DNA of 63,913 bases, the filler included, from Sluysia triapertura (taxonomy: Eukaryota): assembly GCA_046118255.1 (NCBI GenBank). It is 5 parts of 5 records of this genome, joined end to end, with 100 filler letters (N's around TTAATTAATTAA, not from the genome) between each part and the next. Parts side by side here need not be neighbours in the genome. Positions count along the whole stretch, not along the records: positions 52,061 to 63,913 come from JBJNIA010163593.1; 4 more parts are not named here. One strand, written 5' to 3'. Shown one piece after another: positions 1 to 63,913 of this stretch; position 1 is the stretch's first letter; every line of letters starts with the position of its first letter. The notes under the pieces were generated by a model. It ran no database searches and was not told the DNA's origin. It saw only the letters and a program-made list of their open reading frames with translations. The translations under genes and the position numbers were made by a program.

Positions 1-74
1 CAGCCCCGTCTAACTTTTTCATTTTCAATATATTCAATTATACTACTTGGCACTTTATAGGCCTTTTACCCCAA
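1..74 (-). repeat. Second copy of the tRNA-associated repeat (tRNA 5' end plus upstream flank), cut by the window edge
   Basis: cagccccgtctaac...tggcactttataggccttttaccccaa aligns with 18519-18588 (cagccccgtctaac...tggcactttaggcctatttaccccaa). Confidence 0.75.
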
Positions 75-92
75 CAAACGTGTTAGTGAAAA

Positions 93-451
93 ATGTTACT
101 TTAATTAACTTTTTGGTGTATTACCTTTGAAACTTGTTATATTCTGATAAAATATAATTGTTAACACATTTCCGCACACTTTTTCTCATCATCCATTAAA
201 AACAAAAATTGGCGGCTGTAGCCGCACTTTGCGGTAACATGTTAAACAAAGTAGACAGCTTAACCTAGAGTTATTTTATTGTACTTTAATTTATGATCTT
301 TTATTATTCGAATAATTTATGATCTTTTATTTTTTAACTCTAAATTAAACTGTTTTTTTGTTTAACAATTGTATTTTATCAGGATATAACCATTTTCAAA
401 GGTAATGTACATACCCGATTTAAGGAAAAACAAAGTTAATTAAAGTTACAT
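93..451. mobile_element. Fold-back/MITE-like element with ~70-90 bp imperfect inverted arms
   Basis: 93-164 (atgttactttaattaacttt...attacctttgaaa...tgataaaatataattgttaa) is the reverse complement of 362-451. A related copy of 240-462 lies inverted at 6961-7180. Confidence 0.65.
161..245. mobile_element. Small piggyBac-like MITE bounded by TTAA
   Basis: TTAA-cacatttccgca ... tgcggtaacatg-TTAA imperfect terminal inverted repeats; internal palindrome gcggctgtagccgc. Confidence 0.5.
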
Positions 452-562
452 AGTACGAAATATGAAGTAGTTCGTAGTTCAAGTAATTTTCTTAGCAATG
501 ATCATTTAATTGATGATTCATGTTCCAAGTATAAATATTTTTATCCTAAAATTATCCACGTT

Positions 563-737
563 TCAAATTGGATCTCTCGCATCGGAGGTCCTGAAAGAAT
601 TATTACTGATCAGGCAACACTAGGTTGCGAACGACATCATACCACCAACAGTCTAATGGTATGATTGAAAGATTTCATCGCATTCTCAAGACTTCCTTTC
701 GCTCATTATCGATATAACAAACTGGGTAGATGTTATA
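563..737 (+). mobile_element. Ty3/Gypsy integrase relic
   Basis: Manual translation across frameshifts: SNWISRIGGPERIITDQ / TTSYHQQSNGMIERFHRILKTSF / NWVDVI, matching rve core motifs (W-I-x-R-F-G-x-P, TDQG, YHPQSNGxxERFHRxLK). Confidence 0.85.
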
Positions 738-807
738 GACAGTTATAAAATGTTATGGTATTAAATGTAATGTAATTACATTTAATTGTTAATAAATTTT
801 ATTAATT

Positions 808-2425
808 CTAAAAGTAAAACTTTATTAATTTTTTTACTATTTGATTAAAAGAAAAATTCGAAAAATAAAATCCAGAGTATTTAATTATTACTGTTTGCTT
901 AAAATTAAAATAGATTAAATAAGATTCAAGATATTTATTTGTTACTACATAAACTAAATTGATGAAATCGTTATTAAATGTTAATATGTTACATAAAATT
1001 GATGGTTGCATTATATCTTGGTATGCCACAAGCCATATATTGAAGAATGATCCTAATAAAAAGACAAATATCATTATAAACTAAAAATTAAAAAAAATGA
1101 TTTACCTCTAATTTCAATTTGTCATTTATAGTTAAATGTTCTTTGTGCTTAGTAAGACACATGCCAGGTTTAATTGAAGAATATGAAGTGCCTGAATTTG
1201 TTTGCAATGAAGATAATACATTGCAGATACGAACAAGGTTAACATTCGAATAACGACGCAATTCTGAGACGTTATGGGCATATGAGCAATGTCGACCATA
1301 TCTAAGACTTAGGCCTAGCTTTGTCGTACCATACATACATTGTCGGTTTTTAATGACATTGGTTGTAATTGTGTTTAACATCTTTATTGCATTCACGAAT
1401 GATTAGTTGATATTGTGCATTTGAAGAACGTTTTGCGAATTTATAGTATGAAATATGATGTAAATCATTGATGATAATTTTAGGTATACGAAATATTTGA
1501 TAGATACAATAATTTTTTGAGATAAACTGAAATGAGATACAGATATGATGTATTCGTTTTTATAACCATTTTTTAAAAACCCTTGATCATTTAAAATAAA
1601 TGTTTCATCACGACCATTTAATGTATTTATTTCTTCGATTCGATCCACATTTTTTGTTTGCTTCGTCTTTCGTTGTCATCATAAATTTCATTTAGAGTCT
1701 CGATTAAATTTTTACTTGTAAATAAATTATCATTTGCTAAAGAATACTCAGGTTTTAGTGATTTTATTCGTTTCATTAAATTCCAATGTTTTTGAGACGG
1801 CAATCTATCAATTCTTCAATTTGTTCTTTCAAGTCATCTAATAAACGTCAGACTTTTGGATTGATTCAAAAACTAATTTTTTATCTTCACTGTCAGTTTT
1901 GTTTGAGTCTGCTGACTTTTTTTAATACCATTAAATTAAAATTGTATAACAAATAGAAGCACAAAATTATTCAGATTTTAACTTTTCTATTTTAATAAAA
2001 TATTAAAATAAAATGAATAATAATAAAATTGAAAATAATACTAATAAAAGTAAATAAAACACAAAAATCTTTACACATTTAATTATTCATTTTAAAATTA
2101 ATTCTTTTTCTTAACATATTTCTTTATCTTTATCCTTGAAATAAAACTTCTTTTTTTAGAATAAAATTTGTTATTAATGTTCTTTGCACAGGTTTGATTC
2201 TTACTTTTTTATTTTTACACATAATTCTGTGTTATAATCATGAATCTGTGAAAGTATTTTCTGTCATGTATTTTTGCAGTTATTTACTTATTTATTGCTT
2301 GGATCATGTTGAGTAAGTACGTTTCTTGTAATTTCTAGTTCTTTTAATGTTTCAATTACTTTACAAGTCTTTAAACTATTGTATAATGTTAAGGTAGTTA
2401 AACTTGGAATTGTTAAATTTGACAT
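808..2425 (-). pseudogene. Run of decayed intronless ORFs, one with a degenerate CCCH zinc finger
   Basis: Co-oriented ORF fragments 1403-1648, 1088-1396, 808-1074 plus a stop-interrupted frame from 2425 (MSNLTIPSLTTL...). 1256-1351 reads KNRQCMYGTTKLGLSLRYGRHCSYAHNVSELR, like the C3H1 consensus K-x-x-x-C...YG-x-x-C-x-Y/F-AH-x-x-x-ELR with the second Cys lost. Confidence 0.45.
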
Positions 2426-3393
2426 GTGTTATAAAATGATTGTGGATGAAAATTTAAGCGTTGGAATAAAATGAATTTTAATAAAATGAGAAAAAGAAAT
2501 AAAATGGAGAAAATAGAAATTATAAGGGAGATTTGATGACGTTAAAAGTGTTAAGAGAAATTCCATTTGATTATTATTATTATTATTATTATGTTTAAAT
2601 TTAAATTACAATTTTAATGATTTTTGATGGAACAAATGGCTTAGCTGTCCGAACTATTTAAATCTGAAAATCCAAACGACAAAATCGATTCTCCTCTGTT
2701 AGGACAATATTTTAATGAACTCGACAAATCTCTTCGACATAATGAAAATTCTTATATCCACGTCCCAAAAAAGTATATCAATTAATTTTTTACTTTTAAT
2801 ACAAATATTAATTTTAATATTTTAGTTTTGTAAAAAGAAGTAGTGAAAATCCTCGCAATATTGAAACATTATTTAATCAGCACATTAAGACAACCTTAAA
2901 CATATTAATAAGTCACTTCGTTAATTTCGCATAAAATTATAGTCGAGAACACATACGTTGATAATATAAGCAATTTTGATAGCAAACATAAAATTGTGAC
3001 TGTGGATTGTATCTATCAAGTTTAAGAAAATATGAACGTAAATAATACAATATAAAAATATAAACAATACAAATAATTTTGTTAGAACTCATTTTATAAT
3101 AAAATTTGTCAAGGACTAATTTCTAATGATAATAATGATAATAATCAATGTAATAATAACAAAAATAATAATTATAACAATTAATAATAAGTAATTATAA
3201 TAATATTTCTAATAATATAAGTAACGCCCATATGAATTGAGATATTTTTTTTGTAAATGTGATACTTAGGAAGCGACGCCCACGCTGAGAAAAAAGTGCT
3301 GTAAATACGTAAATTTAGTACGTACAAATTATTCGAGTACACAAAATTATATTAACGGCCTCGAATAAATTTACTGGAATAATTTCTTAAACA

Positions 3394-3700
3394 AAAATCA
3401 TTCCGGCGAGACACTGACTGCATATTTGATCGGATATTATCGTGCGAAAATTTAATTAGGAAAAAAGATTACTGTGAACGACATCAAAAAGCACAAACAT
3501 TCATCCCACGCATGTTAAGCACTCGATTTGTGATTTAGACGCTTTGATACGATCGTAATAGAACCACCCTTCGGCTAGCAGCAGCCATTTGATAAAGAAA
3601 TCATCCATGGATAGTTCATTAGGAGATAGGAGCAAACATTTGACCATTTTTGTGTGCGAAACATAAGTTTATAATTGTTACGCTTATTGCTGTGGCTTTC
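3394..3700 (+). pseudogene. Possible decayed SAM-dependent (amino-)methyltransferase fragment
   Basis: One frame with stops: ...GKKITVNDIKKHKHSSHAC*ALDL*FRRFDTIVIEPPFG*...; resembles motif II (xxxDI) and the motif IV context FDxIxx(D/N)PPF. Confidence 0.3.
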
Positions 3701-5349
3701 CTTAAAAAAGAACATAACTAGCAAAATGAATGAGCTCTGAAGGTTAGTCCGACTAATTAGACACACTTTATATCTGAACGAAGACGTTTTAATTAGATTT
3801 TTCAAATGAAAGAAATTATCTTTTATCTATAGGATTAATGCTAATGTCACTGTGCAATGATTTAAATTGTTTTCTTCAAAAAGAAGTACTTATGATTACT
3901 ATGTGCAGTGAAGGTTATCTCTCTCACTAAAGTTAAATTTTTATAGTTTAAGTCAGCCTTTTTATGTTCTGACCAAAATAATGAAGATTTTAATGATACA
4001 ATTAAAATTCAAATATTTTATTAATTACATGTAAAAGTATGATAACAATATGTATAATAACAATAATGAATTTAACAACTTAAGCTTAATGCTTAGCTGT
4101 ATAAAATTTAGATTTTAATTAGGATTTTAACCTATCCAGTTGCGGTCTAGGATAAATAAAATGAGTTTACCTGTGTTTTAAAGAACCCTATTATATTAAA
4201 ATTAGGGTTATGCAAAACTTAATATTATAGAATTACTTCTGCATGGAATCCAAAAAATTGATCTTCTTATTTAGTATCCTTGTTTGAAAAATTCCTATAT
4301 TAATTGTGGTAAATAATTCCAAATTGTTACTGTTTAAATATTATATTCTACCACATTAATCGCCATATTGTTATTTATTTTAAATGAATGATTTAAAACA
4401 AATTGAAATTGAGATTTATTATTAATTTTACCGCAATTATTGCTTTCATTTTTAATTTTATTTTTATAATTGAAATAATATTAAATATTTTATAACATGA
4501 AATATACATTTTTAAATGTTCATAATTAAAAATATAAAACAATAAATAATATCAAAAATTAAATAATGTCATTAATATAAATCAAAATAATCATTAATGT
4601 AAAACGATTAAAGCGATTCAACATTATATTTGCTTAGGCAAGGTCTAAAATACACTCAAATTACCATTATCATTTTCGGTAATTTATAGATTTATAAACT
4701 TACTTAATAATGTTAATTTTAGCTAAAGATTTTTTATATTATTTGTTTTCATTTTGGCTCTTTTTTTGGAATTGTGTATAATAAAATATTCACAATTAAT
4801 TTAGTTATTCTTTGTGAAATTAACTGTGCTTTAATTCCTGTTGCCTTAAGCATCTATTAGTATATGAATTGAATTATCGTTGTTATAAGCAATTGATCAG
4901 TCTATGCGTTTTCTATAAAATGTTCGTATAAATATCGTTGCTTTAAGGAACTTATAAGAAAAACGGATGATAAATAAGAAGTTGTTTGTATAAAATAAAT
5001 AAAAATAAGTCTCAAAACATATGATTAAGATATAATTTAACCAGAAAATTACAGGAAATTAAAGTAAAGATTATTAAAAGTTACTTTAAGTTTATATTCT
5101 AGGCATCAGTTATTTTCATTTATTTTCAATTAGGGTAATAAGGTTATCAGTCATTCAGTAGAGGCGAACCTTTATTCCACTAATTTGTGTAAATGTCGGA
5201 ATATACTTTTAAAAAAAGCACTCGGAAATTATGTAAAAATTATAATATAAAATAAACATAAAATTACGAAAATTGTATTATATTTTTTACAACATATAAG
5301 ATCCATGAAAATTTAAAATGAATTAAGGTATTATTAAAAACTCAAGAAA

Positions 5350-6800
5350 ATATCTTAGTGAACATCTTTGCGCAGCGGGGTAAAGATCAGAAATTAGAAA
5401 TTGAAAGAAGACAGAAAAATTCATCTTTGGATTAAACTTGCGTGAAGAATTCTAAGAAACTGATTGTTTTTATTGCACCTGAAATGTTCTTCATATAAAT
5501 TATATTTAAGCTCTCATGTGACGAAAATAGAGATTGTGTAGTGAAAAACCCATAACCTAAAACTATAGTCCAGATGTACAGTTTATTGTTTGTGTAATTT
5601 GTTTTGATTCTTAAATAGACGATTGTTTAAATGAAAGTTTGATCGCTAGTGTTTTATGAATGGTGTTGTTATATTCTTTCCGTTATGGAGATAATTGTTT
5701 ATTACTCATCTTTAATTATACATCTTTATTGACTGTATGGGTAAGGCGTTTTGTGAGCGAAAATGTTTTTATTACTCGATTAGTTTGATTGTTTTGAATT
5801 CGTGAAATGGTTTATTGACTTTGTTAATATTTTTTGGTATTTTTATATTTGTTTTGAGTATTCGATTTTGTTAAGTGACGTGGCCAAGAAATTGCGTTTT
5901 CCTTTTTGTAAAGAAAACTTTTGAATTAAAGATCCGAGATTTGGTGTTTTGAAAACAATATTTTTGTTGAGTGGTTGAAGTAATTGTTCAAGTTTCGTCG
6001 AATGATTAATCGCTATTCTTGGAATTTTTTGTAAGTTAGTGTTGATTTTATGAGTACTTTCTTTTTTGTTTTGAGTTTAATTTTGAGTATTATTTTTTCT
6101 TTGATGTTTCGTAATGTTTGTTGGTTTCGAGCACTCGAAAGTTGAAATTGTTATTAAAATGATTTGGAGAATAGAATGGTCATTTATAAGAATGTTACTG
6201 TTTTACATATTAAGGTTGTTTTTTGTGACATTAACCTTTAGTGTACGAATGTTATACATATCTAATATTGATAAATTTTTTTATGAATGTAAAAATCGTC
6301 CCATAGATAGTAGGATAGTTCATAAAAGATAGTTTAAGCAGACACCCTTAAGTTTAAAAAACCTATTTCCAGCACACTTTGTAGTTTTTATAAATTCATA
6401 TATTAAAGATTATTGTGTTGAGAAGTGGAAGTGTTGTTGATTTTTACATTTTTATTCATTTTTTTTGAAGTTATTTGTACGAAATGAATGCTTTATGTTT
6501 GATGTTTTGGCTTATTAATTTTCTTGTGGCAGTTGTTGTTCATGACTATCCAGTTTAATTAAAGGATTCTGATATAATTGTTGATTGATTCTATGTACAA
6601 AGAGTTATTGTTGGCAGTAGGAATATTGATGTTAATAGGCTGGTCACTAATGATGTTCGGTGTTGGTCACGCGTGAGTATTGCGATAGGAAAAGAATGAA
6701 ATATGTTAATAGTATGTAAAGAAATAACAATAGGTTTTACATTTTCTATATGATATTTTGGTGATGTTTCTTTTATGTTTATAGTTTGATTTAGCATTGT
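5350..6800 (-). mobile_element. Heavily decayed Ty3/Gypsy pol (RT-RNase H) relic
   Basis: The minus strand gives KNLSILDMYN (FSxLDL-like) and FNSKVFFTKRKTQFLGHVT (LNxxKCxFxxxxVxFLGH) in the expected order. Strong strand skew, many stops. Confidence 0.5.
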
Positions 6801-6960
6801 TATTTTTGTTTAGTTCTAATTCGATAACTTTTTTATTATGATAATGCCTATCTGATTGTGTTTATACTAAGTTATTAAATTGTTAGATTTTCTGAAAAAT
6901 GAAATTTTATTATCATTAGTTTTTTATACTTGATTTTATTTAAATTATTACATTTATTAC

Positions 6961-7180
6961 GTATTTCGTACTACGTTATTTTAATTAACTTTTTGTTATA
7001 CCTAGACGTACCACTTGGTATATTATATTAACATCCTGATAAAATACAATTGGTAAAAATAAAAGACAGTTTAATTTAGAGTTAAAATATAAAAATTCTA
7101 AAAATTTTCTTACAACAAAAGATCATAAATTAAAACACAGTAAAATAATTCGAAATTAATCTGCCTTCTTTTGTTTAGCA
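6961..7180 (-). repeat. Dispersed repeat, inverted copy of 240-462
   Basis: gtatttcgtactac...ttaattaacttt...atcctgataaaatacaatt...cagtttaatttagagttaaaa...aaagatcataaattaaa matches the reverse complement of 240-462. Confidence 0.75.
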
Positions 7181-7184
7181 AGTG

Positions 7185-7690
7185 CATTTTATAAGGACAT
7201 TGCAGTGTCAAAGCTGCACACCTCGATTTCGCCAAACATAACTCATATGAACTTCACTGATACACATTTGATCCATCTCATAAATTCACCACATTTCATT
7301 CAAGTTATAAAATTCATATAATTGAATCACTAATATATAAAATCATATAAATAATTTACAAACTATATTAAGCTATTGTAAATGAATCGCCTTTTTCTTC
7401 CACTTCATCAGCACGCCAAAAAGTCTCTTATCGTCCATGTGGATATATTTATTACTATATGTTGTATCAGAACTTTTTTTTGTAAAACCTTTTTACTGAT
7501 TCGCAATTTTAAATTTGAAAACATTTTATAGCGTATGTCTATCAATACCAACGAATTTGATATAACTATTTGAATTTTTAACAATTATCTTTGGTTTTTA
7601 CAGATTTTTTGGTGCGTTTTGATGGATTTTAAATTTCAACTTGTCTTCATTATTTACACAAAAAATATGACTAATATTGAAAACCTTTTA
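7185..7690 (-). pseudogene. Decayed intronless ORF of unknown function, divergent from the CARD-like ORF
   Basis: Protein-like frame with sparse stops: NEDKLKFKIHQNAPKNL*KPKIIVKNSNSYIKFVGIDRHTL*...KIYPHGR*ETFWRADEVEEKGDSFTIA, then EMDQMCISEVHMSYVWRNRG in another frame. Confidence 0.3.
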
Positions 7691-7955
7691 GTAAACGATA
7701 CTTAAATGAAGTATAAGAACATAATTAAGCGTTGAAATTAACAATTTTTTCTATTTAAGTATTATGTAATGAAATTATTTTAAAATATGACGTAGTGTTT
7801 TGTTAGATATTTTTGCGAGTTTACTTATTAATGTATAAAGTATAGTATGTATTATAATTATATTTTGAAATTGTGCTTTAATATTATTTTAATTATATTT
7901 TTATGAATTTTTGAAATTGCTAAAAGGCTAAGTTTTTGAATTCAGCATTTTAAAT

Positions 7956-9099
7956 ATGTCGCTCGAATCAACAGTGATTGTCCCATGTGAGAACGCATTA
8001 CATAAAAACGATTTTTTGGAAACCTTTCGAGATCGCCTGATCGTATCGGAAATTCATATTTGTACATTATACTCCTTTTCTAACAATAAAGAAAGAGTAG
8101 TAAGTGATGTCATCAACATGAGTAATAGACGCAATGCTTTTTATGAGTTCTTCGGATTGTTAGATGAAGCTAAACCAGAATTAGTGGATCGTTTCCATAA
8201 AACTAAAGATAATTCAAAATACATGGCGTAAACGTTATTTATGTACTATGAATACTTCAATTATTATTATGCTAACTTGAACCGTAATGTATCCAAGGAA
8301 GTTGTTGAAGCTAAATAGGATTTGTTTGTTAGTGCACTGCGTTACGAACGACTAGAATATACTGAACTATTATTGATGTTTTGCGTAGTTTAAAAGAAAT
8401 TTTAACTAAAATAAAGTTTATAAATGATAAGATTACTAATTTAAATCTACAGGCAATTAAAACGGATAATATCGAAAGGAAGTTATCCATGAGTATTTTA
8501 AATGATGACGAAGATTACAATAATGTAGTTATATTAGATTATCGATTTTGAACTTTGAAATAAACAGTTTAAGTGCTTATATTGAAAGCCTTGAGTTTTT
8601 ATTAAGAAAAATCGTTTTAAACTAAAATTAGTTGTTTGTTCAGATGGAGCTGATTTTGGTTGTCGAACTTTTTTTGGTGATGAATTAAGAGTCGTTTGTG
8701 GTTCCATTAAACAAAAACTAAAACATGAATATTTTGTTTTTGTACTTCAGTGATCGATGAGGAAATGATGAAACGACTTTGTACGGATAATATATACTTA
8801 GAAATGAGTTATAAATGTGTTCATAAATTTGTACCTCTTGATGAGCTTTATAATTCGAATTATAACTTAATAAAATGATTTCTTTTCGATTCATCATTGA
8901 AGAATTTTACTTGTCCTCAGTTATCTTAGAAAACTCTAAACATTTTGAAAGTGGTGTCTTTGACGAAAAATCCGGAGAATTTGGACAAGACCCTTTGCCG
9001 TCTATGGGCTCAAATTGTTGTATAGAACATTTACAAAGTGTTCGTTATTTTTATATTAACTTTTTCTGTGTACGCTCAATATATGTCGACTTCAGTTAA
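7956..9099 (+). pseudogene. Decayed intronless gene with an N-terminal CARD/death-fold-like domain
   Basis: 7956-8231 (NDFLETFRDRLIVSEIHICTLYSFSNNKERVVSDVINMSNRRNAFYEFFGLLDEAKPELVDRF) follows the CARD helix pattern ending AFxxFxxxLxExxPxL. Protein-like frames continue through stops and frameshifts to ORF 8875-9099. Confidence 0.45.
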
Positions 9100-9289
9100 T
9101 TGATTTTATTTTTCTTTATTAATTCTACTAATAGTTTTTATTTTCTAAGTAAAATTGTAATAAAGTTTAACTTTACTCAAGTTGGTAAATTTAATAACTG
9201 TAAAATAATATTTATTTACAAACTTACAAAATATCTTAAAATCAATTATTAATTTTTAAAATCATTTACAAAAACAATTATTTTTTGAT

Positions 9290-9975
9290 TAGAAGCTTCT
9301 AGAATGTTCTAGAATATTTTAGAACATTCCATCGATTTTCATTGGATGATAACTAGTGTATAAATTAGCATCTTACAATGAAAATCTCTATTTTATCGTT
9401 GTCATATTGATATTTACAGTTATTTGGTAATTTCATTCAAGATAATTGTGAAATTAGTAAGCGTCACAATTACCAGTTATTCAGCGATCAATTGTGGAAT
9501 TTCCATCAGATTTTTGGTAAATTATATATTTGTTAAGTTAGATTTTAACTTTTGAAGTTAAAATCGTTAAATCAACTTAAAATTTATATTAATTTATAAA
9601 GTTTTTTAAGTCCCGATATATTTAGGGGTAAATTCTACTTAAACTTTATTAGAATCAGATTGAACGCTCTCGGAGCTTTAATCTTTAAAATTGATTCTTT
9701 TATTTTATTCTCATAATTTACTATTCTAAGCTTTTTGGAATTTTTGTATACTTTTTAATAAACGAATTAGTGTTTTGCATTATTTAATTATTAAATTATT
9801 GAATTAAAAAATTAAATTATTTAGTAGTTGTAATTTATCAGACAGAGACGTTATTTTTTAAGTGATCTTTAACTTATTAGTTACAGAAGTGCCAGCGATA
9901 CAGAGGACGGTTACTGTAACTGAACCCTGCTCAAAAAATATTTTGCCGTTGGTTAAGTGTTAGAAAAACTACAGC
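9290..9975 (+). mobile_element. LTR-like repeat family A, partial copy
   Basis: Shares agaacattc..tcgattttcattgg.tga..actagt, tcccgatatatt.agggg, cagaag.gcca and the terminus gaaaaac.acagca with 14140-14950. Confidence 0.7.
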
Positions 9976-12467
9976 ATATATAAGACAACACACAATAATA
10001 ATTTATTAGCAATCGATAAAGAAAAATTTCGTGAGTATTATTATTGCTGCAAACGAATTCGAAAACACTGTTCAGAATTTATCACTGGTAATCCAAAGAC
10101 AGCGAGATAATTCCCAGTCAAATATTAAAATATTCAATCTCGAAAAACACTACTTATTATTATATCTAATCATTGTCATCGAAGTAAGTGATATTTATTG
10201 GACTCAGTCCCAAAATCATAATATTGCATGAATTTCAAAATCTATTTTTATTAAATGTGTAACATATTTGATCAATAAATTAAACTAATTATAAAAATAT
10301 TCTTATTTTGTGTAAAATTCTTGATCAATAAACTAAAAGTACGAAGAAAAATTTTTAAAAAGATATTTTCATCTACTAATAATTTTATTATCATTGTATA
10401 AAGTGTTCGACAAATAAATTGTTCTTTTGTTTGATTTTCTTTGTTGTTAGAAATAGTGCTAGAAATAAGAAATAAGATTGATCTACATTGCAATTGAAAT
10501 AATCTTTGTTTTCACCGGCTAAAGTCGAGTTCGTGTTAAATAGAATAAAATTCGATCTTTAAACAAAATAAAGAAAACTTACTTGTGTTTCCATTCCAGG
10601 TTATCGGAGCGAGTATCCGAGCTTACACTTCTGGATAAAAAATAAATCTAAAACGTAAAGAATATTTATAAAAAAAGGCGATAAAGAGTCTATACGAAAT
10701 AAAATAAAGAGAATTTAACTTGCCATTGACGAATAATTTATATAAGTGAAAATATTTAAACAATTGTTAACGAGTAATAATTGAAGCAGCTTCAACTATT
10801 GTTGAAAAATGAGAATATATATTGGCAAAGTTAAGAATTTGTTAAAACACTTTAATAAGTTTGCATCAAAGAGTTTAATTGTTAGTTATAGTTAGAATAA
10901 AATGAATATATTTATAAAGAATTTAGGGTAGCAGTAAAAATTCATAAAGAAAGTTCCCTTAATACAATACATTAACTAAAAGCATAAATAGGATGTGTTG
11001 ATAAACAAAAGCATTTGAAGATACTTTAAGTTTTGTAAAGAACTGTTATTAAACCGGTACACAATAATTAAATATTGCAGAGCAATTTATAGGACCTTAA
11101 GTGCAATTCTCGTTATAAGTTAAACATTTTCATCTCATTTGTCTTTCCTAACATAACAGAATTAATATTAATTAAGCCTTATGGCCACAACAAATATAAC
11201 AGTTTCCTAAGGTAATATACCAAAAACTTAAAGTCAAAAAGTCACTTAGATTAACATTTTCTATAACAATCACCGACCTCAGGAAGGTACCGTTAGAATA
11301 ATTCATTGCAAATGATTCCGCCCTTATATTCAGTATATATTGTCGAATACTAGATAACACCACAAACACCAACTTCTACCTACAAGATAACTTGTAGCTG
11401 GCAGTGAACAGGTTAACAATTTGAATAGTAATTAGATTAATATTGTCTTTGATACTCACTTTATAATATCACGATTATAAAATTCATTTTGTGTTCAAAA
11501 ATGTTGCCATAAAATCAAATGAAAATATAAAGATGGGATCAGATAATTTTATTATTTCATAAAATAATAAAATTATAAAACGTAAATTATAGAAAAGATA
11601 CGATAGAATAAAATGAAAAAATTAAATGATTATATTAGTAAAAGCACTGTATAAAGTGGTGCTTTTGTTGATATTATTGTTAATTGAAGGTAAATATTAT
11701 TGCTATTCGGAGAGAAGTGGCTACTATTGCAATGCGAATATTGCTGTCGTAATATCTAAATACTGTAAATTTAGATATTAGTTTATAAAAATTTTAGATT
11801 TGAAGTTTACAAGTGAGCGTTTTGTTTTTTGTAGTAATCTTTATTGTTTCTATTAAAATTTCATTGGCCAATCCAACTGCATTTGTACTGGTGTTGTATT
11901 TTATTCAGCATTTACCTTAAAATTATGTTTTGTCGATCTCTAATGAAGAATAATTTTTGATGACCTAAACATGTCATTTAACAAAACAATTTTTTAATTT
12001 ATTATATATGTACCATGAACTTTGTCTTTGATGTATTATAATTTCAGTATAAACATTGAAATGATATAATTTATAAGTTAATGCTATAGACGTTTGTACT
12101 ATAATATAACTATAGACATTTAATATTATAACTAATTAAAATCTAAACCGGATCACAATAATTGTTTAGATTTGTAAAATGATTCTTAATTATTTAAATA
12201 TTCAAATGTCAAAAAATTACTTAAATCTCTCAATTTTTAAATTGTGTAAGCACAACCAAATCTGAAAAGATAACAAATAACAATTAAACAAAATTTTAAT
12301 AAAAATGTTATTAAATGTGCATATTAATCTTATTTCTATTATCATGTAAAATTCTGTTTTAATTATTTATTGATTCAAGTTTACTTTTTTGTATTTTTAA
12401 ATATAAAAAATTTAAAGTAAAAAAATCAAATTGAAAATTTAAAAAGTTGCTTTTAAACAAAAAATTA

Positions 12468-12587
12468 ATACACTAACTACTGTCTTATCCGTCAAAAACG
12501 GAACTATTGGAAAAAGGTAGCTTCATATTTTGCAAAAGTAAATTGGCGAATTCCAGAAAATGGCGGATAAGGGGTTAGTTAGTATAT
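12468..12587. mobile_element. ~120 bp MITE
   Basis: Terminal inverted repeats atacactaactactgtcttatccgtca / tggcggataaggggttagttagtatat. Confidence 0.65.
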
Positions 12588-13965
12588 TTAAATTTCATTA
12601 TAATAAATTACTATTAGTCAAATTTGGTTTAAGAATTTTTGTGCTACTTTTAATTTAAACAAATTATACAGTATAAATATTTAATTAAAAATATTTCAAT
12701 TTCATAATCCGCATTAAAATTTAATAATAACGAGTTGAAACAAAGCACCTTATTCTTGACTTTTATTAGATAACACGTGTTTCGAAAATATGACAAATAG
12801 CTAATGAAATTTTAAATGAAGAAATATTATAATGAATGGTTTATGGAAAGCGCTTTTGAGTACTTGTTTTGTTGTAGATATTACCCTTACGTTAACTAAT
12901 TTATAATAATAATAATTATTATTAGTAAAATAACTTAATTTTAAAATTTTATAGTTTTATTCCTATAACATATTGTTGAATTATTCAATATAATATATAT
13001 AATATTCAATATATATAATGCGAATAATGAACTAATTTCTTTTGACGAATATTAAAGTCTCATATTGATAAAAAATCAATAGAATGTCGGCATTTATTGT
13101 CGTATGATTGAGAATGAAGAAATTCTAAGTAGTAACAAATGATAACTTGTATAACATTAAAATAAATATTACTTGATTACCTTAATAAGTAATATTGAAT
13201 TTTACTTTTTAGTTACATATTTTACTAAATTATTTTTTTATCAATCAATTTTCTATATAATTTCTTTGTTATTTTAAATCAAATGTTGTTGAAAATATTA
13301 CTTTCTTTTATTTTTAAGTGACATTACATTAGAGCCAAAAAATTTATAATTTTTTCATAATAAATTTCACTATATAGTCAAATTTATTTTATGGTAAATT
13401 ATACAAAAGTCTTATTCCATATATTTTTACCGTGATATACCGCCAATTTTCTCTATTATAATTCTGGCTTTATTTTTATACGCTTTAATTTTTACTTATT
13501 TATTATATACTATAGCTATATTTATTCTAAATTATAACCGTAACTTTATTTTGTTAAATTTTGTAAAACATATATTAAATTTGAAAAAGTCTCAAAAAGT
13601 TCCATTCATATCAATAATTATAAAGAAATACACACTTTTTCAACTCAAAACATAATACAACTCAACTTACACATTTTACAATTTCACACAATACACCTTT
13701 AATATCAGCTTATCATACATCATTAACACACAACTCATAAAATCCAGTTTATCTACATCAAAATTCCATTGCCAGTCTAAAAAGACCGTAGTTCCAATAA
13801 GGGCATACTTTTAGAGAACAATCATAAAATATCAACAATTCAATAGAATCATTATTCAAGAAATAAATTTATCATAAATCATTTCATCACCAAATTGAAT
13901 GAAAATAAAATTAATTAAAATGAAAAATATCCAAAGAATGAACAAGACCAAGAATTAAAAATCAA

Positions 13966-14065
13966 NNNNNNNNNNNNNNNNNNNNNNNNNNNNNNNNNNN
14001 NNNNNNNNNTTAATTAATTAANNNNNNNNNNNNNNNNNNNNNNNNNNNNNNNNNNNNNNNNNNNN
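13966..14065. other. Assembly gap with artificial TTAATTAATTAA linker
   Basis: 44 N + ttaattaattaa + 44 N; the same structure occurs at all four gaps. Confidence 0.97.
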
Positions 14066-14120
<55 letters not shown>

Positions 14121-14139
14121 TTAATATTAATATTAATAA

Positions 14140-14950
14140 TATGAGATTATCATCACGACCTTCTAAAATCACATAAAATTATTTATAAATGTCTAAAAAT
14201 GCTTTAAAAACTGTTAATTTTCCAAAAAGAAATTTTATTTTCAAAAAAGAAAATAAAATTTCTAAAAAAGAAAATTCATTTCTAAAAATAGAATAGAAGT
14301 TTATATAATGTTCTAGAACATTCAATCGATTTTCATTGGCTGATGACTAGTACATAAACTAGCATGAGTTTAATGAAAATCGCCATTTTACAAATATAAT
14401 TTGTCAATAGTCAGTGAAATTTTGAAAGTGCAATTAGTAATCAGCTCCGTCTTGAATTTAATCATCATTTTTGCATTCTGTTAGATCGGCTTGGAATTCG
14501 TAACAAAATCATCACAAGATTTTATTTTATTCCATGAGAAAATAAATTATTTTGTTTTAAACTGATTTTGATTTTTCATGTGTCAAAATCTTAAATTACA
14601 CTTAAAATCAAATTTAATTCTAATATTGTAAGAATCCCGATATATTAAGGGGAACTTTCCACGTAAATTTTAAAAGAAAATAGATTAAATATCTCAAGAG
14701 GATTTTGTTGTTTCTATTGTATAAATTTTGTGTTCTACCTTATTCTACCCTTGCTATTAGTTTAATTGAATTTTTCTTTATTATGTTATTTAAAGTTAAG
14801 ACCCTCTTAAAATTCATTAGGAACGTACTAAACGTAATTTTTAAGTTAATATAGCTAACTTATGAAATTGCAGAAGCGCCAACTGCAAGTTGTAACTGGG
14901 CCTACTAAATTTTACTTTACCGTAGGTGTAGCTTTAAGAAAACCACAGCA
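14140..14950 (+). mobile_element. Solo-LTR-like repeat family A, near full length, within an (AAT)n array
   Basis: Starts tatgagattatcatca (cf. tgttagattgtcatca in the 41063-42441 copy) and ends aaaaccacagCA; (AAT)n on both sides. Confidence 0.7.
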
Positions 14951-15007
14951 ATAATAATAATAATAACAATAATAATTGCAATAATACTAATAATAATAAT
15001 AATAATC

Positions 15008-15039
<32 letters not shown>

Positions 15040-15400
15040 TGTAATTATAATTATTATACATAGTCTGATATATTTTTATAGTCTGTTCATTTTCATTTTA
15101 CTTAGTATAATCTTCCTACACAACGTAAAAATCATCCATCTATAAGTTAAACTGCTCTATTCGAAGTATCAATTAAAATCTGACTATATTTAATTTATGT
15201 TATTTTAATATTGGGTTTTAATTTAATGATTTTACATTAAATAATATTTATAAATGAAATTGGAAATTGTCTAATAAAATTTGAATGGCTTTAGTATTTG
15301 AACTCTGGATAATTGTCTTTAATGCTTTTATCTAACACATTCATTAAATATTATAAGCATAAACAGCTACATCTATTCTTTCTGTTACTTATTTTCGTAT

Positions 15401-15550
15401 TGCCAGATAATGTCAAATTGCTAGAAGATTATGAAATATTTAAGAAAAAAGCAAAGTTCTTTCTGTTTCAGAAATACTATGGTGAATGATATACCATAAG
15501 CGCTTTTGAGTACTTTCGCGGTAGATATGAGCGCCATATAAATTAATATA
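15401..15550 (+). mobile_element. LINE (L2/CR1-like) 3' end fragment
   Basis: LPDNVKLLEDYEIFKKKAKFFL (ORF2 C-terminal LPxxVK...FKxxxKxFL pattern), then aagcgcttttgag...gcgccatataaattaa and an AT-rich tail. Related copies near 12780-12900, 26020-26140, 33665-33750, 49200-49350 and inverted near 44580-44630. Confidence 0.65.
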
Positions 15551-16110
15551 TTATATATATTATATGAGTTTTACCAATTAAGAGAATTTTTTCTATATAA
15601 TATTGTCGATTTTAATTAAACATAGTCCCACATCATGTCATAAGTGGCATCCTGTAAAATTTATTTTAATATAGGTTAAGAGTTGTGAAAATCAGAGCAA
15701 AATTTAGCATCAGTTTTTGGACCAATTCAATTGATATTCGACATTGAATTTTTGAGTTAAATTTTATTTTGACGACATACGCAATTTTTAAGTCGTATAC
15801 TGTAAGAGGATTCTGTAAATTAATTTCTTTTTGCTGTTAGGTAAGTTTTAGAGTACACTAGTAAGAAACTCAGCTCACTGTTATTTTATTTCAATCTTGG
15901 CTTCGCCCGTCACCCGTGACCTCAATGGCATTCAACGTGTTAATGAGAAAGTAAAAAAGGGAATACTCGAGAATAATTACAACACTACAATAATTACACA
16001 ATAATTTCTATATGTGTCGGGGAAAGATCCATGATTTTGGTAATTTCGCATTTTATATTTAAATTATTAAATATTTTTTGGGAGACTTACCGTCATTTTT
16101 TGTTCCTTAT

Positions 16111-16610
16111 TGTTGGGATTATCCAACTGTGAATTAGAAATGAGTAAGAGACAGAGAACCACAAATTGAAGGAAGAGTTCATACGAAGTGATAGATTAAA
16201 AATTATAAACAAATGGTGGAATAAGAATCATGAAACTAAAAACATCTATAATAATGTTAACAGCTGAAGAATACCTTAGAGCTCCAAAGACCTATAAAAG
16301 TGTTGAGACCTTACGGAAGCTTGAAATGGACTTGGAAAACCTTTAAGGCATTATATTATTACTGAGCTATTTGCCTTGAGATAATCTAAGACCTTATTAA
16401 CCTTTACATATTCTTGTAAAGGTGACAATCAACTAGGACCTTCTAGTAACCTTATGGAGTATTTAAGATCTTTAAAATATTTGAGAAGTAAAATCATGGT
16501 TCAAAATCATAAGATAATTTTAATATGGTAATAATTAACATGAGGAAATAGAAAAAGGAATCAGAGAGGCAAATGTGAAACCATCTATGGAATATTACTT
16601 TGGAATATTT
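16111..16610 (+). mobile_element. LTR-like repeat family B, partial copy
   Basis: Starts tgttgggatt; shares agaatcatgaaa, ataatctaagac and aaaaggaatcagagagg with 60399-61456. Confidence 0.7.
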
Positions 16611-18009
16611 TAACAATATCATTTTTATTTTCACCTTTTTATAGAAAATTGATAAATTTGATTCTTGGCAAATTTATGTTTAAAATACCTTAAGTTAATT
16701 ATTTGATTTTTACCTATTTGTATAATAACTTTGTGGGAGACACTCTACCCAATTTGTTTTTAAAATATTTGATTTTGATTTTGTTTTGCACTCTTTGGGA
16801 AGAATATAAATAGTATTATTTGTCAAATCTTGATTTTGTTGCGTCAACTCTGGTTTTCTTTTTGCACGGGTTATTAACATTATTATAAAAGTTATTGTTA
16901 ACTTTCTTTTAATTGTTTATTATTTTTAGTTGTCCCATTTACATTAATGTTGTAATTTTTATTTAATTTTTTGTAATTATTGATTTGTTATTGATTTGAA
17001 TTGAAGAATATAACTTCTGTGTGTTGAATAGTTACCGTGATTAAACTAATAGAATTTGAGATAATTTAAATTTAATTTGATAAGTACTGAAAATATTGGG
17101 TTTCCGTTTTAGCCATTACTGACTTATTGTATTTGGTTACTAAAATACGCAAATTATTCACATATTATTTTTGAATAATGAGAAATATGAAGAAACAACC
17201 CTTTAGAAGGTTTTATTTGTTAAAATATTAAAGTACATTTGTTAATTAACTTAATTAAAATTTATTTAATTTGATAAGTCAGTAAAAATATTTGCTTATG
17301 ATATATTGATTTTTATTAGTGTTTTAATGATAAAGTATTGCGAGGCACGTCAACGTAGATTACGTAATTTTTATGATTTTAAAGTTAAAGTTAATATCTT
17401 CCGATGTCTAAGTATTAATAAAGTATTAATGCAGAATACTCCTTTGAGAAATAGATTTATTACTTCATAAATTTTATCATTAAATTAAGTTGACAAATTA
17501 CGTTATTAGTATACTAGCAATGTAACAATGATTTTAAATTTTGATTAGGTGATATTAAGAATATAAGGGGATTGTTTACCACAAATCTTATTAAAATGAT
17601 TAAAATGATATTGAATTTGCCGAAATTCAATCAGTAAAATTAGTCAGCTTATTACCGACTTAAAGAGAATAGACAGCTTTAATTTCCGGTTTGTTCAATT
17701 TCTGATTTCTAATTTCCTATAAGCATCATAAACTGCTATATGAGGAGTTACATTTTTGTAGAAAGTTAGAAAAAAAGAAAAGAGATAGAGCTAAGAATTA
17801 CGAAGATAAAAGAAAACTTTCTAGCTCTAGCTTCAGTTCATCAGTGGATAACGGTGGAAATGAAGTTATTTTTTTAGCAATCAGCTAAAATCAAATAGTT
17901 TAGTATAAAGTAGGAATAAAGGTTAGTGAATTATTTTTTATTGATTATATTTTGTATTAATACATGTACGAAGTTTTAAGTTGTGCCACTGCTGGTTTTG
18001 ATTTGTTTT

Positions 18010-18130
18010 TAGAGAGTAATTTACGTTGTCATAAAGAATAATTTATAATATTGTTACAGAGAATAATTTATATTTTGTTATAAAGAGTACTTTGTATTGT
18101 CGTTGTTATAAAGAATAATTTATATCGTTT
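18010..18130. repeat. Minisatellite, ~25-30 bp degenerate unit (agaataatttata..ttgtta)
   Basis: Repeated gaataatttat / gttgttataaagaa units. Confidence 0.55.
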
Positions 18131-18465
18131 AGTTGTAATTTTGTGATAATTCAAAAAATATATCGAGATTCTGAATTTGTTTAATCACTGAGTTTTTAAT
18201 TGATAATTTGTATAAAGACACAACAAATGTATTTATGATACAGTATACGTCATGTGTCCTGATGTTTAAAATGCATCGAAAGATACGGTAGAATAGTGAT
18301 ATTATTGAGAAAATAAATAATCTGCGTAGTGCTTTAGCTGTTTTCAATGTATTAAAACAATAAAATTGTAAGTTTTATAGATCAAAAAATATTATTATTA
18401 GTATAATTTTTTTAGCAAAAAATGTCTACAGAAATTAAACATAATATAAAATAATTTTATTTTTT

Positions 18466-18525
18466 GATCGAACCCGGGACCATCGCTGCGCAGTTCGAAT
18501 GCTCTACCACTGAGCTATCAGCCCC
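18466..18525 (-). pseudogene. tRNA-derived pseudogene/repeat head (tRNA-Cys-like), 3'-truncated
   Basis: Minus strand GGGGCTGATAGCTCAGTGGTAGAGCATTCGAACTGCGCAGCGATGGTCCCGGGTTCGATC: A-box (TAGCTCAGTGG) and B-box (GGTTCGATC) present, anticodon arm distorted, 3' acceptor strand missing. Confidence 0.75.
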
Positions 18526-19283
18526 GTCTAACGATTTTATTTTCTTAGTCAATTTTACCAAGTGGCACTTTAGGCCTATTTACCCCAAGAGTTAAATTAA
18601 TGAACACAATTATATAATTTTTTCAAATCGAATAGAATCACAATTTTGGTGTTCATATAATCACTCGGCATTATTGCATTTAAATAACAGTTTCATCATG
18701 ACCTTTTCTAAACAATCCTTAAACAAATTCAAGTATTCGCCCTTGAACCTTAAGTCAATAAGATCATTTTCGATATACTTTTACAATATAAAACCATTCA
18801 ATGCAAATAAAATACGATGTAATAAATTACTTAAATTAACATAAGAAATATAACTTATAATAAACTCACCAAATCACATTCATCACTTTCTTTAACGTCA
18901 AAAATCTATGCAAGTTCAAAGCCGAAAAAACAAAATACGAAAATATCTCATTTTTCATTAAAAGAATAATTACTTCAATAACATATCTTGGTTTTTGATT
19001 ATTTTAAAATAGTTTTCCACATTTTTGTACATAGTTTTTGAAAATCTCCATTTTTGGAAAAAACCTGGAAATGGAGAGTAATAATAATAAAGATGGAGTA
19101 ATGAAAATGAAATAGTAATAATAATAGTAAAATAGCATAATTATAATAAAGACATTGTTCAATGTATTTATTACTTAAAAGTATTTATATTTAATGACTA
19201 TTTCGAGTAAATTTAACAAAATTCATACTTAATTTTTGTAGAATTAAAATCCTGATTTTACTTTAAAAATAATCAATAAGATT

Positions 19284-20639
19284 ATGAATAATAGTCTATT
19301 AAATGTTTCACCATCTAATTTAACATTTTTATTATTAAATGGTTGCGGATTTATATCTCAAAGAGTAAAGATAATTAATCGATCAGAAAACCAAATTTCT
19401 TTTAAAGGTTTTATTTGGTACTTTTATTACTAAAATTAGTTTCACTTGGTACTCCTTATAAGTATCACATTAGTCAAACATCAGGAAAATTAAACCCAAA
19501 TGAAGTAAACAACATGTGAGTAGATGTGAATAAATAAATTTATTTTATAATTTAAATTATTATACGCGAATAATTTAAGTACCTTTATATCAATGAATCT
19601 AGATAATGATTTTGTTTGTTTTTATCAGAGTCGTAACTTTGCAAATGTCGAGTTTGGCCTCATTTACACCCGGATATATAGATTATTTATATGTTACGTT
19701 TTATGATTTTGAAAATAAAAGCATGCTTGGTTAGATGATAATTATATTAATTTTTTATATTTAAGATCAGAAAACAATATTAATGCAAGTTTTTTGTGAT
19801 AATGTTAATGGTGCAATAGGTTATTTATCATTTGTTCATTTATAATTGCTTAAATTTAAACTCAGAATTTTGAACAAATTAAATTAAACAATGTACAATA
19901 ATTATTCTTATTAATTAAGATAAAAAGTATAGTATAGTTAATGTATAATACAATATTTTTTTAATTATTTATTTTTAAAATGAAAATATAATTTATGAAA
20001 ATAATAAAAAATTAATGCAGCCAATCTGTGGAATTTAATGTTAATAGCTAATCTTATTTAGCAAATACTTGTTTGGTTCCTGCTGTTCCTCAACATAATT
20101 CTACCTCTTCATCTTTATCTTCTATTCAAAATATACAAAATTTTCCAGTTCAGATGTGTCCTTGCGATACAACCTATAATAAAAATATATTTTGTGATCC
20201 ATCACCATGTAATATTCAGTCCTCTCCAAGTATACCTTGGTGTCAAGCATCATTACCAACAATGTGCTCTCAGAACCACTGCCAAGCCATCACACCATCT
20301 CCGCAATACAAAACTCATTGTCATTGTTATTATAATGATCCCCCTTCTGGTTGTTTTTTAAGATCTTATCTGCGTTCATGCAACTGGAATGGATTATGTT
20401 TGTGGGCTTTGATAATTTCAGTTTGTTTATTTATAATTCTTTCTCCTTCCGAAGTAAGTCAAAGGACCTATGACATATTTTTTCGATTTATTCCAACTCC
20501 TTATGCTGCCGTTTTATCACCAGCATTGAAATATTTTGCTTGGTTTATACTTGGTTAGTTGTATTTAACAAATTTAAATTTATTTTTAGGTGGAATATTA
20601 ATGAACGCTTTGATACAATCAATTTTCCGGATTTCTTGA
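19284..20639 (+). CDS. MSP (major sperm protein)-domain protein with C-terminal transmembrane segments, MOSPD1/3-like; exons 19284-19407, 19440-19515, 19629-19729, 19766-19819, 20062-20553, 20590-20639
   Basis: All five GT-AG introns splice in phase to give MNNSLLNVSPSNLTFLLLNGCGFISQRVKIINRSENQISFKVSLGTPYKYHISQTSGKLNPNEVNNIVVTL... (MSP pattern LxVxPxxLxF, NxSxxxIxFKV, PxxYxIxxxxGxLxPxE), a Cys/Pro/Ser-rich linker and hydrophobic helices GLCLWALIISVCLFIIL and YFAWFILGGILMNALI. Confidence 0.85.
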
Positions 20640-21143
20640 TTAAATACTGCGTTTTATTTTTGTATTTTTTTCATTTTTTAATTTTGGTTATTATTTGAAA
20701 TTATTTCATATTTATTTTAAGGATAAACAAAATTTATAATTTCATTACATTTACGCAAACATGAATTTAAATTTTGTTTTGAGTTTTTAATAAATTATTA
20801 TTTTCGTTTTCTGAAACACAAAAATATTTACAAAGTTATTTATAATGTTGAGGTACGAATAGTTTTAAATAATGTATAATAAGTATTGTTTTAGTAATAT
20901 TTCATTTGCATAAAATCATACGTTTTAATACATTTAAAAAACCGTAATCCAAATTATAATATTCTATCATAAATTTTTATATAATGTATCAATTTTATAA
21001 TTATTTCTATTTCATTGGCGTAATATTTATTTTGATTATTTTTTAATTTATAAACTATATATGATTTTAAAGTAAAAGGTTGAATCACATTTGTTACGTT
21101 TGACACATTTAAATTTAAATAAGCTGTTTTATAGTAATTTTAA

Positions 21144-21334
21144 ATGGTTGAAACCAATTGGGAAGATTTACGTAGATTAGCACGGACATTGGAAAATACT
21201 TTGGATACAAAATTAGTCGCACTCAGTCGTTTAGGATCAAGACAAGTACGAGAATCTAAAATATCAAATGATTCTGTAAAAGAAGATACTTTATTTGAAT
21301 CTATGTCAACAGATATTGAACACATACTTGACAG
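21144..21334 (+). CDS. GOSR1: Golgi SNAP receptor complex member 1 (GS28), first coding exon; later exons not found in the window
   Basis: MVETNWEDLRRLARTLENTLDTKLVALSRLG...LFESMSTDIEHILD matches the GOSR1 N-terminus (WEDLRKQARQLENELDLKLVSFSKL...FETMAIEIEQLL); donor AG|gtacga after 21334. Confidence 0.9.
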
Positions 21335-22919
21335 GTACGATATAAGTGATATTTCCTATATTAGAATATGTTATAAATTTTATAAAACTTGGATTTTGGA
21401 TTTCTTAAGTTGAATATAAATTAATCCTAACATTGAATTAATGGTATTAAATTAAAATTATGATTTACGAAAAGGTTTATGCATTAGTCATTTTTTAATA
21501 TAGACGCTTCAGTTTTTAACTTAAAAAATTTCTAAAACAATAATTAGAATTTTTTTCATTGATTATCGAATTAACTTTGTGATTTTCTTAATGTTTTAAT
21601 TTTGGATTATATTTGTAAGAAGTGATGAATTGTACTAATTTTCCACGAGCTAAAATATTTAAAAACTATGAAAATCGGTAATCATAAGTTTAAGTAGACG
21701 CTCCTTAGCTTTATATGAAACGTCTTGTAAAAGTTGAAAATTGTGCATTATAATTAAGATAATTCGATTGAATGAATTTCAATAACTATTTTTTTGTATA
21801 AAATACAAATATAAATATTATGTCTTACTCCAGACTAATTTTATAATGTGAAATATTTATTTTGATGACTCCACAATCGATAAATTAATATTTTCAGTTA
21901 TTTTAATAATTAAATTAAATGTTTAATAATAATAACAATGTAACCGTATTTATTTTATTTAAAATTGTTTAACTATATTTATAAAATCGTTTATCTCGAT
22001 ATCTTAAACTTTGTACTTATCACAAAATTATAAATTGGTTATATGCTATTGTGGGTACTTTTGACTAAACCCTTGTTCGACGAAGACGGAGGTGCACTTT
22101 AGGAAATTCGTTCAAATAACTTAATATAACTCCACACAGTGACTAAATTATATTAGTGCTGCACTTATTTTATGTTATTACAATTATGCTGCATTCACTT
22201 GAAAAACAATTTGTAATTTTCACCATATAAAATTCTAATGTTTACATACTATTTTCCTTTGATATCATATACTTATCAATTAGAGTTCATATCGTTTTGG
22301 TAATATATTTTTTAACTCTGCATTCATACTTAGTACTTTTATTTATATCAGCCTTGTTAGTAATTATTCACATTTTAGCAGTTTCATTGACTACGTTTTG
22401 TGATGCTAATTAAGTGTGATGAATTTTTGCCTTTGGCTATTAGTTTCTGGTTTCCGTTCTGCTACTTAGAGGTGCTTTTCGAGTTTTATAACCGGTTTTT
22501 AAGTTGAATAAATATATTTAAATATTGTAAAATAAATACAATATAATTTTATTTAAAATGATTTTGTTTTTAAACCACTTTGAACAATATTCACAGTATT
22601 TAGAATTTATTTACAATGTCGTTATTGTCAAATTATTTACCAAGGTTATGGGTTTTTCTTGCATTAATAATAATGTAGCAATCACAATAGTAATAATACT
22701 ACATTAATGATAACTGCTGTAATACTTCTACCAACTCTCCATGTTCTTTTTTAAAAATAAACATCCTCAGTGCTTACATTCTTGACATTCTTGATAAATA
22801 AAAAAATACTTGGTTTATATCTTTATTGAAGGAAAATAACTTGTTAAAATACTTCTAGAACTTCACCGCTATCAAAAATTTATGAGGAAATGCGTATTTC
22901 AACAGGGGAAATAAAAGAA

Positions 22920-23560
22920 ATTTTACAGTATAAGATTATATTGGAAAGACAATATAAGAAAAAAATGAGAAGTATAAAAATTAAATTTATAAATTCCAAA
23001 TGAAATAATCATCCAGTTTGGATTACTTTTTGATATAACGTTTATTAGAAATCTTTCGAAATATTTGGCTAATTCCAGTTTATTCTTTATTCTATGAAGT
23101 GTTGGCAGTATATGGTAACAGATGGTAATCTGACAGAGCAATGTAGAAACTATAATTCGGATATGGCAGAATTTCCAAATTAAATATTGTAAATGCATCG
23201 AGTAACTAGCAATATGCGGTCTTCCATTGCCATTAAGCAAAATTATACATTTTTAATGATCAATTTTGGTTGAACATCTAACGTCAGCTGCGTAACTGAT
23301 GACAATTTTCAATAATTCGTAAGGTATGACTGAAGTTAAAACTTTTGTTAAGCGTAAGTTACTCTGCGGAGTTGATTCAACTGATAGATATACAGAAATT
23401 CACTTCTTTTTTGCAATTTTTATTAACACATAAAAAGAGGTTACAGTTGAGACCTAGAAACTACTCTGATGCCAAATTATGCGTAATTTTAAATAAGTTC
23501 TACGAATGTTTCCAAGTATCGTGGCTATTTCTGTAATTTAAATTCTTTTATTGGATTAAA
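22920..23560 (-). mobile_element. Possible heavily decayed LINE RT fragment
   Basis: Weak minus-strand traces of GIPQGSxLGPxLFxxYVN (near 23430-23475) and RPxLxY...IW (near 23175-23225); many lesions. Confidence 0.25.
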
Positions 23561-23824
23561 TTCTTTTTATTATCCTGTACGTCTAAATTTTGAGATCGCT
23601 TTTTAGTGATTTGTAAGAACCTCATAAACATCGTAAATATAGTAGAAAACAACTTGATTAAAAAATATTTTAAATAAACTTTGAATATTATAAATTTTGT
23701 AAACACGTGAGAAACAATGTCGAAGTCAGAATATAATAAGCATATGGGAAGAAGAAAGCATAAATTTATTAGGATATGAGAATTTGTTGCTTTAAATTTT
23801 ACTTTACATATTATATGCTTAATG

Positions 23825-23890
23825 CTTATGTGAGTCCTCTATGATATTGGGCTTACACACTTAAGGGCTAATTCATATATTTCAGCGTAA
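23825..23890. repeat. Short dispersed repeat, possibly a PIF/Harbinger-like terminus; inverted copy at 40547-40612
   Basis: gagtcctctatgatattgggcttacacacttaaggg...tcagcgtaag versus cttacgctga...cccttaagtgtgtaagcccagtatcatagaggactc. Confidence 0.6.
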
Positions 23891-24300
23891 GGTTATGGTT
23901 GCACTGGTTTAGGTTCGTCATATAAGTTAATTATCTTTCGTAAAGAATTATCGTTCAAATAGGTAAATAGTTCTATGTGTGGGATAGAATTCTTGAATAC
24001 TTTACCAGTAAAAGTAGTAAGGTTGCATATTAATAATTATGTAATAGCAACTGATTACAAGAAAAAATAATAATGTTACGATATTCTTTAGTGTCTTTTG
24101 AATGAGCAGAGATAAATGGTATTAGAATTTGTAGAAGCGAAGCAAGTTATGCACAACTTTGGTATTAAATTTGGTTATTGAATGTTGAACTGTGAAGTTG
24201 AACTTTTATGATCAAAGTTCTTTCCTTAACTGCGTGCAAATATATTACTTAATAGTTCGCCTATATTGTACAGTTTACGAGATATTACACTTAACTTATA

Positions 24301-24885
24301 CAGGGAAATTGAAAAGTAACTCCCTATTTTAAAACACCTAAAATTTAATTCAAATGTAATGTTTCTCAACTTTTGTGTATATCTTATTTAATGTATGGCA
24401 ATTTAATATATGCTCGTTTTCTTTTTAGATCTGGTTTTTGAATTTGTTTTAATTAATTTGTTTGATATTTCAAAACCCTACAAAAATGGTTGGATAGCTG
24501 CACGTTACGAAGTTTGGAGATCCTTCGTGAATGGCTGATGATAAATTTCCTGGAAGATGGATAGGTCGTCGTTGTTCGACGAATGGCCAACCAGAAGTCC
24601 TGACTTAACACTATGCGACTTTTTTCTTTGGGGTTGGTTGAAAGTGCAAGTTTGCTCAACCAAACCAAGAAATTTAGAAGAACTTGAAGGGTGAATACCG
24701 CAAGAGTTTCTTGTGAATGCGATTCCTGGTCGACTTGAGAAATTGATGGCGAATTATGGTGCCTACATTGAATTTTAAATAAAGTCCATGCAATATACTT
24801 TCTTCCCATTTATTAAACGTATAAATTATATTTAAATTATAAACTACAGTTATTTTAAGATAGAGAGTTACTTTTCAATCACTTA
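24301..24885 (+). mobile_element. Internally deleted Tc1/mariner-superfamily transposon (rosa/DD41D-like C-terminal transposase)
   Basis: TIRs (ta)cagggaaattgaaaagtaactccctattttaaaa / ttttaagatagagagttacttttcaatcac. Internal frameshifted DKFPGRWIGRR, EWPTRSPDLTLCDF, LWGWLKVQVCSTKPRNLEEL. Confidence 0.85.
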
Positions 24886-25016
24886 CAAAGATTTTAAAGC
24901 TAACCGTAAATAAGCTCTACAAATAGAGAAGAATATTAAAAGCACAGCAAAATTAACAACAAAAATTATGAACAATGACAGATACAAATAACATGCCCAA
25001 ATAAAATGAAAGTAGT

Positions 25017-25091
25017 TTAACTCGTTCGCTACCAGCCGGCACATATGTGTGCCACTGTAATTCGTTACCAGAGACCAGCGGCACATATATG
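25017..25091. mobile_element. piggyBac-like MITE left end, truncated by a gap
   Basis: TTAA-ctcgttcgctaccag followed by repeated subterminal cggcacatat motifs. Confidence 0.45.
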
Positions 25092-25191
25092 NNNNNNNNN
25101 NNNNNNNNNNNNNNNNNNNNNNNNNNNNNNNNNNNTTAATTAATTAANNNNNNNNNNNNNNNNNNNNNNNNNNNNNNNNNNNNNNNNNNNN
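25092..25191. other. Assembly gap with artificial linker
   Basis: N44-ttaattaattaa-N44. Confidence 0.97.
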
Positions 25192-28100
25192 TATATATTG
25201 CACAAACATATTAAATTATTCAAAAAGTCACACTGATAAAATAGTTTAAATTCAATTTATCGTGAACATCTATACACACTCTTCCAAAATAATTACACTA
25301 TTGCTGTTTGAGATTTTGTAGCTCTGACACCAAAGTATTTTCAATTTATCACATAAATACATAATCTAGAACTGTAAAATAACGAAACAACGTAATATTA
25401 AAAGACAATTTACTAAACTGCAATCTAAACAGCGAAACAAAGTATGTATTACATAGATATTACAAAAAGTATTTAGTTTATTTTCATTTGATGATTGAAC
25501 AACTCTTTGTAGAGAAGTTTTGACTTTTGGCATTGTAAGTCTATTGAATATTGAAGATATATTTTCTATTTATTCTTTCTGATTATTTCTATCATTTTGA
25601 TATTTCTTTTCACGAATCACATAAAGCCAAAAATCGTTACATCATGGGAATGTACTGTCAAATTTGACAAATTTCCTATAAAAGGCGAATATAATTTGAA
25701 GAAATTATCAAAATACCAAGTAAATATTCGAAAAGTAATTAATAAAGGTGCAACAAAAATTAATTATTCATTCATTGATAACTAATAACTAATAATGTGT
25801 TCAATTTAATATATAAAAATGCAACAATAAAAATTAATAATGAATCCATCGGTAAGAAGAAGAATTAAGAATATTTAAAGTTATAACAACAATCAAAAGT
25901 GTTTATATTACGAAAACCATTAATATTTCTTGGAAACCAAAGTGAATATGTCATTAAAATATAATAATTTATACAGATTGTAAATAAGTGATAGGTTATG
26001 TACTGTTTATGTTTCAAAATATGCGCAACTAACGGACAGAAAATGTTAAATTACTGCATAATTATGATATATGTAAGAAAGTTCTTTCGGCTTCAGAAAT
26101 ATTGTAATGAATTATATATTTTAAGTGCTTTTGAGTTCTTATTTTACAGGAGATATTAGTGCAATAAAATTGATGTATTATTATTATTTCTCATTTTTAT
26201 TACTTTCAAATAATACTCAAGATGTAATTCTTTTAGATAATGTGTAAGTAATATTATATATTTATATTTAAAATATATATTTTATAATTATTATTTTATA
26301 GTCTGTACTTTTATTTAAAATCATTTACCTTAATAATCATTTATTTAAATAAAATCGAAAAATAAAAATAATTGATATATTATATTTTGTTTAAATAATA
26401 AAATTGATTATTTTTGTTTATCTATTTAGAGTTATGAATTTGTTTTCGTATTTTACTTAATAATAAGTGTAATATAATGTATTGTAATCTTTTATAATAA
26501 TTATTATTAGATATTGATTGCAAATTACATTAATTAATCTTTCTGAAATTAATCTGTAAAAACAAAGCACTGAGATAATGAAACATAATAGTATAACAGA
26601 AGAATTAATTTTTTAATTGTAATGTTACCTAAGCCAATCTCACATAAAAATAACTCATTTAATTATTTTTTTGTATGGATCGATATATAATATATTAATT
26701 AGATTGATTTTAAATTTATTTTAATAAAAATATGTTAAATTTTCTGTACAAATTAAATTTTTCGTTTTTAATGATTTATTTACTTATCTAAATCATATAC
26801 TATTATATGTATTTAACACTTCCTATTTTTATAATATTGATAAAACACAAATTCATTGTATTATCAGAAACTTTTATTTTATAACTTGCAAAATTTGAAT
26901 TATTTTATTATCAATAAAAAGTATAACACATTTTTTAAATATTTATTGAAAATGACAGTAACTAGTGAAGCATTTTATTCAAATATGACTTGTTTCTATT
27001 TTGTTATTTTCGTATTTTCGTGTTTCATTTACATTGTTTTGATTAAAAATATTTTTGGCTTAATCTACATTGTATTGTTTAAAGTAAACAAATATTTGTA
27101 TTTGTTTATATTTTATATACGTTTATTATTTTAATATATTGCATTTAATTTACTTTCTTTTAATTTAAAATATTCAATTCAATTTATTTTATGTATTATG
27201 ATTTGTAATATAAACAAATAATTGTAGTTGTTCATACTTTTGTGTATAAGTTTAATTATACTTTGAATTCTTTTTAATTTTTGACTAAGTTTCAAAATCC
27301 TAAAACATTTTAAAATTTTAAACTAAGAATTTTGTTAGTAAAATTAATTTAAAAGACATATGTTTAAGAGTTTTACATTAAATACTAGAAAGACTAATTA
27401 TTATAAAATTAAATAAACCATCACGAAAGACTCATAATATATACTCAAAATACAAAAAATATTCAGACATCACAATATTTGCTTTTCTTATTGTAGTTTA
27501 GTAAAAGTAATACAGAAAATAAATATGTGGAAAATTTATTAATCAAAATTTAGAACAAATGTTTAGCAGAGAAAAACATTTACAAAAAAAATTAATAAGA
27601 TTTAAAGCTTATTTTAGAAAATATATGTATATTAATGAAAGAGTTCTATGTAATTAAATAAATGTTTTAATTTAATTAATGTTTTAATTAATATACGTAA
27701 TTAAGTTAATGTTTTATAAACACATGAATAATTTCATAAATAAAAAAGAAGAATTAAATTAAATTATATATATGCATATACAAAAACGTTACAAAAATTC
27801 ATGAAATATTGTAAATGATTTTAATAATATTATCTGCCATTATTTAGTAGAATTAATATTTAGAATTTATTTTGAATTTATTATTTAATATTTAATATTT
27901 AGTAATATCAAGTATTAAGCAAGACGTTATCAATCTACATTGTCCTATAATCATTTTTAATATAATTTTCAATGAAAAGAAATGTCTGTGTATCGAAACG
28001 TTAAATGGGTTTTGTATGGTGTATAATATTAAGTAAAGACACTTTTGATCTGTATCTAACACTGACTAACCAAACTAAGTTGTGCACTTATGTTACACCC

Positions 28101-28554
28101 TTGTCGATAACATTGGCCAGAAATTTTGTGACCAAAACACATTATTAGTATTATTAATTATTATTATTATCAATATTAATATATATTATTATTACATTAT
28201 TATTATTAATAATTATATCATTAATATTATTTTATTATTATATAATTATTATAGTATAACATTATTATTAATTACTATTATTATAATATTTTATTATTAT
28301 TAATATGATTGTATTATTGTTATTATTATATTATTATTAATATTATTATAATAACATTGTATTATTACAATAATAATATTATTATTATCATTCACTATCA
28401 TTAATGAGTATTATTATACTATTTTTATTATGAAATATTATAATTGTATCATGTTATTATTATTTTTGTTATTGAAAATTATTAATTTTATGAATGCATT
28501 AATTCCGCTACACATTATATAGTTTTTGTTACATATACAAAAAATTATTCAACA

Positions 28555-28962
28555 TTAATCGAATAGTAATTTAATGCTATCTGATTTAGGACAGAAAACA
28601 ATCTCTATATTGCTCTTGGAGATTGGCTTAAACGTAAATAGACACAAATTGTCTACTTTACCGCTGTTGTTAACTTTGCTTAAAAATAACACTAGATTGT
28701 TTAATTCATAAAATAAGTTCTTTGTTAAATAAAAACTGTACACTTTAAAATCTTCGATTTTTAACATGGTAATTGATTCGTTAACTAATTTTACACTATC
28801 GATGACTGATACTAAGTATGAAAATTCTTTATCATTTTGTTTCATATCAATTGCTAAAATATGATGATTAGAATTACCTAAAAAGCCAGTTAAGACATGC
28901 ATTGAAAACAGCATTAATTTTATATCGATATTTGTACATGATACGATAAAATCATTATCCAT
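28555..28962 (-). CDS. Intact intronless 135-aa ORF of unknown function, probably mobile-element cargo
   Basis: ATG-to-stop ORF with balanced globular composition, unusually long for this AT content; lies just beyond the family-C repeat of the Gypsy-integrase locus, on the same strand. Confidence 0.5.
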   Translation of the reverse strand: MDNDFIVSCTNIDIKLMLFSMHVLTGFLGNSNHHILAIDMKQNDKEFSYLVSVIDSVKLVNESITMLKIEDFKVYSFYLTKNLFYELNNLVLFLSKVNNSGKVDNLCLFTFKPISKSNIEIVFCPKSDSIKLLFD

Positions 28963-29252
28963 CTTAAACTTTAGTTACAAAAGAAATTGAATTTCTGATG
29001 TTTATATTATAGTCTGCAAATTTCTTGTCTAGACAAAATAATAATTTTTTAAACGTCTAACTTTTATTGTGCAGAAAAAATTTTTCATCCACCCAATCAG
29101 ATTTGCAATTGCTGAGAGAAACTGTGAACAATCTAATTGGGTGGTGTGCATTACTAATCCACTTATTCAATCAAAGTCGAAACGCTGAAATACTGATGAC
29201 TGACCACCATCAGGGTTGACAGTCGAATGCAAACATGACATAGGCTGTCAAC

Positions 29253-30239
29253 ACTGGTGATGGCAGCAACAGTTTAACCATCAAACAATTTTTATTTTTA
29301 ATTATTAATTAACTGTAATGATGATAATAATAATAACAATATTAATAATAATAAAAATGGTGAAATTATTGTTATTATTATTATAAAAATTTAAAACCAC
29401 ATAAATCTTTGAAAATCCTAAACACGAGCTTTTTCTTTATATTCTACTCTTTCTATACATATACATGAGATAAAAAGAAATAAGACAATTGTTGTACTGT
29501 GAAGGAACAAGAGTAACTCAGAGTATAATGCATCATCTGTAGTTGTTGCTTCACAGTATGATAATGAAATTTTTAAAGTTATCTTAAATTTGTTTTTGAA
29601 AGATGTTGTGGTTTAGGTTGTAAGAAAAATGAGAAATGTTATAATAATTTATTGAAACTTATTGAAGGTTTATAATTTAAACACAGGATTTATGCATTAG
29701 ATAGAATGGTTTGAAATGCTTATTGAAAGATTGAAGTTATTTTATTTTTAATTGATGATTACAAAATAAATTCTAATATATTATAATGTTGTTGCTAGTG
29801 AGTATTAACGATGAATATGTGTCTGTAGAATGGATTTAAGTTGGTGTAGTTGGTTAAGATTTAAGATGTAAATGATCTATGTTTCTGAGATATTTGTTAG
29901 GGTTGTTTGATAATGCTATTATATTTATGATTTGTGAAGTTTATATTATGCTTGTGATTTGTTTGTTGGAATATCTGGTGATTGAATGTTGTGAATTGTT
30001 CGAGGTTAAATGTCGAAGTTTATTATGCTATTGATGGTTGAAATGTTGGTTGAATTGTTGATATATGTGAGTTGATGAGGTGTTGTAAATATCGAATGTT
30101 ATTTTATAGTGTTTGTGTTGATGTAGTTCAAATGTGAAAAGTGTGATTATTTTAAAATTTGAATATTGGTGAAATTTAATTTGTAAATATTGATCAAGAA
30201 TTTTTGATTAATTTTAAATTATGAGTATTGGCCACTACA
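29253..30239 (-). mobile_element. LTR-like repeat family C, copy 1
   Basis: ~1 kb diverged direct repeat of 31825-32845; the minus strand starts TGTAGTGGCCAATACTCA. Confidence 0.85.
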
Positions 30240-30447
30240 ATTAATGAAAGTGAGCATTACTCTATCAAAAGAGCCAATTCCTGATGATTCCGAAAGTTCG
30301 CTCGTTACAAATAAACGATGAGTCAGTGGATGACTCTTTCCATAACATATTAGACAATCGACCAGGTGGTAATACTGGACTAGGTGTCGGCACATGAATC
30401 GGAGTTTCATATGAAGCAATTTCATCGCCGATATGCGGAACAACAAC

Positions 30448-30790
30448 TTATGGAATTAACATGTGTAATCCTTGTGGAAATTTTATAAAACCAAACTTAT
30501 TATGTATGACTATATCATCTAATTTATCGATTATGCCCAAACCAATTATTAAATCAAAAGAAGAATCTCCCCAAACGTATATATATGCATTTACATTTTT
30601 ATCCAATATATCTAAGTGTCCATGTATTATGCCGTTCATATGTATTGGTGTTCGTTTCACATTATAAATTGTTGTTTGCGGTGGATCCATAAATACAATT
30701 TCCCGTGTAGTTAAAAACTTATAATGTATTACGGATGCAGTGGCTCCCGTAACGATAACAGCTCGAATCCATCTATTATTAAAACGTACA
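30448..30790 (-). pseudogene. Retropepsin-like aspartic protease relic downstream of the integrase
   Basis: VLIIDGFELLS[frameshift, Asp lost]TGATASVIHYKFL...TTIYNVKRTPIHMNGIIHGHLDILDKNVNAYIYVWGDSSFDLIIG: DTGA-type active-site context and the C-terminal DLIIG motif. Confidence 0.7.
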
Positions 30791-30954
30791 TTTTGAAAAA
30801 TGTCTGTACGTACTCCATCATCATTATTACTTGTTTGTTAACTAATGATTGTACTGAAGGCGGCTTACCACAATACTTCATTTTTGGTTTAACTTTTAAT
30901 ATTGACTTTTTAACTGTTCGATTTCTTAATTTATATTCGTCATTTGGTGCTACC

Positions 30955-31795
30955 TTACATCTGTTCACATGCACCACAAATGTTTCTGAATCTAATTTGG
31001 TAGTATCCTTAACAACAAATTAGAATAAGTAATTTTCATTACTTCATTTGGTCCATTAAATGGCTTGTGAAATTTTGGTGACTGCCCTGGTTTAGCTAAT
31101 GGATATTCGATAAGTACTTCATGTTCATTGGCTTTTTTATCATATGCATCTTTATATTACTTTTGTGAAACTTTTATTTGTAAATCAGCGCGTTTCCAGG
31201 CATATTGTAGTCTTTCATGCATTACTATTACATATTCTGACGATTCCATGCATTGTGATGTTGGTGGTATCCAATCTAAATATACTGGCATATTCGAATA
31301 ACATCCATACATTAAATAGAATGGAGTAAAATTTATAGCTGGATGTACCGAGCTTCCATGATATACATGGAACGATGTACAAATCCCAATCTGATTGTCT
31401 ATCATTAACATATGATTGTAACGTGTTATTAAAGTTCGGTTAAATCATTCAACTAATCCATCAGTTTGTGGGTGGTATGATGATATATAGATTCTAGGAA
31501 TGTCAAATATTTTCACTACTGATTTAACTACATCGCTAGTAAAATTTGTGCCTTGATCTGTTAATAGTTTTCGTTGTTTACCATATCTATAAATTATTTT
31601 CTCTACAAGTATTTGTGCAACAGTTTCTGCTTTTTGATTTGGCATTGGATATGCCTCGGGCCACTTAGTTAAATAGTCGGCAAATACAATAATATATTTA
31701 TTTCCGCTAATAGTTTCTGGTAATGATCCCATTATATCCAGTGCCGTAAATTCCCATATTCTTTCTTTTACAGCAGTTTGAACAATCCTTACACC
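30955..31795 (-). mobile_element. Ty3/Gypsy-type integrase with stops and frameshifts
   Basis: WEFTALDIMGSLPETISGNKYIIVFADYLTKWPEA...RYG...LLTDQGTNFTS...SSYHPQTDGLVE*FNRTL, FTPFYLMYG, a GPY/F-like segment and VVHVNRCK. Confidence 0.93.
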
Positions 31796-31824
31796 AATTT
31801 TAAAAATCTTCTTCCATATGAGAA

Positions 31825-32845
31825 TGTTGGTGATGGCAGTAACCAGTTAAAACATCAATGATTAAATTTTAATTTATTTTTATTTTTAGATATGAGTAAG
31901 AATAAGAGTACAATGGTAATAATAATAATAATAACAATAATAATAATAATAGTAAGATTGATAAGATTATTGTTATTATTATTCTTATAAAAATTTAAAA
32001 AGCATAAATCTTTGAAAATCCTAAACACGAACTTTTTCTTTCTATTCTGCTCTTTCTATTTACATATAAATGAGATAAAAAGGAACAAAACCAACTAATA
32101 AACTGTGAAGGAGTAACGATAATAAGGTATGTTGATGTATCATTAGTAGTTGTTGCTTCACAGTGCAATAATGAAATCTTTAAAGTTATCTTAAACCTGT
32201 TTTTGAAAGATGTAATGGTTTAGGTTGTAAGAAAAATGAGGAATGTTAGAATAATTTATTGAAACTTATTGAAGGTTTATAATTTGAAAACAAGATTTAT
32301 GCATTAAATTTAATGGTTTAAAATGTTTATTGAAAGGTAGAAGTTATTTTAATTTGAATAGCGATTACAAAATACATTTTAATATATCATAATGTTATTG
32401 AGAGTAGTTGTGAATGATGAATATGTGTCTGTGAAGTGGATTTAGCTCGGTGTTGTTGATTAAGGTTTTAGATGGAAATGATCTATGCCTCTAAGGTACT
32501 TGTTGGCGTTGTTGAATAATGTTGTTATGTTTATGACTTGTGTATTTTATATTGTGATTGTGATTTGTTTGATCAAATATCTTATGAGTAAATGTTGTGA
32601 ATTGTTCGAGATTAAATGTCGAAGTTTATTGTGCTATGGATGGTTGAAATGTTAGTTAAATTGTTGATATATGTGAGTTGATGAGATGTTGTAAATATCG
32701 AATGTTATTTTATGATGTTTGTGTTGGTGTAGTTCGAAAGTAAAAAAATGTGATTGTTTTAAAATTTGAATTTTAGTGAAATTTAATTTGTAATTGTAAG
32801 ATGTAATATTTTGATAGATTTTGATTATGAGTGTTGACCACTACA
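31825..32845 (-). mobile_element. LTR-like repeat family C, copy 2
   Basis: Minus strand TGTAGTGGTCAACACTCA...GCCATCACCAACA (TGT...ACA termini); homologous to 29253-30239. Confidence 0.85.
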
Positions 32846-33755
32846 ATTTTAATGAATATTAAAAAAATTTTTGTTTATTAAATTTATTATGGTTATATAA
32901 CATGTGGTCGCGGGCCAATCAAAAACCCTTAAGTCATTAAATAAAGACGTAACAATATAAACCCAAATTAAAATTTCATTTCTATTGGATAACACACGTA
33001 GTTCATTTCCAATTATATTATACTTTCTAGGATTTAATAACACTAAATTCATCGGATAAAGGTATAGTGGATATATATATATTCATCTACTTACAATTCT
33101 GTGACATTTATAAAATTTTGTATTTGAATACATTAATTTTTCTTTATTGAATATTTTATAGAATTTTTGTTGGATTTGGTTTCCCGAAATGTTTATAAAT
33201 TTTCACACAGTATCGAAATGTTATTGAATTCTGTTTGCTTAAATAAATTAAAATACCTTGACAAAAAATGTAAAATTAGCGAATATATTCCAGAGTATAA
33301 GTCAGTATGAAAAATTTTCAAGTTTTGTGTACTTGTGAGTTCTTTTTAGGAATTACGTGATATTGTTTTAATTACTTTGATTTGAGATGTTTTATTAAAT
33401 ATCCATGTTACAATAAAAACATTACTTAAAAGACCGGAATTCCAAAATAGACTGAAATTTCGAACTTATAAATCTTACAACTATTTTGAAATATATCCAA
33501 ATATTCTTAAACACTTAAATTTAATAACTTTTCAATTAAAAGGATTTCATATAACAAATTAACTGATAAAAGCAGAATATCAACTGGAAAAGTACGGAAA
33601 CTGAAATCAATGTCTTTACGGATTGCAAAGTGATAAGATAGATAATATTGTTTCCAAAATCTGCAACGAACTACCAGAGAATGTCAAATCATCGTAAGAT
33701 TATAAAGTATTTAAAAACAAGACAAAGTTCTTTTCATTTCGGAAATATGTCGTAA

Positions 33756-33806
<51 letters not shown>

Positions 33807-33975
33807 AAAGTTCATCGTGAATTTGACAATTCAATATATACAATTATTGCTCTTTATCGAATTTAACTTCATTACATAATATAATAACTGAAGAGTATTG
33901 TAATTAAATCAAAAGATACACTCTAAAAAATCAATTCTATTTGTATAAAAAATCTTATACGCGTAACAGAGGTTT

Positions 33976-34104
33976 TTATTTCGACCATTTCGGATTTCGT
34001 TTCTCTAAGAATGCAGAAATACCTTCTTCGGCATCCGGATGACGCATATTATCAACCATTACTTTAGAAGTTAATTTATATGCTTCTTCTTTAGATTGAC
34101 ACAT
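33976..34104 (-). CDS. ECHDC3: Enoyl-CoA hydratase domain-containing protein 3-like, last coding exon (missed by the ORF track)
   Basis: After acceptor ttttag: MCQSKEEAYKLTSKVMVDNMRHPDAEEGISAFLEKRNPKWSK*, matching the crotonase-family C-terminus and specifically ECHDC3 AYxLTSxxMVDNL...DxxEGIxAFLxKRxPxWS. Confidence 0.85.
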   Translation of the reverse strand: MCQSKEEAYKLTSKVMVDNMRHPDAEEGISAFLEKRNPKWSK

Positions 34105-35140
34105 CTAAAATAATTGTAGAGAAAATTATCAATAAAATTTAAACGTTATAAATCCTATAACATAATAACGCATCAAATAGGACAGATTTCATTGACATAT
34201 TTATAAGGCGTTATCTTCGAAAATTTTGTAGGGAGCAGTATATTTAATTACAATTATTTGTTTTATTTTATCTGTACTGAATCAGTGGACTGAAAAGGCC
34301 CCCTTTAGAACATTTTACTACTGAAGTGCACAAATTGTAAAAAATTTTATAGCAAATTAAAAAAATATAAAATTGAAAACAAAATGGTGTTAGGTCGCGT
34401 ATAATAATGTTATCTATCTATCAATAAATCTCAGAATATTAAATTAAAATAATAAATAATACTTAACGATTATTATTCCGAAAACACTAGAATTTTATTT
34501 TGAAACTACGATTATATTCAATGAATGTGAGAAATCTTAAAAATAACTTTCTATGTCCATAATTTATTAATAAATATAAATCTGTCTTTGTTGATCCAAA
34601 ATAAAATAACTCAAAGATATTAATGACACTAAAAATAATAATTTTTCCACAATGAATTTAACCAAAATAAAACTGCGAGGGAAATTTTCCTATTAGTTAC
34701 TCGTCAGCTAAAAATTAATAATAATTAAAAGGGTCATATCTCCTATCACAATTAAAAAGATAATGAATTAGAAAATAAGGCTAAATGCTTCCCAGAAACA
34801 GTTTAAACTTTAATAAAATAAATTTGGCAGTGTTCCTCAAAAATTAAAGTATAGCTTAAAAAACGGTTTGGACAGGGAATCCAAAAAATCAAGCTTTATT
34901 TAGCTTAAAAATTAAAATAATAAACAATTAAACAAATTACGGTCATATTGTGGATATTCGGTTGTCCTCCTCCAAAAGCATTAAGGGAACATTATTGCGC
35001 ATTAAATGCGTTGTAAAACACCATTGGGTTTTGCAATCATCTAAACCTCCTTTGAGAATTAGACCGATAATAACAGCTTTGACAATATATGGTACTGCCT
35101 GCCAGTCTATATTAGATGCAGAACATAAAATTTTGATTAA

Positions 35141-36043
35141 TGATCAACCTTTATTTTCTACTATTTTATTTGATCTACTTTTATTTAAATTACTTTCACA
35201 TTAAAATAAGAATAATTAATATTATCAACATACATAAAATAATGAATTTAACTTTAATTTTTAGCATTCAAATTTCTAAAAAAAAAATTTCAAGTTCTTA
35301 TTCTCAAATAAATCATTATGCGAACATTTCAGTTTCTTTTCTAGATTCTCCTCTTTCGTAGCAATAATCTCATATTCACTTCACTATATTTTCATCATTC
35401 TAAATTCAGCATTCCAGAACTAAAAATTAATTACAATTTGACTTTGCTCAATATTATGGCTTTCTTTGCATGAAGACGTTAAACCATATCTTCATCGAAA
35501 GATCTTTTTAAAACAAAATTGTACACAGATTCAACTTTGACAGAACATTCCGCATTCGAACGTTATTCATAAAAACGTACTTTTTTCTTAATTAAGATTT
35601 AATTAATTAATCTATTTTTAGACTTAATATTATTTTATGCCTAAAGGTTTTATTAAGGTTTTAAAGTTGTTTGGTACTTTGTGAAGCACTCAGAGGTTAC
35701 TAGATGCTTTCACCTTCATCATTTTAATATATTTACCTGATTCTCTATGTTAACTATTAATGCGTCAAATTTATCTTTATTAGTTCAAATTATTTTGAAG
35801 ATTTCGAATACTTTACAAGGTTACCCAAAAGTCCTAAACGTATATCAAGGTTTCGAAGATCCCTAAATGTTTATAAAGATAGTGTCAAATTTCATAAATT
35901 CAAGATTAATTTAATGCTTCAAAACGTCTTTCAAGCTAATTTCAAGGTTCTCAACCTTACAAGGGTCATCTTCGTCATTCTTCCTACATTCAATTTCACA
36001 TCTTCCTCATTCTTTTTTACTCAATATTTTGGTAATTCCAACA
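35141..36043 (-). mobile_element. LTR-like repeat family B, inverted copy
   Basis: Reverse complement of 60399-61456 (e.g. tgatcaacc, actttgctcaatatta.ggcttt, aaaaacgtacttt, attccaaca). Confidence 0.75.
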
Positions 36044-39000
36044 ATAATAAAAAATAATAACAGTAATAATAATAAAATATAAAAATCAACAATAATTAAA
36101 AATAGTGATTTTAACAAAAGTAATAATAACAAAATAATTTCATTAAACTTTTAAGCCTACAATATTTAATTGAACATAGCTTTCGTCAGCCAATTTATGC
36201 AATCATTTGTTAAAATGTGAGGTATTTAAAATTTTAAAAAATTAATTAATCGACCTATTAAATATTTATTATTTATTTTAATATTTTTATTATAATATTT
36301 TGGTGTTTTATTACTATTATTTTTTCTTATTTTATGAAAGTTTTAAAATTCAATTTAAGTTTTGAATTTAATTTAAAGTTAGATAATTAATTGTTTTAAA
36401 TAAAGAAAATGTTAATACTGATATTTAAAAACAGTGTAAATATACATTTGTAGAGGGATTAGAACATATTATACTTTTAACTTTACATTTCTAGTGTTCC
36501 CTATTTCAAAATTTAATGTCTTTTATTTCCTTTTTCTTCAAAATGATAATTCTATTTGATTTTAGGCCAAAACATTTTTATTTCTACTTTTAACACTAAA
36601 TTTGATTTTAGATGGTTTAAATTCAATGAAAAAAACGCGAACGCAAAATTGAATTAATTAACAAAGAATAAAAATAAGAACAAACATCAATTTCATCATC
36701 GAACGAGTTACTTTTTCCTTTGTTTATACCCATTGTTACAACATTTCTAGACATAACTACCTTTAAAAATGTATTAATCGACAATATTGACACAGATATC
36801 TCATACCTTGTTGCATATTACAAGTTTTGTCACTATCCATATATTTCACATGAATTCTAATGAAGAAAAACTTTTACAACCTTCAAAATGAACAACACTA
36901 CACAAAATACATTTATACAAGCTGTACAATTATTAAGGATTTTTTTTACTTTAGTTCTATTTCTTTTATTCTTCATTCTGTATTCAGATAAATATGGAGT
37001 CCTTGATTAGTAGTCACTTTTAAAAGTAGAAGGTGCAATGTGGCTTTTGCTGCATATCTGGTTCGATCTGCTTTTGTCTCACTGACAGGAATACTTGATT
37101 AAATTCGGCCATTTTATTGACAATAAAATTCGAAGATTGATTAAATTTAGTAATATTATTGATTAGTGAATACTGTTGACGAACTCTACAAAATTGATCC
37201 AATTTGATAATAAACTTTGGTATTGTTTCTGGCATTAATTGATTAAATATAAAATTACAAATAAAATTTTATTAATTTCATATATTTATATAAAGGATAG
37301 AGATAAATAATCATTATTAATCTAACTTGTAATGTATTGTGTTAAACATTTTAATATATTATGGTAGTTTTGTACTTTATTATTTAGATAGATTGACCCT
37401 AGATTTACTGAGTACATCATAAAACTGCAGATAAAATATACAGAATAAAAAATTCCTATTATAGAATAAAAGAAAATTTCTTCGCATATAGTAAAACATA
37501 TACATGAATTCAAATAAATAAACTTTTAAGAATTAGAATTTTTATCGAGCACTTATATCGCGAATAACTTAGACAAGTATTTTAATTCACACTTCTAAAT
37601 AAGGTAAACATAATAGATAAAGTATATATATATATATATTTAGAGGAAATTTACATTAATAAAAGATTGTACCTTCAGATAAACTTAAGTAATAATATAA
37701 AGTGAAAACAACATTAAAGAAGATTAAGAGTTCATTCAAACACATTCAAATTCGATAAAACATAACTTTATTAATTTTTACATATGTAATGATTTGTAAT
37801 TTTAATCAATAATATTATACATTTCACTGCACACTACTGGATAGAATTCTATGCGATTTATAGATACAATCTTTCTATAATTCTATACATTACATATTGG
37901 TATACTAATAGATACAATTTTATGTATCTAAATTTAAATGTTCTGCAGTAATACGATTATTATAAAAGAATTTTGATAACCAAAAACAATATAAAGGATA
38001 GACACTCAATAGAAAATAATAATATAATAGTAAGAATACTAATACTGATTGTTAACTGAAGAAACGAACTATCGGAGAAGGTTTTACGAAAAACCAAATT
38101 TTGGATAACAGTTAAAATACTAAGAGAACATTATTGCTACCTGATGCATTTGGGAAAAAATTTTGTTATCGTTTCGAATTTTCGGTAAGATTATTAATTC
38201 TCGGTTCATATTGTAAATATTTTTAAAATTTTATTAATAAAATTTGTTTTAACATTAAAATTATTGTGTTAATCGTATTATTATATAAAGTTAAATAATT
38301 GCTGTAAAGCTTTTTTCAAATAATACAATTGTTTTTTGTACGTACTAAAATTTTATAATTTCATCCCATAGATAATTTTATTGTGTGGTCAATTCCACAT
38401 TATAGTTAATTGTATAGATACAATCTATGCATTTGTGAGATTATGTGGCCAATTGCATCTCTATAATAGTTTGATTTATAATATAACTTTCGCCATATAA
38501 TTTATTTCTTTATACCTGCATTATGTTTATATATTTTAATATTTACTTTTTCTCATTTATATTTTATTAACATAATAAGTGCTCTCATTAAATCAGTAGC
38601 TTTAATTGTGAGGAATTCCAATTGTCAAGTTGTATTTTTATTAATTTAATGAATGAATTTTTGTAAATTAATGATTTTATAATTAAAGTTAAAATGTATT
38701 TTAAATTTTATATTATTAACAAATATTGTACTATTTAAAAAACTAAAATTTTACAAATAAATTTATTAATTTTTATAAATTAACTCATAATCTTAAAAAA
38801 TCTAGCATTTGTACTTTTTAAAAGTGCATAGACCTTTCAAATCATTGAAAAAGAACGTAGTTCATGAACTGATAATACAACGTAATTTTATAACGCCTCA
38901 AAATTTTTATGACTACAAAAAAGTGAATATTGAACTACATTCAAAGATTATTCGATAAATCAATTGACAGTGAAAATTTTCGATTTATTAAAAATAGATT

Positions 39001-39886
39001 CTTGGAAATTTTAATATTTTTGGACGAAGTTGAGTCACCTTGCTGCAGAATATTAAACAAAACGATCTCGCCTCTTTCCAATTAACTTTTCTTAAGGAAA
39101 TGTAAACTTTAGTTAATAAAAATTTAAGTTTTTTATACGTTTTAAAATATTAATAAATTTTACTTAAAATCTTTTAATTTAATAACTGTTTTAAAACGTT
39201 TAATTGTTTACAATCAGATATTAACTAAACTTCGATTCACCAGTGAAAAAAGATAATACATTCATATAGTATTTCTATATAAAATAAAAATAATTTCAAC
39301 AACCACAATTATTAATTACGAATGGTTCATTTTTTAATGTTAACTAACATTTTAGTGATTCTTTTTAATTAATAAATTTAAAATTAAATTAAATTTAATT
39401 AATAAATTTTAAGTTTTCTGTTTGCCTTATTACTTTGAGAGTAGTAAAAAGAGTTAAGATTCAAAATTTACAAATTCAGACAAGCACTTCCATCTCTTAA
39501 ATCAGGGACCAGTACCAATCCAACGTCCAGACAAAATAAAATAAATTATTAAATGAAGAAATCATAAAATAACAAAGCTTGTAGATGTGAACACACAAAG
39601 TTACTTTTCAATTTTCATTTTTAAATTCAAAGTATTATCATTTTATCAATTAAAATTTACTCAACATTATAATTCGGAAAAGTCGAACTTGTGTTTAACA
39701 AAAATTCATAATAGAGTGCAAAGAATTGATTGCACATGAGAAACAATATTAATCGAGATATTTTGACCAGTTAGTTTGTTATTATAAGTTTCTATGTAAA
39801 TTTCACAAAACTCTAAAGGTTGTGATAAAATATCACTAAACTAATTTAAAGTATTAAGATAGGAGAGATTAATGCTCCAAATTTTG

Positions 39887-39887
<1 letters not shown>

Positions 39888-39957
<70 letters not shown>

Positions 39958-40057
39958 NNNNNNNNNNNNNNNNNNNNNNNNNNNNNNNNNNNNNNNNNNN
40001 NTTAATTAATTAANNNNNNNNNNNNNNNNNNNNNNNNNNNNNNNNNNNNNNNNNNNN
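39888..40057. other. (ATT)n microsatellite running into an assembly gap with linker (39958-40057)
   Basis: Direct reading. Confidence 0.95.
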
Positions 40058-41062
40058 CGAATTTAGTTAAACCTTTACTTTACATTAAAATCCAACGGCT
40101 GGCCCTCGCTGGTAAGTCCAGTACGTTGGTGAACAAACTTTTAAGTTTTTTAAATAACCTTTTCTTTTATTCTCTCTCACATTTATAAATTTTTATAAAT
40201 GTACATGTACCTTATAAAATTGTTTTTTAATTTGAAAAATAATTATCTTTTAAACCAAAAATTGTTTTTTCTTCTGTTTTAAATTATAAAATACGTTTGT
40301 AGATATTGATATTAATCAATTTCCCATTTTTGAAATAATTGAGTTTATTTACTCTAGAGATACACACTTCTTTGATAAGCGTATATAGATAACATTTATA
40401 GTCTTAATTTAATAAAATATTTGAAGACATAATTAAAGTTATTCTTATTGTAATAAATCTAAATTTCATATACTAGATTGTTGTAGATCACATATAAATT
40501 GAAGTTAACATTTAATTGAAATTTTTCCATTACGTGCAATTACATTCTTACGCTGACATCTATGTATCATCCCTTAAGTGTGTAAGCCCAGTATCATAGA
40601 GGACTCGCATAAACAAGATTAAAGTTAAATCTTATTTACTGTAGCAGTAGCACAAGAACATACTTCCGTAGGAATTAGGCTTCTTAATTTTGATTAGAAT
40701 TTTATTTTTATTATAAGAAAATTATTATTTTATTATTATAAATTAATAAAAACATTTAATTAGTAAAATAATTCAAGATATTTGAAGATAAAAGGAGTAT
40801 ATATAATCAAAATTCTAACACGCTAAGATATAAATAGAATGATATTATTTTACATGAATTCACACATGCTATATAATATGAAAATATTATCTCTTTCGTT
40901 AATATTAATAATATTCTTTTCAAAAATTAATTATTCCTCACCTTCTTACACTGAAGTTACTTTAGTTTTGATTTCCTGGGGTCTAAATAACTTTCCATAA
41001 ATGTAGTACAATACTAATGAATTAATAATAATCATAATTATTATTATTATTATAATTATAAT

Positions 41063-42441
41063 TGCTGTCATTTTACTAACAGCAAAATATTTTTACTTAA
41101 TTTACGGCAAAATATTTTTGACATGGTCCAATTACAGTAAACGTCTTACAACGTGCAGTTGGCGTTTCTGCAATTTGATGAGTTAATAATTACTTTAATT
41201 CTAATCTTACCTTTAAAACTACTAGTCAATTTAATACTTAAGGGTCTTTATACAATGATACTTTACAAATATTATTTTAACACAATGAATAGAACCAAAA
41301 ACTTTAATAATTTACAAAAATTGTAATTGATATAATAAGAAAACAGACTCAATAAATTTATTTATAAATATTAAAGTTAAAACTATTTTAGTATTTACCT
41401 GTATTTTGTCCTCAATATATCTAGGAAACGTAACTTTTTATTTAGAGATTTAAATTTCCTTTTATTTTAAGATATCAATTTTATTAATCAAAATTTTATT
41501 AGTATCACCTTACAAAAAATAATTTAAATTTAGATGGATTTGATAAAAAATTTCGCCAAAGCGATTACGAATACAATCCTTTTGAATCGAATAAAATTTC
41601 CAAATAATAAATTTTACAAAATGGTGGATTTAAAATGGTGATTCTCATTAAACTGATGCTAGTTTATATAAACTAGTCATCAGACGATGAGAATCGATGA
41701 AAGCTTCTATTCCAGAGATGGCGAACCTTTTTTGATGTCCGTGCCACAAAGCCAAAAAAATTCTTTTTTAAATATGTAACGTGCCATAATAAAATTTCAT
41801 TCGAAATGTTAGCGTGGTGAAACTAAACGTAAGTATAATTACATAAACAAATAAAAATTTTATCTAAAGCGCATCTTTATTTACTTCGAGAGAATTCATG
41901 CGATATTTTAATAATAAAATGTACAATTTGACGGTTCTAGTTAATATACTAAAATAGTACTATACTATAAAATAGTACTATACTATAAAATATACTATAA
42001 ATTCAGTACTACAAATTTATATCATAAATTATAAATTAAGTATAGATTAATAATTTTTAATTCATTTCTATCAAAAAAGATAACTTATAAAAAAATAATT
42101 TTGTTTTTGTGTGTGCCATCAAAACTTTCAAACGTTCCACTTGTGCCAGTAGTTCTCCATCCCTGGAATGGACTTTTAATTGTGAACAGATTACTAAAAT
42201 TTCACAATTACTCCAAAAGAATCAAAAATTATACCATATTCAAAATGGAGATTTACAAATGGCCACTGGAATTGATGGAATGTTTTAGAACATTCTAGAA
42301 ACGTCTTTTCTATTTTTAGAAGCGAAGTTTATTTTTTCGAAAAATAATTTTTTTGGAAAATAAAGTTCCTTTTTGGAAATTAAATATTTTTAAAGTTATT
42401 TTAAAGCATTTTAGATTATTTTAGATGATGACAATCTAACA
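41063..42441 (-). mobile_element. LTR-like repeat family A, inverted copy interrupted by a hAT MITE, flanked by degenerate (ATT)n
   Basis: Minus strand TGTTAGATTGTCATCA...ACAGCA; shares cagttggcg.ttctgcaattt and atgctagtttat..actagtcatcag with 14140-14950. Confidence 0.7.
41713..42165. mobile_element. hAT-type MITE nested in the family-A repeat
   Basis: TIRs cagagatggcgaac / gttctccatccctg; subterminal gtgcca motifs; internal tandem aaaatagtactatactat. Confidence 0.7.
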
Positions 42442-45400
42442 ATTATTATTATCATTATTACTATTGTTATTATTATTACCATTAATATTAATATTATTAT
42501 TATTAGAAGTAATAATAATTTAATAGAAATATAAATTTAATATAAGGTTGCACAAATTTGAACCATTGTATTGTATAACATTTATATTTTATTTCTTAAT
42601 TATATTTAGGTATTTAAACTTTTATAATTACAAATCAATCGTATTTAATCAAGAAATACAATGAAATAATACATTTTCAAAATAATAAAAATAGATTAAC
42701 AAAATCGAATTATTAATTAAAAACTAAATTATAAAACTATTTTTATACTAAATTTATTTTATTACTGTTGTGGCTCACTCAATAACAACACCAAACACTC
42801 AAAATCATTAAATACAATCCTATAACTTCTTTCTTTACGTCTTTCATATTTTTCATGTATTTTAAACATCATTTCACATCATTTCTACTATATCCTAAAT
42901 TCATACATCAACTTCCAATCTTTACATATTACAGTGTATTTGTTTTTCATGATTCATTTAACGATTACTCATTTTAATGTTTTATCATTCAATATTTTAA
43001 TGTAGCACTTTTACTTAATTGCTAAATTGCTAAAGTGAAATAAACCTTAGTCATCCTTTCAACTATTCAAATATAGAATACGTATGAACAGAATTTACTT
43101 ATATAACAATAGGAAACGGATTAACAAATACCACCTGAAATATGATTTTAATATATCTAATACATTTAAAGTTCATTAAAATTTCTGAAATTAAATTCTC
43201 GAACAGTTTTCAATTAATTACAATTAAGAACAGTTATCAATGATCATTATAACTTAAATCAAAGATATGATGACAAAAACAAGTTGAAACCCAATAATGT
43301 TATAATTATAAAATTATAGTTATAAAATTATTGTTATAAAATTATTGTTATAAAATTATAACAATAATAATAATAATAGTCTTTTCGTAAGCCTTATTGA
43401 TTCAAGTCCAAGAAAATTCATTATTTGAATCATTTCAAAAGTTAAAATCAGCTGTCATTTATGATTCTGTCACCGCGCCATATTTTCTAGATACTCGATA
43501 TTTGCTTATAATTACTATAATTTCACTTGGTCTACGGACCATTTTCTGTTGATGGTTATATCCTCACAACCACATTAATGTTTTATTTTATTCATCTTAT
43601 CTGTAGTAAATTAAATATTATTATGTTTAATATATTGTAAGTGATTCAATTTATTTTATGTTAGAAAATAATTAAAAGATATTAATCGCATTATAATTCT
43701 TCTTCCGAAGGCCTTAAAAATGTTAATATGGCTTGTGATAAATCTAAAACTGATTTGAAGATAAATTTAAAAACTGAAAAAATATAAAATATCAAGAATT
43801 TCGATCATACTTTCGAGATTTATCTAGACAGTTCAGTTTTAGTAGTTTGATAAGTTGATTTATGAAGAAAAAGTGCAAATAAAAAAATATAAAGTTTTAA
43901 ATCACTTTTTTAACAGTTAAAAATATTTTTAAGTTGTTCTTTGACATCTGATAAGAATGAATCAAGTTTAATAATAGTAAATAAACAAGAGAATAATTAG
44001 ATATGTTTTTTATATCATGAACAATAACAAAAATATAAGGTTCTTAATAAAAAGATGTTAACTTACCTCTAATAGTCAGTAAAATGTGTAATCTACTGTA
44101 ATTTCTTTGTATGAATAGAAATTATGCAACATAAATAAGCAAAAGAAAGAAAATGCACTATTTTCATGACATTACTAAATAACTTGTATTTTAAGAAGGA
44201 CTAAAAGTAAACTATATGAATTAAGATACAACAAGTCATCTATTTTATTACAATATTAGTTTTAATAATTGTTTTATAAAGCTTGTATATAATTGGTTTA
44301 TGTTTAATTTGTTTTCTTTTTTAATATTCTACTCACTGACAATACCATTTTATAATATTAGCAATTAATCACTAAAAATGATATCTATGTATACAAAATA
44401 TTTACCAATATCTTATTTTATTTTGTATACACAATGAAAATTAAACAAAAAGTAAAAGTGAAAAGATTTTTTACGTTCTGCGGTTACCAGAATTTTACTG
44501 ACAATTAAGAAAATACTTAAATATTTTAAAAATGATAATATCATATTAATTTATGTAGCACTATTAGCTACTGTGAAACAAGTACTAAAAAGCGCTATAA
44601 TAAATTCATTCATTGTAATATTTCTGAAATCCAAAGAATTTTGTATTAACAAATATTTCATAATATTTCAGTGATTTGAGATTACTTATCTTATTATTGT
44701 TTATTCTATAAAGCATATTTTATTACTCTGAAGAAATTTCCAGGTCATCCATAATGTAACTTGAATATAACCGGTGTAATTCTCTAAAATAAAGTGTTAT
44801 ATGGAACGTCATTTTTAATTTATTAAAATGATGATACAAATTTCTCTACGAAGTAACAAAATGATATGGAATAAATAAATATTCCATAAATAAATATATG
44901 GAATAAATCAAAATATAAATATAGTAATAATTACTTATATCCATAAGGTGCAAGTGTTTTATTATAAAAACTTATTATTATCACTTACAAAATGAAATTA
45001 ATAATATATATTCGCCTATATAAAAGTGAAGTTTCTATGTGAATTTTATCTGAATAGAAATACTTACTTTATACTATTGTTATAAGGTTCCGTATCTATG
45101 ACTACGTTTGATTTAAAGAATAAAATTTAATGTAGCTCGTCGATCTTTCGTATGTGATTTATAACAAATAGTTTAATTAAATAATGTCTCTAATATTAAA
45201 TATCCGATGGTTTTCTTTCTATTACTTTTAGTAATAAGAGCATTTTTCTTTGCAAAAAGAAAATTGAGTTAACTTTCATTATTTATATTAATTCTTAATG
45301 TGCTATTTTTTATCTATTTATTTCAAAAAACTAATTATTTATTTGTAAATACATAACTGTAATATATAACTTTAGTGTAAAATATATTTTAAAAATGCAC

Positions 45401-45547
45401 AATTTTGTAATGGAATATTCACTCAAAAAGAGAAAAACTAGGTTTATCCTAATTGCAAAAATATGTGATTTTAGAGTTAATAATAATGTTAATGCAATTA
45501 ATATTAAAAATTTAATTAATATTAATTAAAATTAATTAATATTAAAA

Positions 45548-45676
45548 AAATTTATCTAATATAATATTAATTTATCTAATATAATATTAATTTATCTAAT
45601 ATAATTTATCTAATAAAGTAAATTTATCTAATATAATATTAATTTATCTAATAAATTAAATTTATCTAATATAATA
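45548..45676. repeat. Minisatellite, ~20 bp unit aatttatctaatataatatt
   Basis: About seven consecutive aatttatctaat-containing units. Confidence 0.85.
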
Positions 45677-48600
45677 TGATTTCAAAACTATAATTATTCT
45701 GTTTGAAAAGTTTAATAAAAGATAGAAACCTAATATTACTCAAATACTGAAAAAAATTGCTGTAAGGTTTAGTTTCAGCAGTCCAAAATTAATGATTACT
45801 CCATACAGTGAGAGTCGTATTTTAATTTCTTACAAATAATGATCGTGTCTTTGATTATACAAATAATTATTGGATTTTTAATATTCAATTAATGATCAGC
45901 CTTTCTTTAATTAATCAAATTGAGTTTTTAATTATTGTTTTCTAGTTTGCCGTATAATTTGGGTAATACTTATACTTCCCCGAAACACTTAAAAATCATA
46001 ATTAAATATTTTATATTTTACTATAAACAGAAAGAAGAATTTTAATATTAATATTCTATTATATAATTTAAATAAATAATTAAATATTTTATCATCTAAA
46101 TAAACACTAATATTTTATTATGTCATAAAATATTATTTTATTATAAACATAAATAAATAGTAATTATTATTTTTATTATTATTATTATCGTTATTATGTT
46201 AGAGCTTGATAAAAGCTAAGACCTTATTGTTTTAAAGTTATTTTAGTATGGATTTTATTACTAGCCTAAAATAGTATAAAAATAAATTTGATTTTGAATT
46301 ACATTTTATTTCTTCCTTAAAGAAGAGAAAAACTTACAAAAAATAACTTCGAAATCTTTAAAGTGGGCACGTCGAATGCAATGAATCAGAATGTTTCTGA
46401 ATGTCAACAATGTAACATTGCGGTGTTGTAGTGACAGAAAATGCAATCAATATTTCCCCAAATAAATAGTAATTTCCAATCAAAGATTCTGAAAGGCTTA
46501 ACAGCTAATATATTCAACTATTAGCAATTCTTATTAATTAACTCTTGAACTACACATCTTTATATACACAATTTCGCTCTACTTACTTTACAACTGAAAA
46601 CATTTAATTATAAAAATAAATATTATTTCACTGGTTAAAAATTTATTTCTTATTTAATCAATTGTATTGTTTCTAAAATTTATGAATGTATTGATAACTA
46701 TTTAATGTTTATAGAGCATCACCATATATCATTTACAAAAGATGATGATAATTTATTGTTTTTATTGTTTTGAAATCAATACAAATCATAATTAATCTAA
46801 TTATATCAAGAATGCATAACTACTACAATTCTTTTTATTTTTAATTCATTATCAAAAATTTTGATTTGTCAAATTTTTAAAGATGTTATTAAAATCCTCA
46901 AACAAGTAACTTATCAGATGCTAATTTTATTTTCAGATTTCAAAATAATTGTTTTATAAAAATATTTTTATTAAAAGATATGAAAATTAAGTATTAAAAG
47001 TATTTCGGAAAGGTTTATTCTCTAAACTATAATCAGAACATCAAAATCTTGTAACGTATATAGAAAATAAAAAATCATATATCTTACTGAAATTTGATTG
47101 GAATGTTTAGTGATTACAAGGTACGTGATAGATTATTAGAAATTATAATATTATGATCAGTGAGATATTTTAATCGCTTTTGATTAACTATTTCTGAGTG
47201 GACGATAGCCCTGTGTATGTTGATATATTGACGTAATTTTATAGTTTTATCTCATGATTAATATGAGTAGTCAGTAAATATTTAAAAAGAAAAATATAAA
47301 TTTTGAAAATTGGAAAACTTAGAAATTTGAAATCACGCATAAACATAATTTTTTCTGTAAATATGACTTATGTTATGACTTTTTGAACTTTATATCTCTG
47401 AACTTTATGTTATGACTAAATAATATTGTAATTTCAACAATTTATTGATTATTTGATTTTGACTAATATTTTATTGATTTGCGTTGAATATAAAATTATT
47501 TGGATTTAAATTATTGTTACTGGAATAATAATTATAATAATAGTAATTATATTCATTATATGTAAATTTTAATATTTTAAATTACTTTTGTTTTAATAAA
47601 TAAAAGAAAATACTTTGTTTTAATCTGGCCAAGGCCAGCTAAATCAACTATAAGTAGTCGTAAAATTCAACAAATAATACACAATTTTGTAAACAGAGTT
47701 TTGTTAATCAAATTCTTATAAATATTTTTTCATCGAAGTAACAAAAGAAATAAAACTTGCGAAGAAAATTAAATTTTTACTAAATTCCTATTCTAATAAA
47801 AATACGTTAGTTTATTATATTAAGTTATAGATATACAATACATATCCTCGTAAAATAGACGTAAATTTAACTTTTATAATCATTTCAGAAATCTTTTAAT
47901 CGATTTCACGCAAAATCATTAATAAATTACTATAATTTTGAGAATTAAATTTAATTAATTCTGTGTAACCTACCTATTGTATTTTATACTTATAGCCTCA
48001 TTTGTAATTTATCAGTGTTTAATATAAATTGCTAAAGAATTTATTTTATTTTTACCATTAATACTTAAATTTTATAGTTTTAATTATAAAATCTCCACTG
48101 AAAACAAAGATTTCATCTATTAGAATTAAAATCTAATATCATAAAATCACTTATTATAGATCCTTTTCATTGGATCTTCGTAAACTATTTCTATTAATAT
48201 TTTTTCAGTTAGTAAAACATTTATCTTAGTTGCTAGAAACAGCTGGAATTGACTCTCATATATTAAAATACCTCCAGAATTCAGCCAGATTTACTAGATT
48301 TGAAATTAATAGCAAAGTCAAGATTATCCTATTAAAACCACAGACGCTTTAGAAAGTTATTCTAACTTTTCCTATAATGTAAATAATTTGTTAATGTTAA
48401 AATATGGTTTATTTTAAATGCTAATTTGTAAGTATAAATTGTTATGCTTTTGTTAATAAAGTATATGATTTGTGACGGCTTTGATTATTATAACTTTCAA
48501 CACATAATCATAAATATCAAAATCAAAAATTGTTTTATTTTGAAAATAAATCTTTCAGAGCTTTCTTTGTAATCCAAATTTGTTTTATTTTAATTTTATT

Positions 48601-51600
48601 TGTAATTAATAAATTATTTTGCTCCAAGTTATTCTCGAAAATCCTTAAAAATCCAATAAATAATATAGAAAATACTATAAAATAGCAAATAATTGATAAA
48701 ATCAATTCATAATTTTCAGTATAAAAGGAGTCATAATGGTAAAATAAATGAATCTAAATTAGTTATAGATGTAGTGAAGTTAATTAAACATTCTTTGTAG
48801 TTGTGAGATTGTGAGATTGAATGCTGTACGAATTCAAAAACCACTCAAAAGAAAAAATGTAAATACCAATTAAAGTAAATATTGCATATTAGAAAATTTA
48901 GTAATAAAAAATGCAAAAATAATAATACATTCAAGTATAAAATAATATATTATATTCAATTTCGTACAAAAATGTAAGAAATTTGCAATTAGTATGATTA
49001 TTTTTTCAAGAAAAAGATCTATTAGAAGAACTTACATTAAAGAATTATACTAATAAAATTCTATAAATATTGCGGTATATAAGTCCTGAATAAATCTTGG
49101 AAATGATAAAAATGCAGAAATCAAAATATATCTCTTCTCGATACAAAATGCAGAGCAATAAATATGTAGATGTACAGTTTATGTTTCAAAAATATATAAT
49201 CAACTACCAAAGAATGTAAAATTAGTGGAAGATTATGAAATATTTTAAAATAAAACAAAGTTCTTTCTATTTCAGAATGATAGAATGATATGTTATAAGA
49301 CCTTTTGAGTTTTTTGTAGTAAATATTAACAATACATAAATTAATATATTATTATTATTAAAAACAAAGCTAATATTTTTGGTAAAAGTATACATTTTTT
49401 AATTAATTTGCATACAATTTTAATAAATACTTAATAAATAAAACTTACTTCGAAAAATTAATAATTGTTTTATTTCGAAATTTTTATTACATATTTCTTT
49501 ATAATCCAAATTTGAAATTAAAATAAATTTATAATCCACATTTGTTTTATGTTAGTTTTATTTTCAAAATTGTTAAATTAAAACTTATGAAAATATATAA
49601 TAAAATTTGACAATTTTTATCCAATAAAAATGCTTTATTTTTAACCAAGAAAATTTAAATTAAAAATTTTATAAAAGTTTTCCTGAAGTCATTGTCGTCA
49701 TTAATGGAAACCGTGTTATTTAAAATTATAAAAATAAAAATAAAACAATATGTAAAATTGTAAGATTAATTTCTTAAAATTAAAATTAAAAGTATTATTT
49801 AAAATTTAGCTTTAATTATTTCTATAAAGTTGATTTGTCTTGATATTTTAAACTTTGTGATTGTTACGAAATTATTATTAGTGTTCAGATTTTAAACTAA
49901 TGCTGAGACAAATATAAATTTCTCTGGGTTCGCCTGTGATATACGTTTTATATCTCAAGGAAGACGTATTCATAGGATGTCAAATTTAATGCAATTATTT
50001 AAATGGAGAGTTAATTTTTTCTTAATTTTGTAATTTTACTTTATTATTATTATTCATTTGTTACTCATATTTGTTACAAAATCTCCTAAATAACGAAATT
50101 ACTTAAATAACAGTTTATTACAATTTGAACGACAAACTTTATGCAAGAAATATATTATTTGTTTTCTAATTTATGAACTCATATTTTAATTACTTATTAT
50201 TAAATTGTTTACATTACTGTCGACTCAAAAATTTCTTTTACTTCAATAGAAAAAAATCACTTAAACTACATTTTATTACAAATAAAAATAAAACAATATC
50301 AATCAACAAAATTCGTATACAAAAGATAATATATGTGTATATAATAATTAAAATGATTTTAATAAGGATTTTAACTCAGGCGAATACTTGAATGAATTAA
50401 AGATATTTTGAGTACATTTTAACACAATGTGACAAACTTAACAGAATTAGCTTACTTATTTAACAACAAAATCCCCAAAAGATAAAAATTTTCAAAGTAT
50501 AATTTCTTTCGCTGAAATTCCAATAAAATATCTCTCCCACCAAAATTGTGAATATAAAATTTATAAACAAATTTTGAATTTATCTTTCGTATTCTTAAGC
50601 TAATTCTGTCCTTTTTATATTTGCCAAATGTATTTGATTTTTACCGAATTTTTCAAAATTATTACTGATAAATAAATATTTTGATAACATTGTATTATAA
50701 AATAAACTAATTTTTTAATAAAAATTATTAATGATTCTTTCTAAAAGATTAAAATTAAAGATAAAATTATTTCTTAATTTTCTGTAATTAATTATATTAA
50801 GATTTAATTAGAATTTTAAAAATTATATTTCGTAATAAAATATTTACATATTTTTGATAAATTCCTTATTTTAATTTTTAAATTTACATAAAATATTAAC
50901 ATATTTTGAACAATTCTTTATTTTAAATTTTGTACATTATAAAATTTACATATTTACATTAGAGATAGAAGTACGTTTTTGTTATGAGTTCCAATCAGTT
51001 TTTGCATCAATTTTGTATTTTGAGTTAAAACAATGAAACCGAATAACAATCTTCAAAAAGATAATTAAAAATGGTTTTGGGAAGATTGTTATTGAAACCG
51101 CTTTCAGTGTTTAATTAAAAAATTATTTTTATTTTAAAGGTTTATTAACTTTTCCATTTTAATTACATTGTTTATGTCTTTAACACTAAAGAAAAGAAAA
51201 TTTATTTCAACCACATAACTTTTAACATTTTGTATTTATGTTATAGATTATATTTTGTATTACAATGGGTTATTAATACATCAAATGCTAAAAAAAATAT
51301 CACGAATATATTTATTTTGTCAATCGAATTCTCTATTAAATTAAATGCAATTAAACCAGAATATAACATCTAATTTCTATTTAATTCTATTTATTTTAGA
51401 CAAATTTATTTTAGACATATTTATTTTAGACAATTTCTATTTATTTTAGACAAATATATGATTATTCAAAATTATATGCTAAATCCAAACAGTAGAAATA
51501 AAAGGAAATGAATTTAATAAATTAAAATCCAAGTTCTATATAATGTCATTAAAAATTACAACATTGAATTACGTAATCATTTTCAAAAGATAAAATGATG

Positions 51601-51889
51601 AATATGTAACTGTGAATGAGCCCTGGAAAAAATGACACGAAACGTTATATGTGAATGGTTTAGCACTATTTTCGTCCTCTATAATAGGAGTGGCCAACAA
51701 GTATATCGCGATGCCACATTTGGTCGTTCGTTCACGATGATTAAACTTAATGTATTACACTTGTAAACAATCTCAACGAGTGAACTTAACATGCAAACGC
51801 AAGGGTATGACCCGACCCACCGAAAAATACAGCTATTTAGCTCGAATATTTGGTATTGTCATGAATCAGCTTCTTTTCTTTAGTATTAA

Positions 51890-51890
<1 letters not shown>

Positions 51891-51960
<70 letters not shown>

Positions 51961-52060
51961 NNNNNNNNNNNNNNNNNNNNNNNNNNNNNNNNNNNNNNNN
52001 NNNNTTAATTAATTAANNNNNNNNNNNNNNNNNNNNNNNNNNNNNNNNNNNNNNNNNNNN

Positions 52061-52136
<76 letters not shown>
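51891..52136. other. (ATT)n / gap with linker (51961-52060) / (AAT)n
   Basis: Direct reading. Confidence 0.95.
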
Positions 52137-52137
<1 letters not shown>

Positions 52138-53295
52138 TTTATGGATATATTACTTATTAATACCTCTACCCAAATAGTTTAATTATTTTTTAAATCTTAT
52201 TAATGATCTTTTACATGAGCAAATTGACATCAGGCCAGACAATTCTTTTTTGTGTTGAAAAATTCATTATTTTTGGAAAATATCAAAAAATGTAACTATC
52301 CAAATAATATAATTGCATTTAAAAAATTTTGGCTATAATATTTAATATATAACATATTTAGCAAATTCTGTATTTGTGTTATTTATTAAGTTTTCATAAA
52401 TTCCAATATGTTCTAAGGCTGTCATGTCAAACTCGCGACCTTTTGACCAAAAATTTCTTGACAATTTATCTTAGTTGTACTGATAATTAACTTTTACAAA
52501 TCGATATCTATGTATTATAATAATAATATGTACTTCATATATACATAAAATATGTTTCAGTTAAAATTTTATTAAACTTAACATTTTCCAGAATTCTGTT
52601 TTTATTATTATTATTATAGAAATTAAATTTATTTATTATATGAATCTTGATTATATTTCACTTTGCATTTAGTGAAATATTATTGGTCCGGTAATGACTT
52701 TGTGTTAGACATAATTGGTCTAATGATTTCTTAAATGTTATGACTTATAAATAAATGGTGATCACAATCAAAAGGTTCCTTTTTAATATCAATCTACTCG
52801 AGTATCGATTATTTACAGTCGAATAATGTAAAAATTCAATATGTAATATGTTACTCGACTTTTAAAAATGTAATCAGAAATAATGAAATTCAGATAATGA
52901 AATTCAAAAAATTAGGTGTTGTAAATAAATGTGAAAATATGGATCTAGAGAAACGAACAAAATAAACAAGCAGATTGAAAACAGATAAATTTTCATTAAA
53001 ATGATCCGATGAAATTGTCTGTTTTCCGTTTCCTCGTTAGTTGGATTTACAATATTCGAATTATGTAAAACTTGGAAGAATTGAATGGCTTAAGAATATG
53101 TGACGATAGTTTTGAAGTGGGAAATAGTTATATTAGATAATTATGTGGTTTATTATTTCTTTTTAATGCTATTTTCACAATTTATAAATTCGTAAACAAA
53201 TTTAATTTTATAGTTCAATTTAATTTTATATAGATAATTACATTATAAAATTAAATTTGTTTACGAATTTATACATTTTGAAAATAAACAAATAA

Positions 53296-59394
<6,099 letters not shown>

Positions 59395-59490
59395 GTTTGT
59401 TCATAAATTTATATTATCAAAGATTATTGAAATTATAAATAAATTGAAATAAATCAAATTTTCATGTTAAAATTCAGATTCATTCTTATG

Positions 59491-59510
59491 CATTATTATT
59501 ATTACTATTA

Positions 59511-59567
<57 letters not shown>
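59491..59567. repeat. (ATT)n microsatellite
   Basis: Direct reading. Confidence 0.9.
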
Positions 59568-59570
<3 letters not shown>

Positions 59571-60032
59571 TGAATTTATTAAAACTTCATTGAGTATAAT
59601 TCAGTTATTGAATTTATCTTTTTCAATTTATACTCAAAATAATATTTTTTGAACATTTAAATTTGTCGTTTTAAATTTTTTTTGATATTAGACGCGCATA
59701 ACCTTTTTATAAAATAACTGAAATATTAATATTATTTTTATTTAAAAAAGGCAAATTTTGATTTTCTTTCGGTTTATTTTGTTTCATATTATGTTTTAAA
59801 TAAGAAATGTGTAGCGAATTAGTATAATTTTATTAAAAGAATAAAATATGTATTTTACTAAATCCAAATCTGATTAATAAATTGGAAAAAATTATACTTT
59901 ATATATTGCATTAAGAAATGCATAATTCTTGGTATTTGAAGATTACTAAAAATACTGAATACGAGATTTTGTCATTTATTTCAAGAGAGCTTACTTCATA
60001 GGAAAAGAGATTATTTTTATTGTTAATTTGAA

Positions 60033-60039
<7 letters not shown>

Positions 60040-60090
<51 letters not shown>
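60040..60090. repeat. (TA)n(TG)n compound microsatellite
   Basis: Direct reading. Confidence 0.9.
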
Positions 60091-60398
60091 TTATATGTGT
60101 ATATTGTATTTCAGCGTGAAGAATCATAAAGAATATCCTTTTTAATATTGGTTTGGTCTACGAGTACTTTGCCATATTTGAACATTTTTATTAAATTTAA
60201 TTGTTTTAATAAATAATTGCTAGTTTTGTTTTGAAAACAAGTTTGGCAGTACTCGAGTTATGTTTAAAGAAGTAAAATTTCAAAATTTTATAAATGTGAA
60301 CAAATTTTTACATGAAAGTAATGATTTTCGGCATAAGTGTTTATAAGTATAAATTTGCATTTGAAGATTTTCAATAAATAAATTCAATTTTTAATTAC

Positions 60399-61456
60399 TG
60401 TTGGGATTCACAAGTGCTTGTTAGGTAATTAGGGAGAAACATGTGGAGCTGTAAAATGAAGAAAGAACTGGTATAAATTTGTGGATTGAACATTATAAAC
60501 ATTGTCGAAGAAAGAATCATGAAAATAAAAACAATTATAATAATGATAACAGTAGAAAAATACCTTGACATTCCAAAGAACTATATAAGGTGTGGAGACT
60601 TTTTTGAGGCTTGAAGTCTACCTGAAAAACCCTTTGAAGTTATTATAACACCTTTGAGCGTGTTAATTTTGAAATAATCTAAGACTATTAACTTTTAAGT
60701 GTTCTGGAAATCTTGATAAGCACTAGGGATCATCGAGTAATATTATAAAGTGTAAGTCTTCGAAATATTTGAGAAATAAAATCATTGTTCAAAATAATAA
60801 AGATAAATTTAATATAGTAACAATTAACGTAAAAATTAGAAAAAGGAATCAGAGAGGTGCATGTGAAAATACCTAGGACCTCCTGAATACCTTATAAATT
60901 ACTAAATAGTGTTGGAATCTTAATACAACCTTTAAACATAAAATGAAGTAATTAATTAAAATCTTAATTAAGTAAAAGTACGTTTTTGTGAATAAATTTT
61001 GAATGGAGAATTCTATGTTAAATTTGAAACTGTGTATGTATTTGTTTTGAAAAGACCTTTTGATGAAGGTATGGTTTGACCGTGTTCATGCAAGGAAAGC
61101 CTTAATATTGAGCAAAGTCAAATTTTAATTAATTTTTAATTATAGAATGTTGAATTTTTGATACTTAGAGTGATGCAAATGTGATGAATGGAATGAAGTG
61201 ATGGCTATGAAAGAGGAGAATCTGTAAGTGAGTTCGAAACGTTTATAGAATGGTTTGTTTGAGAATAAGAACCTTAAAACATTTTTTCATTAGAAAATTT
61301 AGTGTGAAAAATTGAAAATCAATTAAATCCTAAAAGGTGAAATTAAATTCATTATTTTTATTTATGTTAATAATATTGTTGATTGTTATTTTAATGAGAA
61401 AAGTAATTTAAGTAAAAATAGATTGAATAGAGTAAAAGGAAATTATGGTTGATCTA
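60399..61456 (+). mobile_element. LTR-like repeat family B, near full length
   Basis: tgttgggatt...ggttgatcta; homologous to 16111-16610 and, inverted, to 35141-36043. Confidence 0.75.
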
Positions 61457-62785
61457 TATGTTCTGTACTTGTGTGGAGGGCAATATGTATTTTAATTTAT
61501 GAAATTTAAATTTAACTTTATTTTTATGTTTATTAAAATTTATTTTTAACAAATAAATTACAATTAAACTAACAGGATTAAAACACATTAATCTTTTATT
61601 TACAAACATGGGCTTAAGGCCCGAAACAATTAAAAATGAAAACACAATTAAAAACAAACAATTAATTATTAAATTTAACAAACTGACAAAGTTTGCCAAA
61701 AGAAAAAAATTAACAATCATACAACGATATAATAAATACGTAGAATAAAATTTGATGAAAATAACCGGTCCAATAGTAAAAGGTGGTTTTGAAACGTAAT
61801 TGTTGAATTCGTAGAGACACCTTGCTGGTTTCACGATTGAAATATTCACATTACCACAATTAATGCATGAATAGTTGATCAGTTTTACGTTATCAAGCAA
61901 CATTTTGTTATTAACGTTAATTTTTTTTGGTGATGTTTAAGTGACACTTTTAAATGAGACGTAACGCCAATTTTTAGTTAAAACTTTTATCGTAATAACC
62001 GGCAAATTACGTTGTACTGGTTTGCATTTATCGAGCACTGAACATTTAACTTGTCTACTACCATAATTACTTCCACATTTCACACTATCATCAGTAATGT
62101 CCAAATTACCTGCACGATAGCACGGATTTGAAATAAAACAACAATAATTTGTTAATTCCAAAGTGTCCTTATTAAAGGGAGTTTCTTGTATATTGTCCAC
62201 TGTACATTTTATATCAGGAAAGAGGCGTTCATGGAAGATTGTAAGTAATGTTAACATTAACAACGTATTATCGATTAACATTTTTTATTATTTAATTTTT
62301 ATTATTTTTATTAATCATAATATAAAATCAAATAAATTCATTATTGCAACAGCATTATTTATATATACAATGGTTTTGTTAATTGTTAAAATAACAATAA
62401 TGAATGTCAAGTCAAATATTTCCTGTTCCCCATTGTATTCATAAGTTCTTTGACATCATCTAGCCAATATAAAGTGTGATTGTACAGTGAAATAAAAAAG
62501 AAATGTTTCAAAGATTTAACGAAATGTCGAAATGACAAACTCTATATTGATAATATAATATAATTTTTTTACTGTATTTGTTATTAAAGTTTCAAGAAAG
62601 TGTACATTTGTCAAGCATAAATTGGAAGATTCTTCAAATTAATAGTGATTACAAGAAATTAATACTTGAATCATTGTTTCAGAAATATATTTAACTGAAT
62701 ACATTTTAAATTCTGGTATAATAATAACAATAATTATGATTATGATAATAAATATAATGTCATCAAATAATTTCATCACTGACAT
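61454..62785 (-). pseudogene. Decayed ~444-codon membrane glycoprotein-like (env-like) ORF
   Basis: ATG at 62785 and ORFs 61937-62281 and 61454-61903 share one frame (offsets 504 and 378 nt) with about 7 internal stops. N-terminal hydrophobic run, Cys-rich middle with NxS/T sequons (NYS, NIS, NKT), C-terminal hydrophobic helix and basic tail. Confidence 0.55.
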
Positions 62786-62849
62786 GTAAGAAATTGTGTT
62801 ATACCCTAATAAAATTTATGATTTTTTTCCAATATTTTATAAACTCATT

Positions 62850-63913
62850 TTAATCACATCGTTCTATTTTGGCCACAATTTTTCCTTCCCATAATGGCAA
62901 GATACTGTCATCTTTTGTGATCTCTTCGTGAATTAAACCACAATCGAATTCATCCGAGTAACGTTTGAAGAAATAGCGAAAAATTCCTTTCATGGCAACA
63001 ATATTTTTGAACTGAGCCCATGTTAGCAATTAACATGTTAACAATTAACATGTTAACAATTATCAGTTCCATTTTCTATTGGCACTTGAGTTCTGTAAGG
63101 CACCGGGTCGTTTCCCATATAGTAACCAATCACCAAATTACTATTAGATATGGAAGATTGAATTTGATTGGTTGCATTTTCATGATTTTGATTAGGTTCT
63201 AATTTAACTGGTACTGATGCCGTCGAAGTACGTTGTAAATTCGAATAAGAAATACGTGGTGGTATCTGAGGTGTATTCGGATGAATTGTCACAGTTGATT
63301 GGTTAGGATCAAACATGGGATGGCTTGGATTGAAAACTTCGGCTTCTTCTTCAATATTTTGATTGCAAGAACTCCATTCTGGATGTTTAATGATCCATCG
63401 ATGTACTTTATCATCTAATTGACTTTGTCTCTGACCAACATACTCATAAGCTGAACTGACACCTGAGTCAATGTAACTGGAACTTCCTGAAACTATATTT
63501 GGTTTTGCTTGAAGAAATCTATTAGAATCAGTTCAATTTTGTCATTCAAAATTTCATTTTCGGTCTTTATTGATTCATTTTTTTAGTTCCATATTGTGCA
63601 ATTTCCTCTGTAATGAATCTTTTTCTAATTCCAATTCTTCAATCATATTTTGATTATCATCTGTTTCCTTTTTTTTTGTAGACATTTATCTTCCAAGTAT
63701 TTGTTTTTGGACGTCAAATTATCTATTTCTGTTTTCGCTTCGTCTAATTCATTAATGTAATAATTCAAATTCTTTTTCAATTCATCAGCCTGAGCTACTA
63801 ATTCATCGTTTTTGTCACGAAGAGCTTTCAACTCCGACCTGTCATCCTTTTTTAATTTCAATAATTCAATTTCATCAAGTGCCTCCTCCAATTCTTGTGT
63901 TCGAACAGCAAGT
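62850..63913 (-). pseudogene. Intronless coiled-coil::Axin C-terminus/DIX-domain fusion gene, frameshifted; runs off the window end
   Basis: DIX: LVIGYYMGNDPVPYRTQVP...(63136) and LTWAQFKNIVAMKGIFRYFFKRYSDEFDCGLIHEEITKDDSILPLWEGKIVAKIERCD* (to 62850), matching Axin VxYYFCGEPIPYRT...TLGQFK...KGxYRYYFKKxSDEFDCGxVFEEV..D..VLPxFExKIxGKVExVD. Upstream in frame: SYIDSGVSSAY, KVHRWII, PSHPMFDP...PNT. Further upstream, a heptad-rich coiled coil. Confidence 0.88.

What the first reader, a model, noticed from the sequence alone, without database searches (positions are those of the whole stretch)
62850..63913. Captured, intronless Axin C-terminus (DIX domain) fused to a foreign coiled coil: a candidate mobile-element-borne Wnt-pathway modulator
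Seen: the ORF track splits it, but 63532-63053 and 63029-62850 on the minus strand encode a clear Axin-type DIX domain (YFFKRYSDEFDCG, LPLWEGKIVAKIE). It is preceded by segments resembling conserved Axin boxes (KVHRWII cf. Axin1 KIMQWII; PSHPMFDP...PNT cf. PxHPFxQDP...PNT). Upstream, where Axin has its GSK3- and beta-catenin-binding region, there is instead a >100-aa coiled coil (LEEALDEIELLKLKK...). There are no introns, although nearby host genes are intron-rich. Known: DIX domains polymerise head-to-tail with Axin/Dishevelled, and DIX fragments lacking effector sites can disturb the destruction complex. Inference: a processed Axin mRNA piece was captured and fused by a large retroelement or endogenous virus, giving a possible dominant-acting Wnt/beta-catenin regulator. 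This copy is disabled by homopolymer frameshifts and a tandem duplication.
Basis: partly seen in the sequence, partly recalled or inferred. Interest (0 to 1): 0.9.

Follow-up and report, generated by a model that had tools for sequence, protein, structure and literature searches.

The report
Broken flatworm Axin gene tail
This is the 3' end of an ordinary chromosomal Axin-family (Wnt-pathway scaffold) gene of a flatworm-type genome, with an unusual helical segment before its Axin tail and a reading frame broken four times, and nothing links it to a virus or mobile element.

Summary
On the minus strand of 62850-63913 lies an Axin-type DIX domain: Pfam DIX E 6.8e-18, and solved-structure scores of 67.7 bits for Axin-1, 41 for Dixin and 27 for Dishevelled. 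An Axin-specific box precedes it, and before that a segment of about 120 residues predicted as one long helix. The frame changes four times, and a short tandem array sits inside the DIX-coding part.

The interpretation does not hold. The nearest relative is Schmidtea mediterranea Axin B, with 71-73% identity in the DIX domain and a colinear match over its last 280 residues. All close database hits are flatworm Axins. The piece 52061-63913 holds no LTR, reverse transcriptase or other element gene; it holds Misshapen/MAP4K4 kinase exons on the other strand.

The missing introns are not diagnostic, because the host Axin of Macrostomum lignano also encodes this whole region in one exon. The gene runs off the piece at 63913, so an RGS/GSK3/beta-catenin part further upstream cannot be excluded.

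My preferred reading is a host Axin duplicate or divergent paralog that is decaying. The main rival is a working gene with assembly indel errors.

Interest is low to moderate.

The parts
62850..63913 (-). 3' portion of an Axin-family gene, cut off upstream by the piece's edge. It is broken as it stands: four changes of reading frame and one short tandem array in the DIX-coding part. Its stop codon is at the low end.
62853..63142 (-). DIX domain of Axin type, in two frames
   Evidence: Pfam DIX. Solved-structure scores: Axin-1 67.7 bits, Dixin 41, Dvl 27. Identity to Schmidtea Axin B 71-73%. The window keeps 14 of the 16 columns that are at least 90% conserved in 130 Axins.
63383..63490 (-). 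Axin C-terminal box (S-rich run, DSG-S, then a K-V..W motif), shared with planarian, millipede, squid and brachiopod Axins
63545..63913 (-). Helical, coiled-coil-like segment (approximate bounds) with no detectable relative. Its frame is open at the piece's edge. It lies in a different frame from the Axin-like part.
53296..53545 (+). Neighbour: exon of a Misshapen/MAP4K4/TNIK-family kinase (kinase domain; approximate bounds)
   Evidence: Pfam Pkinase. Solved structures: MINK1 E 2.8e-37, chain residues 189-268.
58681..58803 (+). Neighbour: next exon of the same kinase, the end of the kinase domain (approximate bounds)
   Evidence: Solved structures: TNIK/MAP4K4 E 2e-9, chain residues 277-314
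58890..59410 (+). Neighbour: Pro/His-rich exon following the kinase domain (approximate bounds). No CNH-domain exon follows before 63913.

Best explanation
The locus is the last, intronless stretch of a chromosomal Axin-family gene of a free-living-flatworm-type, AT-rich genome. It descends from the lineage's own Axin and is nearest to planarian Axin B. It lies antisense to a Misshapen/MAP4K4 kinase gene, probably inside one of that gene's introns.

Shown: the Axin box, the linker and the DIX domain are colinear with Axin B.

Inferred: before it broke, the product would have joined Axin/Dishevelled assemblies by head-to-tail DIX polymerisation, and the long helix would have added self-association.

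As the sequence stands, four frame changes and a tandem array inside DIX prevent any DIX-bearing protein. I therefore read it as a decaying duplicate or divergent paralog, that is, a pseudogene. It may be a 5'-truncated or chimeric copy whose Axin homology starts right at the junction with the helical segment. It is not cargo of a mobile element or virus.
For: - Axin type of the DIX domain.
- The ten best of the hits to the DIX piece are Axins, with RGS and/or beta-catenin motif plus DIX (or, for fragments, DIX alone), and come from Schistosoma, Taenia, Trichobilharzia, Calicophoron, Echinostoma and others.
- The best relative is Schmidtea Axin B. tblastn gives three colinear matches, Axin B residues 497-573, 638-716 and 724-778, over window 63505-62853. 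Axin A matches too, at E 3e-14.
- No element features in the piece.
- Ordinary neighbour gene with a 5.1-kb intron.
- Breaks are specific to this gene. There are four in about 1060 bases, against none in about 880 coding bases of the kinase exons.
- At least one break lies in a tandem array whose copies differ from each other. That is not what a simple homopolymer miscall looks like.
- Relatives have no intron at that loop.
Against: - No in-frame stop lies within any of the five pieces, although 5.8% of single-base changes would create one.
- 14 of 16 highly conserved DIX columns are kept. Any decay is therefore very recent, or the breaks are assembly errors.
- Two of the four frame changes coincide with the only two A-runs of 7 or more bases in the gene. 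Long-read consensus errors concentrate at such runs.
- No poly(A) remnant follows the stop, so a retrocopy origin is unproven.
- The parent gene, the copy number and the upstream part could not be seen.
Confidence: 0.6

Rival explanations
1. A working Axin-family gene whose frame changes are indel errors of a long-read assembly. It would be either the species' ordinary Axin B orthologue with a lineage-specific helical insert in its linker (RGS, GSK3 and beta-catenin parts lying beyond 63913), or a new paralog in which a coiled coil replaces the scaffold part.
For: - The five pieces are free of stops, and the DIX and box residues are well kept.
- Two breaks fall at the two longest A-runs.
- An intronless last exon of 1.39 kb is normal for a free-living flatworm Axin.
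- The frame is open at the piece's edge.
- The DIX loop that holds the array carries insertions of tens of residues in several trematode and monogenean Axins.
Against: - The kinase exons show no break in about 880 bases.
- One break is in neither a homopolymer nor a repeat.
- The tandem array puts stops into both the incoming and the outgoing frame.
- None of the roughly 70 long Axins screened has a comparable helix before the box, and only one reaches the crude coiled-coil score anywhere, at another site.
- No protein or contig with these exact ORFs is on record.
Confidence: 0.3
2. One reading: a processed Axin mRNA piece captured by a large retroelement or endogenous virus and fused to a foreign coiled coil, acting as a mobile Wnt-pathway modulator.
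For: - The conserved intron inside DIX of Taenia and Schistosoma Axins is absent here.
- Axin homology begins right at the junction with an unrelated helical segment.
- The locus is antisense in or beside another gene.
- One tapeworm gene model (P0061) joins an Axin DIX to a reverse transcriptase domain. That looks like an element sitting in the DIX intron and merged into the gene model.
Against: - There are no LTRs, reverse transcriptase, integrase, gag or viral ORFs anywhere in 52061-63913.
- There is no poly(A) tail remnant.
- The intronless state is shared with a bona fide host Axin.
- The DIX is of the host lineage's own type.
Confidence: 0.03
3. An orthologue of DIXDC1/Ccd1 (Dixin), the known coiled-coil-DIX host protein.
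For: A coiled-coil-like helix is followed by a C-terminal DIX domain. The W-E-G-K-I-V-A stretch at the end of DIX also occurs in zebrafish Dixin-A.
Against: - DIX scores 67.7 bits to Axin-1 against 35-41 bits to Dixins.
- That same stretch (with V/I and K/R swaps) is common to flatworm Axins.
- The Axin-specific box and linker are present.
- All nearest database proteins are Axins.
Confidence: 0.02

Closest known systems
Schmidtea mediterranea Axis inhibition protein B (UniProt G3C7W9, P0175)
   Same: The DIX C-part is 71-73% identical and the N-part about 85%. The second DSG-S box and the pre-DIX linker are colinear, at 37-50% identity.
   Different: Axin B has the beta-catenin core 142 residues, and a first DSG box 100 residues, before the second box. 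The window has a long helix there instead. The window's linker is shorter and its frame is broken. Its N-terminus (RGS) is unseen. Its DIX is as far from Axin B as tapeworm DIX domains are, so it is an old paralog or belongs to a distant flatworm.
Axin family in general (RGS, GSK3 helix, beta-catenin motif, C-terminal DIX)
   Same: C-terminal DIX of Axin type, with the conserved C-terminal box in the same order.
   Different: None of the scaffold motifs occurs in the visible 147 codons before the box.
DIXDC1 / Ccd1 (Dixin)
   Same: The architecture of a coiled coil followed by DIX. By established knowledge of Dixin, a coiled coil next to DIX would raise avidity in DIX polymers.
   Different: The DIX and its flanks are Axin-derived. 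At most this is a convergent look-alike.
Processed pseudogene (5'-truncated retrocopy)
   Same: Intronless, with a broken frame, antisense in or beside a host gene, and homology to the parent family starting abruptly.
   Different: No poly(A) remnant; target-site duplications and the parent gene cannot be tested; a host Axin (Macrostomum) is equally intronless there.

Membership tests
Axin | C-terminal DIX domain closer to Axin than to Dixin or Dishevelled | tested here: met
Axin | Axin-specific conserved box between the beta-catenin motif and DIX | tested here: met
   Support is weak once the motif letters themselves are removed.
Axin | Beta-catenin-binding motif (Pfam PF08833) and GSK3-binding helix | tested here: inconclusive
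   Not found in the visible pieces. By the spacing seen in planarian Axins, the motif would fall at or beyond the piece's edge.
Axin | N-terminal RGS domain | not testable with these tools
   It lies upstream of 63913, outside the piece, which is masked on purpose.
DIXDC1/Ccd1 (Dixin) | DIX domain groups with Dixin | tested here: not met
   41 bits against 67.7 for Axin-1. The top database hits checked are all Axins.
DIXDC1/Ccd1 (Dixin) | Coiled coil directly before DIX; calponin-homology domain at the N-terminus | tested here: inconclusive
   A helix is present, but about 145 Axin-like residues separate it from DIX. A CH domain cannot be seen.
LTR retroelement / endogenous virus cargo | LTRs or gag, pol, reverse transcriptase, integrase or viral genes flanking the cargo | tested here: not met
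   within 52061-63913 only
Processed retrocopy | Lack of the parent's introns | tested here: inconclusive
   The intron inside DIX of Taenia and Schistosoma is absent here, but it is also absent in the Macrostomum host Axin.
Processed retrocopy | Poly(A) remnant and target-site duplications | tested here: inconclusive
   No clear A-tract follows the stop in AT-rich DNA. The 5' end is outside the piece.

The most novel reading that the evidence does not exclude
The frame changes are assembly errors, and the locus encodes a flatworm-specific Axin paralog. In this paralog a long coiled coil has replaced the RGS/GSK3/beta-catenin scaffold, leaving only the Axin C-terminal box and DIX. That would be a convergent counterpart of Dixin/Ccd1, able to tune Axin-Dishevelled polymers in an animal group where Wnt gradients set the body axis.
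Probability: 0.12. Interest if true: 0.6.

Novelty: new member of a known kind. Interest (0 to 1): 0.25.

Why it matters
If it is only a decaying or misassembled Axin copy, it matters little beyond annotation: flatworm Axins are already known to be duplicated and highly divergent (PMC12582415, citing Montagne et al. 2019). It would matter more if reads and transcripts showed an intact helix-plus-Axin-tail protein. That would be a new architecture in the DIX-polymer system of flatworms, where beta-catenin signalling controls head-tail polarity. The claim that made the finding exciting, a mobile-element-borne Wnt modulator, has no support.

Tried and rejected
- The pre-DIX piece gave no hit among proteins of 87-278 residues and no relative in metagenome contigs.
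- Exact look-ups of four ORFs of the piece found nothing on record, so the organism was not identified.
- The helical pieces matched none of the 218 fetched Axin-family proteins, no solved structure and no Pfam family above its cut-off.
- A broad profile of the 330 residues before DIX in 48 Axins was too noisy: 4.9 bits, with 78 of 2000 shuffles reaching it.
- I rejected an intron as the explanation of the break in the DIX loop, because relatives share no intron there, and I picked no stretch to bridge it.
- The bacterial-type promoter and terminator scan is irrelevant to this eukaryotic DNA.
- The 50%-representative search did not list Schmidtea Axin B, although it is in the 90% collection. 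Absence from that list is therefore no proof of absence.
- Literature searches found only two planarian axins and no coiled-coil Axin.

Full report
**Setting.** Only 52061-63913 is real sequence. It is AT-rich (GC 17-37% in 500-base windows), has no N and is eukaryotic.

- The plus strand carries three exons of a Misshapen/MAP4K4/TNIK-family kinase. The first hits Pfam Pkinase and MINK1 at E 2.8e-37 over chain residues 189-268.
- The second exon hits TNIK/MAP4K4 over chain residues 277-314. A Pro/His-rich exon follows. A 5.1-kb intron separates the first two exons.
- Kinases of this family end in a CNH domain (established knowledge). No such exon lies before 63913. The finding's gene, on the other strand, therefore probably sits inside a downstream intron of the kinase gene. 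This is an inference.

- I searched the minus-strand coding content as five single-frame pieces, each by reference and never joined.
- The last piece is the C-terminal two thirds of a DIX domain (Pfam E 6.8e-18). The end of the piece before it is the first third.
- Against solved structures the C-part scores 67.7 bits to Axin-1, 41 to Dixin and 27 to Dishevelled.
- An exhaustive scan of 1.84 billion representatives gave 319 hits. The ten best are Axins, or fragments of them, with RGS and/or the beta-catenin motif. They come from Schistosoma, Taenia, Trichobilharzia, Calicophoron, Echinostoma, Protopolystoma and others.
- The window keeps 14 of the 16 columns that are at least 90% conserved in 130 Axin DIX C-parts.

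**Nearest relative.** A profile search with a tapeworm Axin plus the window's pre-DIX piece returned Schmidtea mediterranea Axin B.

- tblastn of Axin B against the piece gives three colinear matches: residues 497-573, 638-716 and 724-778, over window 63505-62853. Identity reaches 73% in DIX.
- Axin A matches too.
- A box profile scores 26.8 bits against at most 10.3 in shuffles. Without the motif letters the remainder is only weakly supported, at p about 0.03, though at the right position.
- The DIX is as far from Axin B as tapeworm DIX domains are. The gene is therefore an old paralog or belongs to a flatworm distant from Schmidtea. The organism could not be named.

**The helical segment.** The 89 residues at the piece's edge are predicted as one helix with mean pLDDT 92.7. 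They give only generic coiled-coil Pfam hits below the cut-offs.

- Nothing similar occurs in any of the 218 Axin-family proteins fetched, or in the Protein Data Bank.
- A crude heptad screen found a comparable stretch in only one of about 70 long Axins, at a different site.
- In Schmidtea Axins A and B, the beta-catenin core lies 131-142 residues, and a first DSG box about 95-100 residues, before the second box. In the window, the about 147 visible codons before the box hold neither.
But the frame is still open at 63913, and a longer linker would put the scaffold motifs beyond the edge.
- Axin homology starts almost exactly at the junction with the helix, and the two parts are in different frames. 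That they belong to one gene is likely but not shown.

**Breaks.** As it stands the gene has four changes of frame, no stop within any in-frame piece, and one 15-base tandem array (2.9 copies, 96% matches) inside the DIX-coding part. I give counts only.

- Two changes coincide with the only two A-runs of 7 or more bases in the gene.
- Relatives have no intron at the DIX loop that holds the array, so I treat it as a break, not an intron.
- For real lesions: about 880 coding bases of the neighbouring kinase have no break. If breaks fell evenly at this gene's rate (4 per 1060 bases), about 3.3 would be expected there, and the chance of none is about 0.04. The copies of the array also differ from each other.
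- For assembly error: there are no nonsense changes although 5.8% of single-base changes would make one, and the conserved residues are well kept.
- I put a decaying copy at about 0.6 and an intact gene with assembly errors at about 0.3.

**Introns.** Taenia solium and Schistosoma mekongi Axins have an intron inside DIX and others upstream (loci L001 and L002). Many exon-sized database fragments start at that same point. The window is continuous there. But Macrostomum lignano Axin encodes residues 311-774 in one exon (L003). An intronless 1.06-kb tail is therefore normal for a free-living flatworm Axin and is no evidence of a processed mRNA. No poly(A) remnant follows the stop.

**Mobile element or virus.** In 52061-63913 there are only microsatellite-type repeats and two small local repeats. 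No Pfam element domain occurs in the ORFs, and a reverse-transcriptase query finds nothing. There is no tRNA or Rfam family. The idea is not supported.

**Comparison and verdict.** It works like, and descends from, Axin. Membership by DIX type and C-terminal box is met. RGS is untestable, and the beta-catenin and GSK3 motifs are inconclusive. It is not a Dixin. Two divergent Axin paralogs are known in flatworms (PMC12582415 and PMC13029709, citing Montagne et al. 2019). I found no description of a helix-bearing third one. Novelty: a new member of a known kind. Interest: 0.25.

- I joined neither the kinase exons nor the Axin pieces.
- I did not scan the viral-contig collection with the DIX piece.
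- I did not look up the same genome beyond 63913.

- In my reasoning I twice recalled approximate letters of Axin/Dishevelled DIX and of a MAP4K4 segment from memory.

Noticed in passing
window 61937-62281 (-) and the start of 61454-61903 (-): An ORF of 114 residues with a hydrophobic N-terminus and many cysteines, on a small GC island. It may be a small secreted Cys-rich protein gene lying between the kinase exons and the Axin-like gene. Pfam finds nothing.
   Followed up: partly
window 53170-53220 / 53236-53286: A 51-base inverted repeat, 90% complementary, with a 15-base loop, just upstream of the kinase exon. It looks like a hairpin or a miniature element.
   Followed up: no
window 60061-61560: Strong excess of G over C on the plus strand (skew 0.4-0.5) in non-coding DNA. 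Unexplained.
   Followed up: no
window 56914-56955 / 57148-57189: A 42-base direct repeat, 93% identical, with copies 234 bases apart, inside the large kinase intron.
   Followed up: no
P0061 (Spirometra erinaceieuropaei gene model): The model has the Axin beta-catenin motif plus DIX, but the end of DIX is replaced by an RVT_1 reverse transcriptase domain. It looks like a retroelement in the conserved DIX intron that was merged into the gene model.
   Followed up: partly
L003 (Macrostomum lignano) versus L001 (Taenia solium) and L002 (Schistosoma mekongi): The intron inside the Axin DIX domain is kept in the two parasitic flatworms but absent in the free-living Macrostomum, whose last exon covers 464 residues.
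   Followed up: yes
P0001, P0005, P0006 and other trematode and monogenean Axins: Low-complexity inserts of about 33 to 150 residues sit in the same DIX loop that holds the window's tandem array. This loop tolerates length change in flatworm Axins.
   Followed up: partly
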